Origin: a virus
Taxonomy: Duplodnaviria; Caudoviricetes
IMG/VR virus record: IMGVR_UViG_3300013901_000008
Span: 42,522 to 106,521 of that record
Length of the DNA stretch: 64,000 bases
Strand: one strand, 5' to 3'
The position numbers and the translations under genes are program-made. The notes beneath the pieces are model-generated. The model had not been told where the DNA came from. It worked only from the letters and a program-made list of their open reading frames with translations, and searched no databases. Below are positions 1-64,000 of the stretch, in pieces. Position 1 is the first letter of the stretch; each line of letters opens with the position of its first letter.

Positions 1-35
1 TCTCTTTCTCTTCCGAGAAATCTTTACTTCGCCTA

Positions 36-72
36 CAAAATTATAAAATTCCCCATAAACGGTAGGGACAAA
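36..72 (-). promoter_or_regulatory. Putative phage late-type promoter, leftward (TTTGTCCC-N21-TAATTTTG)
   Basis: Reverse complement of 65-72 is TTTGTCCC and of 36-43 is TAATTTTG; same spacing as six other copies. Confidence 0.7.
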
Positions 73-82
73 GCTAAAGGCC

Positions 83-119
83 TTTGTCCCCACCAATCAG
101 AGCAAAACCATTACCTTTG
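83..119 (+). promoter_or_regulatory. Putative phage late-type promoter (TTTGTCCC-N21-TACCTTTG) for the holin/tail/tape measure operon
   Basis: TTTGTCCC 83-90; Bacteroidetes -7 box TACCTTTG 112-119. Confidence 0.75.
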
Positions 120-203
120 CCTTAGATTTTTGGTTTCATCATCGCAAAACGAGAAACCGAGACTCAGGATAACATACATTTATTATATAACAAAGAAAAG
201 ACA

Positions 204-887
204 ATGCAAACTATCATTCCTTATGTCACAAGGTTCCTGGCAGCCATCATCGGCATCATCTGGTGCTACATCGAACCTTCCATCAATTACATCGCCGTAT
301 GCGCCTTCGCTCTCCTCCTGGATTGCTATACAGCCTGGCGATTGAACCGACGCATCTACAGCCGCTATCGAGAAGCCATTAAGAAAGACCCTCGATGTAA
401 GATAGACGGCAAGCTGAAATCGAAGAAGATGGCAAAGATGGTGCAAGATTTCTCGGTGCTCATCATGGCGATATTCCTTGCCACGCTCGTAGATACCGTG
501 ATACTCGACTACATGAATCCTCTTCACCTCGCCAACTATCTCGCCGCCATCTATTGCAGCGTCCAGTTTATCAGTGTTCTCGAAAACGAGAGTACCTGCA
601 ATGGTGCAGCCTGGGCAAAAGTGATGCAGAAGATTGTGGCTGATAAGACGGAACGACATTTCAATGTCAAGATGAAAGACTTGATAGAAGAGGAAGAGGA
701 AATCAAAGGCAAAGACCCCTACGGGCATAAAAGCAATTCCGAGATAGAGGAGGACGAAAGAAGCAATGTTTCTTCTGGCAGGAAATCCCCATCGCCCGAC
801 AACGATTCTGCACCATCAGGAGAAGAGTCTGCATCAAATGAAGATGAAGATGATGCAGATAAATCGGAAGATACCAACTACCCTTAA
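204..887 (+). CDS. Phage holin-like membrane protein with acidic C-terminal tail
   Basis: Several hydrophobic segments; D-x-x-T-A-W and S-V-L-E-N motifs typical of the holin_4/TcdE-like family. Confidence 0.7.
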   Translation: MQTIIPYVTRFLAAIIGIIWCYIEPSINYIAVCAFALLLDCYTAWRLNRRIYSRYREAIKKDPRCKIDGKLKSKKMAKMVQDFSVLIMAIFLATLVDTVILDYMNPLHLANYLAAIYCSVQFISVLENESTCNGAAWAKVMQKIVADKTERHFNVKMKDLIEEEEEIKGKDPYGHKSNSEIEEDERSNVSSGRKSPSPDNDSAPSGEESASNEDEDDADKSEDTNYP

Positions 888-933
888 TTTCGGTACGGAA
901 TAAGTTAATAATGTGTTAATAATCCATTGAATT

Positions 934-1560
934 ATGACAATATCAAACGTTTTGGAGCATTGGGCTGAAATCTACAAGCCCCTCTCTCACGACCCATTGA
1001 GCAAGAAACTGGAAGAGAAGAGCTTCTTCAGAATCCGATATATCGACCTGGAGAATGTTTTCTCTCGTAATGCCAATATCATCCACTCGCCATGTATGCT
1101 TTACAGTACCATCAATACAGGAGAGTTTCTTGCGGTCAATAAGATGCAAGTCTCCCATCAGATATGGTTCCTTACCAAGATTAAGGACACACCACAAACC
1201 CTTGGTAGATACGATGGCATACAGATAGAGCAAGCCTCCATCAGTTTGATGGAGTATTGCAAGGATTTGGTGTCGTGGATGGTAGAAGTGAAGCGCACAG
1301 GTAAGTGCCCTATCACCAATCGCTCCTTCGCCGATGAACCTGCGGTAATGAGCGAATTGCAGAGCATCGACATTAGCTCTATCTCCTGCGGACTGATAGG
1401 CGACATCTATAATGGGCAGTGGCTGGTGGCAGGTGTCGATTGGAAAGCCATCCAACCCCTCTATAAGTTCGGCTGTGGTGGCAATGATAAGTACATCGTT
1501 CCCAAGAATGATGATGCAGACGGCGACACCGAAGGCGATGCAAACGAGAAAGACGAATAA
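934..1560 (+). CDS. Hypothetical virion protein (possible tail terminator)
   Basis: 208 aa ORF between holin and tape measure gene; function from position only. Confidence 0.5.
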   Translation: MTISNVLEHWAEIYKPLSHDPLSKKLEEKSFFRIRYIDLENVFSRNANIIHSPCMLYSTINTGEFLAVNKMQVSHQIWFLTKIKDTPQTLGRYDGIQIEQASISLMEYCKDLVSWMVEVKRTGKCPITNRSFADEPAVMSELQSIDISSISCGLIGDIYNGQWLVAGVDWKAIQPLYKFGCGGNDKYIVPKNDDADGDTEGDANEKDE

Positions 1561-1668
1561 AGAAAATCATAGTTGTATCAAAACCATATTGCCCTATTCC
1601 TATCCCATTATCCCTACATAGCGGATAGTGGAGAGGGTAGGGCAAAGGTTTTCTAAAACAAAAACGAT

Positions 1669-2199
1669 ATGGGTGAACCGATAAAAAATCCGATGTTCCC
1701 TTTTAGCAGGGTAGCACGGCGATACTTCCAGCAAACCATCAATCAGTTGGAGGTGAATACCATGACCCAGTGCATATTCCCCAAGGAAGTGTATAATGGT
1801 TATGCCATCGTCAACCAGAAGCGCAAGGAAATGAAAAACGCCTGGTATTCTACTGGCGAGGGTGTGAAATCCTTTGCGGGCAAGATTATCGAGGCTGGCG
1901 ATTATGGCAAGGTAACGATGGCGTTTGAGTTTAACGACTATATGCGCTTCGTGGATATGGGTGTGGGTCAAGGTACTAAGTACGAGGACGTGCAGAATGG
2001 CAAGAAAGCCCGATACCAAACTCGATATATTTCCAAGTGGAACAGAAAGGCGGGTAGTTCCCAGCGTCCTGCCATCATGATGGAGCTTCGCCACTTACAA
2101 CAGCGCATAGCCAACTATCTCGTAGATTTCTACGGATATGAGGGAGGCGTGAAACTCCTGAATACTTTTGCGGATGCAAGCCCTATCCAGTTATTCTGA
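1669..2199 (+). CDS. Putative tail completion / neck protein
   Basis: Basic 176 aa ORF with YMRFVDMGVG motif directly upstream of the tape measure gene. Confidence 0.5.
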   Translation: MGEPIKNPMFPFSRVARRYFQQTINQLEVNTMTQCIFPKEVYNGYAIVNQKRKEMKNAWYSTGEGVKSFAGKIIEAGDYGKVTMAFEFNDYMRFVDMGVGQGTKYEDVQNGKKARYQTRYISKWNRKAGSSQRPAIMMELRHLQQRIANYLVDFYGYEGGVKLLNTFADASPIQLF

Positions 2200-2259
2200 T
2201 TTCCCCATTATATATTTCTCATTATATATATTGTATCATATTTAATCTAAACATAAAAT

Positions 2260-5200
2260 ATGGCAACAGCAAAGAAAACTCAGATAGTCATAACCGCCAA
2301 CGCCGCCGTAGCCAAGAAGGTGATGGATGAGCTTCAGCAGCGCATCGACGGAATTAAGCAGAAGATGCAATCGCTCGATATGACTCTCGATAAGGATAAG
2401 AAGGAATTTAAGAGGCTGAATAAAGAATTGGTTTCTTACAATTCTGCAGTGGCGCAAAATATCACAAATACCGAGCGAATAAAGAAAGCTATCAACAATC
2501 TTTCAGGTACATCGCTCAAAGAACTGCGACGTGCCTTGGTAGCCGCGAAGAGCGAACTTGGCAAGATGTCTGAAAACAGCGCAGGCCTTGGTAGGGCACG
2601 CCAAAACGTTAAGACCCTGCAAGACCAGATAGACAAGCTTACAGGTACTGTTAGAAAGAATGGCAGCGCATGGCAAACGGCGATGAAGAACCTCGTGGCA
2701 TATGTGGGTCTTTTCGGTGCTTTTAATATGCTCAAGCAGAAGCTTACGGATATTATCAATCTGAATCTGAAGTATTCCGACTCCCTCGCCAACATCCGAA
2801 AGGTTACTAACTGGTCTATGGATTCTGTGGAGCAACTTTCTAATAGATTATCAAAACTCGATACCCGAACCAGTCTTGAAGGTCTCACACAGCTTGCCTA
2901 TGTAGGCTCTCGTATGGGTATGGGTAAATATGGAGTTGAAGGCTTGGCGGAATTTGCAAAAGCCAGTGACCGTGTAAATGTAGCCCTTAAAGAAGATCTC
3001 GGCGATGATGCCATGCTCATTCTCTCTAAGTTCGTAGAGACCATGGGCGAGGTAGAGAAGCACGGAGGCAATGTGAGCGATGCGTTCGATGCAGTATCAA
3101 GTTCTATCTTTAAGTTGGCATCTACATCTACTGCCAATGGCGGTAATATCCTGGAGTTTGCCAAACGATTGACCGGTCTTTCTAAATCGGCGCATATCAC
3201 GAGCGACCAGCTTCTCGGTCTTGCCTCTGCCAGCGACTCCCTTATGCTTATGCCGGAAGTTGCATCTACAGCCTTTGGTAAGTTGATAACAAGTCTGTGG
3301 ACCAACTACCACGAGATAGAGAAGATGCTGGGCATGCAGGAAGATTCCCTGAAAGGTATGATGGAGAAGGGACAGACGATGCAAGCCTTGGTTAAGGTTC
3401 TCGAAAACGTAAGCGACAAAAACCTTAGCTCCATGGACGAATACTTCAAAGAGTTTGGTTCTGATGGTCAGCGATTGAAGAGCGTGGTTGTTACTATGGC
3501 GCAAAACGTCGATGTGCTTAAAAGTCATTTGCAAGAGTCGAGTGAGGCATATCGCGACGGTACCGCAACCGCAAAAGAGTATGCCATCCAGCAGCAGACG
3601 GCACAAGCTATCATCGAGCGAGCCAATAACATGTGGGAGAAAGCTTTCGTGAATCCCGCTGGTATCGATTCTGTAAAAGAGATGGCAAAGGTGTGGTACA
3701 ACTTTTCCAAAGAGCTTACGCAATCCAAGCCTTTCCTCGCCTCCGTGCAGTTGCTTTTTTGGGAGTTGAAGAAATCTGTAGAAGCTGTGCTATTGGTTCT
3801 TCCTGGTATGTTGGCGTATCTTGGAACTCGTGGCTTGGTAATGGCTTTCTCGAAGCTCATACCACTTATTACTGGTCTGAAAGCTACGGGCATTGCAACG
3901 TTTTTCTCTTTACTTACTGCATCTATAAAGGGTAGCCATATAGCAACACTTCGTCTTATTGTATCGTGGAAGCAACTTAGCCTTGCGATGAAGACTAACG
4001 TCATCGGTCTTGCTCTGTCCGTGGTTACGTCTCTCGGCTTCGCTCTTTACGATTTATTTAAAAATACCGAGAAAGCTGCATCCTCGATGCAGAAATTCGA
4101 TAAATCGTTCAAAGGCGTGCAATCTGCCGCAAACAGTGCAGTAGCTGAACTTGATGCCTATTATAATGCCATAAAGCGAGCTAAGAAGGGTTCTCACGAA
4201 TATCAGGCTGCCATGCAAACATACACCGAGAAGTTCGGCGTATATTTCAAGGGGTTAAAGAAAGAGAACGGAATAGTTCAAGACCTTGCAGCGTCCTATC
4301 GAGCCGCCGCTAAAGCGATCCGTGCTAAGATTTTCTTGCAAATGCAGGAGGATGATATAAACAAACAGTATAAGCCTCGTGTAGCTTGGAGTCTTGACAA
4401 ACTTGATGCTTACGGCAAGATTGCCCCTAAGGGTTTTGGTGCAGACGTATTAAAAGGCTACGAAGAAGATAGTAGAGGCAAGAATATGGGCACTATTATC
4501 ACGGAACTCGCAAAGCGTTTTGGTTCTAAGAATGTGGCAAGGGTATTGGCTTCGGAAAAAGAAGGCAGAAATTCTGCACAGGTTAAGAAGTACTACAAAG
4601 ATACGCTTGGCGATGGTACCGTGCATCAGTATGTAAAGTACGAAGATTTACCTACAGCCGACCAGCAGTTGTTTAGAGCGATCCGCTATATCCGTCAATC
4701 ACGTTCCGCTAATAATACTCTTAGCGGGGTTAAAGACAAGTATTCGGGTGTGCAGAAGGACATAGATGAATACTTGCAGTCTATAAATGGCACTAACGAA
4801 GTCCTTGGTGCGAGTGGTGGTGATATTGGCAGCGGCAAGGGTGGCGGCAAGGGCGGTCACACCGACAAGGGTGGTAACACCGATAACAAAGAAAAGAAGC
4901 TCGCCGAGACTCGTGCCAATGCTCTCATTGCCAATATCAAGGCATTCTATGAGGAGCAGAAACGCAAGTACTTGGAGTGGGTAACAAAGATGAATGCCGA
5001 TGGCGAGAAGATTAGCGAGGGTCAGCAAAAACAAATGATTGATTACCTCGATACTCGTGTGCAGACAGTTCTCGGTACTGCTAAGAAGTCTATCGCTACC
5101 CTCGATGATGGCTGGAGTAGAATCAAACAGACTATCGACGAAGATGTAATGGTCTTCGATGATGAAACCTCCAAAGAACTTTTGGAGTCCATCAATAAGT

Positions 5201-7827
5201 CGGACATCAAGGGATTGCATGATCTATTCGAGAAACTATCGGGCGATTTATCTCGTGAAAACAACAAAACCCTATCCGAAAACTTAGGTGCGCTCCTCGA
5301 CCAAATCTTTGCCAACGGTACGGCTGCAATGCGTGAGGCAGCCGAGAAGCTTATCGCTCACCAGCGAGAAATCCAAAAGATTCTCAATGAGAACGATTAT
5401 ACCGGTGCAGTGGATCGTAACACTCGCAGCAACTTCGACACCATCGGACTCCTGCATCCTGCCAAAGAGATCAATGCCGACACCAAGGAGGGATTGAACC
5501 AGATGAACAAATCTTTCGATGCGCTCACCAAGAAAGCTCGCTCTACAGTTTCAGAACTCTACGAGCTGAATCCTGCAAGCGATACCTTCCGAGATAGCTT
5601 CTTGGAATACCTTTCTGTGGCTAACGATGGCTTTGATTTCACGGTATTGAAGACGCAAGAATTGAAAGCCCTATATTTGGAGCTTATCAAATACACGGAT
5701 AACTATACCGATGCAGAGAAACGTAAATACGACCAGGCTAAAAAGATTGCAGACCAAGCCTGGAGCGTTAATCAGCGTAATCTCGCTAACCAAGAGAAAC
5801 TACGCAAGATACAGCAGGAAAGCAGTCTCTTTGGCAAGAGAACCAACCTTCTTTCTAATCTCGGTCTTGCCGACCTCACAGCCGACCCAGAGGTGGAGCT
5901 GATGAAGATGAAGATGAAGATGGCGGAAGACTATTATGCTTTCGTCGCCAAGAACTCGCAGAATATGCAGCTTATCCGTGAGGCTGACCGTGCAAGGGAG
6001 GAGGCTGAACTTGCCTATGCCAACCAAATGGCTTCGGCGATGAAAGAACGTCTCTCGCAGATGCAGAGTCTTGTGCAGCCTATCGTTACCTTTGGTGGCG
6101 AAGTAGGTAAAGCATTTGCCGAGATGCGCAACGACGTATCGAGCGCACAGGAAGCTATCAAGAATGCCCTCAAATCCATGTTGGAGAGTTGGGGCAACAT
6201 GGCTCTCAACGATGTAAACACGCAGATGTGGAAAGCCATTAACGATGCGGGAGCCAAGCGAGGTAAGAAAAACGCACAGCCTACCATCAATGCAGCTCGT
6301 GCCAATGCCGAGGCAAATACTCCTACTATCAAGGAGAACTTGACCGACATCGGCACAAAAACTAACCCGATGTATGTGCGGCTTGTGGACGAGGGTGCGC
6401 CTTACGTAACACAGCAGCCTCAATCCAGCTTCGAGAATATGCCAGTACAGCAGCAGCCTGTGGGCTGGAATCCAGACGGTTCGCCTAAGATGCCTAACGC
6501 TAGCTCGCCTATCGTTCCTCCTTACGCTCCTACCGATGCCCAGGGCAATCCTGTCGCTAACCAAGGAACGACCGAACAAAAAAACAATGTGCCTCATGCG
6601 TGGGCAAAGCGCAACAGAGACAATGCAGGTGCAGCTTATGAGGGCGCAGGCGATATGGCTGGCTCTGCCATCGCTGACGCAGCCACTGGCAATGGCAGCT
6701 CTTTCGCCAACGTAGCCGCTGGCATCGGTGGCAGTATCATCGGAGGCGTGATGAACATGGACTTCAATACCGGAGTCGGCAAGAAAGGCAAGGATGGTAC
6801 CGATACCGATGCAGAACAGAAGAAGCAGCTCAAGAAAGAGAAGAAGCACCAAAAAGACCTTACCAAGGAGGTAAAGAAGGGCGCAAAGGATCGCTCCAGC
6901 GAGACTAAGAAAGGCGCGAAGGAAATTGTGCAGGCTACCGAGGAGGGTAATAATGAGCAGAGCAAGGGAACAGAGCTGACACAGAAAGCTATCAGCACAG
7001 CCATTACTACTGGTCTTACTACCAACCTGGCAGCCAAGCGAGCCAACAACCAGGAAGTGGCAGCGGAAGATGCAGCCATGGCGCAAACCGAAACTACCTT
7101 TTCAATCGTAGGTGCCATTGGTAAGTGCTTCGAGTTCTTGGGTCCTATCGCTGGCCCTATCGCCGCAGCAGTAGTGATGAGCACCCTTACTGGCTTGCTC
7201 AACTGGGCACTCTCTTCCGCCTTTGGCAGTAAGAAGAAGTCTTCTTCCTCTTCCACCAACACCAAGCTGGTAACAGGTATGCTTACCTATGATTCGGGTA
7301 ACGTTCAAGACTTGAAGCCTTTCGTCGCCGATAATGGCGAGGTATATTGGGCAAAGGAAGACGATGCGCCTAAGCAGGGTGGGGTACAGATGTTGTCGCA
7401 GCCTACAGCCACCACCATCAACGGACAGCCATCTCTGGTAGCAGAGAAAGGTCCCGAAATTGTGATTGGTCGAGAAACCACCCATGCCATGATGATGAAC
7501 AACCCTCAACTGTTGAAGGCTCTCGTCAACTATGACAGCAACTATTCAGGGAGAAACTCAGCACGCAGGGCATTTGATAATGGCAACGTAGCCGATACCC
7601 TTGCAACAAGCTTGCAAGCAAGCAATGGTAATCTTTCGCCTGACGCGTCAGCGGCTGGCGACCTATTGGCAAGTAGTGCAGCGAGCAATGCAGCCCTCCT
7701 GCAAGCCGTCAATGCACTCCTGGAGCGATTGTCGCAGCCTATCAGCGCAAAGATTGATATGTATGGGCGTGGCAACCTCTATGATAGTATGACGAAAGCC
7801 AATCAGTTTATGAAGGGCAAATCATAA
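2260..7827 (+). CDS. Tail tape measure protein
   Basis: 1855 aa, Ala/Lys-rich helical; TP901-type core (LANIRKVT...TRTSLEGLTQLA...GG..LEFAKRL); C-terminal LVAEKGPEIVI motif. Confidence 0.92.
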   Translation: MATAKKTQIVITANAAVAKKVMDELQQRIDGIKQKMQSLDMTLDKDKKEFKRLNKELVSYNSAVAQNITNTERIKKAINNLSGTSLKELRRALVAAKSELGKMSENSAGLGRARQNVKTLQDQIDKLTGTVRKNGSAWQTAMKNLVAYVGLFGAFNMLKQKLTDIINLNLKYSDSLANIRKVTNWSMDSVEQLSNRLSKLDTRTSLEGLTQLAYVGSRMGMGKYGVEGLAEFAKASDRVNVALKEDLGDDAMLILSKFVETMGEVEKHGGNVSDAFDAVSSSIFKLASTSTANGGNILEFAKRLTGLSKSAHITSDQLLGLASASDSLMLMPEVASTAFGKLITSLWTNYHEIEKMLGMQEDSLKGMMEKGQTMQALVKVLENVSDKNLSSMDEYFKEFGSDGQRLKSVVVTMAQNVDVLKSHLQESSEAYRDGTATAKEYAIQQQTAQAIIERANNMWEKAFVNPAGIDSVKEMAKVWYNFSKELTQSKPFLASVQLLFWELKKSVEAVLLVLPGMLAYLGTRGLVMAFSKLIPLITGLKATGIATFFSLLTASIKGSHIATLRLIVSWKQLSLAMKTNVIGLALSVVTSLGFALYDLFKNTEKAASSMQKFDKSFKGVQSAANSAVAELDAYYNAIKRAKKGSHEYQAAMQTYTEKFGVYFKGLKKENGIVQDLAASYRAAAKAIRAKIFLQMQEDDINKQYKPRVAWSLDKLDAYGKIAPKGFGADVLKGYEEDSRGKNMGTIITELAKRFGSKNVARVLASEKEGRNSAQVKKYYKDTLGDGTVHQYVKYEDLPTADQQLFRAIRYIRQSRSANNTLSGVKDKYSGVQKDIDEYLQSINGTNEVLGASGGDIGSGKGGGKGGHTDKGGNTDNKEKKLAETRANALIANIKAFYEEQKRKYLEWVTKMNADGEKISEGQQKQMIDYLDTRVQTVLGTAKKSIATLDDGWSRIKQTIDEDVMVFDDETSKELLESINKSDIKGLHDLFEKLSGDLSRENNKTLSENLGALLDQIFANGTAAMREAAEKLIAHQREIQKILNENDYTGAVDRNTRSNFDTIGLLHPAKEINADTKEGLNQMNKSFDALTKKARSTVSELYELNPASDTFRDSFLEYLSVANDGFDFTVLKTQELKALYLELIKYTDNYTDAEKRKYDQAKKIADQAWSVNQRNLANQEKLRKIQQESSLFGKRTNLLSNLGLADLTADPEVELMKMKMKMAEDYYAFVAKNSQNMQLIREADRAREEAELAYANQMASAMKERLSQMQSLVQPIVTFGGEVGKAFAEMRNDVSSAQEAIKNALKSMLESWGNMALNDVNTQMWKAINDAGAKRGKKNAQPTINAARANAEANTPTIKENLTDIGTKTNPMYVRLVDEGAPYVTQQPQSSFENMPVQQQPVGWNPDGSPKMPNASSPIVPPYAPTDAQGNPVANQGTTEQKNNVPHAWAKRNRDNAGAAYEGAGDMAGSAIADAATGNGSSFANVAAGIGGSIIGGVMNMDFNTGVGKKGKDGTDTDAEQKKQLKKEKKHQKDLTKEVKKGAKDRSSETKKGAKEIVQATEEGNNEQSKGTELTQKAISTAITTGLTTNLAAKRANNQEVAAEDAAMAQTETTFSIVGAIGKCFEFLGPIAGPIAAAVVMSTLTGLLNWALSSAFGSKKKSSSSSTNTKLVTGMLTYDSGNVQDLKPFVADNGEVYWAKEDDAPKQGGVQMLSQPTATTINGQPSLVAEKGPEIVIGRETTHAMMMNNPQLLKALVNYDSNYSGRNSARRAFDNGNVADTLATSLQASNGNLSPDASAAGDLLASSAASNAALLQAVNALLERLSQPISAKIDMYGRGNLYDSMTKANQFMKGKS

Positions 7828-7931
7828 GACTATCAAGGTAGGCCAAGGAAACTGACAGAAGAAAACTCATATTTTCTCTAATGTTATATAGATTTGTTGG
7901 TTTATTTATTTAAATTTATGTTGTTTTGTTT

Positions 7932-7966
7932 AGAACCGCTTCGTTGTGATAACGAGGCGGTTTTTC
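7932..7966 (+). terminator. Rho-independent terminator after the tape measure gene
   Basis: AACCGCTTCGTT / AACGAGGCGGTT stem followed by a T-run. Confidence 0.75.
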
Positions 7967-8002
7967 TATTCCCCGAACCCCTCGCCTGGGGCAGATTTTT
8001 TG

Positions 8003-8595
8003 CAAAGGTGGGAAAAGTGGGAAAATACCCCGAACACCGTGTATAATTTTTGCACATTTGTAACTCGTTGATTTTTTGCACTTTACAACATACCCTCGTG
8101 TCAAAAGTGGGAAAATATTGCGAAAATCGCTATTATATATAAAATTTTTCCGCAATTTTTTCTCCTCCCAAAAATCAAAATCCCCCAACTCCAAACATAA
8201 AGTAGGTAGCATATACGGCTATACCGTAAACATCAAACAATCAGTTAGTTATGAGGATAAGTTAAGAAGCAGATATGGGCTGAAAACATAGATTTTTCGC
8301 CTATTTTTCTATATTTCTCAAAATATATTTTTACCATTGCGCTCCGTGTATTTAGAAAAAATAATTAAATTTTCCCACTTTTATAAGATAACTTGCTGAA
8401 TTTGTGGTAGATAAGGGCAAAAATAAGTTGTACAAAGCGTGAACAATATATGAACAATGCGTGAACTTTACAAGCCTTCTAAAAATTTTCCCACTTTTGA
8501 AAATTGGGCATTCAAAACGATTTTCCCACTTTTCGAGAATTTTCCCACTTTTCAAAAACACATTTCCCACTTTTCCCACTTTTCCCACTTTTGGG
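8003..8595. repeat. Iteron-like array of TTTCCCAC (10 copies); putative replication origin
   Basis: Reverse copies at about 8008, 8017 and 8107; forward copies at about 8370, 8486, 8521, 8540, 8563, 8571 and 8580; AT-rich centre; upstream of the primase-like gene. Confidence 0.7.
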
Positions 8596-8676
8596 ATTTC
8601 TTGGATTGTAAGTATATCCCAAATAACCGTTCGTTAGTATAAAAAGCATTAAAATATAGGTATATCAAATAAATAA

Positions 8677-8728
8677 ATATCCCAAATATTGCATATTTAA
8701 AATTTATTTCTTAATTTTGCACCCGAAT
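8677..8728 (+). promoter_or_regulatory. Early-type promoter with ATATCCCAAA box
   Basis: TAATTTTG -7 box; 8702-8728 is 25/27 identical to 19297-19323. Confidence 0.7.
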
Positions 8729-8761
8729 AAGTATATATAGGTATATAACAATATCCGAGCT

Positions 8762-9883
8762 ATGTTTGAGGAAATATGCAGCATCTATGAGTCAGCCAAG
8801 GACGCACAAGGTCGCTTCGTAGATAGAGAGACAGGCGAGTGCATTCAGCAGATGTCTATCCGTGAGTTTTGTCTGACGGATAGATGGAAGCCGCATGTGG
8901 AGCGATTAAGAGCGATGCGCCAGGAATATGGCGACAAGGCGAAGAAGATGCCCGAATATATCGAAACCAAGAAAATGTTGCCTGGAGCCACGTTGAGCGG
9001 TCTCTTCTCTCTCTACGAGGACGTGAGCCTTACCCACCCAGGGCAGATGGTGATGGTATCTCGAAGAGAGACCCACCTGAAGCAGCATACTGGCTGGCTC
9101 GCCATCGACATCGACTTGCAGGACAATGAGCAGCTTTCCAACTTCGAGAACATTAAGATGGTAGCTCGCTTCCGTCCGGAGATAGGCTTGCTGATGCGCT
9201 CCTGTTCGGGCACTGGATATTTCGGATTGGTTCGCTTGGCTTATCCAGATAAGCACAAGGAACAATTCAAAGCCTTGCTTCGAGATTACGCAGCCCTCGG
9301 CATCGTGCTCGACAAGCAATGTGGCAATATCGGACGAGTGCGCTTCGCATCCTGGGATGATGCAGCCCATATATATATCAATGAGAATGTGCAGCCATAC
9401 CGAGGTATGCTAATGGATGAGCCGCAGGTGGTACCGCAAGCACAGAGAGGCTATTCGGGGAGTTATCCACAGCGTTATCCACAGTCGGGACAGAGTGGTA
9501 TGTCGGAAATTCCGAACAACCACTCTTCGGGCTACAACCAGGAGGCAAGCAAGGCTTTTTGGAACGATCCTCGCACACAAGACCGATTGATAGAGCTGAT
9601 GGTGAAGGCTCTCGTTGGCAGAGGCATCAATATCACCGAAAGCTATGACGAGTGGACCAAGTGCGGTTGGGCATTAAAGGCTCACCCTTACGGAGGACAG
9701 CTATTTCACGACCTTTCCGCTTGCAGCAAGAAATACAATTCGGCTCAAACTTCGCAAAAGTGGAGGCAGTTGGGTAGCAGTAATACGGTAACGTACAACT
9801 ATCTGATTCACGCCTTCCGTCAGAACTTGGGCGATGCGGAATATCACGCCATCAAACAGCAGGTATGGAGAGAGCGAGGGTAA
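8762..9883 (+). CDS. Primase-like protein (VirE-N/BT4734-like N domain plus PriCT-2)
   Basis: KKMLPG..SGLF, HTGWLAIDID, SCSGTG and RVRFASWD motifs; C-terminal SYDEWTKCGWAL...FHDLS...KY..W resembles PriCT-2. Confidence 0.8.
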   Translation: MFEEICSIYESAKDAQGRFVDRETGECIQQMSIREFCLTDRWKPHVERLRAMRQEYGDKAKKMPEYIETKKMLPGATLSGLFSLYEDVSLTHPGQMVMVSRRETHLKQHTGWLAIDIDLQDNEQLSNFENIKMVARFRPEIGLLMRSCSGTGYFGLVRLAYPDKHKEQFKALLRDYAALGIVLDKQCGNIGRVRFASWDDAAHIYINENVQPYRGMLMDEPQVVPQAQRGYSGSYPQRYPQSGQSGMSEIPNNHSSGYNQEASKAFWNDPRTQDRLIELMVKALVGRGINITESYDEWTKCGWALKAHPYGGQLFHDLSACSKKYNSAQTSQKWRQLGSSNTVTYNYLIHAFRQNLGDAEYHAIKQQVWRERG

Positions 9884-9942
9884 TGATGATTAAGAATTAA
9901 TAATTAATGATTAATAATTAAGAATTGATAAAGTTATAGATT

Positions 9943-10236
9943 ATGAAGACTAAAAGAAGAATGCCGCAGCCTCCTAAAGGTAGTTGGCTCGACAGAAATG
10001 GACAGCGATGGATTAAAATATTCTTCGATGTGATGTCCGGTTTCGGGGGGGGTGAAAAGTTCCTTCGTCAGGTAGGTATCGTATTCCCGATGTTTTTCAG
10101 TTTTGAGCTGGGGCAATATGTGATAGATATGGATGCCTGTAATCTTCAAGAGAAGATACAGGATAGCTATCCTACATTAAAGAGATACTCGAATCTGCAT
10201 TTCGAGATAACGAGTAATAAAATCTTACAAAGATAA
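9943..10236 (+). CDS. Hypothetical protein (contains a G8 tract at 10045-10052)
   Basis: 97 aa ORF with AT-rich leader. Confidence 0.55.
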   Translation: MKTKRRMPQPPKGSWLDRNGQRWIKIFFDVMSGFGGGEKFLRQVGIVFPMFFSFELGQYVIDMDACNLQEKIQDSYPTLKRYSNLHFEITSNKILQR

Positions 10237-10254
10237 ACGGAAAGAGCCATTGGT

Positions 10255-10302
10255 GGATATTTCACTGATATTTCACGGATATTTCATGGATATTTCATGG
10301 TT
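10255..10302. repeat. 11-bp tandem repeat, core GATATTTCA, x4
   Basis: Units at 10256, 10267, 10278 and 10289; inverted copy at 59926-59972. Confidence 0.85.
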
Positions 10303-10354
10303 GCTTCACATCCCCTGCTTATTTTGTGCGACAAAATTATAATACAAATTAAAT

Positions 10355-10885
10355 ATGAGAATAATAACAATAGTAGGTCCCAGTGGGGCTGGCAAAGATA
10401 CGGTGGCAACGATGTTGTCTTCCATCCTTAATTACGAGGTGATATGCTCTTATACCACTCGTCCGATGCGTGAGGGCGAGGTGGAAGGCAGGGAGCATCA
10501 CTTTGTAAAGCATTGTCCTTACCTTCCTGAAGATAAGGAAGTGTTGGCTTACACCCGATATGGCGACTACGAATATTGGACGGAAGTGAAGCAAGTATGG
10601 GGCACCGTTATCTATGTTATCGACGAGAAAGGCTTGATGAACTTGATGGAGAAGTTTCCGAAAGCGGAAATCATCGCCATCTATGTGTCGGCGAAGCCCG
10701 AAACCATACGCAAGAGAGGCATCGCCGATGAGCGAACAGACAGAGACCAGTATCGCATTAAGTTTGACATCAATAGCTACGATTATTTTATCCCAAATAA
10801 TCGTTCGATGTTTCATCTTTGGGATTGGGTCTCCTTTGTGGCAAAGAAGATACGTGAGCGGGAACTTGGTATTCCCTGCAAATAA
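10355..10885 (+). CDS. gmk: Guanylate kinase-like nucleotide kinase
   Basis: P-loop GPSGAGKDT; SYTTRPMREGEVEGREHHF signature. Confidence 0.85.
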   Translation: MRIITIVGPSGAGKDTVATMLSSILNYEVICSYTTRPMREGEVEGREHHFVKHCPYLPEDKEVLAYTRYGDYEYWTEVKQVWGTVIYVIDEKGLMNLMEKFPKAEIIAIYVSAKPETIRKRGIADERTDRDQYRIKFDINSYDYFIPNNRSMFHLWDWVSFVAKKIRERELGIPCK

Positions 10886-10953
10886 GTAGGGATGCCGAAT
10901 AAGCAAATGAATGATATACCGACTCAATAATAAGTTAAAATATACGATAAGAA

Positions 10954-11850
10954 ATGAAAATGATTATTCCAGGCGTGGAGTGGTGGCCGCAGAAGACCGC
11001 TGCACAGCAAATCGCCAAAGTGGGCAGAATCTGCTACAAAAGCAAAGGCAAGGAGCCTGATGCAGATATGCCCGAAGACAAGAAAGAAGAGTTTCTTGAG
11101 GAACAGGCTACCGAGCTTTCCAACCGATTTTGGAAGAGTGGGCATCGTTCGACGTATCGCCATGGCACGCTCTATTTCTTCATCAAGAACAGTAACCAGC
11201 TACCAAGGGACGTTTGGGCTTTCTTAGTTTCATCACCCTACATTAACTATAATGTAAAGGATCGCAAAGTGTGGATTTCTGCCAATATGCAGTTTCTTTG
11301 CGAGCATGGCAATGTGCTCCAGATGCTTTCTCCCTACAATGTCAAGGAAGAGGAGTTTATCGAGAAGGCGAAGAAATATGATTACTTGGAGGCTCTTTGG
11401 CTCCTTCGTATGACGATGGTGGTAACTACCCAGATAAGCACCAGCCGAGAGCTGAACCGTACATCGCCTAACTGCATCAGCGAGCAGAGCACTCGCTATG
11501 TGAATATGGAGAAAAAGGGTGGCGTGCAGATAGCCAAGCCTCACTGGTATCATGATGGTAGTCGATGGCAGAAGTTTCTCTTCAAGCTTAGCTGCAAGGT
11601 GAGCGAGTGGGCATATTTGCGATTGCTGAAGAGCGGAATGAAGCCGCAAGATGCAAGGGGTGTTCTTCCGCTAGACTGCTATACGGTGGTGGCTTATACC
11701 TACGACCTCACCGAGTGGAAACATATCCTGGACCTTCGATTCCATGAGACCACTGGCAAAGCTCATCCTAACGCTAAGATGATAGGTACTTTGATACATA
11801 ATATCATCGTGGAACGTATGCAGCAGTACATTTCAGATTTTAAGATATAA
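10954..11850 (+). CDS. thyX: Flavin-dependent thymidylate synthase
   Basis: GRICYKS, SGH.S, SRELNR, SEQSTRYV, PQDARGVLP and W.H.LDLR...AHP motifs. Confidence 0.85.
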   Translation: MKMIIPGVEWWPQKTAAQQIAKVGRICYKSKGKEPDADMPEDKKEEFLEEQATELSNRFWKSGHRSTYRHGTLYFFIKNSNQLPRDVWAFLVSSPYINYNVKDRKVWISANMQFLCEHGNVLQMLSPYNVKEEEFIEKAKKYDYLEALWLLRMTMVVTTQISTSRELNRTSPNCISEQSTRYVNMEKKGGVQIAKPHWYHDGSRWQKFLFKLSCKVSEWAYLRLLKSGMKPQDARGVLPLDCYTVVAYTYDLTEWKHILDLRFHETTGKAHPNAKMIGTLIHNIIVERMQQYISDFKI

Positions 11851-11911
11851 TTCTTTCCAATTTGAAAAAGATTGGAAAATATTACAATAGATAGAAAATA
11901 ACGCAAATAAA

Positions 11912-12301
11912 ATGGCAAATATTACAATGAATGAATATCAGGAAAAGGCAATGTCAACTTGCCTTCCTGAAAGCGACAATCTTTTTTATATGTTGGCTAA
12001 CCTTGCAGGTGAGGTTGGCGAGTTTGCATCCAAGGCTGGTAAGCACATGCGCAAGGGCAAACTTCATATCACAACCATCGAGAGAGACGAGGAAGGCCAT
12101 ATCCGCCATACCCAGGTATGGAATGTAACCGACGAAGAGCGAAAACTGATGCTTTCTGAAATCGGCGATATTCTTTGGCAGACCGCTGGCTTGGCTCATG
12201 TGATGGGCGTATCGCTCGAAGATGTGGCAGAAGAGAACTTGGCTAAGCTCGCTTCTCGTAAGCAACGCAATGTAATAGCTGGAGAAGGAGATGAACGCTA
12301 A
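11912..12301 (+). CDS. MazG-like nucleotide pyrophosphohydrolase
   Basis: NEYQEKA, LAGEVGE, EIGDILW and NLAKLASRKQR..I.GEGDER motifs. Confidence 0.88.
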   Translation: MANITMNEYQEKAMSTCLPESDNLFYMLANLAGEVGEFASKAGKHMRKGKLHITTIERDEEGHIRHTQVWNVTDEERKLMLSEIGDILWQTAGLAHVMGVSLEDVAEENLAKLASRKQRNVIAGEGDER

Positions 12302-12462
12302 TGCCACGCCGTATCAATAAAGATTGCCCATTCACAGCCGAGGAAATCGACGAGTTTCACGCTATGCTTTATAGCGTGAATTGCTCGTTCAATTGTGCGA
12401 ACCCAGCACCTGCATCTTGGCTAAAGGGCTATCAAAACCATCATAGTCGGACGAAAGGATAA
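12301..12462 (+). CDS. Small hypothetical protein (53 aa, MPRRINKDCPF...), not in the ORF track
   Basis: ATG overlaps the MazG stop (TAATG); open for 53 codons. Confidence 0.5.
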   Translation: MPRRINKDCPFTAEEIDEFHAMLYSVNCSFNCANPAPASWLKGYQNHHSRTKG

Positions 12463-12551
12463 ACTTTCTATAAGGGCTATTATGGTAAATAGAGGATTTA
12501 TAGAGTAAAAATCGGGGTGTCTTCGGGCATCCCCACCAATAGGAAATAACT

Positions 12552-13553
12552 ATGTCGAAGAACAATAAAAAGAATAAAAACAAGCAGGAAGCCAAACAGG
12601 AGGCAGAGGCAAGACGTGAGGCGAAAATCAAGATGCAGCCTACTTGCTATACCTTCAACTTCAAAGATGTACCTATCGAGACGTATGCCAAGACGTTGGA
12701 TCTCCTTTTCCACGACCCCGACTTCGTGGAAATGGTTCAGAAGCGCAACAACCTGGTGAATACCGCCGCGCGTATCAATCCGCTTTCGGCTGAAATGCAA
12801 AACTTGGTACGTACTATCCAGCAGCGAGACCGCAAGTTGGCTGATATGCTCTTTGCCATCTTGGTGCAGAGCAACCTTCGCTCGGAGGTAACGTTCGATT
12901 TCCTCTCGTTCAATCACCTACTGCAGTATTATGTAGATTATAGCAAGGAAGGTATGCAAGAGCGAGTAAACAAACTATCCGCCAACCTGGATAAAATGAC
13001 GTTTTTGGCTGATATGCTGGAGTCATTGCTGACCGACATCAAGGCAGATATGCGAGATGTATTCGGCGGTGGCATCGAGTTTAACCAGTTTGATGCAGTG
13101 GCACAGGTGATGCAGCAGCTTCGAGGTTATTTCAATTCGGCTCGCTCCAAGGATGATAGTAGTCCGGAAGCCCAGTTGTACTTCGACTATGCGGATAGCA
13201 TCAACGAGTATCTGGATAAGCGATTGAAGACCTACAGCGACAAATATCGCAAACTGAAGCCGATGATACCATCTTACACCAAGGAGCAGATGGTGGAAGC
13301 CATCAATCTCTTCTTTGGTACCAAGGATAAGTTTGATGAAACCTACATCGGTCATACAGAGAATGGCGGTTGCTATATCGACGCTGTGCGCCTCGCCTTC
13401 AATCTCTCGCCAAGCGAGACCAAGCTTCTCGATGATGTGATGAAGAAAGCCAAGTGCAAAGTGGATGCCACCAAGGATGCGCTCAACTACTCTCTCCAGG
13501 TATCAGATGCCATCATGCTCTGCTATAAGATGAGCAAGAAGCCGAAGAAGTAA
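12552..13553 (+). CDS. Hypothetical protein
   Basis: 333 aa ORF with phage-typical codon usage. Confidence 0.75.
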   Translation: MSKNNKKNKNKQEAKQEAEARREAKIKMQPTCYTFNFKDVPIETYAKTLDLLFHDPDFVEMVQKRNNLVNTAARINPLSAEMQNLVRTIQQRDRKLADMLFAILVQSNLRSEVTFDFLSFNHLLQYYVDYSKEGMQERVNKLSANLDKMTFLADMLESLLTDIKADMRDVFGGGIEFNQFDAVAQVMQQLRGYFNSARSKDDSSPEAQLYFDYADSINEYLDKRLKTYSDKYRKLKPMIPSYTKEQMVEAINLFFGTKDKFDETYIGHTENGGCYIDAVRLAFNLSPSETKLLDDVMKKAKCKVDATKDALNYSLQVSDAIMLCYKMSKKPKK

Positions 13554-13616
13554 GCCGCCCCCTCATTCTTCATCATAAATTATAAATTATTCATTATAAA
13601 TTATAAATTATTCCTC

Positions 13617-14348
13617 ATGCCGAACATATACCTTCGCCTCCCCACGTCTCGATGCCAGTTCTTCAGACACCGAGACCCGAACTACATCTTGCAGCGAGAA
13701 GAGCCTGTGATATTCAATGCTTATACCCACGAGCATTTCATTATGCGCAATTCGCTCATCAACGCCCCTGCCCGAAGCAACCGCATCGACATGGCTTGCT
13801 TCTCGCAACAGCAATGGTGCAATATGCTGGTGGGCAAGCATCCAGCAGGAGGCAAGGCTATCGTGACACGCGACGAGCGAAGCTGGCTCACCTATAACGA
13901 GGTACAGCGACTCAATGGTCGTAAGGACATTGCCAAGGGTGTCAACGAGGATTATCTTTGCATTCGCCTGCCCAGCGAAGTGGAGATAGTAGATACCGTC
14001 TATCCCGTGAAGCCTACCTTCAATCTCGATACCCATGGCATCAGAGCATTGGTTGTGTCGCTCAACAATGAGTTTAAGCGCAGCTTGGTAGAATGGGCTT
14101 TATCTACCTTTGATTTTTGCACGTCAAGAGGCAAGGTTATCGCTCGCTCGCAGAACGCTATGCTGGAGCGGTATTTGATGCGCTACGGTATCGAACCCAG
14201 CGAAGAGGAAAAATGCGTATTACGCCGTATCATTGGCAGATGGTTCCGCACCGAACACTGTTATTTCAAGGCTTACTCCTGTATGGATATGCAGTACGAG
14301 GATAGCCGAGATAAGGTAAAACGCATAGATGCGATACAGTGGGTATAA
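13617..14348 (+). CDS. Hypothetical protein, candidate late transcription activator
   Basis: 243 aa; basic helical C-terminus (LERYLMRYGIE..LRRIIGRW); lies just before the head module; activator role is inference. Confidence 0.45.
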   Translation: MPNIYLRLPTSRCQFFRHRDPNYILQREEPVIFNAYTHEHFIMRNSLINAPARSNRIDMACFSQQQWCNMLVGKHPAGGKAIVTRDERSWLTYNEVQRLNGRKDIAKGVNEDYLCIRLPSEVEIVDTVYPVKPTFNLDTHGIRALVVSLNNEFKRSLVEWALSTFDFCTSRGKVIARSQNAMLERYLMRYGIEPSEEEKCVLRRIIGRWFRTEHCYFKAYSCMDMQYEDSRDKVKRIDAIQWV

Positions 14349-14422
14349 GTTTATTCATGTTATAATAGACGTTAATACGCAATATAAACAATGTTAAACT
14401 ATTAAGAAATCAAGGAAACGAT

Positions 14423-14911
14423 ATGAAAATACCCGAAAGTTGTAGAGAAATATTTCTCGATGGCATCACGGATGCCTATTTCTATTCGATGCAAGATAGC
14501 ACCATCCCTATCCCATCCAGTATGCCACGTATCTTGCAGATAAATGGCTGCAAGTTTGCTGGCGAAGCCCTACATATCTCGTTGAGCGAGGGCGACAATT
14601 ATGTGGTGGCGGATAGCATCACTGCCAAGCAGACATCTTCGGAGGCTGGCAATGGTACCGTCTTCTCGTTCGAGATAACCGCCAATATCGAGGCTGGCAA
14701 GGAGAATATTGCCGAAATCAGTAAGAATATGCACGGAAAAGACTATTATATAGTCCTGCGGAAGCAAGATGATTCGCTCTATCTCTGTTATACGTTAGCC
14801 AACACCTTCGCTTTCGCTGACAGCAGGACACATCAAAACAATGCCGAAACGTGCAGCGTGACGGCTACCTGCAAGGCGATGTCGGAGTATATCCCTATCA
14901 CCATTGGATAG
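14423..14911 (+). CDS. Hypothetical beta-rich protein (possibly virion)
   Basis: 162 aa ORF preceding the protease gene. Confidence 0.6.
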   Translation: MKIPESCREIFLDGITDAYFYSMQDSTIPIPSSMPRILQINGCKFAGEALHISLSEGDNYVVADSITAKQTSSEAGNGTVFSFEITANIEAGKENIAEISKNMHGKDYYIVLRKQDDSLYLCYTLANTFAFADSRTHQNNAETCSVTATCKAMSEYIPITIG

Positions 14912-14974
14912 CTTGCAATCCCATTTTCAGATATATCTATATAAACTTTGTGGAAAAAATTCCATTGTTTCATT

Positions 14975-15007
14975 GCCCTGCCGACCGTGAGGTTAGCAGG
15001 GCTTTTT
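14975..15007 (+). terminator. Rho-independent terminator
   Basis: GCCCTGC...GCAGGGC stem plus TTTTT. Confidence 0.7.
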
Positions 15008-15046
15008 CGTTTATATACATTCCTTATATCCCTTATATAGCCTATT

Positions 15047-15083
15047 TTTGTCCCTATCTCGAAAGTAAAAAGCCTTACCTTTG
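15047..15083 (+). promoter_or_regulatory. Putative late-type promoter for the head operon
   Basis: TTTGTCCC 15047-15054, N21, TACCTTTG 15076-15083. Confidence 0.75.
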
Positions 15084-15175
15084 CCCACAGAAAAAGCGAA
15101 ACATTCTTAGGTAAAAAGAATTGTTTTCAAGGATAACAGCAAACATACATTAATATTAAACTTTTGATTCTCCAC

Positions 15176-16855
15176 ATGAAAGGACTTTTAGAAATCCTTA
15201 CCGAAAAGAAGTGGATGGTATCGCCAACCTTTGTGCATGGCATCAAGAAAGCCTTGGAGCAGAACCTGAATACCCATGCGGTATTCGAGAAGCCCGAAAG
15301 GACTTGTGGTTTCGTCAAGGAGACACTTCCTGATGGTGCGATGATTTATCCGGAGGAATATCAGATTTCCGAGGATGGCAAGCTGGTACGTGGCAACTGG
15401 GCTTTGGATGAGGACGACCTTCAGACGTTCCCATTCGTGAGCGTGCTCACCGTGGATGGTCCTATCACTCGCAATGGCGGTGGTTGCTCGTATGGCAGCA
15501 TCGACCATCGAGACATGATGATCCGTGCGGCCAATCATCCGCTCTGTCGAGGTCACATCTTTATCATCAATACGCCTGGTGGTTCGGCTTGGGCTAAGAA
15601 CGATTATCAGCAAGCCATCGAGTATGCCCGTTCCTTGGGTCAGCCAGTTATCGCCTTCGTAGATGGCATGTGTGCCAGCGCAGGTATGTACCTCGCTTCT
15701 CTTTGCGACGAGCGATACTACATGCACCCGAAAGACGAAATCGGTTGCATCGGTGTGATGGCAGCATTCTACACCCAGGCAGATGGTAGCAAAAACCAGT
15801 TTACGGATGAGACCTACCACGAGTTGTACGACCCTGAGAGTTTCGACAAGAACCGTGAGTTCCGTGATATAGCCAACGATGGCAACACCAAGGCACTCGT
15901 AAAAGAACTTGCCGAGTTGGGCGTGGAATTTAGAGCCGACGTTAAAGCGGCTTGCCCTAACGCCAAGGATGAGCATCTACACGGAAAGATATTCGATGCA
16001 GAAAAGGTAAAGGGTATCTTGATGGACGACCAGAGTGATTTCTTCTCTTGCGTACATCGTTGCTTCGACATCTACGATGGTAAGGCAGAACCTATCAGCC
16101 GTGAGGCTCCCGATGAGCCGGAAGACGAGCCAAGTAGCGACCCAGCCGAAGACCCTAACAAGGCTTCTTCTCGAAAACAGGATAACAACAATTCTAAACT
16201 CAATATCAATATGGCAAACTATCCACTTATCAGTGCTGCCTTGTGTCTGAAAGATGGTGATTTGGCAGTTAAGGAGGATGGCGCATTTATGAATGCCCCT
16301 CTTCTCGATACGCTCGAAGCACATCTTAACACAACCAAGCAGCAGGTAGTCGATGCACAGCAGAAGGCTACCCAGGCAGAGCAGAGTCTTGCCGACTTGC
16401 AGGCTAAACTCGATGCAGCCAACGCGCAGATAGCAGAAGCTAAGAATGCACAGACGGTGGCTGAAAAAGCACTCGCCGATGCAAACCAGGCTCACGCTAA
16501 GGCAATCGAAAATCTCAACACCGAGCATTCTGATGCCCTCGCCAAAAAAGACGAGACTATCGCCAAGAAGGACGAGGAAATCAAAAATCTTACTTCCGAC
16601 AAGGCTAAGGCTGACGAGGAGTTGAAGGGTGCAAAGGATGCACTCGCCACCGCCGAGCAGACCATCGCCGACAAGGATGCACAGATCAAGGCTCTCGGCG
16701 AGGATGCAGGTGAGGCACCTGATGCAGGTGCGGCTCCTGAGAACAATGGCGAGGGTGCAAAGGTTCAGACTCTCCGTGAGTTCGACCCATCTCCTTACAA
16801 GACCAACAAGGAACGTAAGGAAGCATTCGAGCGTTACAAGCGTGGTGAGGAGTAA
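15176..16855 (+). CDS. S49/ClpP-type prohead protease fused to coiled-coil scaffold
   Basis: INTPGGS, DGMCASAGMYLASLCD and EIGCIGV S49 motifs; C-terminal Ala/Lys/Glu coiled coil; start moved to ATG 15176. Confidence 0.88.
   Translation: MKGLLEILTEKKWMVSPTFVHGIKKALEQNLNTHAVFEKPERTCGFVKETLPDGAMIYPEEYQISEDGKLVRGNWALDEDDLQTFPFVSVLTVDGPITRNGGGCSYGSIDHRDMMIRAANHPLCRGHIFIINTPGGSAWAKNDYQQAIEYARSLGQPVIAFVDGMCASAGMYLASLCDERYYMHPKDEIGCIGVMAAFYTQADGSKNQFTDETYHELYDPESFDKNREFRDIANDGNTKALVKELAELGVEFRADVKAACPNAKDEHLHGKIFDAEKVKGILMDDQSDFFSCVHRCFDIYDGKAEPISREAPDEPEDEPSSDPAEDPNKASSRKQDNNNSKLNINMANYPLISAALCLKDGDLAVKEDGAFMNAPLLDTLEAHLNTTKQQVVDAQQKATQAEQSLADLQAKLDAANAQIAEAKNAQTVAEKALADANQAHAKAIENLNTEHSDALAKKDETIAKKDEEIKNLTSDKAKADEELKGAKDALATAEQTIADKDAQIKALGEDAGEAPDAGAAPENNGEGAKVQTLREFDPSPYKTNKERKEAFERYKRGEE
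16211..16855 (+). CDS. Putative nested in-frame scaffolding protein (MANYPLISAAL...)
   Basis: In-frame ATG after an AT-rich leader-like stretch that contains AGGATAAC (16179-16186); analogous to lambda C/Nu3. Confidence 0.55.
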   Translation: MANYPLISAALCLKDGDLAVKEDGAFMNAPLLDTLEAHLNTTKQQVVDAQQKATQAEQSLADLQAKLDAANAQIAEAKNAQTVAEKALADANQAHAKAIENLNTEHSDALAKKDETIAKKDEEIKNLTSDKAKADEELKGAKDALATAEQTIADKDAQIKALGEDAGEAPDAGAAPENNGEGAKVQTLREFDPSPYKTNKERKEAFERYKRGEE

Positions 16856-16955
16856 GCACTCGTAGCTCCATCCCCCATCGGGTAATACTAAAGATTCAGT
16901 TTAAGCAAAAATTTTCTTTTCATTTTTTATTTAATTTTTAAAAGGATAACAAATT

Positions 16956-18251
16956 ATGGCAACAACTCCTAAAGATTTTATCGGCAAAGATGCCCTTCAG
17001 CACGTTGCCGAGCAGGTAACTAAGGAAATCCTCATGGGTCCTGGTTATACTGATGCCGAGGAGATGGATCGCTTGGGCATCGACATCGTGTCTGGTGTTC
17101 AGTACAAGCGTACCATCCACATCCTTCTCCGTAAGGGTGGTACCACTCGCCGTAAGGACGTTCATACCAAGGTGAACAGCGAGGTAGGTTTCCTCAAAGA
17201 GCGTACATTGACCGTGAAGCTCGCTTGGGACCATTATACCGACAATATCGACAAGTACTGCGAGACAGTATTTGGCACAGACGCACAGGGTCAGTACCCT
17301 CTCTCTACAGAGGCTGCTACCGCTATCCTTGCCAACTATGCCGACAACTTGACCGCTTGCTTGTGGAACGGTGATATTGACCTCGACAAGGGCGAAGCAA
17401 GCACACCTGCATCCGACCAGGCTTTGGCTCTCTATGATGGTTTCCACACCTGTGTGAAGCACGACGTAGAGGACGGTCTTATCAGCGAGGCTAACGGCAA
17501 CTTGATTCCTTGTGATGCAATCACAGAGCCTGCTGACAACAACGACTCTACTCCTTACGACAACTTCTTGGCTTGGCACTTGAAGTGGGATGCACGTCTT
17601 CGCAAGCAGAATGTACTCGTTTACATGAGCGAGCAGACAGCCCAGTACATCGCAGCAGGTTACGCCAACAAGTTCCATGGCAACTTTAAGGTTGACTATG
17701 AGGACGGTGGTAACTTCAAGCTTCCTGGCTTGAGCCGTGTTACTATCTGCCCTATCGCAGACTTCGGCGAGGGTGATCGCATGTACGTAACCATCCCTAA
17801 GAACTTCGTTTATGCTGTTGACTCTGAGGGCAACCAGACCTACGTAGGCGTTAAGGTTGGCACCGACGACGATATGCGTGATATTCAGTTCCAGATTCAG
17901 TCAATCCAGGGTGCAGGTATTCGCAACCCATTCAAGTATGCGTTTGCGATGTCTGATGGCTCTCTTGCCAAGGCTGAGTATGTGGCTGGCGATTACACCA
18001 ACACCAAGTTGGTAGTAAACATCGTAGGCGACAAGGAAGGTACTGTTGATGGCGAGGTTAGTGTAAACGGCACTAAGTACGAGGCTCCTGTAGATACATC
18101 TATCAACCAGGTTCTCTCTTTGGAGGCTAAGGATGGCACCAACTTCACATTCTCTCACTGGGAGAATGGTGACACCAACAAGAAGCGTCAGATGATTGCC
18201 ACCGGCATGAGTATGGGTGTTACAGCCTTCTTTAAGAAGGCTAACGGGTAA
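16956..18251 (+). CDS. Major capsid protein with C-terminal Ig-like/B-repeat extension
   Basis: 431 aa directly after the protease/scaffold; strongly biased codons; C-terminal beta domain with FSHWENG. Confidence 0.8.
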   Translation: MATTPKDFIGKDALQHVAEQVTKEILMGPGYTDAEEMDRLGIDIVSGVQYKRTIHILLRKGGTTRRKDVHTKVNSEVGFLKERTLTVKLAWDHYTDNIDKYCETVFGTDAQGQYPLSTEAATAILANYADNLTACLWNGDIDLDKGEASTPASDQALALYDGFHTCVKHDVEDGLISEANGNLIPCDAITEPADNNDSTPYDNFLAWHLKWDARLRKQNVLVYMSEQTAQYIAAGYANKFHGNFKVDYEDGGNFKLPGLSRVTICPIADFGEGDRMYVTIPKNFVYAVDSEGNQTYVGVKVGTDDDMRDIQFQIQSIQGAGIRNPFKYAFAMSDGSLAKAEYVAGDYTNTKLVVNIVGDKEGTVDGEVSVNGTKYEAPVDTSINQVLSLEAKDGTNFTFSHWENGDTNKKRQMIATGMSMGVTAFFKKANG

Positions 18252-18287
18252 GTTTCGGCTTCTCCACAAACTCTAAATAAATCCTTT

Positions 18288-18340
18288 GGGCGGCGGATAG
18301 CTTGACTTGACGGAACACAGCTTCCGTCGCCCTTTTCTTT
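18288..18340 (+). terminator. Terminator/attenuator between capsid and tail tube genes
   Basis: GGGCGGCGGA...TCCGTCGCCC stem plus T-run. Confidence 0.65.
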
Positions 18341-18376
18341 TCGTTTTTATTTGTTTGATTAAAAATTGATACAACT

Positions 18377-18934
18377 ATGGCAGATACAGTAACATGCCCC
18401 CAGCTCCACGATGTACTCAACGATGATGAGTGCTTGGAGAACCGCGCTGGTCTTGGCATTAACGTCTATATCGGATTGAAGAGTGAACTTTCCGCCCCCC
18501 TCACTGCTACGGAGAATGTCTATTCCACCCCATCCTTCCAGAGTGGAAAGGGTCTCTACAAGGTAGAGGGTAAGGATGACGCGCAGCAGATTCAGGGTTC
18601 TTCCCTTGGTTATCGCAAGGGATTTGAACTTACTTGCAATTTCGCCATTGACTCTGTAAATGAGGCTGGTGGTAAGTTGGCTCGTGCAATCAATAACCGT
18701 GATATTTTTATTATCGTAAAGGATAACGAGAAGTCACAGATTATGTATGACCCTGACAAGAAGGTTAAGTTTGACTCAGGCGGCATTAAAACAGACACGG
18801 GAGCCAAAAGCGACGACGACCGTAGCACGACCTTCGAGGCAAAACTTTCGAGCGTAAATTATCCAAACCTTTACGTGACTGAGCCTTCCGCTGGCGGTTG
18901 GGATTCCCTCTTGGCTTCTAAGGCGGGGGAATAG
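18377..18934 (+). CDS. Major tail (tube) protein
   Basis: 185 aa beta-rich protein after the capsid gene, DTGAKSDDDRSTTF motif; ends GCG GGG GAA TAG. Confidence 0.65.
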   Translation: MADTVTCPQLHDVLNDDECLENRAGLGINVYIGLKSELSAPLTATENVYSTPSFQSGKGLYKVEGKDDAQQIQGSSLGYRKGFELTCNFAIDSVNEAGGKLARAINNRDIFIIVKDNEKSQIMYDPDKKVKFDSGGIKTDTGAKSDDDRSTTFEAKLSSVNYPNLYVTEPSAGGWDSLLASKAGE

Positions 18935-19092
18935 TAGGCGGAACTGATAAGAGCGACATTAATTCCGCCAACACACCGTCTTCGGATAGCGCAGCCGAGA
19001 ATGCTGCATCCAAGCAGTCTTCTAAGTCGAGCGCAAAGAACGTAGCTTCCATCAATGATGAGACGGATACTCCCACTGAAGACGAAGAATAA
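18928..19092 (+). other. Putative -1 frameshift extension (54 aa) of the tail tube protein
   Basis: GGGGGAA at 18925-18931; the -1 frame is open to TAA 19090-19092, contains no ATG, and ends before the terminator. Confidence 0.55.
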
Positions 19093-19146
19093 TCGCTCCC
19101 CGAAATTCTGATGGATTTCGATTGGCAATTTAAACTCATATTTCCA

Positions 19147-19199
19147 AAAGCCTCGGTATCGAGCCTTCTATGATGTAAGGCAAGGTATCGGGGCTTTTT
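19147..19199 (+). terminator. Rho-independent terminator ending the head/tail tube operon
   Basis: AAAGCCTCGGTATC...GGTATCGGGGCTTT stem with G-U pairs, then T-run. Confidence 0.65.
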
Positions 19200-19251
19200 C
19201 TATGAATATATCCAAGATATAGCCAATAATGTATAATTTACGTTAAACGCT

Positions 19252-19323
19252 ATATCCCAAACATTATTTATATATCTAAAAATTTGCGTATATTATATTT
19301 ATTTCTTAAATTTGCAGCCGAAT
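19252..19323 (+). promoter_or_regulatory. Early-type promoter with ATATCCCAAA box
   Basis: TTTG at about 19283 and TAAATTTG 19307-19314; near-identical to 8702-8728. Confidence 0.7.
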
Positions 19324-19376
19324 TTAAATAATAAATATAACTGGGATATTTTCGTATAAGATACACAAAGACGAAT

Positions 19377-19538
19377 ATGGCAGTCAATTTGAAACATTGT
19401 TCCATGAAGCCAGATACCAAGCCATGCTGGGTATGTTTGCATGGTGCTCTCTGCATCGGTGGCTTATACTGCATGAAGCACAAGCGATACATACAGTATC
19501 AAGATATAGCAGAATGCGAGGACAAAGAAATCGCATAA
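19377..19538 (+). CDS. Small Cys-rich protein (53 aa, MAVNLKHCSM...CWVC...C...YC), not in the ORF track
   Basis: First ATG after the early promoter; 6 Cys including CxxC. Confidence 0.55.
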   Translation: MAVNLKHCSMKPDTKPCWVCLHGALCIGGLYCMKHKRYIQYQDIAECEDKEIA

Positions 19539-19625
19539 CACATCGTAGGCAATAAACGAACAATGGATGATAGATAATAAACAAATAAACAATAAACAAC
19601 AGATAGTAAACAACAAATTACGACT

Positions 19626-20018
19626 ATGGCAGAATTTAAATCCATACTCCTTACGGAGCAGGCTTGGATGAACAGCCATCTAAGCGTTGCCCGATACAGC
19701 GGAGGCGTAAGCATTCCAACCGAGGACGGACAGAAGACGTTCCTCATCGTGGATGAGTTGGGCAGAGACCTCACACAGGTCAGCATTCCGCCCGGTAAGC
19801 CAGCCGACTTGATAGACCAAGAGTTTATCCCTTATTACAAGACCTTGGGCAGAGATGTGTTCATCGGTATCGTAAAAGCCAATCCGCTTGTTTCCCGAAA
19901 AGAAATGAAGAAAATCCTAAAGGAGGCAGCAGACTGCAAGAAGTTGGGAGACAAGAAGAAGAAAGAGGCTGAGGAGGCAAAGATAAAAGCAATGTCGCCC
20001 ACCCTCGATTTCGAGTAG
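19626..20018 (+). CDS. Hypothetical protein
   Basis: 130 aa ORF. Confidence 0.7.
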   Translation: MAEFKSILLTEQAWMNSHLSVARYSGGVSIPTEDGQKTFLIVDELGRDLTQVSIPPGKPADLIDQEFIPYYKTLGRDVFIGIVKANPLVSRKEMKKILKEAADCKKLGDKKKKEAEEAKIKAMSPTLDFE

Positions 20019-20211
20019 TATATATTATATATAAGGAGTAAGAGCAAGACGATTCTTCATTCTTCGTTCTTCACTCTTCACTTAAAAGGTAAATGACTTC
20101 GGAGTTTTGGCTTCCGTCAAGATTATCGCCGAACTACCTATCATCATTTGCCGATAAATAGATAAGAATCATTTTTATTAACAACAAAAATATTAAAGGA
20201 TTTATTGAGAA

Positions 20212-20655
20212 ATGAGAACATTAACAGAGTTTCAGAACGAGGTGCTCACTCCCCTTCGTGAGGAGCGAGACAAGAAGATGGCGGCAACCTACGCCAAGGA
20301 GCATGAGATTAAGAAGACGTACATGGATATAAAGAACCAGTACTCTCTCGAACAGATTGCTTTTGAGCGTCAGCAGAAGAAAGAACTTGATGATTTCACC
20401 GCCGAGCAGGAACGCAAGTTCCGTGAGTTTTGCATCAAGGCGAAAGCTGCAAAGGGAAAAGCCTACGATACTTGGCACCAGGGTTGCTGCGAGGTGAAGA
20501 TTCAACGCCGTAGTATTCACGAGACCTATCAAAATCAGTTTGACCTCGCCATCTCCGAATATAATAAGGAGCGAGTGGCAGCAGGTACCCCCCCATTAAT
20601 GTTCCATTACCCAGGACAAACACTGGAGGAAGTGAGTCAAGAAAGTAAGTCATGA
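20212..20655 (+). CDS. Hypothetical coiled-coil protein
   Basis: 147 aa charged helical ORF. Confidence 0.7.
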   Translation: MRTLTEFQNEVLTPLREERDKKMAATYAKEHEIKKTYMDIKNQYSLEQIAFERQQKKELDDFTAEQERKFREFCIKAKAAKGKAYDTWHQGCCEVKIQRRSIHETYQNQFDLAISEYNKERVAAGTPPLMFHYPGQTLEEVSQESKS

Positions 20656-21365
20656 GTTTTAATGGAACGAAAACACCTCTCAAACCTACGGGTAAGGCGA
20701 AGTATCAGATACCTTTGCGAGAAACGCCCACCAGCCATGGTGCGAAGAAGTATTGCTTAGAGGGAGAGCTGAAGGAGAAGTTCATCAAGCTCTTCCCCAA
20801 AAACTCCAACCGCAGAATGATGAAATGGTTTGGTATCTCCTTTTCCACCCTTCGCCGATTGAAGACCGACTTGGGATTAGAGAAGGACATGAAAGCCATC
20901 AAGCACCAACAGGCGATGGACGTAAAGAAGGTTTGCGAGAAGAACGGATATTACGATTCCTTACGAGGCAAGCCCATGCCCGATGCTTGCCAGGAGGCTT
21001 GCAAACAGCTAAGGGCATCAGGATTCCACCCGATGAGAGTTATCAAGGAGCGACAGCCCCGAAGATACAAGAATATTCTCCGTAGGCGCAGCGAGGCAAG
21101 GAAGAAGTTGATGGCAGACGAGAAGCGCAGATTGCTTTATGGTTTGGACCAACATACCAAGCTTCACGTCACATTGAAACCGATGAACTCCTCTGCATCC
21201 TCTTTCAAACATCTTATGAAGAGAAAGTACAATTACTTTTCCATTCGTGAGCATCCATGGTGGATATGTTACGATAAGCATACTGACCGCCGACCTCGAA
21301 GCGAAGAGACTGCCAAGAAACATGGCTTCATTATCGTAGAGGGAGAGGATGATCCTGATGAGTAG
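20652..21365 (+). CDS. Basic hypothetical protein with possible HTH
   Basis: NRRMMKWFGISFSTLRRLKTDLGL resembles an HTH; ATGA overlap with the upstream gene. Confidence 0.6.
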   Translation: MSFNGTKTPLKPTGKAKYQIPLRETPTSHGAKKYCLEGELKEKFIKLFPKNSNRRMMKWFGISFSTLRRLKTDLGLEKDMKAIKHQQAMDVKKVCEKNGYYDSLRGKPMPDACQEACKQLRASGFHPMRVIKERQPRRYKNILRRRSEARKKLMADEKRRLLYGLDQHTKLHVTLKPMNSSASSFKHLMKRKYNYFSIREHPWWICYDKHTDRRPRSEETAKKHGFIIVEGEDDPDE

Positions 21366-21391
21366 ATTATAACATAAAAGGTAAAGAAGAA

Positions 21392-22492
21392 ATGAACACA
21401 AAACAGCAAAACGTTCTTCGCTCATTGCTGAAGAAGTATCAATATAAGAATGTGAGCAACATGGTGCGCATGGCTCTCGGCATCAACTACGAGAATTTCT
21501 TGCAGAAGACAGAGCCGCTCTATGTGGTACCACGCATCGCTTCCTGCTATCCCGAAGGCGAAGACAGAAATTGTCTGAATGGCAAGGTATATAAGGAGTG
21601 GCTGGATATGTTGGTGCGCAAGCGTTGGGTGAACCCTATCAATGAATACACCGACCAATATGGAGCGCATATCGTGCTGCAAGCTATCTACTATCTTATC
21701 GACAACAATCTTTGGGATGTTTATGAGGGCAGACTTGCCCTGGATGCCAAGGAGGATAATTACTACGATAAGTTGGGTGATATGCCTTCCGCCATCGCCA
21801 TGATGGAGGAAAATAACAAGAAAGAGGCAGAGGCAGTTCAAGAGGAAGAGAAGACGCAGCCATCATTGCCAAGCGAGGGAAATAGCAAAAACAACAACCA
21901 ACGCCCTGAATGGTGGAACGCTCCAGATTATATTTTAAATGCAGACGAAGCGATGTCTTTGATGGGAGAGTCCGATGAAATGTTCTTGCATCTTACGCAA
22001 AATATGAAGCGTCTGGCCAACTATATATATACTGCTGCCGAATCTGATGTTTTGCGTGAGAAAATATCCGACCAGCAGAGTGAGCTGGAAAACGAAAAAA
22101 TGGTGCATCAAAAGCAAGTTTCCGTCTTGCAGGTACAGATTGATGACTATAAAGCCAAACTAGATGATGCCATCGCCACGGCAAAGAAAGCGAGCGATTA
22201 CATCGCCAATCTAAAGTTGAAACTTTCTGCCAAGGAGACCGAGGCTCAAAGGGAATATGATGAGCTGAATGCCAAGTATAAGAAAGCCCTCGATGAGCGA
22301 GACGCAGCCGACCGAGACTTGGAGGCTTGCAAGAAGCTTCTTGACGAGGAAGCCAACAAGCAGCAGTTGCCTAAGAAGAAGGTGATACCTTTCAGCGTTC
22401 TTGATGCAGTTCCTCTGCTGGGCAAGGGAGTAATGACAGGCTTGGTTCCGGTACTCGCAAGATATAACATTGTGGTGGACTATGACAAATAG
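21392..22492 (+). CDS. Hypothetical protein with C-terminal coiled coil
   Basis: 366 aa ORF. Confidence 0.75.
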   Translation: MNTKQQNVLRSLLKKYQYKNVSNMVRMALGINYENFLQKTEPLYVVPRIASCYPEGEDRNCLNGKVYKEWLDMLVRKRWVNPINEYTDQYGAHIVLQAIYYLIDNNLWDVYEGRLALDAKEDNYYDKLGDMPSAIAMMEENNKKEAEAVQEEEKTQPSLPSEGNSKNNNQRPEWWNAPDYILNADEAMSLMGESDEMFLHLTQNMKRLANYIYTAAESDVLREKISDQQSELENEKMVHQKQVSVLQVQIDDYKAKLDDAIATAKKASDYIANLKLKLSAKETEAQREYDELNAKYKKALDERDAADRDLEACKKLLDEEANKQQLPKKKVIPFSVLDAVPLLGKGVMTGLVPVLARYNIVVDYDK

Positions 22493-22506
22493 GGAGGCAA
22501 GAGCGT

Positions 22507-23349
22507 ATGGAGAATCATATACCAGGCGAAATCATGCGCAAGGTTAAACAAGACCTGATACACGAGGTATTGGCTATCCCGAACAGAATGACGCCGAGCA
22601 ATGAGCCTATCAAACTAGAACCCACCTTTCGAGGCAGTGAATACTACGACTCTAGTATGTATCTGAAGTTTAACAACGCCATCGAGCGAATGGCGCAGCC
22701 GAGGGAGGTAGAGCAGGTAGAGATAGACGTGGAGTCTGTTTGTCGAAACGAATGGGGCAGTGTCTATGCTGTGGCGGCGCATTACCCAAGCGGATTGGTA
22801 GATACGGATATGCTCACGAAGATGAGGGGCACCGACAAGATGTCGAAGGGCAGAGGTTACGGATGGTCTTCTTACCAGACTAAGTTTCGTTTTCACCCTC
22901 TTTTTGTTAGTGCTTACATCGCTTCAATATATGGCTTTCAGAAGGTAAGTGATTTGCAAATAGCCAAGGAGTTGATGGTCGGTTTTACAGCTTTAGGTAA
23001 GTCTGTATTTTATGGCAACTATTGTCTTTCAATCTGTGCTGGCGGCATCGAAATCATAAGGTGCATCGAGATTAGCAAGGGGGAGGGAATGACAGTAGAG
23101 GGCAATGTTTATCCAAGACCAACGGAAGCCATTGACTTTATTCCTTATGAGGAGATTGATAGTGCAAGCATCAAGAATCTGTATAGCCACGTCTTGCATA
23201 GATATGTGGAAGGCGAGGATTATAATGTAGATGATGTGGTAAATGATGATCTCGCCAAGGAAATCTTTGAGTTGAGTCTTTCGAGGCTCAAGAAGAAAGT
23301 GGGCGACAAGGGTATGGATCTTTTAACCAAGATGGATGAAAGAGGATAG
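22507..23349 (+). CDS. Hypothetical protein
   Basis: 280 aa ORF. Confidence 0.7.
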   Translation: MENHIPGEIMRKVKQDLIHEVLAIPNRMTPSNEPIKLEPTFRGSEYYDSSMYLKFNNAIERMAQPREVEQVEIDVESVCRNEWGSVYAVAAHYPSGLVDTDMLTKMRGTDKMSKGRGYGWSSYQTKFRFHPLFVSAYIASIYGFQKVSDLQIAKELMVGFTALGKSVFYGNYCLSICAGGIEIIRCIEISKGEGMTVEGNVYPRPTEAIDFIPYEEIDSASIKNLYSHVLHRYVEGEDYNVDDVVNDDLAKEIFELSLSRLKKKVGDKGMDLLTKMDERG

Positions 23350-23524
23350 TTGGAAGATAAGGGTGAATATCGACGGTGATACACTTCACCTGAAGGCATC
23401 GCTCAATGGCAAGCAGATAGATGTAACCAACAAGACTTCGGCTTGCAATATAGCGGGGTTGTCGTCGAAAGTATCTGCCAAGATAGTAGCACACTTTAAT
23501 CAAGTGGAAATTAATAAAGAATAG
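23336..23524 (+). CDS. Small hypothetical protein
   Basis: 62 aa ORF overlapping the upstream stop. Confidence 0.5.
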   Translation: MKEDSWKIRVNIDGDTLHLKASLNGKQIDVTNKTSACNIAGLSSKVSAKIVAHFNQVEINKE

Positions 23525-23545
23525 AGGTTAATAAAGAAAAAGAAA

Positions 23546-24292
23546 ATGGGAAAGGGAAATAACATCGGATATATCCGAAGAAGTGAGGATACGGAGGATT
23601 TCCAGTTTGGCGAATTGAGTAATGGCGATATGGTGTATGGCTATATGCTTGGCGATGATGGCAAGCCAAAGGACAAGGAGGTTTGCATTGTGAGTGATAC
23701 GTCCAAACTCTTCGCTGGTGTATATACGGCTCGCTACCGTCTGAAGATATGGACGGGCATAGCTACACAAGAGGACATGGCGAACAGTCATAATCGAATG
23801 CCTATCCGTGAACTCACCATTGTTCCTATCAGTGAGGATTGGTTCGCCGAGAACTCTGCGATATTCCGCGAGATAAAAGGAAGTGAGGATATTAAGCCAA
23901 GAGACAGCGATATGCGTGTGGCATTCTGCTATGAGTTTAAGGCTCGTCGATGGCAAGCCACTTATTACGCCGTAGGCTTCGAGTTGAGTTTTACCGACCT
24001 TACCTTGTACGACAAGCTGCAGCAGGAGGGCTTGCAGTTTACGGCTTGCGAGGCGCAATCGAGAGGCAAAGCCACCATCGTTCAGATTGTGAAGCCAGTA
24101 AAACGTGCGGCAAGCAATAGCAAGGTGCATGATACCTTTACTGCGGCAGCCGTGGCGCAATTCATCGCCGTGCATGAGTTACAGCATTTCCTCAGACTCT
24201 GCGGTATCTTTGATACATTTAATGTGCCTAAAGAGCTGTTGAGCGACGAGAAATTATCGCATAAGGTAGTAGATGGAAAGGTTGTGGAATGA
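23546..24292 (+). CDS. Hypothetical protein
   Basis: 248 aa; C-terminal VHELQHFLRLCGI motif common in Bacteroidetes phage ORFs. Confidence 0.7.
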   Translation: MGKGNNIGYIRRSEDTEDFQFGELSNGDMVYGYMLGDDGKPKDKEVCIVSDTSKLFAGVYTARYRLKIWTGIATQEDMANSHNRMPIRELTIVPISEDWFAENSAIFREIKGSEDIKPRDSDMRVAFCYEFKARRWQATYYAVGFELSFTDLTLYDKLQQEGLQFTACEAQSRGKATIVQIVKPVKRAASNSKVHDTFTAAAVAQFIAVHELQHFLRLCGIFDTFNVPKELLSDEKLSHKVVDGKVVE

Positions 24293-24327
24293 CGTAAGTA
24301 AACAATAAAAACAAAAAGCAAAAAGAA

Positions 24328-25131
24328 ATGAAGACATTTTTCAAAGAGCTGGGCATATCATTAGTGCCCGTTATTCTCGCACTATTGGCAGCAATCGCCA
24401 TGCGGTTGATAATGGATTCTGCATTCAGAGTCTTGCATCCGTCAATATTCTCTAATGAAGTGTATGAGTGCTGCGTATCGGCTATGTGGTATGTAGTATT
24501 GAGTAGCATCGTCGTATGCTGGGTATTTATCCCTTTGATGGCTTGGCGCAAGCGAAAGATTATTGCCTGGCGTTTGGCTGACCTCGAAAAGGAAGACGGC
24601 GGCAACCATTCATCTGGGGATGAAAAGGATAATAACGGTTCATCGGACACCACAGACAAGGAAACGGTAAACGTTCAGATTTGCCCAATGAGACAAAAGT
24701 GGTACCGTACTATTCGCTTTATCTTTTGCGCCAATATTAAGGATATGACGTTCGGTAGCGTGCAGATGGATATACCTACGGAAGATGAAAAAGAGTTTGA
24801 GCCGTTTTGGAGAGATTGCGATGCTTTCATCTATGCCCTGTGTGTAGATAATGTAGCAAGAAAACATGGTGTCGGCGGCTCGCTATTGTTCGCCGTAGAG
24901 AACCAGGCTAAAATAGAGGGTTGCAAGACGGTAGCCCTGCGTTGGGATGATAGGGAGAGTGAGCCTTGGGTGTTAGATTGGTATAAGCGCAAGGGATATA
25001 AGGAAACAAAGATAGAAGGCGACGGACACAGCCATTTCCTTGTAAAGCAACTCGGCAAGAGCGAGACTGGCGGACCATCGAATGATGATGAGGAGCCATC
25101 TGGTAGCGATAACAATGCAGCCGATGAGTAG
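24328..25131 (+). CDS. Membrane-anchored GNAT acetyltransferase
   Basis: Two N-terminal TM helices; IYALCVDNVARKHGVGGSLL (motif A) and WYKRKGY (motif B). Confidence 0.8.
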   Translation: MKTFFKELGISLVPVILALLAAIAMRLIMDSAFRVLHPSIFSNEVYECCVSAMWYVVLSSIVVCWVFIPLMAWRKRKIIAWRLADLEKEDGGNHSSGDEKDNNGSSDTTDKETVNVQICPMRQKWYRTIRFIFCANIKDMTFGSVQMDIPTEDEKEFEPFWRDCDAFIYALCVDNVARKHGVGGSLLFAVENQAKIEGCKTVALRWDDRESEPWVLDWYKRKGYKETKIEGDGHSHFLVKQLGKSETGGPSNDDEEPSGSDNNAADE

Positions 25132-25303
25132 TAAGGTTAGTAACAGCAGTATTCGTACCATCGTGGTGGGCAGCTTAGACATCCCTCCCTTTGATAAGCG
25201 GTTCGACATCGCCCGTCGGGTATATTCGCCCGACGGCATCGCTCCCGCTTGTCATACATGTGGGGGGGGTGGCTTGCAGCCTAAGATATTGATTGAGTTA
25301 TGA
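25124..25303 (+). CDS. Mini-ORF resembling a C5-methyltransferase variable/TRD segment
   Basis: RRVYSPDGIAPACHTCGGGGLQPKI; G8 tract 25262-25269; start taken at ATG 25124. Confidence 0.55.
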   Translation: MSSKVSNSSIRTIVVGSLDIPPFDKRFDIARRVYSPDGIAPACHTCGGGGLQPKILIEL

Positions 25304-25431
25304 GAGCAATCGGCATCTTTCAATATCCGAGAGGTTTTAATAAGGGCTTGTTTCTAAAGACGAGACTTAGCCCTACGATAACCATCCACGCTTGGCAAGA
25401 GAATACTTATCTCTTCGAGAGGTATGAGTAA
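25300..25431 (+). CDS. Second TRD-like mini-ORF (43 aa, MRAIGIFQYPRGFNKG...SPTITIHAWQENTYL), not in the ORF track
   Basis: ATGA overlap with the previous ORF; PRGFNKG..PTIT..W..N resembles phage MTase variable regions. Confidence 0.5.
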   Translation: MRAIGIFQYPRGFNKGLFLKTRLSPTITIHAWQENTYLFERYE

Positions 25432-25473
25432 TGGTTTTTGAGTAATAATAAAACAACAAGAATTTATAGTATT

Positions 25474-25845
25474 ATGGAACATAAGGAAAAAGATAACCAG
25501 AACGAGCAGAACACTCGTGAGGAGCACAATGATGTTCTTGGTAACAAGAGCGAGTTGGGTAGTCTAACACAAAAAGAAAAGGATAGTTTGGCGTATTACC
25601 ACAAGTCGAAAGCTCTTACCGACACCATCGTTGATATGTATAATGATGATGCGGAATTGACTCCCGCTTGCGTACTCATGGCTTTCGGCTTCTTCATTGC
25701 TTGCCTCGAAAGAGGCTGTGCAAAGGAGCACCGAGGCGAGGTTTTTCCCAGGGCTTTGTCTGTTATAGGCAAGGGCTATACACTCGACAATACCTTGCAG
25801 CGAGAGGTGGAAAAATCGGAAGATGAGAATAAAAAAGAACAGTGA
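25474..25845 (+). CDS. Hypothetical protein
   Basis: ORF track 25438..25845; likely start MEHKEKD. Confidence 0.6.
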   Translation: MEHKEKDNQNEQNTREEHNDVLGNKSELGSLTQKEKDSLAYYHKSKALTDTIVDMYNDDAELTPACVLMAFGFFIACLERGCAKEHRGEVFPRALSVIGKGYTLDNTLQREVEKSEDENKKEQ

Positions 25846-26542
25846 TATGGAGTTACAAAAAGCAATATTAGCGTATAGCGGCAACGAGAGTTTCAAGGAG
25901 AACTCTCGTGTGGGTAAGGAAACTGCGGCAAGCCCCACCCTGTCTGAACTGATGGATAGGGACGATGTTTCTGGCTCCAATTTCGCAGGGCTTGGCACCG
26001 ATGTTTGGATTATACCAAGAAAAAAGATGGCGGCATCTTTTACCAAAGGCATCGGACTATATAAGGGAGATGGCGACGAGAATGAAAATCATATAGACTT
26101 CGATGAGTTATGTAAGAATGGCACACACCTGACTATATCGGATAATTCTAATGATGATGAATCAGGTATAGGTTGTACCAAGCCATTGCCGCTTGACAAT
26201 CCTTTCGTGCATAGTATTCCTATCACTGTGGATTTTGATTTGAGTGATCACCTTCGCTCGGCTTGCAAGTTGGCGAAATGCATTCTTCCTTATGGTAGTA
26301 ATATCCCACTCATCGAACGATATGAGTATGCTCTTGGTAAGGATATATCGTCATTAGGAATGAAGAAACCTTGGAGATATTATCATATCCCAAGTCTCGA
26401 AATTCTCTCTGCAACCCATCAGAACGACATGTTAGGTCTATTGTTCGTGGTAAATGGCAAAGCGATCGGAAGCATGACGTGTGACGAATATCTTAGCCAT
26501 CTTACTTGCGAAAAATGGGAAAGTGTTTTCGGAAAAAGATAG
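25823..26542 (+). CDS. Hypothetical protein
   Basis: 239 aa ORF; true start may be ATG 25847. Confidence 0.6.
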   Translation: MRIKKNSDMELQKAILAYSGNESFKENSRVGKETAASPTLSELMDRDDVSGSNFAGLGTDVWIIPRKKMAASFTKGIGLYKGDGDENENHIDFDELCKNGTHLTISDNSNDDESGIGCTKPLPLDNPFVHSIPITVDFDLSDHLRSACKLAKCILPYGSNIPLIERYEYALGKDISSLGMKKPWRYYHIPSLEILSATHQNDMLGLLFVVNGKAIGSMTCDEYLSHLTCEKWESVFGKR

Positions 26543-26673
26543 CGCATTTAGTCATACGTTTTATGTCGCATTTTTTTTGAAGGAGTATATTTATCAAGTT
26601 TAAAGATTATAGATTATGGGTGAAATTATCTGTAGTCCGGAACTTTTTAGTGAACGAATAAATTGATTGAATT

Positions 26674-26967
26674 ATGGCATGTAATTGTATATTAAATATC
26701 GAGAAGCTCATCAAGGAGCGAACTAACGAAACCGGTTGCGTAGATTCTGGTATCACCTGCCCAGATGGAAATCTTCGCATGAATGTTTATGGCTTGTATC
26801 ATAAACAAAAGAAAGATGGCACCTACCAAGATAAGTGGCAGCAAGTAAACCTGATGGCAGAATATTGCCCTTTCTGTGGCAAGAAGTATGTAGAGGATGA
26901 GGTTCTTATTCCTATTGGAGGTGGCAGTCTTAATGATGCAATCGAGAAAATGAGAAAAAATAAGTAG
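26674..26967 (+). CDS. Small Zn-binding hypothetical protein
   Basis: N-terminal CNC and YCPFCG motifs. Confidence 0.7.
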   Translation: MACNCILNIEKLIKERTNETGCVDSGITCPDGNLRMNVYGLYHKQKKDGTYQDKWQQVNLMAEYCPFCGKKYVEDEVLIPIGGGSLNDAIEKMRKNK

Positions 26968-26971
26968 TGAT

Positions 26972-27355
26972 ATGGAAGTAAGTACGAAAACAAAGATATA
27001 CGACGCGAGTAAGCAAGATCGAGGCTTCGACTATCAGTTTTACCTCGCCACCCTTCGCACGGCTGATGCAGCCGAGCTGCCCATGGTGAAGCGAGACGAC
27101 CTGGCGAGGGCTATGGCAATCGTCTATGCCGACCAGGGAGGCAACGAGCAAATCACATCCAGCTACAAGCTGATGGCAGAGATGCAGTTTGCCCAGGAGA
27201 AATATCATATCCAGGGAGGTGAGAAGCCCGATACCAAGTTTATCACCCTCGTAAAAAGATATATCCGAGAAATCGAAATATACCAAGAGCAACTCGACGG
27301 CTTCCCAGATTGGGCACATCTTTTAATGAAGGAGCGATATGGCATTATGATATGA
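26972..27355 (+). CDS. Hypothetical protein
   Basis: 127 aa ORF. Confidence 0.7.
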   Translation: MEVSTKTKIYDASKQDRGFDYQFYLATLRTADAAELPMVKRDDLARAMAIVYADQGGNEQITSSYKLMAEMQFAQEKYHIQGGEKPDTKFITLVKRYIREIEIYQEQLDGFPDWAHLLMKERYGIMI

Positions 27356-27497
27356 GGATATAAACTATGATGTTTTATCGAAAATTTATCCTATCATTAG
27401 CATTTTTAATACAAGCGCAAATGTTTTACGAAATATTTTATTTACTTTTGCAGTCATATAAATTTGATTTATCATTTAGACTAAAAAGTAAGAGAGT

Positions 27498-28403
27498 ATG
27501 GAACTAAGACATTTGCGCTCGTTTGTTTATGTGGCAGATACGCTTTCGTTTAGCGTAGCTGCATCCTATTGTTGTGTCACCCAATCGGCAGTTAGCCAAC
27601 ATATCAAGGCTTTGGAAGATGAGTTAGGTTGCAAATTATTGATACGTACCTCGCATGACATCATGCTAACCGAAAGCGGAGAGGCTTTGCTACCTCGCGC
27701 CAAGGAGATACTGAAGCAGACGGAAGACTGCAAGGAACATATTCATGCCATCAACAACTGCATCACAGGCGAATTGCGTATTGGGGTTGGTTCTTTTATC
27801 GCTCCTTATATACGTGTAGCTGCACTTACTTTCATGGAGCGATACCCTAACGTCCTTATCAATGCGGATTTCAATAAGGCACATATTCTGAACCGTTCGC
27901 TTCGATCACATAACATCGACCTTGCGTTCACGATGAATACTGCCTACAAGCATGAGGGCATTGAGTCTAAGCCATGCATCCCTTTTCATATCTATACTAT
28001 CATGCGTAATACTCATCCTTTGGCCAACAAGGATAAATTAGCATACGAAGACCTTTTGAAACATCCTGTTGTCATGCCAGATGTCGGAGAGCGAGAGTTT
28101 GAGACTTGCCAACGCTATATCCAGCGAGACCTCACCAAACTAAATGCAAGATGTATCGTAAGTGACCCTGATGAAGCCCTTGCAGCCGTAGAGGAAACGC
28201 ATTGGATAACCTTTGCGCCTAAGCTATATCTAAAGAACCACCCTACCCTCGTAGCTCGACCTATCATAAGCCTTGAGCAAGGTTTTGTGAGTAACGTACA
28301 TTATATGCAAGATGTTCCGATGAAACGTTCTGCGCAACTTTTCCTTGACATTATCAAGGAAGAAGCAATACCTTATATCGCCGCTTTGGAAGAGACGATG
28401 TAA
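27498..28403 (+). CDS. LysR-family transcriptional regulator (8 Cys)
   Basis: MELRHLRSF...SFSVAA...VTQSAVSQHIKALEDELG.KLL.R...LTESG HTH; GELRIG substrate domain; own TACTTTTG promoter at 27443-27450. Confidence 0.95.
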   Translation: MELRHLRSFVYVADTLSFSVAASYCCVTQSAVSQHIKALEDELGCKLLIRTSHDIMLTESGEALLPRAKEILKQTEDCKEHIHAINNCITGELRIGVGSFIAPYIRVAALTFMERYPNVLINADFNKAHILNRSLRSHNIDLAFTMNTAYKHEGIESKPCIPFHIYTIMRNTHPLANKDKLAYEDLLKHPVVMPDVGEREFETCQRYIQRDLTKLNARCIVSDPDEALAAVEETHWITFAPKLYLKNHPTLVARPIISLEQGFVSNVHYMQDVPMKRSAQLFLDIIKEEAIPYIAALEETM

Positions 28404-28446
28404 GATGAGTTATCAATTTTGATAATTATATAAGATGAGTTATCAA
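28401..28446. promoter_or_regulatory. Candidate LysR operator: direct repeat TAAGATGAGTTATCAA x2 with overlapping palindrome TTATCAA-TT-TTGATAA
   Basis: Repeats at 28401-28416 and 28431-28446; palindrome 28410-28425; -7 box TACCTTTG at 28538-28545. Confidence 0.55.
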
Positions 28447-28586
28447 AAATTATAATCATAAGATAAGCGTTTCTTCCTTATAATTTTGTTGCAACGACAT
28501 TTAATGGAAACCACATTTCTGTTTACCTGTTTCGCTTTACCTTTGCATACGATTCCGATATTGGAAGAATTTAATACAATGAAGTT

Positions 28587-29105
28587 ATGCAGGTAAAAAC
28601 GAATGATGGTAACTACGATGTTGCCAGCAAGGGATTGGGCAACACAGCCCTTGGCCTCGGTATCGCTGGTTTGGCTACTAGTTTGCTGGGCGGCGGTGCC
28701 TCGCTTTTTAATCTTGGGCGAGGAAACAATGGTATGACTGCCAACCCTACCGACCCTGATGCTCGTTTCGTCACTAAGAGCGAGACGAACCTTATTCAGG
28801 AAAACTCTACTCTCAAGACAGAGCTTGCTATCCAGAAGAGCGAGAACTACACCGATAAGAAATTGGTGGAGGTTACTCAGTATTTGGATGGCAAGGTACG
28901 TCAGCTTGAGAACAAAGTGGATGCCAACAAGGATGCACAGCAAGCCGTAAATGCACAGCAGATGGCATACAATGCCGCTGCCAATGCCAACATCGACGTG
29001 CTTAAATCGCAGGTGGCAGCACTCACCAGTGTTACCAAGTTGATGATTCCGTCGGGCAATGTTTGCCAGACGGGTTGCGGATGTGGATGTGCTTGTAATC
29101 AGTAA
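28587..29105 (+). CDS. Gly-zipper + coiled-coil + Cys-rich tail protein
   Basis: GLGNTALGLGIAGLATSLLGGG hydrophobic helix, long coiled coil, C-terminal CQTGCGCGCAC. Confidence 0.8.
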   Translation: MQVKTNDGNYDVASKGLGNTALGLGIAGLATSLLGGGASLFNLGRGNNGMTANPTDPDARFVTKSETNLIQENSTLKTELAIQKSENYTDKKLVEVTQYLDGKVRQLENKVDANKDAQQAVNAQQMAYNAAANANIDVLKSQVAALTSVTKLMIPSGNVCQTGCGCGCACNQ

Positions 29106-29117
29106 AGCTTAGGCGAT

Positions 29118-29540
29118 ATGGAATACAAGAACTCCCAAATTTTGGCAGCGGTCGTGTCCGAATGGGCACGCCCTGCCATTTCTCAGATAGCCGCTGGCAA
29201 TCTGATGCGCCTTCCTATGTTGCAATCTCTGCAAGCTACCATCGGTGGCATGGGGCTTGTGAGTGGAAGCTATTCCCTACAAGCAGATATGGAACCTATG
29301 ATTCAACCTGTAGTGAATGCACTCGTTACCCCGATGCTTACCAAGTATTTTGGTAACATTCCAGAAGAGAGTATTCCGCAGATGGCTCATGATGTAGTGA
29401 ACAGTCTTCGCTACAAGGGTCCACTGTCGGTATTGGAGGGGTTGGTTACTTTCGAGGAAGAAGATCTCGATGAACTCGCAGACCTTCTTCAGAAGAATCT
29501 ACCAGTAGAGAGTAATCAGGGCTATCAAGTAAAACATTAA
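29118..29540 (+). CDS. Hypothetical helical protein of the LysR-linked operon
   Basis: 140 aa ORF tightly packed in the operon. Confidence 0.75.
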   Translation: MEYKNSQILAAVVSEWARPAISQIAAGNLMRLPMLQSLQATIGGMGLVSGSYSLQADMEPMIQPVVNALVTPMLTKYFGNIPEESIPQMAHDVVNSLRYKGPLSVLEGLVTFEEEDLDELADLLQKNLPVESNQGYQVKH

Positions 29541-29572
29541 TATCGAAAAGCTTTTCGGCGACTTAAACAGAA

Positions 29573-30007
29573 ATGATTATGAACAAAAGAACGTTTCCGG
29601 CTAATATCATAGCCACGCTTGCAGTAGGCTCTTCCACCACTGCACCTTATTACGACATCAATATCACACAACAGCTTTGCGTTCCGGCATGTGCGGACGA
29701 GACTCCTGTCTTTGCGCCTAAGTTTACCATCAAAAGTATTGCCAATGTTGGAACCTCGCAATACCTTGTTGTGTTGCATGTAGAGGGAGTTATCAGTTAT
29801 GTACCTTGCGGCTGTGGCTCTTGTTGCACTCGCTCGCAGGTGGTGAGCCAGGACTTTACGATACCAGTCTTTAGCGCAACCGCTATTAGCGGCATCACTG
29901 CATCGGTGGGTAGCATACAGAATGGTATCGCAAAAGTGTCTTGCCAGTCATGCAGTAAGACCTTTGTGTGCGATGCGCCTCTCACGCTCACGATTGCCAC
30001 GGCGTAA
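29573..30007 (+). CDS. Cys-rich beta-sandwich protein (SPOCS/DUF3794-like pattern)
   Basis: 9 Cys; VVLHVEGVISYVPCGCGSCC...QDFTIPV resembles the SPOCS strand pattern (by eye). Confidence 0.6.
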   Translation: MIMNKRTFPANIIATLAVGSSTTAPYYDINITQQLCVPACADETPVFAPKFTIKSIANVGTSQYLVVLHVEGVISYVPCGCGSCCTRSQVVSQDFTIPVFSATAISGITASVGSIQNGIAKVSCQSCSKTFVCDAPLTLTIATA

Positions 30008-30025
30008 CGTAAAGTTCCCCTTGCG

Positions 30026-30376
30026 ATGATGATGTATCTGTTTGTAGCCATCGCTATGATGATGGCGGCTACCCTTATTCAACACCTTGGTTTGGCAGAA
30101 GCGATAACCGAGATATTGGTTAAGGTGTTAAGCAAGGTTGCAAGTTGTAATCAATGTTTTACGTTTTGGTTGTCGCTTGCAGCTTTGCTTTGCGAGGGTT
30201 GTACTATAGTCTGGGCTATCGCTCTTGCAATCCTCATGGCTTATTTGTCTAATTGGTTTGTCTTGTTGTTGATGATCCTTCAAAGGTTGTTCTCCAAGAT
30301 ATATAATCGGGAAAAAGAATATGAGCAAGAAAGAAAATACGAACGAAAGAAAGTTGAAAGAAAGAAAGCAGGATGA
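30026..30376 (+). CDS. Membrane protein with CxxCxxFW motif (DUF1360-like)
   Basis: About three hydrophobic helices; SCNQCFTFW and LCEGC. Confidence 0.65.
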   Translation: MMMYLFVAIAMMMAATLIQHLGLAEAITEILVKVLSKVASCNQCFTFWLSLAALLCEGCTIVWAIALAILMAYLSNWFVLLLMILQRLFSKIYNREKEYEQERKYERKKVERKKAG

Positions 30377-30461
30377 AGTTTCTTTCTTTCAGCCTTTGGG
30401 TAAGTATCAAACATTGATACCTGTCATTCCTCATTTCAAGGGCATCTGCCCGAATTGTTGA
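30321..30461 (+). CDS. Small protein (46 aa) ending in CPNC, not in the ORF track
   Basis: MSKKENTNERKLKERKQDEVSFFQPLGKYQTLIPVIPHFKGICPNC*; fills the gap between operon genes. Confidence 0.55.
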   Translation: MSKKENTNERKLKERKQDEVSFFQPLGKYQTLIPVIPHFKGICPNC

Positions 30462-30491
30462 ACTTTTGTGATATAAAATGTAGAAGAAAAC

Positions 30492-30992
30492 ATGAGATAT
30501 ATTCAGTTGATAGAACAGGCTCGCTTGCATGGCGTTACTTCAGAAAAGAAAATGTGGGCAGCCATCGAACAAATGTCTTGCGACTTGATGGTTCTTGAGA
30601 ACGACCATTCAGAGTTGTATTGGCAAATATTAAGAAATCAGCACGCCATTCTTTACGACCGCCATTACAGCGAGAAGTTTGCTAACCATGATGTAAATCG
30701 CCTTGTACATAGCAAACTCAATGGCAAGGGAGAGTCTGTAGGTATGGGTGCGCATTGGACGAAATCGGAGATAGTGGATGCTACCAAGGGAATGCAATTC
30801 CACGAAAAAGTGAACGATTGGGATAAGTATGTAGCATTTAATGCTATGTATGCAGACCTTTGCGCCGATATGACCGATGAAGAGATTATCAAGGCGGCTT
30901 ATCTTTTCTATTTTCATGATGCAGACTGGCAACCATCGGAGGATGATTGCACCAAGGTTTGGGATTACATGAGTAGTCATGCCAAGATGTAA
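30492..30992 (+). CDS. Conserved gut-phage hypothetical protein (GAHWT...WDKYVAFNAMYAD...D.D...KVWDY)
   Basis: 166 aa ORF, last gene of the operon. Confidence 0.75.
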   Translation: MRYIQLIEQARLHGVTSEKKMWAAIEQMSCDLMVLENDHSELYWQILRNQHAILYDRHYSEKFANHDVNRLVHSKLNGKGESVGMGAHWTKSEIVDATKGMQFHEKVNDWDKYVAFNAMYADLCADMTDEEIIKAAYLFYFHDADWQPSEDDCTKVWDYMSSHAKM

Positions 30993-31044
30993 GGTAAGGA
31001 AAGTGTTCAGGATAACTTGTAATTTTAAGATTGATGTTTATATT

Positions 31045-31083
31045 GAAGCCTCTTTGCGCCTATGGTAGCCGCAAAGGGGCTTC
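31045..31083 (+). terminator. Hairpin closing the LysR-linked operon
   Basis: GAAGCCTCTTTGCG / CGCAAAGGGGCTTC stem. Confidence 0.6.
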
Positions 31084-31089
31084 CACTGT

Positions 31090-31126
31090 TTTGTCCCCAC
31101 TAAAAAAATCCTTTTTTCTATCTTTG
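31090..31126 (+). promoter_or_regulatory. Putative late-type promoter for the lysin/portal/tail operon
   Basis: TTTGTCCC 31090-31097, N21, TATCTTTG 31119-31126. Confidence 0.75.
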
Positions 31127-31153
31127 CATCATCAATACAAAAAATATAAGATT

Positions 31154-31708
31154 ATGGCAAAAATAGAACCAATCGCAAAATTCATTCTCTCCTTTGAGGG
31201 AGGTTTCGTCAACGACCCGAAAGACAAGGGTGGTGCGACCAATAAAGGCGTAACCATCGCCACCTGGCGTATGCAAGGCTATGACAAGGATGGCGACGGC
31301 GACATCGACGTGGATGATTTGAAGCTCATCACCGATGCCGATGCCACCGAAGTTATGCGCCGCTGTTATTGGAAGCGATGGCGTGCGGACGAAATCAAGA
31401 ACCAGAGTATTGCCAACCTACTTGTGGATTGGATTTGGTGCAGCGGAACGCCATCTATCACCATCACCCAGTCGATGCTTGGGCTGAAAGCAGATGGCAT
31501 CCCTGGTAAGCAGACGATTGCGGCTATCAATCGGCAGAACCCTAAGACGTTCTTCAATCGCTTGAAGGCTCGCCGTAAGCAATTCTATGAGGGCATTGTA
31601 AAGAACAATCCTTCGCAAAAAAGATTCATCAATGGTTGGTTGCGAAGACTCGAAGCTATCAAGTATGGCTCGCTTGTTACCAATAGAGGCACTATCATAA
31701 AGTGCTAA
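31154..31708 (+). CDS. Endolysin, glycoside hydrolase family 108 with PG-binding domain
   Basis: FEGGFVNDPKDKGGATNKGVT catalytic motif; C-terminal RFINGWLRRL; start moved to ATG 31154. Confidence 0.92.
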   Translation: MAKIEPIAKFILSFEGGFVNDPKDKGGATNKGVTIATWRMQGYDKDGDGDIDVDDLKLITDADATEVMRRCYWKRWRADEIKNQSIANLLVDWIWCSGTPSITITQSMLGLKADGIPGKQTIAAINRQNPKTFFNRLKARRKQFYEGIVKNNPSQKRFINGWLRRLEAIKYGSLVTNRGTIIKC

Positions 31709-31717
31709 GGTAGCAAT

Positions 31718-31810
31718 GTACGAATATACAAACACATAAAAGCACTAACGTACAAAAGCATAAACGTACAGAAGTACTGAAGTACTAACGTACAAAAATA
31801 TTAAAGTATC
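31718..31810. repeat. Degenerate short tandem repeats (AACGTACA / AAGTACT / AAAGCA)
   Basis: Intergenic low-complexity array. Confidence 0.6.
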
Positions 31811-31816
31811 AATACA

Positions 31817-32908
31817 ATGGCATTACCTACAGGCAGTAAGATGCAAGCACCTTTTGATTCCCGACGTATCGACCTCAATCTTCCGAAGCATTGGAATGGT
31901 TGCAGCCGAGAGCAACTGGAAATAATAGCCGATATATTCCGCGACCAAGTGGAGCGAGAAGACCGGTACCATCCTTTCTCCATGGAGAATGTGAAGCTGG
32001 CGGCATTCTTCCTTTTGGCTAACTTGGAGATACTCGCCTACCCCGACACCCGATTGCCACAAGACGAGCAATTCTATCTCTGTAGAGTTGTTACTCCTGC
32101 GGATAAGAATCACCCTACCGATGATTCCTTCCCTCTCTACCTTTGGCAAATCAACTACTGGCTGTCTCCGAAGGCAAAGACCGACAACAAGCAATCGGCT
32201 GAATACATTGCCCATGGTGCCGACATCTTGGGATGGATGGATAGCAAGAACGGAATGTTCCTTACTTGGTTCCCATACGATGAGATAAGCCGCAAGAAGC
32301 AAGGTGCAGGTATCTTCGCAAAGAAAAAGCGATTCCGTGGCCCGCGAACGGATCTTGATGGTTTCTCCTGGGCACAATATCGTTTTGCATCGGATATGAT
32401 GGGTACCTACACCCAACTTAGCAACTCTCTCATCAAGATGCAACAGATGAAAAAATTCACCCCAGAGCAGATAGAGAAGCAAGCCAAGAACGTAGAACTT
32501 GCCAAGGCGATGTTCCTGGCAGTTATCTTCAATGGCGAGGTGAAGTATTTAGATGCCAATTCGGGATTGGTGCGCAAAGGTTTTCATTACGACAGCCTGC
32601 AATGCACCGAGAATGCCGACTACTTCAAGGGATTTCCCGAAAACCAATGGCAGGTTATCTTGTTTTGGTGGACGGGTACCATGCACGTTCTTAGCAAGCG
32701 ATTCCCTCACGTCTTCAAGGTGCAGCCTACCAAAAAGCAGAAGCCAAGCGCACCTTTGGAGATTTACACCGCCACCACTGCCACGATGCAGAAGTATGCA
32801 GGGCTGACCGAAGACCAGGTGAACAACCAAAGTTACTCCTTGGTACTCGAACACCTGGAACGCCTATCCAAGGAAAACGAGGAGATGGAGAAAATGAGAC
32901 GTAAATAG
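31817..32908 (+). CDS. Hypothetical virion-assembly protein
   Basis: 363 aa with N-terminal LPKHWN...EQL motif; sits between lysin and portal. Confidence 0.6.
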   Translation: MALPTGSKMQAPFDSRRIDLNLPKHWNGCSREQLEIIADIFRDQVEREDRYHPFSMENVKLAAFFLLANLEILAYPDTRLPQDEQFYLCRVVTPADKNHPTDDSFPLYLWQINYWLSPKAKTDNKQSAEYIAHGADILGWMDSKNGMFLTWFPYDEISRKKQGAGIFAKKKRFRGPRTDLDGFSWAQYRFASDMMGTYTQLSNSLIKMQQMKKFTPEQIEKQAKNVELAKAMFLAVIFNGEVKYLDANSGLVRKGFHYDSLQCTENADYFKGFPENQWQVILFWWTGTMHVLSKRFPHVFKVQPTKKQKPSAPLEIYTATTATMQKYAGLTEDQVNNQSYSLVLEHLERLSKENEEMEKMRRK

Positions 32909-32948
32909 ATATAAATATTCAGGATAACATTTAAAAAAGTAAAACGCT

Positions 32949-34772
32949 ATGACAAGAAAAAACAGAGTCACAAACTTGCGGCAGTTCCAACATCGTAGTG
33001 AGGAACTCAAGCGAGAAGGCTATGTAGCCGTGCGCCCTGATGCCTACGTGTCGCCCAAGAACGGCGGCTGCAAGGTATTCTCTTGGAATGACTACGTTCG
33101 CTCCATGCTCCTTAGCGAGGCCGGCATGAGTGCCAGCAGTGCATCGGGCGAGGGCAGCGCAGCTCGGCAGCAGGTATCTACCATCTTCGCATCGAGCGGA
33201 GGCGAAAGCCTGTCAAAGCCAAAGGATGTTGGCACACCCGACCTTGGCTACATGGAATGGGGATTCGGCAACCGCAAACCTAACATCGTATGGTTGCTTA
33301 CTCGTATGTCGCCATTCACTGCGGCTGGCTACGATTTCATCAAGAAAATCTTGGTGGGTCGCGGTCCTATGCCTAAGTATCACTATACACAATATGTGGG
33401 TGGCAACATCACGGAGAAGTATATCCCCTACGAGACGGCAGGCGTGTTGCTTCGCGGTCGTATCGCCGAGTTGAAGGCGCAGGAGGAAAAGGCTAAGTTG
33501 GAACGTCAGCAAGCCGAGCAAGCGCAGCAGAACCAGCAACAGGGTGAATCTGATAATACTTCAGAAGAAAAGCCTATATCTCTTAACCTTTCCTATCCTG
33601 CCCAGGATGAAGAGGATTCCGATGAGATGAAATCTCTTAAAGAGGATTTGAAGAAATGGGAAGAGACGAATGCCTGGGTTCGTCAATTCATCGACGATAA
33701 CGACTTGATGCAGACTTACCTCAATATGGCTGGCGATATGGCTCTGATGTCGCAGTGTTTTGCAGAGATCCAGTTGAACCAACGTCAGTTGGGCGATAAT
33801 GGCAAACCAGTAGATACAGCCAACTGGAAGCCAAAGGCAATCGGGCTAAAACATCGCAGTATCTTTACTACCCGACTGGAGCGACAAGATAGCAAGTATC
33901 GCATCAACTATGCGTACATTTCTAATCAATGGCTCGATGCCACCCAGTCTGCCAACACCCTCAAAGAGGAAGACCGAAAAATATCTGCCTTGCCTTTCTT
34001 GCAATCCACATCGGCTGTAAAAGACTTGCAGCGATACATTAGGGAGGCGAGACAGAAGCGAGTGAGCGTAAAGAAACGCCCTACCCGATTCATCATGTCG
34101 CCAAGAGATTATGGTGGCCCATACTATGCCGATGCTTCTTGGCACTCCATCTTTGCCGGCAGTATCTTTGAGTATGCTTTCACCATCGTGGATGATAGAC
34201 TCACGAGAAAGCGCAACAGCAACATCATCGGTCGAGTTATCTACATTCACCAAGACTACATCAACAAGCTCTATCAGCAGCAAGGCGAGAGCAAGAAGAA
34301 GACCATTGGCGAGATTCAGAACGAAATCTTCACATCCATCAATACATGGCTCGCCAATCCCGACAATGCAGGTCAAGCCCTCGTCTCTTCCGCCTTCACG
34401 GGTAGCGACGGTAAGGAGCACAAGGCTTGGGAAATCGTGGAAATCGAAAGCAAGGCCAACGACCAAGCGAATGCCGACAAGACCGAGTTGCAGGAGATTT
34501 CGAGCATCATCTTCTTTGCCATGGGTCTTGATGCCAAGCTTATCGGCAACACGCCTGGCGACACGGCTTCATCGGGTGGTACCGACCTTAGAGAGCGATT
34601 CTTGGTTAAGCAAATCCAGTTTGCTCCTATGCAGCAAGCGATGCTGAGACCGCTGGAGGTTATCTCCCGATTCAACGAGTGGGATGAGCATCTCGTTTGG
34701 CAGATAGACAGAGAGGTGCTGACTACCCTCGATAACTCGAAAACTGGAGTAGCAAAGCAGGGACAGGAGTAA
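32949..34772 (+). CDS. Portal protein
   Basis: 607 aa; Y.EWG..N..PN, PYY...W.SIF, NAG, I.FAMGLD..LIG.TPG..SGGTDLRE and LTTLD motifs of Bacteroidetes phage portals. Confidence 0.82.
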   Translation: MTRKNRVTNLRQFQHRSEELKREGYVAVRPDAYVSPKNGGCKVFSWNDYVRSMLLSEAGMSASSASGEGSAARQQVSTIFASSGGESLSKPKDVGTPDLGYMEWGFGNRKPNIVWLLTRMSPFTAAGYDFIKKILVGRGPMPKYHYTQYVGGNITEKYIPYETAGVLLRGRIAELKAQEEKAKLERQQAEQAQQNQQQGESDNTSEEKPISLNLSYPAQDEEDSDEMKSLKEDLKKWEETNAWVRQFIDDNDLMQTYLNMAGDMALMSQCFAEIQLNQRQLGDNGKPVDTANWKPKAIGLKHRSIFTTRLERQDSKYRINYAYISNQWLDATQSANTLKEEDRKISALPFLQSTSAVKDLQRYIREARQKRVSVKKRPTRFIMSPRDYGGPYYADASWHSIFAGSIFEYAFTIVDDRLTRKRNSNIIGRVIYIHQDYINKLYQQQGESKKKTIGEIQNEIFTSINTWLANPDNAGQALVSSAFTGSDGKEHKAWEIVEIESKANDQANADKTELQEISSIIFFAMGLDAKLIGNTPGDTASSGGTDLRERFLVKQIQFAPMQQAMLRPLEVISRFNEWDEHLVWQIDREVLTTLDNSKTGVAKQGQE

Positions 34773-34781
34773 GGGTATGTT

Positions 34782-35035
34782 TTAGCCGATTTCTTCAAAT
34801 CGGTTAACCGATTTCATCAAATTGGTTAACCCTTTTGATAAAATCGGTTAGCCGTTTGAAAAATGAGGCAGAAAACTCGACGAAAACTATACCTATCTTT
34901 TTCGGAAACTATACCTATGGTTTTAGAAAGTGATACCTATACTTTTTTACAACAATGCCCATTCCTGATATATAACAATGCCCATTGTATGAAGGCAACA
35001 ATGCCCATTGTATGAAGGCAACAATGCCCATTCCT
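34782..35035. repeat. Three consecutive 22/22/23-bp-period repeat arrays
   Basis: TTA(A/G)CC at 34782/34804/34826/34848; ATACCTAT at 34889/34911/34933; AACAATGCCCATT at 34951/34974/34997/35020. Confidence 0.85.
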
Positions 35036-35092
35036 ATATGGATGGTATGGCAATACTATATAATGTTTCAAAGAACAAAAATATAAAAAGAT

Positions 35093-36343
35093 ATGATACT
35101 CTTCACAAATCAAGAACTTCGGCTTCACCTCCCCAGCAACGCTGTGGACGAGGTGGCTAACTTGCAGGGTATGCTCGATAATAGTGAAAAAGATTTCTTG
35201 AAGCCTCGCTTGGGTGAATCGCTCTACAATCGCTTGTGCGAATATTACAGAGGCATAGAGCCATCTGATTTTTGCGACGCTGTTATCAACGGCGATTATG
35301 ACAAAAACCCATGGAACGAGGTCTTACTGTATGCCCAGCGCATGATCGTAAACGATGCGATGGCGAAAAACATCGAAAAGCAACTTCTTTCGATGAATGG
35401 CACTGGCATCAATGTGGCTTCGAGTAACGACTATTCTGTGGCAACCGATAAGCAGATAGCCCAGGGCAAGGAAAGTTATCGCGAGACTGCGATGATTTCT
35501 CTCAATAACTTGCTATCTCTCTTGGAGGGATGGGCAAAGAAAATCAATACCCCAATGGAGATTGATACCTTATCGGGCGATAACACATCTTTAAGTGATA
35601 GCGCATCTGGTGATACAGAAACATCTGATAGCGCAGGTTCTTCCGATAACGCTGGCTCTTCGGATAACACTGGCTCATCTGATGATACAGGTTCTTCCGA
35701 TAACACTGGTTCTTCTGATGAAACCGAGGCGGATAAACTGCAAGCCATCGGCGAGATAGTCTTACTGTGGGAAGAAAGCAAGTACTATTATTATCATTCA
35801 GACTTGCTCTTCCCTACCTGCGAGAGCTTGCAGCCGTACCTCGATATTTACGACAATCGAGACAAGTTTGTTCGCTTGATTCCCGATATGCGATTCATCC
35901 AGAGCGAATATCTGGAAGAGGCATTTGGCGAAGACTTCATCCCTCGCCTTCTGCAAGCAAGCGAAGACGATAAGCTTCTGAAGAAAGCCCGTCAACTCAT
36001 AGCCGCATATCTCAAAGAAAGAACGTCGGTTATCAATTTCGATAAGCTGGCTCGTTCTACTGCCCACAATGATGCCATTACCGTAAGGGAAAGCATTCAT
36101 CGCTTACTAAAGAAAGAGGAAGTCGAGAAGCAAGCTGCACTCGATGCAGCCAACGGCGGAAGCGATGGTACCAACACTGGAAACAACTCTGGAGCAAGCG
36201 GCTCTTCCGCATCGACGAGTAACTCCTCCTGTAGTTCATCGTCGGCTTCATCGCCTGGTTCATCATCGGGCGATAATGGCAACGAGGGCTATCAGAACAA
36301 CCAAGCTGGCTCCCGAATATTCGTAACCCCTATCCTGTGCTGA
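35093..36343 (+). CDS. Putative head-tail connector (DUF6712-like) with Ser/Gly/Asp insertions
   Basis: Follows the portal; FLKPRLGESLY and duplicated helical halves; SSDNTG-type repeats at about 35620-35720. Confidence 0.6.
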   Translation: MILFTNQELRLHLPSNAVDEVANLQGMLDNSEKDFLKPRLGESLYNRLCEYYRGIEPSDFCDAVINGDYDKNPWNEVLLYAQRMIVNDAMAKNIEKQLLSMNGTGINVASSNDYSVATDKQIAQGKESYRETAMISLNNLLSLLEGWAKKINTPMEIDTLSGDNTSLSDSASGDTETSDSAGSSDNAGSSDNTGSSDDTGSSDNTGSSDETEADKLQAIGEIVLLWEESKYYYYHSDLLFPTCESLQPYLDIYDNRDKFVRLIPDMRFIQSEYLEEAFGEDFIPRLLQASEDDKLLKKARQLIAAYLKERTSVINFDKLARSTAHNDAITVRESIHRLLKKEEVEKQAALDAANGGSDGTNTGNNSGASGSSASTSNSSCSSSSASSPGSSSGDNGNEGYQNNQAGSRIFVTPILC

Positions 36344-36638
36344 TGTATGATTAAATTCTCGGCATCGGTACACCCCATAAGCCACCGAAAGGAGTGGCAA
36401 AATTGGGGGGGTAAGGTACCCGCCCTAAGAGCTACGGATTATAAATGTCCGCATTGCATTTTGTATGAATACTCATAGGTTTCGTAAAAATGCACGTAGC
36501 GAAAAAGGCTTGTTTTCGATTTAATGTCGTTTTGGGCGTATTCAAAACCGCTTTATCTGCCATTAATCGGAAATCAAGCCGAAATCGGGTAAATATTATC
36601 TTTAAATTTCAAATAAGCAAAAAAAAATAAAAGGATTT

Positions 36639-37799
36639 ATGGAAAATAACATTTTATCAGCCGAACAAATCGTTCAGATTCTTGCCCCTGCAATAGGAGC
36701 GAGAATGCTTACTTCAGAACAGCGAGAAGCATTCGAGCAAGGTCTTAATCTCCTGAATGGTACCACCAAGGCAAACTCCTTCGTAAAGGATGCTCGCCGA
36801 TTCAGAGATTATCATCGCCGTGTTCGTCAGATGGTAACTTACTTGCAAACCACCGACCTCACTGGCGGCACAGGCTCATCTGCAAGTAATGGTAGCGATA
36901 AGCGACGTGTGGGCAGACCTACCAAGGAGGAGCAGGCTGCCTATATCGAGCAGCAGAAACAGAAAGCCTTGGAAGAGGCAAAACAATCCATCTTCCCAGA
37001 GCTGAAGCCGGACACATCCGTCCAACAGCTCACCTATAATGGTATCGTGGCTAACCCTAACGGAGACAGTATCGCTGCCACCATGCCTAACTTGATGCAA
37101 ATCCGTCCGTTCCTTACCCCAGCCCTACAAGAGCGCATCAACACCGTGCGTGACCTTCGTAACGAAATGGCAAGCAAGGCAGAGCAGGCTAAGACCATGG
37201 CAGAGGCAAACGAGAAAGCTATCTCTCAGGGTAAGGAGGCTATCTATACAGAGGATGAAATCGCAGAACTCGCGACTCGTGCCACCGAGATAGAGAGCAA
37301 CATCTTGCCTTCCATCTATACCGATGTGGATAGAGAGATGGGAGAATGCTACCTTCGCTTGAGCGAGAAGACTGGCGACCCAGAATACATTAACTACGTA
37401 AAGAAAACCTTTACCGTAGAGCCGCAGGAACTTCGTACCCAATTCAAGCCTTTCTTCGAGAAGGCGCAGAGCAGAGACCCTCGTTTTGCGGATGCCATCG
37501 CCGAAAAGATAGCCAACGACCGACCAGAGGTTAAGGCAAAGCGCGATGCCGAAGCCAAGCACAAGGCAGAAGCCGATGCTCTTATCAAGTACATCATGCG
37601 CAAGGATAAGCCATCTTCTCAAACGAGAGTGAAGGGTATCAAGGAGCGCATCGACCAGCTTAGACAGAAATATTCCGACATCGTAAGTGAGGATGAGTTG
37701 GCGGGATATGAAGCTATCCTTACCAAGACGATTGAGGAAGCCGAGGTAGGTACATCTTCAGATGCGCCTGCGCAGCCAGTTAAGAAAGAAAAAGTATAA
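36639..37799 (+). CDS. Hypothetical helical protein
   Basis: 386 aa ORF with RRVGRPTKEE motif. Confidence 0.75.
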   Translation: MENNILSAEQIVQILAPAIGARMLTSEQREAFEQGLNLLNGTTKANSFVKDARRFRDYHRRVRQMVTYLQTTDLTGGTGSSASNGSDKRRVGRPTKEEQAAYIEQQKQKALEEAKQSIFPELKPDTSVQQLTYNGIVANPNGDSIAATMPNLMQIRPFLTPALQERINTVRDLRNEMASKAEQAKTMAEANEKAISQGKEAIYTEDEIAELATRATEIESNILPSIYTDVDREMGECYLRLSEKTGDPEYINYVKKTFTVEPQELRTQFKPFFEKAQSRDPRFADAIAEKIANDRPEVKAKRDAEAKHKAEADALIKYIMRKDKPSSQTRVKGIKERIDQLRQKYSDIVSEDELAGYEAILTKTIEEAEVGTSSDAPAQPVKKEKV

Positions 37800-37816
37800 G
37801 CTATTTTTACAAGAAT

Positions 37817-38461
37817 ATGACCGAGACGAAAGAAGAAAAGGCTCTTCGCTTCAAGCAGCTTTGTATTAGCATCCTTGCCCAGAGCGGCAACTGCCAAGAC
37901 TCGCAGCGAGACTTTGGCAAGGTTTCGAGCATCAAGGATATGTGCGATACCTGGCACAAGTATTGGCATGGCATGATAACCGAGGTACCACAACAGGTAG
38001 TGCAAGCCTTCAAGGATTTCTATCCCGACTTCAAGGCAGAAATCAATGCGGCTGGCATCTTCTACAATGAGGATTCTCGAACAGGCTACGTGTTGGTGGG
38101 TGATAGCGACGAACCTATTCATCTTTCGTTCGCTCATACAGCCTATGTGCTGGGCCAGGCTCATGTGGTATTGCACCTACAAGCATCTGCCTTGGCGATG
38201 AATCCTGATTGCAAAATAGAATTACTCGACAACAGCCGAGCCACCATCAAGGATGGGTATGCCATCGCCAAAGGTTACTCCCAACTCACTACTGGCAGCG
38301 ATGCAGAATGCAGCGAGCACGCCGTGGTACGTATCACGAATGGTACCTTGCGCGACCGAGGGCATAATGCCATCTATGCTTACGGCAAGGCGACCATCAA
38401 TAGCTTCACATCTCGCCTTATCACATTGTACGACGAAGCGAAGTTGAATATCAAGAAATAA
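37817..38461 (+). CDS. Hypothetical protein with C-terminal beta-solenoid-like repeats
   Basis: 214 aa; repeated A-x-V/I short strands. Confidence 0.7.
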   Translation: MTETKEEKALRFKQLCISILAQSGNCQDSQRDFGKVSSIKDMCDTWHKYWHGMITEVPQQVVQAFKDFYPDFKAEINAAGIFYNEDSRTGYVLVGDSDEPIHLSFAHTAYVLGQAHVVLHLQASALAMNPDCKIELLDNSRATIKDGYAIAKGYSQLTTGSDAECSEHAVVRITNGTLRDRGHNAIYAYGKATINSFTSRLITLYDEAKLNIKK

Positions 38462-38482
38462 CTCTTTAAGTTTTAGACTCAA

Positions 38483-41284
38483 ATGAAATCACATCTTACC
38501 ATACTTATCGACGATAAACCTGCGGCGCAGTCTTCTGATTTCTCCATCGACATCGAGGATCAGAATCCTGTGTTCAATGATACCGAGATGTTTTCCTATC
38601 CATTTACCTTACCACTCAATGGCAACCGGTGGTTACTGAAGAATATCGAGGACCCACGTGCATCTATCCGTGCGGTCAACATGGAGCATAAGCCAACCAA
38701 GATTTATGCCGACGGATTGCCATTTCGCAGTGGTACCCTCGTGATGCAGGACGATGAGGAAATCAAGGATTCTCTCTCGATGAATATTGATGCCAGCACC
38801 CAGTCGTTCAGCGACCTTATCGGTTCTCTGAATTGCCGTGATATTCCTGTGAAGGACACTATTATTATTGGCGAAAAGATAGGCAATGTAAGGGTGGATA
38901 TTGAGAGTGACCCTGTGGTTAAGGTGAATGTGTTCATAGAGGGTGGAAAGCATAAGAGCGATAAGAATGAGACAAGAAAGATACAGGCTGCCCATGTTAG
39001 TGTAAGTAAGGTATTAGAGCCACAAGCCCTTGGGTTTTCTTATCCAGCAACTTGCGCAGAATATACTACGACTTCAACGGATCATTATAAAGCGGACGCT
39101 TACCAGGCGACATCTAAATCTTACGGAAAAGATATATCGGTAAATGTGCCTAAAAAAATAAATAACGGCAATTACATCAACGTTTCTGCTTCATACGGAG
39201 AAACGGATGCGGCAGGTCGTGCAGCAACTTATTGCAATGCCCGCGTCTGTTATAAACATCATGGTCTTGATGATGATGGACAGACATCCAGCGATGTGAT
39301 AGCTATCAAAGATTGTTCTTGGACTAATGAAGATCTTTATCCTTATTGGGTATTGGATGCGGACCGTCCTCAATCTGGTATATGTTTTTACGTACTTTAT
39401 TTTCTGGACTGTCTTTTTGATTACTTAGGTGTGTCGTTTGATAAATCAGCTTTGTTGGAAATCGAGGACTTTAAGCATCTTTGTTTCTTTACTACCGTTT
39501 GTTCTTATGATACCATGCAGCACCCTCATCATGGTACCTATTACACCGACGAGGATGAAGAAGTAATAGCCAAAAAGAAAAAGGCAGGAGAAATCAAGAC
39601 TGGATATTTCCAATCACAAGAGCATATCAATAGCTGGTTAAATTCTCGTGGCTGTGGAGGTCAGATTAACATCGTTAAGGCAGAAGACAAAGATACCCAG
39701 GAACTGACTTTAAGGAAGCCAGATGGTACGTCAGAGCATGTGCAAGTAGGCGAGGCTACCGAAGATGGAGGAAAGGTTACAGGTATTTCCATCGAAGCAC
39801 AGATAGAGAAATTTTCTGTTCAGGCAAATGTGCTTTATATGGTGGCTAATAGCGACAATTTCCCCGATGAGACTGTGAGCACTGTGATTAGTTCGCTTGA
39901 GAGTGCCTTTGGAATCAAGTTTTCCTACGACTACGAGCAGAAGAAAGTAACCGCTTATCTCGTTCGTGATGTTCTACGCAAAAGTGGGCAAGAAGCAAGA
40001 AATTTCCATGGCAATATTCACTCCATCGTACCTATGACCGAAAAGATTACAGGCGTAAGGATGAGATATTCCGAGGAGAGCGACTCGAAAGACCAAAAGC
40101 AGAATGTTAAGGATAGTCGCAAGAATAAGAACATGAATTATGAAACCGACTACAATTATATCGACTATCCTGAGCCTGATAGTGGAGATAATTCTACGGT
40201 CTATAACATGGACTATGTTGATTTCTTCCATAATTTAAGCAGTGGCGACAAGCATTGTTATATCGACCGAAAGACAGGCAATGCCTACCGTGTTAAGGTA
40301 AATAGCGATGCTACAACAACATCAGATTTGAAACCAGTTCTTTTCGAGGTAGGTCAGTATAAAGGTGTGGAATACGGTGATTGCAGTGAAGAGAATGAAG
40401 ATTTCATTCAGGATATTAGTATTGACTTTACTCCTGTACCTTTTAATGACGTGAATTATTTCAAAGAGATAGAATCTGCCTATGGTTCGCATGAGGCGGT
40501 AGATACCACTTCTGGCAAAAAGTATGGTGTTACCATCGAGAGTGGACAGCCTATTCTTTGCGCTTATGTGGATGAGGATATGAAGCATGAGTTTGTTGAG
40601 CAAATCATCAACCAAACTATATCCACTGCATTCTGCGATTTCTATATGCAGCAATCTTTAAAGTTGGTAGAAAGTTATGATCCGTCGGGCACAGACGACG
40701 GTAACTCACCATTACAAGACGATTCCCGTTGGGGCTTTGCGCTTGCTATGATGCGAGGCGGTGGCAGCGATGCTACCGTGCAGAACTATGATTACAATTA
40801 TGATGGTTTCGGTACTTCTAAGTGGCGCACAGCAGTAGGCAAGTATGCCCTTGCTTGTGATTCCATCGACATGATGGGCAACCTCTTCGACTATAATGGT
40901 GTGCAGGAAGGCTTGGGTAATGGCGAACGATTCTCTCTAAAGATACGAGCCTATAAGGAGCCGTCTTGGCTGAAAGACCCGAAATACAAAGACGTGGTTC
41001 TTTGCGACCCCGACGAGGTAGATGATAACGGCAACGTAGTAACCAAAATCAAGTCTCGTGGCTTGTTTGACACATTCATCTTGCCATACGCCTATTTCTT
41101 GCTCAATCGCAAGAAATACAAGATACGTTGCTCCACTACCGTGGCGCAGGTAGCCGATATTCCTAACCATTGGAAGGAGTGGTGGAACATCGGAGGTATC
41201 AAGTGCATCATCGACAAGGTGAATACGACCATCAGCGCAGAGACGGGTCTTGGTGAGGTAGAGCTTACCGTCTATGCCTTGTAA
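38483..41284 (+). CDS. Minor tail / baseplate hub-like protein
   Basis: 933 aa; N-terminal IEDQNPVF...FSYPFTLP..N typical of Bacteroidetes phage tail proteins. Confidence 0.7.
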   Translation: MKSHLTILIDDKPAAQSSDFSIDIEDQNPVFNDTEMFSYPFTLPLNGNRWLLKNIEDPRASIRAVNMEHKPTKIYADGLPFRSGTLVMQDDEEIKDSLSMNIDASTQSFSDLIGSLNCRDIPVKDTIIIGEKIGNVRVDIESDPVVKVNVFIEGGKHKSDKNETRKIQAAHVSVSKVLEPQALGFSYPATCAEYTTTSTDHYKADAYQATSKSYGKDISVNVPKKINNGNYINVSASYGETDAAGRAATYCNARVCYKHHGLDDDGQTSSDVIAIKDCSWTNEDLYPYWVLDADRPQSGICFYVLYFLDCLFDYLGVSFDKSALLEIEDFKHLCFFTTVCSYDTMQHPHHGTYYTDEDEEVIAKKKKAGEIKTGYFQSQEHINSWLNSRGCGGQINIVKAEDKDTQELTLRKPDGTSEHVQVGEATEDGGKVTGISIEAQIEKFSVQANVLYMVANSDNFPDETVSTVISSLESAFGIKFSYDYEQKKVTAYLVRDVLRKSGQEARNFHGNIHSIVPMTEKITGVRMRYSEESDSKDQKQNVKDSRKNKNMNYETDYNYIDYPEPDSGDNSTVYNMDYVDFFHNLSSGDKHCYIDRKTGNAYRVKVNSDATTTSDLKPVLFEVGQYKGVEYGDCSEENEDFIQDISIDFTPVPFNDVNYFKEIESAYGSHEAVDTTSGKKYGVTIESGQPILCAYVDEDMKHEFVEQIINQTISTAFCDFYMQQSLKLVESYDPSGTDDGNSPLQDDSRWGFALAMMRGGGSDATVQNYDYNYDGFGTSKWRTAVGKYALACDSIDMMGNLFDYNGVQEGLGNGERFSLKIRAYKEPSWLKDPKYKDVVLCDPDEVDDNGNVVTKIKSRGLFDTFILPYAYFLLNRKKYKIRCSTTVAQVADIPNHWKEWWNIGGIKCIIDKVNTTISAETGLGEVELTVYAL

Positions 41285-41347
41285 TATCTATGTCTTAATA
41301 TAAAGGTAGATTTACAGAACGTCTAAATGATATAAAAACAAAAAACT

Positions 41348-42571
41348 ATGAACAAAGAAAATATTTACATCACTGGCTTGGGCATCCACTCTTGCCTGGG
41401 CAGTGATATTCCGTCATTCGCCAAAGCCTTGCACGATGGCAAGTGCGGCTTACATCATGATAGCGAGCGAAAGGCAAAGGGCTATCAATCGGATTTGTGC
41501 GGTGCGGTACCATCAGTGCCTGAAGACTTGATAACGAGTCTCACAAGAGCGCAATATCAATGTTTCTCCCGACCTACGTTTTATGCACTTAGCGCAGTAA
41601 AGCAAGCCTTGCACCAAGCTTGCATATCGGATGATTTCTTATCCGAGCACCATGTATCGCTCATCGTAAGCAACGACTCTACGGCTGGCGAGATGATGCG
41701 CACGGGCACTACTATGCAGCAAAAGAATGATACTCGTTATTTGGGCGCAGGCGCAGTTTTTCGCTCTCTTAATTCTACGGTCAGTATGAACCTTGCATCC
41801 TTGCTTGGCATACATGGCTTGTCGCTTACCGTGAGTGCGGCTTGCGCTGGCGGCGGCCATGCCTTGGGCTTAGGTAAGATGCTTCTTGATACCAAGCAAA
41901 CGGAAATGGTGATAGTAGTAGGAGCACAAGAGGATGGCGTGGCTTCCATGCAGTCTTTTGACGCGCTGGGTGTCTTTACCGATACCAAGGTGCAGCCTTT
42001 CGGGAAAGGACGCACAGGTCTTGCTCCTTCGGGTGGCGCAGCTTGTGTGATATTGGAACCGGAACACAACTTTCATCTACGAGCAAAGAAACTCCAACCA
42101 TGGGCGATATTATCGGGCTATGGCTTCTCATCGAATGGCACAGCTATCAGTACTCCCCTCGCCTACCAAGAATCCGTTTCCATGATTAAGGCGATGGATG
42201 ATGCTGGTATCGACGAAGGTTTGATAGATGTGATTCTCGCCCATGCTACTGGCACTACCATGGGTGATGAAGCAGAAGCGACTGCCATTGGCGATACTTT
42301 CGGTATGTGTCCAAAAGTGGTTGCCACAAAAGGTATGACCGGACACGAGTGCTGGATGGCTGGCGTATCGCAAGCCGTGCAAGCCGCCCTCATATTGAAT
42401 AAAGCATCCCTTCCTGGGTGCGTTGGCACCGAAAAAAATGCTTTCCCTAAGCTAAACCTCGTGATGAAGACAATGAATTATCAACCGCACAACATTCTCT
42501 GCAATGCCTTTGGCTTCGGCGGTACCAATTCATCTTTCATTATCTCCAAATTCGATAACAATAAATTATAA
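41348..42571 (+). CDS. Beta-ketoacyl-ACP synthase (FabB/FabF superfamily)
   Basis: ITGLGIHSCLG; catalytic Cys in SAACAGG; His in AHATGT; second His in TKGMTGHECWMAG; NAFGFGGTN. Confidence 0.95.
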   Translation: MNKENIYITGLGIHSCLGSDIPSFAKALHDGKCGLHHDSERKAKGYQSDLCGAVPSVPEDLITSLTRAQYQCFSRPTFYALSAVKQALHQACISDDFLSEHHVSLIVSNDSTAGEMMRTGTTMQQKNDTRYLGAGAVFRSLNSTVSMNLASLLGIHGLSLTVSAACAGGGHALGLGKMLLDTKQTEMVIVVGAQEDGVASMQSFDALGVFTDTKVQPFGKGRTGLAPSGGAACVILEPEHNFHLRAKKLQPWAILSGYGFSSNGTAISTPLAYQESVSMIKAMDDAGIDEGLIDVILAHATGTTMGDEAEATAIGDTFGMCPKVVATKGMTGHECWMAGVSQAVQAALILNKASLPGCVGTEKNAFPKLNLVMKTMNYQPHNILCNAFGFGGTNSSFIISKFDNNKL

Positions 42572-42576
42572 GCAAT

Positions 42577-42834
42577 ATGGAAAAAGAAGAAATTAAGAAG
42601 CGGCTTCATACCATTATTGATGGCTTGAAATCTCCACTGAATGATATGGAAGTAGATGATAATTCCAACCTACGAGAGGACATCGGGTTGGAATCCATTG
42701 ATTTTCTTGATATGATCCTTCAGACGGAAACGATGTTTAATATCAAGATTACTCCCGAAGAGGCATCGTCTTGCAAGTTGGTTTCCGACTTCATCGGTCT
42801 TGTGGAGCGAAAGGTTGACGAGAACGGAAAGTAG
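42577..42834 (+). CDS. Acyl carrier protein
   Basis: 85 aa, acidic; LREDIGLESIDFLDMI with phosphopantetheine Ser in a variant ESI context; E..FNIKI. Confidence 0.9.
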   Translation: MEKEEIKKRLHTIIDGLKSPLNDMEVDDNSNLREDIGLESIDFLDMILQTETMFNIKITPEEASSCKLVSDFIGLVERKVDENGK

Positions 42835-42872
42835 CACAAGAGTTTGTTGCCTAGATAGAAATATATAAAAGA

Positions 42873-42919
42873 CAAATCTCCTTTGCTCACCTTATTTATA
42901 AAGCGAGCAAAGAGATTTG
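42873..42919 (+). other. Long hairpin after the ACP gene (no U-tract)
   Basis: CAAATCTC-CTTTGCTC / GAGCAAAG-AGATTTG. Confidence 0.6.
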
Positions 42920-42950
42920 AGAAGCATAAATCAATAATACATAAAACAAT

Positions 42951-44006
42951 ATGGCAAAGAAAATCAATCTAACGTCGGGTTCCATCCTTGCCGGCAACCC
43001 TATCACGTTCACCATACAGCCAGAGCAATATAAGAATCCGTCTTTTCATCGGGTAATCGTGGAAGTAACATACGATAAAGATGGAAGCTATGAGACGATC
43101 CAGCTAAATGTGCCTATCACCAAGGAAGGTAACGATGTAGAGATAGATGTATCATCCGCTTTGCGCGTACCTTTGGAGGATTATGAATATACTCCACAAG
43201 CGGCTACCTATCCGATGGTAAAATGGTACATAAGGGCATACGATGAGTATATGGATAGTAATGGCGAAGTACATACCAACGTAGGCGAACAATACTATCC
43301 GCAGAAGCCAGATGCAAGCACAGGTGGCGCAACCAACCTGCGCTGCATCATAGGCGCGTTCTCGGATATAGAGCGATTGACATCCGGCGTAAGCAAGGAT
43401 GTAACGTCTCTGTCTCGTAAGCCGAAGTCTTCGCCCGAAATGGCAGTGATAGGCGATGAATATGCTTATACTCCAGCCTACGCCAAGGCTCAATCCCTGG
43501 CAACAAGTAGCAGCCTTGTTGCGCCCGCATCCAGGATAGAGACTATCACAAAGGAAGGCTTGCAAACTATCGGCGAACATTCAGTATATGCCATTCCTCA
43601 AAGCGAGGCAACCCATCGCATGAATTTTCGCTTCATCAATTCCTTTGGAGTATTGGAGAGCATCAATGTGCCACGCTCCTACAGCGAGAAAATATCCATC
43701 CAAAGCGAGGAATATACGGTGGCAAAGATAGAAACCTTCAATAGTTTCTCCCGCTCTGCCATCAACAAGAGAAACAACCGGGAGTCCTGGCTATTTGTTA
43801 CCGACCCATTGGATAAGTCTTGGTTGCGTTGGTACCTGCACGAGTTCTTGATGAGTGAGCATGTATGGATAGACGTAAACTGCAACTGGATTCCCTGCAC
43901 CCTAACATCGGAAGAAGAAATCACGATGATGGATAGGACTAATACCAATATGTATTCAGTATCGTTCACGGCGAAACTGGATATTTATGGTTCGCCAATA
44001 TTATAG
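42951..44006 (+). CDS. Putative minor tail protein (distal-tail-like)
   Basis: 351 aa; FRFINSFGVLES and WYLHEFLMSEHVW motifs common in Bacteroidetes phage tail genes. Confidence 0.65.
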   Translation: MAKKINLTSGSILAGNPITFTIQPEQYKNPSFHRVIVEVTYDKDGSYETIQLNVPITKEGNDVEIDVSSALRVPLEDYEYTPQAATYPMVKWYIRAYDEYMDSNGEVHTNVGEQYYPQKPDASTGGATNLRCIIGAFSDIERLTSGVSKDVTSLSRKPKSSPEMAVIGDEYAYTPAYAKAQSLATSSSLVAPASRIETITKEGLQTIGEHSVYAIPQSEATHRMNFRFINSFGVLESINVPRSYSEKISIQSEEYTVAKIETFNSFSRSAINKRNNRESWLFVTDPLDKSWLRWYLHEFLMSEHVWIDVNCNWIPCTLTSEEEITMMDRTNTNMYSVSFTAKLDIYGSPIL

Positions 44007-44084
44007 GCTTATATTTGCATTCACTAAACAGTCTCATTATAAAAAGGCTTGTCGGCTTTATCAGAGAAGCCCATCCTTACCTTT

Positions 44085-44127
44085 AACACCCAAGCGATTC
44101 ACCTGCGGAATCGCTTGGGTGTTTTTT
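44085..44127 (+). terminator. Rho-independent terminator whose T-run overlaps the next promoter box
   Basis: AACACCCAAGCGATTC / GAATCGCTTGGGTGTT perfect stem. Confidence 0.8.
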
Positions 44128-44161
44128 GTCCCAACAATAAAAAAGCCTTTTTGTAACTTTG
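44125..44161 (+). promoter_or_regulatory. Putative late-type promoter for the tail fibre/DGR operon
   Basis: TTTGTCCC 44125-44132, N21, TAACTTTG 44154-44161. Confidence 0.75.
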
Positions 44162-44212
44162 CACCATAATCAAAACATAAAACATCAAGTAACGAGATAA
44201 CGAGAGAACGAG

Positions 44213-47200
44213 ATGGCAACAGAAGCTAAGACTACAAATTATTGGATAGCGAGCAATGCGCTCTACATTCAACTCAATGCAATGGGTAATCCTAACCGCA
44301 TACAAGGTAGTGCGGTTAGCGGAGCCTCCATACTCTGTTATATGCAGGGCATCGAGGGCTTGGGCTATGATGCAGGGCACAATTATCAGCGTTGGCAGTT
44401 GGTAGCCTATCCTTCCGAGTTTCCGGACACAGCAGCAAGATACGTATATGCTGCCATTCCTCGTAAGCGAACATCTGATAACGATGTTGCCATCATCTCC
44501 TACCCTAGCCAGCAGATAGACATCTACGGTAAGACTATAGAAGACAATCCTAAGCAGCTAGGAGATGAGAATTATTATTATATCTTTTTGCAAGGTATCA
44601 TATCCGAAGTAGAGACAGATGATAGCGGCAATCGTAGCCGAGAGTGGAAACAAAACTTCGACTGCGGTTCTCTTGCTACCGATGAAGCCTTGGCAAGTGG
44701 TGGGGAAGGTAGTTGGTGGCAATATAATTCGGTTAGTGATTCTGTTACTTTCTTAAAGACAATCTTAAAAGCTACGTTTGATTCTTTATCAGCTAAAGTA
44801 GCTAATATTACTAAGCTTATTCTTGGTGGTAAAGAATTGAACGGTATTGCCGATGAAAATACTATCGAGACTAGTCAAGAAAAGGTGGTGACACCGCAGT
44901 ACCTTGGGCAGTTTGGCGTAAAGCATTTCCTTGCAAAAGATAAGGATGATGAAGCAAGTGGAGTTATAACGTTCCTTTCTGGCATTAAGTTTGGAGCGGA
45001 CAAACTTTGGGAAATTACCAAGGATGGTATTGCTCGTTTGTCAGCATTGGTCGTTAAAGGTGATGTGCAAGTAGGTGAAGTTGACAAACCTGTTTCTGCA
45101 AAGTTTGGTCACTACCAGGCTGACTCTACGGGTGCTCAGATTTCAGTCAAGCAGGACGGTACATCCATCGCCGAGTTTGACTATATCACCATCCGCAGGG
45201 CGGCTGACTTCCGCAGCATCACCATCCACGAATTGCGTTATATCGGCGGTGAGCTTGCCATTACGCCTGCCGCCATGCAGGTGAGCAAGGTGGAACGGCT
45301 TGATGCGAATGGTAATGTGTTGACGGACGATGACACCACCGAGCCTAATAAGTACAAGTGCTACTTCGACACGACCGATACCAAGGGAGAGAAAAAGGCT
45401 TACAATGAGTTTATGGTGGGCGACCAGGCGAGGTGTCAGCAATTTGGCATTTCCGAGGGTACGCATGAGTTCGTGAAGACCAAGTACTATTGGCGGTTGG
45501 TTGTGGAGGTTGGCGAGGACTATATTGTGCTATCCAACGTTGACAAAGACCCTTTGACCACCAGCGAACCGTCCGTGAACGACAACATCGTGCAGCTTGG
45601 CTATCGCTACGACGACCAAGCCAACAGGCAGGCGGCCATCATCCTCTCTGCCACCTCCAATGATGCACCAAGCCAGAAGTACTACCAAGGTATCAACGAC
45701 TACTCTCTTGACCATGTTGTCAAGGACGAGGGATATGATGCCGCATTGGGCGTGTTCCACTGCAACGTGTATGGTGATAGCTATACTGGCGACAAGGACG
45801 GACAGGGCTACTTCAAGTATGACTCGAAGACCAAGAAGGCGACCTTCAAGGGTACGATGGTGTTCAACTCGGACTCCACCCTGCCCGACGGCTCTTCTGT
45901 TGACGAGATAGCGAAGAAGGAGGACTTGCACGACCTCAACATCAAGAGTGGAAATCTCTTGCGCAATACTTCCTTCTGTGGAGACTACGAGAGTGTTGAC
46001 ATATCGGAAGACACCGAGATTTCTGATGACAAGGAGGTGTATTCCGAGAAGTTGAAGTATTGGAAGATGGATGGTGCGTCTGTGATTGATGCCGATGAAT
46101 CAACGAGCGGAAAGGTTGTGTTGGTAAATGGAACCTTGTCACAGGAGTTTGCCCAGCCATTGCTCGAAGGCAAGGACTATGTACTCTCCTTCAAGGGAAA
46201 GGGCACGGCCGTGGAGGTGAGCGTGGGCGGCGAGTCGCACAGCGTGGATATGACTTCCACATTCGAGCGATACGAGCTTCATGTCAAGTGTGCGAATGCG
46301 ACCGACAAGGTTTTCGCCATGTCTGGCAACGGCTGTACCGTCTGTGAGATTATGCTTTCCTACGGAACTATCGCCCCTGCTTGGTCTCCTGCCTACTCGG
46401 ACAATGACAAGAGCGTGTCCGAATTTCAGAATTTGAAGTTTTTGACCGATGCCATGACGGAAGGTTCTACGACCATTGACGGTGGCTTGGTCATGTCTCA
46501 GCAATTCAAGGTGGGCAATTTCCGTGACCGTAAGATGGTCAAGGAGACTGGCGGAATGAGCGGATATTACAACGATGACAACTCTCCGTTCCTTTGGGGA
46601 GGTGGCTCGTTGGAGCAAGCCATTTACACGATTCAGAAGTACAAGGATGACCCTACTTACCAGCCTACGGATGACGAACTAAAGAACATGGCTAATTTCG
46701 TCGTGACACATGGGGGGCGTGCTATTCTCAACGACATCGTGCTTCGTGGAATCATCTACGCCGAGGGTGGTGTCATGAAGTCCATTAAGTCACCGAATGG
46801 AAACTTCGAGATTGACGAAAGCGGAAACACTAAGCTCAAAGGTGAGATAAATGCCACCAAGGGAACGATTGGAGGGTTTGAAATCAACTCTGGTAGCATT
46901 GGCACTGCTGTAGTGAAGGAGAAAGATGACGAAGGCAATGAGGACATCGGCTATGGCAAGGATGACAAGATGTCTCTCTTGAACGATTTCATCGTGTTCA
47001 ATGGAAAGAATCGACAAGCTATCTTGGGACAATGGAGTACGTTTGGCACACCTATATTGATGCGATTGCTTGATGAGGTCGATGACATCTTGACAAGATA
47101 TGGTGCGTTTATTTCCGTAAAGAACAAAAAAGGCGAAGCTTGTGCCTTGGGTTTTGGCGGTGGCTACACATCTGGTTTGGCTTTGAAGACGAAAGGACTT

Positions 47201-47560
47201 ACAGCAAGCAACAATGTCATTGACAGAAGTGTGAATGTAGCCTTGTTGATGGACTATAATTGTGATTATCAACTTCCAGATATGTACCCTTATGATGATG
47301 GTCACATGGTGATGATTAAGCGTATGAACGGCGGTAGCAAAGATAATGCCGTAAAAGTCTTGGCAGGGAAATATTATGATGCTGCTGGTGTCGAACATCA
47401 AACATATTTTATGATTGACCAAGGAGCGAAAGTTACGGAACTTGGCATAGGTAGTATCTCTGATGCCATGATTCTTATATTTGCAAGTGGAATGTATCAT
47501 AATGAGGATAAAAAAGAGTATGGTTGTTGGGTTCAATTCAAGTGCCCTCGTGATTGGTAA
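44213..47560 (+). CDS. Tail fibre / tail tip protein with carbohydrate-binding-like module
   Basis: 1115 aa; KYYWRLV..VG.DYI.LS...P...DNIVQLG..RQ.AII motif; GNLLRNTSF CBM-like segment; GTIGGFEI. Confidence 0.75.
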   Translation: MATEAKTTNYWIASNALYIQLNAMGNPNRIQGSAVSGASILCYMQGIEGLGYDAGHNYQRWQLVAYPSEFPDTAARYVYAAIPRKRTSDNDVAIISYPSQQIDIYGKTIEDNPKQLGDENYYYIFLQGIISEVETDDSGNRSREWKQNFDCGSLATDEALASGGEGSWWQYNSVSDSVTFLKTILKATFDSLSAKVANITKLILGGKELNGIADENTIETSQEKVVTPQYLGQFGVKHFLAKDKDDEASGVITFLSGIKFGADKLWEITKDGIARLSALVVKGDVQVGEVDKPVSAKFGHYQADSTGAQISVKQDGTSIAEFDYITIRRAADFRSITIHELRYIGGELAITPAAMQVSKVERLDANGNVLTDDDTTEPNKYKCYFDTTDTKGEKKAYNEFMVGDQARCQQFGISEGTHEFVKTKYYWRLVVEVGEDYIVLSNVDKDPLTTSEPSVNDNIVQLGYRYDDQANRQAAIILSATSNDAPSQKYYQGINDYSLDHVVKDEGYDAALGVFHCNVYGDSYTGDKDGQGYFKYDSKTKKATFKGTMVFNSDSTLPDGSSVDEIAKKEDLHDLNIKSGNLLRNTSFCGDYESVDISEDTEISDDKEVYSEKLKYWKMDGASVIDADESTSGKVVLVNGTLSQEFAQPLLEGKDYVLSFKGKGTAVEVSVGGESHSVDMTSTFERYELHVKCANATDKVFAMSGNGCTVCEIMLSYGTIAPAWSPAYSDNDKSVSEFQNLKFLTDAMTEGSTTIDGGLVMSQQFKVGNFRDRKMVKETGGMSGYYNDDNSPFLWGGGSLEQAIYTIQKYKDDPTYQPTDDELKNMANFVVTHGGRAILNDIVLRGIIYAEGGVMKSIKSPNGNFEIDESGNTKLKGEINATKGTIGGFEINSGSIGTAVVKEKDDEGNEDIGYGKDDKMSLLNDFIVFNGKNRQAILGQWSTFGTPILMRLLDEVDDILTRYGAFISVKNKKGEACALGFGGGYTSGLALKTKGLTASNNVIDRSVNVALLMDYNCDYQLPDMYPYDDGHMVMIKRMNGGSKDNAVKVLAGKYYDAAGVEHQTYFMIDQGAKVTELGIGSISDAMILIFASGMYHNEDKKEYGCWVQFKCPRDW

Positions 47561-47579
47561 AAACAAGAAATAAGATATT

Positions 47580-48398
47580 ATGGAACAACTTAACAAGACC
47601 CCGACATCGGGGAAATTCAGCGACGTGGCCAAGGTGCTTGACACCAATTTCGGACTTGTGGTGACGAAGCTCATGGAGCTAGACGAGTCGAGTAAGGCGA
47701 AGGAGATGAACTGTGGTTTCTACTCATCGCTATCCGAGTTGCAGACGGCTTACCCGAACCCCGACAAGGGCATGATGGCCTACGTGGGGAGCGGAACGGA
47801 CTATACTGTGTATCGCTGCAAGGCGGATGGGACGTGGACTGTCACGACTGAGACGTTCAAGGTGAACATCAGTGTTGACCTTTCGACCTATGCCACGAAG
47901 GAGGCGTTGCAAGCCGTGGGCGAGAAAGCGGATGCTCTCATGCAGGGTGCGGTGTATTGCGGACTTGCGGCGAGGGTAACGAATCCTGGTACTCCCAAGA
48001 CCAAGGTGTTCTACCTGCCTACCGAGGTGGGCGATTACACTAACTTCGGCGGTCTGTCCGTGGCAGAGAACGAAATAGCCTTCCTGTACTACGACGGCTC
48101 TGAGTGGAAGAAGCATTCCGTGGATTTCTCCACTGCTATCAAGGAAGCCAAGGACACGGCAACCACGGCGGCTACGGACGCAGGCAACGCATTGGCTAAG
48201 GCTAATGCCGCCAATACAACCGCCAACACCAACAAGCAGAACTTGGAGACAGCTGTTGGGCGCATAGATACCTTGGAGAAAAACGTGGAAAGCATGGCAT
48301 CGTCCATCCCCAAGATTATATCCATGACGGAGACCGCATACGAGGCGTTGGCGACGAAAGACCCGAACACTTACTATATGCTCTACGAGGAGGAATAG
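47580..48398 (+). CDS. Tail fibre-associated protein
   Basis: 272 aa; L.TAYPNP..G..AYVG, coiled coil, C-terminal YEAL.TKDPNTYY. Confidence 0.7.
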   Translation: MEQLNKTPTSGKFSDVAKVLDTNFGLVVTKLMELDESSKAKEMNCGFYSSLSELQTAYPNPDKGMMAYVGSGTDYTVYRCKADGTWTVTTETFKVNISVDLSTYATKEALQAVGEKADALMQGAVYCGLAARVTNPGTPKTKVFYLPTEVGDYTNFGGLSVAENEIAFLYYDGSEWKKHSVDFSTAIKEAKDTATTAATDAGNALAKANAANTTANTNKQNLETAVGRIDTLEKNVESMASSIPKIISMTETAYEALATKDPNTYYMLYEEE

Positions 48399-48401
48399 CC
48401 T

Positions 48402-48572
48402 ATGATAGTTATCAACAACAAGGAGGTTTCCGCCATCCGCTTGGGCGAGAAGGTGGTGAGTGCGGTATATAAGGGCGCAGTGCTTGTTTGGCAGGCTATT
48501 CGTTCCTGCTTTGGTATGGGCTATTGGGATGATGACCAACCATGGAAGGATGATGACGCATGGAAAGATTAG
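48402..48572 (+). CDS. Small tail-associated protein (56 aa, MIVINNKEVSAIRLGEKVVSAVYKG...W), not in the ORF track
   Basis: Starts 3 nt after the upstream stop; I..G...V..VY.G..LVW motif. Confidence 0.7.
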   Translation: MIVINNKEVSAIRLGEKVVSAVYKGAVLVWQAIRSCFGMGYWDDDQPWKDDDAWKD

Positions 48573-48611
48573 ATATTAAGAATGAATTTGTAATGTTAAA
48601 ACACGTAGTTT

Positions 48612-51600
48612 ATGGCAAAGAATATCATAGATGAGGAAATCATGGACTTCACGACTGCATGGAATAACTATAAGGGTAGTCGTGTGCGTCAGTTTATCCA
48701 AAAATCATTGGAAAATGATGCACTTCTCATCAAAGAGATGAGGAACGCAAAAGCCTCCTATATCAATACTTTATCGACCGATACCGCAACAGGACTTGTA
48801 ACGGTTGGTTTGTTTGCAGACGAGGAAGCTTATACGACATGGTTGAAAGACAAGGATAACCATGGTTTTTTACTACTGTCAAGTGCCGAGATACCTATGG
48901 GCAGCGGTGGAGGCTCTGCGGAGTCATCCTACATCGTGAAGCTCACCAACGCTGGTGAAAGGACCATCACGGCGACCAAGAAGAGTGACTTGGTGGCGAA
49001 GATTCGCTTCACCTCACAGCTCTACGACCCATCGGACGGCAGCAAGAGCGACACGAACGAGGAGGCGGACTTGCAGATTGAGACCCGAATGCAAAACTCA
49101 TCCGAGTGGAAGGTGGCAGGGACTATATCAATAGGCTCGCAGCCATCAGACGGTTCGACATACACCGAGGTTGACCTGTCCCCTTATTGCGTGGACGGCA
49201 CTCAGAGCGTGCGCATGATAGCTATCGGCAAGACATCGAACAAGAAGACGCCTTACGTGAACATCACCGTGACGCTCACCAACATTCAGATTACCTATCA
49301 GACGAAGTGGCAGAATCCATTTGAGTACAAGGCTAATTCGGCTACAATCTCCATTCCGCTGAATATCACGGGAACCATCAGCAAGGTGCTGCACTTGAAG
49401 GTTGCTTCTGGCGACGGCACGTATTCTCGTACCTATGATTACAACATCGGTACGGATACCTATACGGAGACACCTTACATAGCGTACATCGACCATCCTA
49501 ACGCCCATGGTCTCTACACTATCGAGGCATGGATTACGTCGGGTGACAGCGTGAGAACGGAATCTGTGTCGCAGACCATTATGTGTACGCTCTCGGGCAA
49601 TACCACCCCACTCTTGGTTGTCAACAACGTGGGTACGTTCCAAAACTGGAGCAGCGTATCGGCTTTTGACTATGCCATATACAACCCGAACACTGATAGC
49701 ACGGACATTTCGTTTGTACTTACCAACTTGGAATCGGAGAATATCATCTATTCCGAGACCATTCAGAATGTGCAGAACGGCGTGATAGGCTCGCTCATCT
49801 TTGACTTGGAGGTGGAGACCGAGGACAACACCAACTTCCCAGCTTCCATGTCGTTCACATCGAACAAGGTGGTGTTGCGAGACCCATTGCGTGTCGTGGT
49901 GGACAATAGCGAGAACTTTGCTCCTACATCGGGTGCTGACTTCTTTCTGAACCCTAAGACCCGAAACAACAGCGAGAGTGCGCCTAACACCATCGTGAAC
50001 GCCATGAATGGACAACAGGTGAAGGCTACCTTCGAGGGACTGTCTTTCATCAGTGACGGTTGGCTCGTGGACGAGAACACCAAGGCTCGCTGCTTGCGTG
50101 TGCTTGATGGAGAGAAAATCAACATCAGCTATGACGCCTATTCGGACGATACTCCATCGCAGGGTCTTTCCATTGAGGTGGACTTTGCCACAAGAAACGT
50201 GACCGACGAGAACGGAACGTTGTTGCAGATGGGTACGCAATCGACCACCGACGATTACTTGGTGGGCTTTTGGCTGAAAGCGCAGGAGAGCTGCTTCATG
50301 ACCATGGAGAAACGTGTGGAAGGCTCGCAGAACTGGATATATTCAAAGGAGACGAGAACGCACGTTGTAATCAACATCGTGCCTAACCTCTACAGCCAAG
50401 GCGTGAACTATGTGCGTGTGTTCATCAACGGCATCATCAGTCGTGAGTTCGTCTATACGGACAGCGACAACTTCTGGCAAGCCGTGAATGGAATCAAGAA
50501 GACTGGCGGAATCGTCATTGCTCCACAAGGTGCGGACATCGATATCTACGCTTTGCGCATTTACAAGAAATCCCTCTCTGCCAATGATATTCGCCAAAAC
50601 CGCCTTTCCTCTTTCGCTACAATCGAGGAGAAGAAGGCATTCAAGAACGAAAACGACATCTTGGGCGAGAGTGGCTTGATTTCGTATGCCAAGGCTTATG
50701 AGAAGTACAATACGTTGCTGTATAAGGGCAGCGTTCCGTCGTTGAAGTCACCAACATCGACCGTCGGCGACATCGTTATCCACAAGGTTGGAGACCCTGC
50801 GCATTCGGGCACATTGTATAATATGACACGCAAGGGACAAGGCTCAACCTCCAAGAAGTATTGGACTTGGAACATTCAGAGTGACTTCAAGGGAGACCCA
50901 GAAACCAATTATTGGGAAGACGAGAACGGCGTGAACCACGGTCAATGCTATCAGAACGCGGACGGATTGCCTATGGCTAAGAAGCTCGTCGATAAGCGCA
51001 ACTGGGCTTCGTCTCCACAGTCTCACAAGATGGGTGCGACCAAGCTCTACAATGACCTTTACCGAGAGGTTGTGGGCAAGAACGAGATTACAAGCCAAGA
51101 GGGTATGGAGAATTGCCGTGTGGCTGTCTATGAAGACCCATTCCTTGTGTTTCAGCAGACGGAGAATGACAGTTATCCTGTATTCATCGGCTTGGGCACT
51201 TTTGGCTCGGGCAAGGCTGACAAGCCTACCTTCGGCTACGACAAGGAGAAGTCGCCTGACATGCTGATGATAGAGGGCTCTGACAACAACCCACGACTTA
51301 CGAAGCATCAAGTGCCTTGGATTCCTGGCGATGTAAACTACGATTCCGAGGAGGAAGGCTATGTGTATGCTGGGACTACTTCATGGGACTACGACATGGG
51401 AAACCAAGACACCATATCACGGTTCATCGAGGCGTTCAACTTCGTGTATTCACTCAGCAACCGTTTGAAACCTTTCAACGGCACGCTTACGCAGTTAAAG
51501 GCATCGAAAGACCTTGACATTAGCTATTGCTATTGGGTAACGAAGGTGGAAAACGGCTCGGCACGCTACGATATGTACCGCTACGACGAAATCAACAAGA

Positions 51601-54542
51601 CATGGGTAGCTGGTGGTATCACCAAGAACGAGGATGGCAGCTATGCCACCTTGAACGTCAAGGACCAGATAGCGAGTCGCCTTGGCTCGGACTTCACCAA
51701 CCATGAGACTTACTTGGAGTGGGACAAGGTGAACGAGGACTTCATAAAGGCTCGCCGTGCGGAGTTTGCCGACAAGGTGGGCAAGTACTTCCACAAGAAG
51801 GACATTCTCTTCTTCATGTGCATGATGAAGTTGCTGGCGGCTTGCGACAACAGAGCGAAAAACACCTACTTCTGGGTGTTCAACTCGACATCCCTCATCC
51901 GTGCGTTTCAAGACGACTTGGATTCCATCTTGCCTTTCGACAACCAGGGAAAGCTGACCAAGCCGTATTGGGTGGAGGAACATGACTTCGACGAGACGCT
52001 TGGTAAGAACTACTGGAACGGCGAGGACAACGTGCTCTACAACTTGATGGAGGAGTGCTTTGTGGCTGACTTGCGCTCCACCATGAAGGAAATCCTCTCT
52101 GCCATGGCGAAGCTGGGCGGTGGCACGGTGGAGGGCTGTTGGGAGAAGTACTTCCTTTCAACCAACAAGTATTTTCCTGCCGTGGCTTACAACGAGTTTG
52201 CGAGAATAGGATATGAGTATGCCCACTACCAGATGGTGAATGGCAACTACAACAACGACACCGACCCTATCACGCAGTCGCTCGGTAGCCAGGAGGAAGG
52301 CGAGAGACAATGGATGAGAGACAGGACTGTCTATATGAGTAGCTACGCCAAGTACGGTGAGTTTGACCCTGCGAGTCCATCGGGAGGAAACATCAACTAC
52401 CGCTCCACCGAGCAGATGGAAGTGAGGTTCGACCTAACGATGGCGATGTGGCTCTACCCTGTCGTGACCATCGGACAAAGCACCATTCTTGATGGTAAGC
52501 GTGTGAAGGCTGGGGAGCAGGTTTCAGTGTCGGGTGTCACGGACAGCAACACGCAGAACATCGTATGTGGCGTGAACTACATGAGCGACATCGGCACATG
52601 GTACGACAAGCCAGCCAACGAGACCTTTGCTTTCAATGGTAGCCGTGTGAGGAAACTTATAGCAGGTACTGACAACAAGAGTGACATACACTTGAAGGCG
52701 ACCTCCATGACGGTAGGGGCGATGAAGGCTCTTCGCACGATGGACGTGCATAACATTTTCTCCTTGACAGGAACGATTGATGTGTCGAACAACGTAAGGC
52801 TGGAGTCTCTTGACGCTCGTGGAACTTCGCTTACGGGAGTCTCCTTGCCTACACAGGAGTTCTTGAAGTCAGTGAAGCTCCCTTCCACGATGACTAACCT
52901 TACACTCAACGGTCAGCGTGGCTTGACGGAGATTTCCTTGGAGGGATATTCCAATTTGCAAACCGTCTATATCAACCAAGAGACCTGTCCTAACATCAGT
53001 GCGCTCGACATCATCGGGAAAATCAAGGACAGCAAGAACCTCTCCAAGCTCACCATTCTTGGAGTGGATTGGACGGACGTGTCGGCTGACACGCTTTCCT
53101 GGCTGCTCGACAAGCAAGCCAAGCTGACAGGCAGGATTACCCTCTCTGAGAGCGTGAGCGTGGATGCTACCTTGAAGATGCGCATGGTGGGTATGTGGGG
53201 GAAAATCGACGATGAGGATAACAGCCTCTATGTGACCTACACCAAGGTGGGGATAACGAGTGCGTCCTTGAAAGGAAACCGTTACTTTGCATCTGATGGG
53301 AACTATACCTTGAAGCTATCCACTTCCCCATCCAACGGCAACGACATCGTGTATGTGTCATGGAAGATGAGCGACAACGCATTTGCCACCATCGACCAGA
53401 AGACAGGTGTGATTAGTGTTTCTGAGGTTGGTAGCCGTGAGAATGATGACAAGGCGACCGTGACAGTCACACTGCAACTATCCAGCGGCAAGACCTTGGA
53501 GGCTTCAACGGAGATTTATTTCTATGCCTATCAGGTACAGCTGGGCGATTATGTCTTCTCCGATGGAACGTATGGCAATGACCTAAGTCTGTCTGCCTCC
53601 TCTCCTATCGGCATCGTCTTTTATATAGAGCCGAAGAATCGAAAGTGGGCGATGTGCATAGCCTTGTCAGACTACAGCAGTCGTGTGTGGGGATTGTACA
53701 ACTCTTCTGACGCAAACAACGGCATGAGTGGAATCACGCTTGGCGACGACCCCTCCTATAGCGTCTATGACTTGAACAGGCTTCCTAACTTTACGACTGG
53801 CTACAACGTGTCCGATTCCGTGATGCGTGATGAGAGCAACACCGACAATGACGGATTCAAGGACTATGGCACTGCCCTCAACTCTATCAGTGACATCGGG
53901 TTTGATGAGATTACGGATGTCATGTACAATCAAGTTGTGGGAAAGGACAACAAGATTTTTGGCGAGTATCTTGATGCCGTTGGCTTGTCTGTCGGAGATA
54001 AGATAGCGAGAGGACAGCTATACACCTTGTACATCATTGCCCACCGAGACAAGATATTGCAGGACAGCAAGGTGAATTTGCCTGTTCCCAAACGAACTTC
54101 CGAACAGACCTTGGCGCAGAACCTCGCAAGCTGCATATCAGCGGTTATGGCAATCCACAGCAATGCGCAGAAGTACCAACAGTATTATTACCCTGCTGCA
54201 AGCTATTGCAATGCCTACGTGCCTAAAGTTAGGGATGACGAGACCTTGGATGAGCGGTTTGGCGAAGGGCGTTGGTTCTTGCCTTCCATCGGCGAGATGT
54301 CAAGGTTCTCTTGGTATCATAAGCAGGGATATACGGTAGGACAGGCTAACAACATCTTTGCCAAGGCTTATACTATTGATGGTAAGTTCCAGAAACCAAG
54401 CAATAGCTGGTACTGGTCCGCCTCGGAGTATTCCGCTTATTATTCTTGGAATATCGTTCCAGTCAGTGGGCAGGTCCTCAGCGGCTACTACGGCAAGTAT
54501 AGTAGTCTTCTTGTTCGTCCTGTCGCCGCATTTAGGCTGTAG
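48612..54542 (+). CDS. Large tail-associated receptor-binding protein and DGR target (LamG-like, CotH-kinase-like, LRR, Ig-like and C-terminal C-type-lectin-fold domains)
   Basis: 1976 aa; WFLPSIGEM...YWSASE...W...VRPVAAF CLec-type end; the VR is at its 3' end. Confidence 0.85.
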   Translation: MAKNIIDEEIMDFTTAWNNYKGSRVRQFIQKSLENDALLIKEMRNAKASYINTLSTDTATGLVTVGLFADEEAYTTWLKDKDNHGFLLLSSAEIPMGSGGGSAESSYIVKLTNAGERTITATKKSDLVAKIRFTSQLYDPSDGSKSDTNEEADLQIETRMQNSSEWKVAGTISIGSQPSDGSTYTEVDLSPYCVDGTQSVRMIAIGKTSNKKTPYVNITVTLTNIQITYQTKWQNPFEYKANSATISIPLNITGTISKVLHLKVASGDGTYSRTYDYNIGTDTYTETPYIAYIDHPNAHGLYTIEAWITSGDSVRTESVSQTIMCTLSGNTTPLLVVNNVGTFQNWSSVSAFDYAIYNPNTDSTDISFVLTNLESENIIYSETIQNVQNGVIGSLIFDLEVETEDNTNFPASMSFTSNKVVLRDPLRVVVDNSENFAPTSGADFFLNPKTRNNSESAPNTIVNAMNGQQVKATFEGLSFISDGWLVDENTKARCLRVLDGEKINISYDAYSDDTPSQGLSIEVDFATRNVTDENGTLLQMGTQSTTDDYLVGFWLKAQESCFMTMEKRVEGSQNWIYSKETRTHVVINIVPNLYSQGVNYVRVFINGIISREFVYTDSDNFWQAVNGIKKTGGIVIAPQGADIDIYALRIYKKSLSANDIRQNRLSSFATIEEKKAFKNENDILGESGLISYAKAYEKYNTLLYKGSVPSLKSPTSTVGDIVIHKVGDPAHSGTLYNMTRKGQGSTSKKYWTWNIQSDFKGDPETNYWEDENGVNHGQCYQNADGLPMAKKLVDKRNWASSPQSHKMGATKLYNDLYREVVGKNEITSQEGMENCRVAVYEDPFLVFQQTENDSYPVFIGLGTFGSGKADKPTFGYDKEKSPDMLMIEGSDNNPRLTKHQVPWIPGDVNYDSEEEGYVYAGTTSWDYDMGNQDTISRFIEAFNFVYSLSNRLKPFNGTLTQLKASKDLDISYCYWVTKVENGSARYDMYRYDEINKTWVAGGITKNEDGSYATLNVKDQIASRLGSDFTNHETYLEWDKVNEDFIKARRAEFADKVGKYFHKKDILFFMCMMKLLAACDNRAKNTYFWVFNSTSLIRAFQDDLDSILPFDNQGKLTKPYWVEEHDFDETLGKNYWNGEDNVLYNLMEECFVADLRSTMKEILSAMAKLGGGTVEGCWEKYFLSTNKYFPAVAYNEFARIGYEYAHYQMVNGNYNNDTDPITQSLGSQEEGERQWMRDRTVYMSSYAKYGEFDPASPSGGNINYRSTEQMEVRFDLTMAMWLYPVVTIGQSTILDGKRVKAGEQVSVSGVTDSNTQNIVCGVNYMSDIGTWYDKPANETFAFNGSRVRKLIAGTDNKSDIHLKATSMTVGAMKALRTMDVHNIFSLTGTIDVSNNVRLESLDARGTSLTGVSLPTQEFLKSVKLPSTMTNLTLNGQRGLTEISLEGYSNLQTVYINQETCPNISALDIIGKIKDSKNLSKLTILGVDWTDVSADTLSWLLDKQAKLTGRITLSESVSVDATLKMRMVGMWGKIDDEDNSLYVTYTKVGITSASLKGNRYFASDGNYTLKLSTSPSNGNDIVYVSWKMSDNAFATIDQKTGVISVSEVGSRENDDKATVTVTLQLSSGKTLEASTEIYFYAYQVQLGDYVFSDGTYGNDLSLSASSPIGIVFYIEPKNRKWAMCIALSDYSSRVWGLYNSSDANNGMSGITLGDDPSYSVYDLNRLPNFTTGYNVSDSVMRDESNTDNDGFKDYGTALNSISDIGFDEITDVMYNQVVGKDNKIFGEYLDAVGLSVGDKIARGQLYTLYIIAHRDKILQDSKVNLPVPKRTSEQTLAQNLASCISAVMAIHSNAQKYQQYYYPAASYCNAYVPKVRDDETLDERFGEGRWFLPSIGEMSRFSWYHKQGYTVGQANNIFAKAYTIDGKFQKPSNSWYWSASEYSAYYSWNIVPVSGQVLSGYYGKYSSLLVRPVAAFRL
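54418..54529 (+). repeat. DGR variable repeat (VR), 112 bp
   Basis: Matches TR 55291-55399; every substitution falls at a TR adenine; one extra codon. Confidence 0.96.
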
Positions 54543-54580
54543 GCCTAAATCTTTCCCCAAGGGCGGCTTTTCGCCGCCCT
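54530..54580 (+). promoter_or_regulatory. Two DNA hairpins 3' of the VR/IMH
   Basis: ATTTAGGC-tgtag-GCCTAAAT (54530-54550) and AGGGCGGC-ttttc-GCCGCCCT (54560-54580). Confidence 0.8.
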
Positions 54581-54722
54581 AACAACAAGAAACGCAAGCA
54601 AGGAAGGTAATCTCCAAGCGAGCAAGTAAGCAAATAAAAAAGATACAATAAAGAAAAAACGATAAAAAGGTACACTCTCGCTTGGCATCCTTGCGAGAAT
54701 GACGAATTAAAACATTTGAATT

Positions 54723-55196
54723 ATGGCAAAGAGAAGAAGCGCGAGACAATCATCCATTTACAGGAAGTTGGAGCTGTTGCTCTGTGACTTGATGGCTATT
54801 TGCGAGCGCATACCCAAGCATTCGCTTGGATTGCAGGTCGTGGGCAGCCGCATGGTGAACGAGACGATGGAAGCCATGTCGGCCACGGAGTTTGCGCTCA
54901 ACTCTCCAGGTCTTGACCAACGTATTGCCTATATCTCAGCTCTTATCCATTCCATGACCATCGTGAAGTCCGCTTGTAGGGAACTCTACTGGTATTCGAG
55001 GAAGGAGAAATCCGAGCTGGTCGCCCAGGCTGGCGGTGAACTTGTCGTGAGCAAGAAGCCTGACCATGGCAGGGTGATAAGTAATGTGCAATACACCCAC
55101 CTTTTGACCGTGTTCGGGAAGCTGGGCAGGGAGATTGGTGCGTGGCAGAGAGCCGCAATGACAAGAAGAATGGGTCAGACCGCACGTGTTCAGTGA
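54723..55196 (+). CDS. avd: DGR accessory variability determinant (Avd-like four-helix bundle)
   Basis: 157 aa, basic, between VR and TR; IY..L..L...IPK..L..GSRM and LGREIGAW motifs. Confidence 0.82.
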   Translation: MAKRRSARQSSIYRKLELLLCDLMAICERIPKHSLGLQVVGSRMVNETMEAMSATEFALNSPGLDQRIAYISALIHSMTIVKSACRELYWYSRKEKSELVAQAGGELVVSKKPDHGRVISNVQYTHLLTVFGKLGREIGAWQRAAMTRRMGQTARVQ

Positions 55197-55211
55197 TTAC
55201 GATTTCTGGAT

Positions 55212-56636
55212 ATGATGTACTCTTCTGTTTTATTAAATGGTTGCGCCACAAGCGTGGAACCGCTTGTTAAGACCAAGTTAGTGCGCATCGCCGCCTCGGA
55301 GTATTCCGCTAATAATTCTTGGAATATCAATCCAGTCAGTGGGCAGGTCAACAACAACAACAACAAGTATAATAGTAATCTTGTTCGTCCTGTCGCCGCT
55401 CTTGATGACAGAAGAATAGATGGTTGGATGAACGCTTACTTCGCTTGCCTTGCCAACAAGATGTCGAGCGAGCAGTGTACCTTGTATCGTTTGCACGAGG
55501 AGGACTTGATGGAGCTTATATATGAGTGCGAGGAACACAGGTATGTCCCGAGTACGAGCGTCTGCTTCTGCGTGAGGTTTCCCAAGATAAGGGAGATTTT
55601 CGCCGCCGCCTTCCGTGACCGTATCGTACAGCATTGGATAGCCATGAGGATAGAGCCGCTTTTTGAGCAGCGATTCGTTGCGCAAGGCGATGTGTCGTGG
55701 AACTGTAGGAAGAAACGTGGCACCCAGAAGGCTGTCTTGGCTCTGAGACGTGACATCATGGAGCTTAGCGAGAACTATACAAAGGAGGCTTGGGTGGGTC
55801 GCTTCGACATACGCTCGTTCTTTATGAGCATCGACATACGGATATTGGAGCGATACACCGTGGCTTTCGTGAGGAAGTATTACAAGGGCGATGACTTGGA
55901 GACGCTTGTGTATCTGCTGACGGTGACGATAAGACACAGGCCGCAGGACAACTGCGTCAAGCATGGGGACTTGTCCTTGTGGGAGAAGCTACCCAAGCAT
56001 AAGTCTCTCTTCAACGTAGAGCGATTTAGAGGGATGCCCATCGGCAACATCACGTCACAGCTCTTGGCCAACTTCTACCTTTCGTTTCTTGACGGCTACA
56101 TGATGGGGCTATGCGAGGCTCTTGGCGCAAGGTACGAGCGTTTCGTGGATGACTTCGCCGTGGTGTGCCGTCACAAGGGGGATGTGCTGATGCTACGTGA
56201 CAGTGCGGATGCCTTTCTTCGAGAGAGACTGAACATGGAGATGCACCACGACAAGCAGTACATACAGGAGGTGAGGAAAGGCGTGTACTTCGTGGGGGCG
56301 GTCATCAAGATGGACAGGGTCTATACCGCCAACAGGACGGTGGGTGGCTTCTATTCCACCATGCACGACTTGGGGTGTTTTCTTCGCAAGGTAGGGAGGC
56401 GGCGTGTGTTCACGCTCGATGATGCCTATGCCTTGGAGCATTACCTTTCGAGCCTGAACAGCTACATGGGTTTCATGGTGGGCAGAGATACCTATGCGAT
56501 AAGGCGGAGGGCCGTGCGGAAGTGCAAGCCGTTCTTCGATTACCTCTATGTAGTGGGGAGGTACGAGAATTTCAGAATCAGAAATGAATATAGGATTAAT
56601 AACATTTTAAAGGAAAGGGAATATTATGGCAAATGA
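55212..56636 (+). CDS. DGR reverse transcriptase (start uncertain: 55212/55215 or 55428)
   Basis: PKIREIFAAAFRDRIVQH, FDIRSFF.SID, GMPIGNITSQLLAN (DGR-type GxxxSQ) and RFVDDF catalytic motif. Confidence 0.95.
   Translation: MMYSSVLLNGCATSVEPLVKTKLVRIAASEYSANNSWNINPVSGQVNNNNNKYNSNLVRPVAALDDRRIDGWMNAYFACLANKMSSEQCTLYRLHEEDLMELIYECEEHRYVPSTSVCFCVRFPKIREIFAAAFRDRIVQHWIAMRIEPLFEQRFVAQGDVSWNCRKKRGTQKAVLALRRDIMELSENYTKEAWVGRFDIRSFFMSIDIRILERYTVAFVRKYYKGDDLETLVYLLTVTIRHRPQDNCVKHGDLSLWEKLPKHKSLFNVERFRGMPIGNITSQLLANFYLSFLDGYMMGLCEALGARYERFVDDFAVVCRHKGDVLMLRDSADAFLRERLNMEMHHDKQYIQEVRKGVYFVGAVIKMDRVYTANRTVGGFYSTMHDLGCFLRKVGRRRVFTLDDAYALEHYLSSLNSYMGFMVGRDTYAIRRRAVRKCKPFFDYLYVVGRYENFRIRNEYRINNILKEREYYGK
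55291..55399 (+). ncRNA. DGR template repeat (TR), 109 bp
   Basis: AAT/AAC-rich copy of the VR including (AAC)5; diverges after GTCGCCGC (IMH*). Confidence 0.95.
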
Positions 56637-57360
56637 AAATGAGATGAAGACAAGCGAGGTCGAGGACATTCGCATCGAGAACGACCTCGGGAGGAACAAG
56701 GTCTCGGTTGCTGTTGAGAGCGGCGGCAACGATTTCGTCACCTTGGAGACTGGCGTGTGGGATTACGACGCCATTGTCTCTGCCTTGGTGCGAAGCAAGT
56801 ATTCCGTAAGCGACGTGGAAGCCATTGTGCAGAATAAGCTCAATGGTGCGATGGATGCCGATGAGGAATATGCCGAGCTCACGGAATGTCGCAACAAGTG
56901 CAAGGAGCGTGCCGCCTACCTGATGAACCTCGGGGAGAGCCAGCATGGGCTTGTGAGCGAGGAATGGCAGGAGCGATGCAAGGAGACCTTGGAGAAATCC
57001 AAGAAGGAGAAACTCGCAGACATCATTGCCTACGATGCCTCCGACGACGTGAACGGATTCAAGCTCAACGGCATGGTGGTGTGGCTTGACAAGGCTACTC
57101 GTGTGGGATTAATGAACTCCACGACCATCGCCAAGAGTATGGGCAGTGAGACCACCGATTTGTGGCTTGGGGAGAATAAACTGACGGTGGAATGCGACAA
57201 GGCTATCCAGCTACTCTCTGCCTTGGAGATGTATGCCTTGGAGTGTTTTAATGTCACCGCCAAGCACAAGAAGGAGGTGAGCGAGCTGACGACCATCGAA
57301 GAGGTGGAATCCTACGACATCAAGGCAGGCTATCCAGCACAGCTCGAAATGAATGTATAG
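56626..57360 (+). CDS. DUF4376-like tail fibre assembly protein
   Basis: K.EKLA.I.AYD.S..VN.F..WLDK.TR.GL...LE.YA..C..VT..H...V..YD..GYP. Confidence 0.7.
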   Translation: MANENEMKTSEVEDIRIENDLGRNKVSVAVESGGNDFVTLETGVWDYDAIVSALVRSKYSVSDVEAIVQNKLNGAMDADEEYAELTECRNKCKERAAYLMNLGESQHGLVSEEWQERCKETLEKSKKEKLADIIAYDASDDVNGFKLNGMVVWLDKATRVGLMNSTTIAKSMGSETTDLWLGENKLTVECDKAIQLLSALEMYALECFNVTAKHKKEVSELTTIEEVESYDIKAGYPAQLEMNV

Positions 57361-57459
57361 TACCATTTGCGTGACCCCACGAAAATGGTGGTTGTATAAT
57401 CTGGTGTAGGACTTGTGTAGGCCTACACCTCAGTTAAATTTTAGTAAAAATAAAAGATT

Positions 57460-58020
57460 ATGTGGTTATTGAGTATGATTTCATTCCTCCTGTTGGGAGG
57501 CTATTTGGTTTTGTCGGCGATGCGCTTCGGTGTGCCCGACATGGTGAGTGATACCTACTACCAGTTGCAAGGTTGCACAGGTAGCGAAGTAATAGGCGGA
57601 AAGGAGAAATGTAACTACGGTGCGGTGTTCACTGGCATCATGATTCTCGTGGGAGGCTTGATGATGGTGTGTTTATTGGATAGCGGCAGAGGCGTGCAGT
57701 GTCTCGCCTTCCTTGGTTGCGCTGGGCTATGCTTCGTGGGTATTGCCCCAAACTACGTGGATAAGGACACCTATCCGATTCACAAGGGCGGTGCTATCGT
57801 AGCAGCTATTGGCTGCGTGGGATGGTGTCTGTCGGTATGTTGGTGGATGACGCTCATCATCGGTGCGATATATCTCATCTATCTCTTGCTGGTTCAGTCT
57901 GCCAAGTTTGCCGATGGCATTTGGTACATTGGTGATAAGAGAGTGAAAATCCATCCTTGGTACTGGGCTGAGGTGGCAGGATTCCTTGATGTGTTCCTGA
58001 CTTATTGGCTATGCGTATGA
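57460..58020 (+). CDS. Multi-pass membrane protein
   Basis: About five or six hydrophobic segments; P..VSDTYY motif. Confidence 0.75.
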   Translation: MWLLSMISFLLLGGYLVLSAMRFGVPDMVSDTYYQLQGCTGSEVIGGKEKCNYGAVFTGIMILVGGLMMVCLLDSGRGVQCLAFLGCAGLCFVGIAPNYVDKDTYPIHKGGAIVAAIGCVGWCLSVCWWMTLIIGAIYLIYLLLVQSAKFADGIWYIGDKRVKIHPWYWAEVAGFLDVFLTYWLCV

Positions 58021-58259
58021 GAGAGTTTTGGAAAAATCTAATGACATTCAACAAGCGAGACTGCATCGGTCTCGTCTGTTGGTTCTTGGTGGGTGTCGTG
58101 ATTGGTCTTGTTGCAATCCCGCTCATGGTGTGGCGAGAGATATATCAATACGAGAAGTATCATCTCTCAAGGTTCGAGTGGGAAGACGTGGTGAGATATT
58201 CCATCGTGATACTTCTTGGTAGTGTTGTTAATTATTTGATTATTGATTGGATATTATAG
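58017..58259 (+). CDS. Small two-TM membrane protein
   Basis: ATGA overlap with the upstream stop; two hydrophobic helices. Confidence 0.65.
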   Translation: MREFWKNLMTFNKRDCIGLVCWFLVGVVIGLVAIPLMVWREIYQYEKYHLSRFEWEDVVRYSIVILLGSVVNYLIIDWIL

Positions 58260-58265
58260 TGGCTT

Positions 58266-58700
58266 ATGGAAATAATGATAGTTAGAGAATGGAAGAAAAA
58301 GGACTATACCATTAGTAAGGTATATGTGAATGGTGAGGATTTTCATTGCAACTGCCTGGAGGACACAGATCGTGGTCTGTACCAAGGCATGAGTACCAAA
58401 GATATTCTTGCTGTCAAGGTAAAAGGCAAGACGGCGATACCAAAGGGAACGTACAACGTCATCTACACTTACTCGCCTCGTTTTGGAAAGAAACTTCCTC
58501 TCTTGGAGAATGTCACAGGTTTCGAGGGCATCCGCATTCATAGTGGCAATTCCGCCAAGGACACAGAGGGATGCTTGCTCTTTGGCAAGAATGACAAGGT
58601 GGGTTGGATTAGCAACTCGAAGTTCTGGACAAATAGTCTGATAGATGAGATGAAGAAGGCTTGGGAAATAGGAGAGAAGGTTAGAATAAAGATTGTTTAG
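58266..58700 (+). CDS. DUF5675-like protein (putative Cys peptidase / second lysin)
   Basis: YTIS...CLED.DRGL, TAIPKGTY and FEGIRIHSGN..DTEGCLL.G. Confidence 0.75.
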   Translation: MEIMIVREWKKKDYTISKVYVNGEDFHCNCLEDTDRGLYQGMSTKDILAVKVKGKTAIPKGTYNVIYTYSPRFGKKLPLLENVTGFEGIRIHSGNSAKDTEGCLLFGKNDKVGWISNSKFWTNSLIDEMKKAWEIGEKVRIKIV

Positions 58701-58741
58701 CTATAAGCTTTTTTATCGTGTTAATTAAACATTGTTTCGAT

Positions 58742-58843
58742 GGCTGTTGCTCGGGATGAGTAGCAGCCGTTTTTGCCTTGAGAGAGTCTTGTTTGTTAAA
58801 ACGACAAGCCCTGCTATCCATCGCGGACGGCAGGGCTTTTTAT
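58742..58843. terminator. Two hairpins terminating convergent transcription
   Basis: GGCTGTTGCTC/GAGTAGCAGCC and AAGCCCTGC/GCAGGGCTT with T-runs. Confidence 0.7.
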
Positions 58844-58968
58844 TATAGATTATTTTAGAAATTCGATGTGCTTGCGCACACCGAAAAGACTAAATTCGCT
58901 GCAAAGGTACACATTTCTTGCGAGATACGCAAAATATCACGCACAAAAAGTAGTCTTTCCTTATTTTT

Positions 58969-59487
58969 TTATCTTACCCAGTTGGCTGGAATACTGTTCA
59001 CTTTCACCCAGTACTCGGCACGCTGGTTCGGGTCTGTGCCGTCCGGATAAGTCTTTAGGCGGGTATGACTGTCGTTCGCCCACTCGGCGTGCAAATCCAA
59101 TCGCCAGTTAGCCCAGTAATTGGAAAAGATGAGCAAGTTCTTGTCGCCCGCCACCTGTCCGATGTTACCCGAACGAGATCGGTTGCTGTCTAGCATGTCC
59201 ACCGACTCAAAATTTCCATTATCCTTAATGATCGTGTAGCCTGCACCAGGGTCGTTCTTTTTCGATTCCTCCACCCAGATGCCTTGTAGATAAGACAGGT
59301 TTTCACCCCAATAGGCATAAAACTTCTCACTCTCTTTATTCAGATGCTCGATGATACTCTCATCGTCCTTACTGCAAGCCGAGAGAGATACGGTAGATAC
59401 CAGGGCTGCGATGCCCATTGCCATCGACGTAGATAGCCCGATGATGCGCTTGCGCCATCCACCTCGTAAAGTTGTAGATTTCTTCAT
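58969..59487 (-). CDS. Surface lipoprotein (moron; candidate superinfection exclusion)
   Basis: Basic N-terminus, hydrophobic stretch, lipobox LSAC followed by SKDDE (Bacteroidetes surface export signal); own TATCTTTG promoter at 59534-59541 (-). Confidence 0.75.
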   Translation of the reverse strand: MKKSTTLRGGWRKRIIGLSTSMAMGIAALVSTVSLSACSKDDESIIEHLNKESEKFYAYWGENLSYLQGIWVEESKKNDPGAGYTIIKDNGNFESVDMLDSNRSRSGNIGQVAGDKNLLIFSNYWANWRLDLHAEWANDSHTRLKTYPDGTDPNQRAEYWVKVNSIPANWVR

Positions 59488-59688
59488 AATTCTTAGTTTT
59501 TTATTTTTCTTTATCTTCATTTCTTCTTCGCTGCAAAGATACGCAAAAAGAATGAGACTGCAATGGAATGTGACGGGAAAAATACATTCGGGCGAAAGAT
59601 AAGATGTATTTTCGGTTGAAGCAAGGGTGTAATGAATGTTGAAGCAAGGGTGCAATGAATGTTGATAGAGACGTTTGCCTATCTGTGG

Positions 59689-59725
59689 TTTGTCCCTACC
59701 GTTTATAGGGATTTTCGTACCTTTG
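59689..59725 (+). promoter_or_regulatory. Putative late-type promoter
   Basis: TTTGTCCC 59689-59696, N21, TACCTTTG 59718-59725; shares TTTGTCCCTACCGTTTAT with the copy at 55-72 (-). Confidence 0.75.
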
Positions 59726-59769
59726 CATCAGAGAAAATCCAAAGGGAGATTTCGTGTCTTTCGACCGGA

Positions 59770-60105
59770 GAAAGCTCGCAAAAAGAAATCAAAGAGAACT
59801 CGCAGAAAACTCGCAGCGAACTCACGGAAAACTCTCAGCGAACTCACAGAAAACTCACGGAAAACTCAAACGAGAATTTCAGTGAAAAATCTCGGTTTTC
59901 GGATGGATTCTTAGAGAAGCCGTCGTGAAATAACCATGAAATATCCATGAAATATCCATGAAATATCCATGGAAGCCGTTTTGGAGAAAACTCGGAGTAA
60001 AATTTCGGGTAATTTCTTAGGTGATTTCTTAGGCGATTTCTTGGGTGATTTCTTGGTTGATTTCGATATGTTGATTTCTCCGATGATTTCGATGCGGTTT
60101 CTCCT
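59770..60105. repeat. Compound array of 11-bp (AACTC core), 11-bp (CCATGAAATAT) and 12-bp (GATTTC core) repeats
   Basis: Repeats read directly from sequence; no credible ORF. Confidence 0.85.
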
Positions 60106-60159
60106 GATGGGTCTGGTCTCGTAGAATAAAAATATAAACCTTTAAAATTTCTTTCGCTT

Positions 60160-60681
60160 ATGGCAAAAGTTAATTTTGCACCCGATATTGAATCCATATC
60201 GGGCAAGCTCTGCTCCAAGAGCGGAGTAATCTATTCCGTCAATAAACAGACGGGCAACACTTATCGTTCCGAGCGTCACGAGCACACGGATGCCAACACC
60301 GAGGCACAGCAGCAGGTAAGAACGGCTTTCGTAACCCGTGCCAAGTTTGCCGCAGCATGGTGGAACGCCAACAAGCCTTCCTCCAAGCAACCTAAGGGTA
60401 GCGACAACTACCAGCTTGTAATCAAGGCTTACAAGAGCCAGCACAAGATTGGCAACCCTTTCGGCTACCTTCGCACGCTGGTGGGTGATGATATGAAGGT
60501 GCGCCTCGGCGACCTCGACATCACAGGCAATGTGAAGGCTCCTGCATCGGCAGGTAGCTCTACATCGGGTGGCAGCGGCTCTACTGGTTCGGGTGGCTCT
60601 GCTTCCGGTGGTTCGGGTAGCGGCTCTACTGGTTCGGGTGGCTCTGGTTCGAGTGGTAGTGACAGCACAGACGAGGGATAA
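60160..60681 (+). CDS. DUF6266-like basic protein with Gly/Ser-rich tail
   Basis: MAKV...ISGKL...G.TY...TEAQQQVRTAF motif; GSGSTGSGGS repeats. Confidence 0.65.
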   Translation: MAKVNFAPDIESISGKLCSKSGVIYSVNKQTGNTYRSERHEHTDANTEAQQQVRTAFVTRAKFAAAWWNANKPSSKQPKGSDNYQLVIKAYKSQHKIGNPFGYLRTLVGDDMKVRLGDLDITGNVKAPASAGSSTSGGSGSTGSGGSASGGSGSGSTGSGGSGSSGSDSTDEG

Positions 60682-60711
60682 TCTCTTCCCTCGCCCATGG
60701 TGCGAACGGAT

Positions 60712-60746
60712 GGCCTCCTCTCGCCGATCGGAGAGGGGAGGCCTTT
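60712..60746 (+). terminator. GC-rich hairpin after the 60160 ORF
   Basis: GGCCTCCTCTC / GAGGGGAGGCC stem. Confidence 0.6.
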
Positions 60747-60913
60747 GATGAAGGAAAAATTCGATTTGATAATTTTAGTGTCATTTTGCTTAATTCTGGT
60801 GCATTTGTCCGTGAGGATGGATGCACTTTTTGTTGTTTTCATGTTTCTTATGCGAAGACTACGTTCCGTTTTTAGTTTCATTTCTTAAATTTGATACGAT
60901 TTTTGGCGAAAAG

Positions 60914-60945
60914 TTTGGTGGTTCCGATGAAATTGCGTATCTTTG
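60914..60945 (+). promoter_or_regulatory. Canonical Bacteroidetes sigma-A promoter for the antirepressor operon
   Basis: TTTG 60914-60917, N20, TATCTTTG 60938-60945. Confidence 0.8.
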
Positions 60946-61079
60946 CAGCGTCTAAAAATTTTCAATAAAAGCCACAAAGGTGTGTCTTGACCTGTTCGTC
61001 TAAAGAAGATGATGTGGTCTTGATACAGGAAATCGCATATACTATCATCCTGTGTGTATGTATAGGATATTAAGAGATA

Positions 61080-61175
61080 GCTGTGTGTACTCCCTTGCCT
61101 ATGGGTGTAATGCCCTGGGCGTAGTTTCTTCTGTGGCTTTGAAGACTATTAGACAGAGGGCGAGGTGCGCACAGC
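61080..61175 (+). ncRNA. Putative C4/CI-like antisense RNA
   Basis: Closing stem 61080-61090/61165-61175; internal TGTGGCTTT and TTAGAC are complementary to duplicated targets at 60950-60976 and 61285-61317. Confidence 0.65.
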
Positions 61176-61317
61176 CTTTTATTTTATGCGATAGCGGAAT
61201 CCTATATATGATATGTATCTTGTATGCGTAAGTATCATATGGCGGTTTTCTCTCTCTCGTATATATAATTAATGTATGCGCAAATGTCTAACAATATTTT
61301 AAATTATTAAAGCCACA

Positions 61318-61536
61318 ATGAACAGACAAACGACGATTACCCTTCCTTTGGGTAAGGCTGACCTACAGATGGCAGCCACGGCAGTGATTGAGCAGCTTGC
61401 CACTGCACCACCCGATTTCTCACAGATGAGCCAAGAGCGAGTTATCTCCTACACGATGGGTGTGGAGGTGCTTTGCGAGTGCCTGCGCTCCACGTTTGAT
61501 GAACCTATCCAAGCCTTCACGGGCACCGAGGGATAG
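61318..61536 (+). CDS. Small leader protein (icd/kil-like position)
   Basis: 72 aa; ATG directly follows the antisense target AAAGCCACA. Confidence 0.6.
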   Translation: MNRQTTITLPLGKADLQMAATAVIEQLATAPPDFSQMSQERVISYTMGVEVLCECLRSTFDEPIQAFTGTEG

Positions 61537-61685
61537 GCAAAAAGAAAGTTGAAAGAAACTTTGCATAAACTTTCTTTCATCTTTCACCTTTCATTTTTCT
61601 CGTTTTACCAAAAGGTAAAATGAGGATGGAATATCTACAAAAGTAATTAGTTTTTAATAAGAACAATTTAAAAAGAAGAGAAATC

Positions 61686-62393
61686 ATGGTGAACAATAAG
61701 TTTCAGCTTACCAAGCAGAGCAGTGAGAGCGAGATAAAGGCTTACTTTATCCAGGTGTTGAACCTTGCAAGAAGTAAGGAGGAGTTTCCGGTGAACCTTG
61801 ATGAGGTTTGGCCGTTGGTATATGCTCGCAGAGACAAGGCTGTATCATCATTGCGTAATAGTGATTTATTTGTGGAAGGTCTTGATTATCAAGTTTTCCA
61901 CCAAAAGGTGGAAAACCTCGGTGAGTTTTCCACCGAATTAGGGAAAACCCAAAACAAGCATAATAAGAATGGTAAAAACTTAGGTGGCCGTCCTTTGAAC
62001 ACCTACATGCTTTCCGTCCCTTGCTTGGAGTTCTTCATCGCCCGAAAGGTGCGCCCTGTCTTCGAGGTGTATCGCCAGGTATTCCACAAGGTTGCCAACG
62101 GTGGCATTAGTCTGGGCAACCAGCAGTTTCAGTCCACACCGATGAGCTTGGAGGAAACGCTTGCACCTTTGGCTCGCTACAATGCGATGATAGAGGATCG
62201 CTTCGACATACTGAGCGGCACACTTGCACAGGCGGATATTAACGGCGACGAACTGGATAAGATAACAGACCGATGTCGTGCTTACTATCACGCCTACCGA
62301 AATCAGGTAAGCAAGCTGGTGTACGTAGAGACATCCATAAAGTTGGAGGGTCCAGGTGCATTCTCCATGCCCGAAAGAGAATACGTCGAGTAG
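61686..62393 (+). CDS. Phage antirepressor-like DNA-binding protein
   Basis: FPVNLDEVWPLVY...F.EGLDYQ...GGRP...Y.LSV.CLEFFIARKVRPVFEVYRQVFH (AntA/KilA-like N domain). Confidence 0.75.
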   Translation: MVNNKFQLTKQSSESEIKAYFIQVLNLARSKEEFPVNLDEVWPLVYARRDKAVSSLRNSDLFVEGLDYQVFHQKVENLGEFSTELGKTQNKHNKNGKNLGGRPLNTYMLSVPCLEFFIARKVRPVFEVYRQVFHKVANGGISLGNQQFQSTPMSLEETLAPLARYNAMIEDRFDILSGTLAQADINGDELDKITDRCRAYYHAYRNQVSKLVYVETSIKLEGPGAFSMPEREYVE

Positions 62394-62427
62394 TGCGATT
62401 TCTGGAGAATGACGTGAGTAAAGATGA

Positions 62428-62477
62428 AGGGCATAGCCTATGTTGCGATATGTTTTTCGCAAACAAGGCTATGCCCT
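62428..62477. terminator. Hairpin between convergent genes
   Basis: AGGGCATAGCCT / AGGCTATGCCCT perfect 12-bp stem. Confidence 0.75.
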
Positions 62478-62508
62478 CCTTTTGTTTCTTTCTGTTGGTG
62501 CATATCAC

Positions 62509-63045
62509 CTATTCTTCGGGCAGCAGTACCACTCCTACCCTTACTTTCTTGCCGCAATGTGGGCAGAATGTGGTTACTGGCATCACGTCCTGCGAGGCTG
62601 GTGTCTTGATGATATGCTCGTCGATGTCGGCAGGGGATAGTGGGGAGAAGATGTCTTCTTGCGATAAAGATGGCATACCTGCATACATGCCCATTTGCTC
62701 TGACGATTCATCCTTGCGTTCCGATGGGTCTGGGAGATTGATTTCACCATTCAGCATTTTCTTCATTTCGTGAGCCATGATGTCTTTGTTTGTAACTGAT
62801 GATGAAATTTGCGGAGTAGCTTGGTCTTCGGCGGGAAATAACTCTGTGATTTTTACACCGAGGGCGTTTGCCAATTCATATAGGTTGCTAAGGGTTGGGT
62901 TCCCGTTGATGCGTCCACATAACGTTGATTTAGTTAATAGCTTGCCGTCAGACGATTGTGCGGCTATGCGCTCTGCCAAATCCCCAAGGGTCAAACCCTT
63001 CGACTTTAATATCTCTGTGATACGTAAGTTATTTTTTTTAGCCAT
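62509..63045 (-). CDS. XRE-family HTH regulator with C-terminal Zn ribbon (candidate repressor)
   Basis: RITEILKSKGLTLGDLAERI...NGNPTLSNLYELANALGV; FCPHCGK; start moved to MAKKNN; TATCTTTG promoter at 63086-63093 (-). Confidence 0.85.
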   Translation of the reverse strand: MAKKNNLRITEILKSKGLTLGDLAERIAAQSSDGKLLTKSTLCGRINGNPTLSNLYELANALGVKITELFPAEDQATPQISSSVTNKDIMAHEMKKMLNGEINLPDPSERKDESSEQMGMYAGMPSLSQEDIFSPLSPADIDEHIIKTPASQDVMPVTTFCPHCGKKVRVGVVLLPEE

Positions 63046-63162
63046 ATTATTTTTATTATATAGTTTTATTGTTCTTTTCGGGTGCAAAGATACATAAATT
63101 TTAGAATAAAAACGAATAATACGACAAATATTTGAGTTAAAACGAAAATATTTCGATTTTTG

Positions 63163-63194
63163 TTTGTTTATTTCAGAAATAATATATACATTTG
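63163..63194 (+). promoter_or_regulatory. Rightward sigma-A promoter, antisense to the second XRE gene
   Basis: TTTG 63163-63166, N20, TACATTTG 63187-63194. Confidence 0.55.
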
Positions 63195-63232
63195 CACACG
63201 AAAATAGGTTAATATCGCAAAGATAGGTGTAA

Positions 63233-63679
63233 TTATTCTCCCTCTCCTCTTTTGTTCTCAATCAAATGCGGAACGTTGCACACCAAAAATCGAGTGCCGC
63301 AATTTGGGCAGAGCATTACTTGCTGTGCGTCTTGTGGCGTTTGCCCGAAGAGAGGACCGAGATTAATGCGCTCAATCTCTTTCTTTAGCTCATCATCATT
63401 AGGCTTAGGCTCGTCGATGATGTTGCCATTGGTATCTACGGCAAAGAACATATCTCTTGGGTCTATATCCATTGCCCAGGCAAGCTTGTAGATGGTGGTG
63501 AGCGACGGTCTTCCATCTATGAGTTGACGAATAGCTTGATGGCTGTAACCGATGCGCTCGGCAAGTCGTTTCACCGTCCATCCATTGCGACGCATTGCCT
63601 CGTCAAGTCGGAACTCGGAGGTAGGATGGTACTCCACTTCGAGTATCTTATCTTTCTGCTTAATATCTAAATCTATCAT
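63233..63679 (-). CDS. Second XRE-family HTH regulator with C-terminal Zn ribbon
   Basis: RLDEAMRRNGWTVKRLAERIGYSHQAI...GRPSLTTIYKLAWAMDI; LCPNCG. Confidence 0.85.
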   Translation of the reverse strand: MIDLDIKQKDKILEVEYHPTSEFRLDEAMRRNGWTVKRLAERIGYSHQAIRQLIDGRPSLTTIYKLAWAMDIDPRDMFFAVDTNGNIIDEPKPNDDELKKEIERINLGPLFGQTPQDAQQVMLCPNCGTRFLVCNVPHLIENKRGEGE

Positions 63680-63711
63680 AACTATATAGGGATTAAATTG
63701 TTATCCGTATG

Positions 63712-63748
63712 CAAAGGTAAGATTTTTTATATAAAATAGTGGGACAAA
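63712..63748 (-). promoter_or_regulatory. Putative late-type promoter driving the second XRE gene
   Basis: Reverse complement of 63741-63748 is TTTGTCCC, N21, reverse complement of 63712-63719 is TACCTTTG. Confidence 0.72.
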
Positions 63749-64000
63749 ACAGATTGTTTTTGTATGGTTTTGTGTAAAAAATATTGTTTTGAGATGCGAA
63801 AACGTAGGTTTTATATTGCGTTTTTGCACGCTTGGCAGCCTTTTGTGTGGTAATGGAATAATGTATTTTACCCTGAAAAATACCAGATATTCCGAAATGC
63901 GTAAAAAAGCTTTTTTGTTAGTTGCATCCGACACATCAAACTAAGTGATTATTTGTTAGAGTTTGATGTTTCGGGAAAGCCCCCCTCGCAGAAGAAAGAG

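Follow-up and report, generated by a model that had tools for sequence, protein, structure and literature searches.

A LysR-linked gene cassette of a Prevotella phage is one form of a widespread, uncharacterised module of Bacteroidales phages

The six-gene cassette described here, with a LysR gene 5' of it, is one lineage's form, apparently LysR-controlled, of a widespread phage module whose function is unproven. The wider module opens with a coiled-coil protein that is anchored in the membrane and bears a Cys tip, followed by one to three small cytoplasmic proteins and a DUF7841 protein. At least 468 viral contigs carry it, as do Bacteroides phage BF1-TP2 and the prototype crAssphage (gp61-gp58), and its core is widespread without LysR.

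The cassette and its source genome

The cassette lies in the window, i.e. the whole stretch of 64,000 nucleotides that was analysed, which is part of a complete 106.5-kb phage genome. The host is a member of Prevotella/Bacteroidales and, as an earlier note on this DNA had it, non-sporulating. The genome has no integrase; neither a tyrosine nor a serine recombinase was found in the complete sequence, which does not agree with the earlier suggestion that the cassette protects a lysogen. The transcription unit is self-contained, with its own promoter, six tightly packed ORFs (a 46-aa micro-ORF among them) and a hairpin at its close. This terminator-like stem-loop (31045..31083, + strand) has a folding energy of -25.3 kcal/mol (z = -4.8), which none of 200 shuffles equalled, and in the terminator scan it lacked the required U-run. 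Since the same unit recurs in 67 related viral contigs of ~100 kb, it is not a chance arrangement. The features from which the earlier note had recognised a self-contained unit (LysR, repeat and palindrome, promoter lacking the late box, six ORFs and hairpin) are all in place at the coordinates given there.

The LysR gene and the control region

The gene 5' of the cassette encodes a full-length LysR-type transcriptional regulator (27498..28403, + strand; 301 aa, 8 Cys) with the Pfam domains HTH_1 (PF00126, 2.7e-20, residues 3-62) and LysR_substrate (PF03466, 8.4e-26, residues 90-289), and with a PHROG match to phrog_3736 (4.3e-48). It was not assigned to any named equivalog (CidR, OxyR, CysB or others), as all NCBIfam matches fall far under their curated cut-offs, the best score being 122 bits against a cut-off of 250. 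A predicted -7 box of the Bacteroidetes type (TACTTTTG, 27443..27450, + strand), located by a TAnnTTTG scan, lies 48 nt 5' of the lysR ATG.

Between lysR and the cassette, two 30-nt direct repeats (28398..28457, + strand) containing a perfect 7-2-7 palindrome, TTATCAA-TT-TTGATAA (28410-28425), make up a candidate LysR operator, 80-140 nt 5' of the cassette -7 box. The latter is predicted at 28538-28545 (TACCTTTG, + strand), 49 nt before the ATG of the first gene, and a leader palindrome (TTCCGATATTGGAA, 28553-28566, + strand) lies 3' of it. Both are conserved in relatives, where the -7 box is found 47-53 nt 5' of the first gene, and the box is retained in relatives that have no LysR. The operator palindrome is retained in the contig with the closest LysR (L064), and other repeats take its place where the LysR proteins are only 76-78% identical. 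A script found no symmetric T-N11-A motif at the cassette promoter. The TGTCCC box that stands at a fixed spacing 5' of seven late promoters in the genome is also absent from it. Full-length LysR is physically linked to the cassette in 65 of the 67 related contigs, as the earlier description of a LysR-containing unit implied, and the cassette is broken in both contigs that have no LysR. We infer that LysR controls the cassette promoter.

Proteins of the cassette

The first gene, p172 (28587..29105, + strand; 172 aa), is the most conserved of the locus, with 83-97% identity in most of the related ~100-kb contigs. Its product has a short N-terminus, a Gly-zipper hydrophobic anchor, a coiled coil and a C-terminal Cys tip (P-x3-V-C ... 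C-x-C; tail CQTGCGCGCACNQ), the last of which is conserved. The hydrophobic segment of the window p172 scores under the usual threshold for transmembrane (TM) segments; a TM segment is clear at the equivalent position in its relatives. Between different sub-families of p172-like proteins, BLASTP similarity is confined to the N-terminal ~37 residues. The architecture would fit an i-spanin, although no ORF with a lipobox was found inside or beside p172. A two-component i-spanin was rejected, as there is no o-spanin lipoprotein partner gene and the genome and its relatives have separate u-spanin-like lipoproteins.

The p140 protein (29118..29540, + strand) is acidic, Cys-free and presumed to be cytoplasmic, having neither a TM segment nor a signal peptide; family and PDB searches gave no match. 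The p144 protein (29573..30007, + strand; 144 aa, 9 Cys) is a beta-sandwich protein restricted to part of the module's range, with Cys clusters (CxxxC, CxCxxC and CxxC) conserved in the alignment. Its AlphaFold2 model is all-beta (pLDDT 88.6) and matches no solved or viral fold: Foldseek was empty at E <= 0.001, and the best VIA hit (Z 5.7), a generic HSP20/CS-like sandwich, is under the tool's stated noise level. A resemblance to SPOCS domains (SipL/SpoVID/CotE), suggested earlier by eye, is not upheld by Pfam (unlisted at E <= 0.1) or by the PDB profile search, which was empty; the comparison of folds would not decide this by itself.

The p116 protein (30026..30376, + strand; 116 aa) has three TM segments predicted from hydropathy, a basic tail and the invariant motifs H-x-G-L and C-x-x-C-x-x-F-W. 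Its sole Pfam row is Phage_Gp23 at 0.0032, under the cut-off; DUF1360, to which it had been likened, is unlisted at E <= 0.1. We also rejected p116 as a class I holin, given that it matches no holin family, is absent from 54 of the 67 close relatives and has no late promoter, and that the window has a Phage_holin_4_1 gene at another place. In each of the 13 relatives that do carry it, p46 (30321..30461, + strand) is present too; this basic micro-protein of 46 aa always accompanies p116, its gene always overlapping the p116 3' end, and both are missing from the other 54. It ends in P-x-F-x-G-x-C-x-x-C (CPNC in the window), and because the terminal P, F, C and C are invariant across lineages that are 25-54% identical, the unannotated ORF picked out earlier is a real gene with a conserved C-terminus. 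Neither p144 nor p46 has a signal peptide, so both should reside in the reducing cytoplasm, where Cys clusters are more often metal-binding than cross-linking.

The last gene of the cassette, p166 (30492..30992, + strand; 166 aa), encodes the DUF7841 protein that is universally the last gene product of the module. It scores 27.3 bits against Pfam PF25223 (gathering cut-off 25.2), or 26.7 bits in the genome search, and distant relatives reach 59.8 bits. In the alignment, H58, W89, DKYVAFN (111-117), F141, D143, D145 and K155 are invariant. Its AlphaFold2 model is confident (pLDDT 91.9) and matched no known fold. DUF7841 proteins form 546 clusters at 50% identity and are a family without described function, not mentioned in the literature searched. 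The structural genes of the cassette match no characterised family, in keeping with the earlier view that the system is undescribed.

Range, variants and regulators of the module

A promoter of its own and a dedicated regulator accompany the module in each lineage examined. The regulator varies, being LysR here and, elsewhere, LysR with an ECF sigma factor or a small DnaA-domain-IV-like HTH protein; LysR is one of several interchangeable regulators. Natural deletion variants (L066 and L067) have lost LysR and p140 and carry a p172-N::p144-C fusion, a 184-aa protein that represents 109 member sequences; the existence of such variants indicates that the module is accessory and dispensable. As it is present in phages without an integrase, including crAss-like phages and the window genome, its function is not one of lysogeny only. 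The optional parts are p144, p116 and p46, which are missing from the versions in crAssphage, BF1-TP2 and L077.

In smaller phages the module is found at the contig or prophage end, with integrase or host genes adjoining in L075 and L077. Tail-fibre-sized genes adjoin it at times (L074, L077 and crAssphage gp62-64). In crAss-like phages it lies inside the structural/late gene block, and crAssphage gp61, located between tail genes, is annotated as "putative tail protein". None of the seven proteins matched a PADLOC defence model at E <= 0.01.

Lysis-gene neighbourhood

An endolysin gene lies within 6 kb of the module in 17 of 26 DUF7841 lineages, defined as clusters at 70% identity; none was found within this distance in L052/53 and L060-62. 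The endolysins are of seven unrelated types (GH108, two amidases, GH24, BF1 gp47-type, Peptidase_M15_3 and DUF5675), and the genes follow a stereotyped order, from holin through endolysin, u-spanin-like lipoprotein and small HTH protein to the module. In the window genome, the 3' neighbour of the cassette is a GH108/PG_binding_3 endolysin gene (31154-31708, + strand), with a late promoter (TGTCCCC ... TATCTTTG, 31092-31126, + strand) 5' of it. The module adjoins the endolysin despite the remoteness of the Phage_holin_4_1 holin gene (window 204-887), 30 kb away, and of the u-spanin-like lipoprotein gene (genome 13930-14556), 58 kb away, and in L065 this adjacency is kept with an endolysin of another type, an amidase. 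A late TGTCCC promoter precedes each lysis gene of the window genome, but not the cassette.

Candidate role of the module

Our tentative reading is that the cassette controls lysis as a non-essential, separately regulated module that acts at the envelope and is functionally part of the phage lysis region. The p172 protein would be bitopic in the inner membrane, with a cytoplasmic N-terminus and a periplasmic coiled coil and Cys tip, an architecture predicted from sequence that would be as in i-spanins and T4 holin T. Its cytoplasmic partners would be p140, p144 and p166, with p116 and p46 as an optional small membrane pair. The module may tune the timing or completeness of envelope breach, like the dispensable T4 r genes, and not carry out lysis itself, the core machinery for which is encoded outside it. 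In the ~100-kb Prevotella phage lineage, the module promoter would have been brought under a ligand-sensing LysR. The data show which genes the module has, how these are conserved and linked, how the promoter is built and that the module can be lost; its membrane topology, regulation by LysR and part in lysis are inferred.

This role is suggested by the linkage to seven endolysin types in a stereotyped order, and by adjacency to the endolysin specifically where holin and lipoprotein are far off, including the amidase case of L065. The anchor, coiled coil and conserved Cys tip of p172, the three TM segments and charged tail of the optional p116, the own promoter and dedicated regulator of each lineage, the dispensability seen in the L066/L067 fusion and in the loss of p116 and p46 from 54 of 67 relatives, and the occurrence in integrase-less phages are all consistent with it. 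On the other hand, the module proteins match no lysis-protein family, and with holin, endolysin and u-spanin-like genes all present in the carriers, no lysis step is left to fill. With no late TGTCCC promoter, the cassette may be expressed at another time. The window p172 segment is under the TM threshold, its sub-families are alike only near the N-terminus, and L052/53 and L060-62 have no endolysin inside 6 kb. Morons, moreover, classically occupy prophage ends and the slot 3' of the lysis cassette; the linkage could reflect position only.

It is somewhat unlikely that the module is expressed outside the late programme as a moron-type accessory system and alters the envelope of the infected cell to a different end, e.g. 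superinfection exclusion or guarding against rival phages. Its own regulator, a promoter without the late box, dispensability and the membrane location of the most conserved gene product would suit such a system, as would the end positions in smaller phages, the integrase or host genes beside L075 and L077, and the occasional tail-fibre-sized neighbours (L074, L077, crAssphage gp62-64). However, PADLOC defence models are unmatched, a set of four to six genes would be large beside known exclusion systems, crAss-like phages hold the module in the structural/late block, and a steady order 3' of holin, endolysin and spanin over seven endolysin types has a specificity beyond that of a generic cargo slot.

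It is unlikely that the module is an unrecognised, mobile and separately regulated system governing envelope breach or the lysis decision, common to the prototype crAssphage and hundreds of further Bacteroidales phages, in which, for this lineage, a LysR sensing small molecules would time the lysis of a non-integrating, possibly plasmid-like gut phage by a metabolite of the host or the gut.

A morphogenesis or virion-associated set (tail accessory or ejection), in which p172 would penetrate the target membrane by means of its hydrophobic segment and coiled coil, is improbable. A coiled coil after a Gly-rich hydrophobic peptide is reminiscent of fusion or ejection proteins, the module lies 3' of tail-fibre-sized genes in L074 and L077, and gp61 is flanked by tail genes; yet its "tail protein" label is annotation only, PHROG structural families are unmatched, a common natural variant has the module deleted, the promoter is its own and non-late, and a p116 with three TM segments is implausible in a virion. 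Most improbable is the earlier note's signal-induced, membrane-anchored, disulfide- or metal-cross-linked spore-coat-like assembly, which would shield the lysogen or the virions against oxygen or metals, or else form a compartment: the Cys clusters of p172, p144, p116 and p46 are conserved and the regulator is of a ligand type, but no analysis supported a cross-linked shell or compartment, SPOCS, DUF1360 and the structures of coat or appendage proteins are unmatched, an integrase is absent, the Cys-rich p144, p116 and p46 are optional, and for p144 and p46 a reducing cytoplasm is expected.

Significance

Among Bacteroidales phages, the dominant group of the human gut virome, lysis and the way it is controlled are poorly understood. 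While persisting, the prototype crAssphage shows little visible lysis, and strict control of its lytic switch is presumed (PMC10983915). Being conserved, dispensable, equipped with its own regulator and promoter, located beside lysis genes, present in crAssphage and encoding two proteins whose confidently modelled folds have no known relative, the module is a concrete candidate for the missing layer of lysis control in these phages. The version with LysR gives a starting point for finding the signal, and BF1-TP2, a cultured carrier, makes the question testable. Even as positional cargo only, the module would rank among the more widely distributed of the uncharacterised gene sets in gut phages.

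Comparison with known systems

The window LysR has the usual HTH_1 and LysR_substrate domains of LysR-type regulators at ~300 aa, and directly precedes a promoter with a palindrome and direct repeats. It differs in being phage-encoded, in being co-directional with its presumed target instead of divergent, and in the 7-2-7 form of the palindrome in place of a symmetric T-N11-A. CidR, regulator of the holin-like cidABC operon, is among its better NCBIfam matches (5.4e-28; 98 bits, where 415 are needed), and both regulators adjoin membrane proteins implicated in lysis.

The closest counterparts of the module, gp61-gp57 of crAssphage (Carjivirus communis) and gp40-gp36 of BF1-TP2, have the same order of anchored coiled-coil protein with C-x-C tip, small proteins and DUF7841 protein, and, like the cassette, a small multi-TM protein nearby. 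They differ in having no LysR, p144, p116-type protein or p46, and in an additional Q-rich protein of 171 aa. Over its full length, the opening gene of the L077 version is 40% identical to crAssphage gp61 (2e-55), whereas p172 aligns with this sub-family in the N-terminal 37 residues only (8e-06), and p140 shows no significant similarity to gp59-type proteins (hhalign probability 1.2%).

From T4 holin T with its antiholins RI and RIII, and from the spanin Rz/Rz1, the module differs in having no sequence or profile similarity to them, in occurring in phages that already have a holin and a u-spanin-like protein, in the lack of a late promoter before the window cassette and, for Rz/Rz1, in the absence of a gene for a lipoprotein partner within or beside p172. 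It would resemble these systems in having a bitopic membrane protein with a large, Cys-containing periplasmic coiled coil and small cytoplasmic partners, and it resembles them in its dispensability and its closeness to the endolysin gene.

The cassette and its products

The cassette (window 27443-31083) consists of a lysR gene (27498-28403) and six ORFs named by their length in residues, p172 (28587-29105), p140 (29118-29540), p144 (29573-30007), p116 (30026-30376), p46 (30321-30461) and p166 (30492-30992). It is followed by an endolysin gene (31154-31708) encoding GH108 and PG_binding_3 domains. The ORFs lie exactly where the earlier note had placed them, and every detail of its description of the cassette is borne out. 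The regulator carries HTH_1 and LysR_substrate domains and corresponds to phrog_3736; for each of the named NCBIfam equivalogs it scores below the cut-off. The cassette proteins were all scanned against Pfam, PHROGs, NCBIfam and PADLOC, which returned nothing beyond LysR, the DUF7841 domain (p166) and the neighbouring endolysin; PADLOC gave no defence match. Profile searches against PDB sequences gave no significant match, and in the ESM Atlas p166 had no usable match, while p172 matched only viral clusters without a name.

The AlphaFold2 (AF2) model of p144 is a confident beta sandwich (pLDDT 88.6), for which Foldseek found nothing at E <= 0.001 in PDB and BFVD; the best hits in a wide structure search (VIA, Z = 5.7) are generic HSP20/CS-type sandwiches, under the tool's stated noise level. 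The p166 model, likewise confident (pLDDT 91.9), is largely helical, with Foldseek E values above 2 and a best VIA Z of 4.2. Many low-ranking fold matches pointed to a CE-clan peptidase, a lead that was dropped because the DUF7841 family has no conserved Cys. The likenesses of p144 to SPOCS domains and of p116 to DUF1360, which had been proposed by eye, were not recovered: neither domain is detected in Pfam, and the p144 model has no fold match. The Cys-rich tails were also considered as an Ena/DUF3992-type appendage subunit or a RiPP precursor; neither has a family match, and modifying enzyme genes are absent. An alternative-frame ORF within p172 (28603-28737) was rejected as an embedded o-spanin, as it has no proper lipobox and merely mirrors Gly codons.

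Genome, host and lifestyle

The complete viral genome is 106,521 bp long, the window being its last 64 kb, and nearly all of its genes are on the + strand, with no Shine-Dalgarno sequence upstream of them. Close relatives occur in metagenome bins with the label Prevotella or Bacteroidales, and the host is therefore a non-sporulating member of the Bacteroidales, the absence of sporulation being as the earlier note had supposed. The lysogen considered there fares less well: a search of the genome for tyrosine and serine recombinases gave none, which makes a classical lysogen unlikely. A plasmid-like state, such as has been reported for crAssphage (PMC10983915), is conceivable for the window's phage. 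A DNA-level search of cultured phages gave a single weak match of 125 nt, in the endolysin. Elsewhere in the window are a GNAT-like domain at the C-terminus of a protein whose N-terminal part has a TM segment (24328-25131) and, downstream of the portal-like gene, a DUF6712 protein (35093-36343).

Promoters and regulatory signals

A composite motif, TGTCCC followed after exactly 27 nt by TAnnTTTGCA, occurs at seven sites in the genome (window 85, 15049, 31092, 44127 and 59691; genome 13865 and 30587). A gene or operon of late type lies shortly downstream of every copy, and the motif is probably the late promoter class of the phage. The genes behind it are those for a u-spanin-like lipoprotein bearing a lipobox and a TM segment at its C-terminus (genome 13930-14556), a Phage_holin_4_1 holin (window 204-887), a block running from a protease to presumed tail genes (window 15164 onward) and the endolysin (promoter at 31092, gene from 31154), which starts the endolysin-to-portal block; further copies precede other genes. 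The 563-aa protein encoded at window 15164-16855 has a Peptidase_S49-like segment that scores 23.7 bits, slightly short of the 24.9 bits that Pfam requires.

The cassette promoter has a -7 box, TACCTTTG, at 28538, 49 nt before p172, and no TGTCCC box. Upstream of this -7 box a 30-nt direct repeat occurs in two copies (28398-28457), together with a perfect 7-2-7 palindrome; LysR would be expected to act on these elements. The lysR gene has its own box, TACTTTTG, at 27443, and a stem-loop at 31045-31083 closes the cassette (-25.3 kcal/mol, z = -4.8). The cassette is a real, autonomous, regulator-linked transcription unit.

Conservation among close relatives

Close relatives were compared in 67 IMG/VR contigs that encode a p144 relative, mostly 50-110 kb in length. 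LysR adjoins the cassette in 65 of them, upstream in most and downstream in two (L052 and L053). In most contigs p172 is 83-97% identical, above the values for the portal-like protein (70-89%) and LysR (72-90%). The p116 and p46 genes are present together in 13 contigs and absent together from the other 54. The C-terminal P-x-F...C-x-x-C of p46 is invariant, and p116 keeps the motifs H-x-G-L and C-x-x-C-x-x-F-W. Conserved Cys clusters presumably coordinate metal, or else mediate pairing between p46 and p116.

In two contigs (L066 and L067) LysR and p140 are missing, and the N-terminus of p172 is fused in-frame to the C-terminus of p144; this 184-aa fusion protein represents 109 member sequences. 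Since the contigs without LysR carry the fused cassette, LysR and cassette decay together, and such natural losses and fusion show that the cassette is dispensable in nature.

The wider DUF7841 module

The cassette is a LysR-linked form of a module that is accessory and dispensable and belongs to a very widespread Bacteroidales phage gene set. Searching with p166 gave a DUF7841 family whose members, without exception small stand-alone proteins, fall into 546 clusters at 50% identity and occur in at least 468 viral contigs. No domain fusion was accepted among these clusters, the single apparent integrase-DUF7841 fusion being probably a gene-call artefact. In order, the module has an anchored coiled-coil protein, between one and three small acidic proteins and, last, the DUF7841 protein. 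In the first of these, alignment A4 shows a short N-terminus followed by a hydrophobic anchor, a coiled coil and a tip of the form P-x3-V-C...C-x-C, and the TM segment is clear in loci L096 and L089. p172 appears to cross the inner membrane so that its Cys tip lies in the periplasm, and the other core proteins are presumably cytoplasmic because neither a signal peptide nor a TM segment is present in them. Beyond the close relatives, p144 and the p116/p46 pair occur in some branches only (L073, L078 and L127). No earlier description of the module was found in the literature searched, nor do we know of one; the DUF7841 domain alone has been catalogued.

The regulators of the module are interchangeable. 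The linkage to LysR holds for the close relatives, but no LysR was found in the distant versions examined. Directly upstream of the module, eight of these have instead a conserved small protein, 57-144 aa long (for example L096:4939-5235, L076:6143-6469, L077:5771-6154, L127:4502-4801 and L083:3009-3305) with a pattern similar to DnaA domain IV, as which it is annotated in the record of Bacteroides phage BF1-TP2; it has no Pfam match. Many smaller Bacteroidales phages have this protein in the same position. In L065, a divergent relative, the order is LysR, an ECF sigma factor (L065:4473-5003; Sigma70_r2 and r4_2) and the module, an insertion that suggests a regulatory cascade. A TAnnTTTG box lies 47-53 nt before the first module gene in all versions examined. 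In most of them the leader also contains a short palindrome, either TTCCGATATTGGAA or GTTCAATAATGAAC, which in the window lies at 28553-28566 and is possibly an operator or an RNA hairpin.

Linkage to lysis genes

The module recurrently adjoins lysis genes. When the DUF7841 proteins of 166 loci were clustered at 70% identity into 26 lineages, a recognisable endolysin was found within 6 kb of the module in 17, and these endolysins are of seven unrelated types. Of the nine lineages that had no such match, several are represented by crAss-like genomes or by contigs that are short or cut off. Typically the holin gene comes first, then the genes for the endolysin, the u-spanin-like lipoprotein and the small HTH protein, and last the module (L075, L076, L089 and L096); the endolysin is downstream of the module in the window's group and in L065. 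In the window's genome the module is still beside the endolysin, although the holin and spanin-like genes are distant. The lysis genes of this genome are dispersed, the holin being 30 kb and the u-spanin-like protein 58 kb from the endolysin. In some module-bearing phages a signal-peptide protein replaces the u-spanin-like gene (L135:3359-3808, L079:2125-2643); it ends in a beta-barrel-like aromatic motif (...SYRIW or ...SWRLW).

We tentatively propose, as one possibility, that this module is regulated separately, acts at the envelope and tunes lysis. Among the rival readings, an exclusion or moron function is somewhat less likely, a role in the virion or in morphogenesis improbable, and the cross-linked protective assembly of the earlier note very improbable indeed. 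The remaining probability falls to functions of a kind other than these four.

Comparison with crAssphage and BF1-TP2

In BF1-TP2, a cultured phage whose host is B. fragilis BL19, the module corresponds to gp40-gp36. Crassvirales also carry it, including prototype crAssphage (L085), where it comprises gp61-gp58, plus the small TM protein gp57. PHROG scans of the module proteins of both phages gave nothing. After the crAssphage module come the small multi-TM gp57 (L085:6401-6730) and the 113-aa gp56 (L085:6939-7280), in which an HExxH motif and a hydrophobic segment are found; both may be lysis-related. The anchored protein of L077 is 40% identical to crAssphage gp61 (2e-55), whereas p172 of the window aligns with this sub-family over its N-terminal 37 residues only, and the similarity of p140 to gp59-type proteins is not significant. 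Across the whole range, therefore, homology is solid for DUF7841, and for the other genes the correspondence is one of architecture and position.
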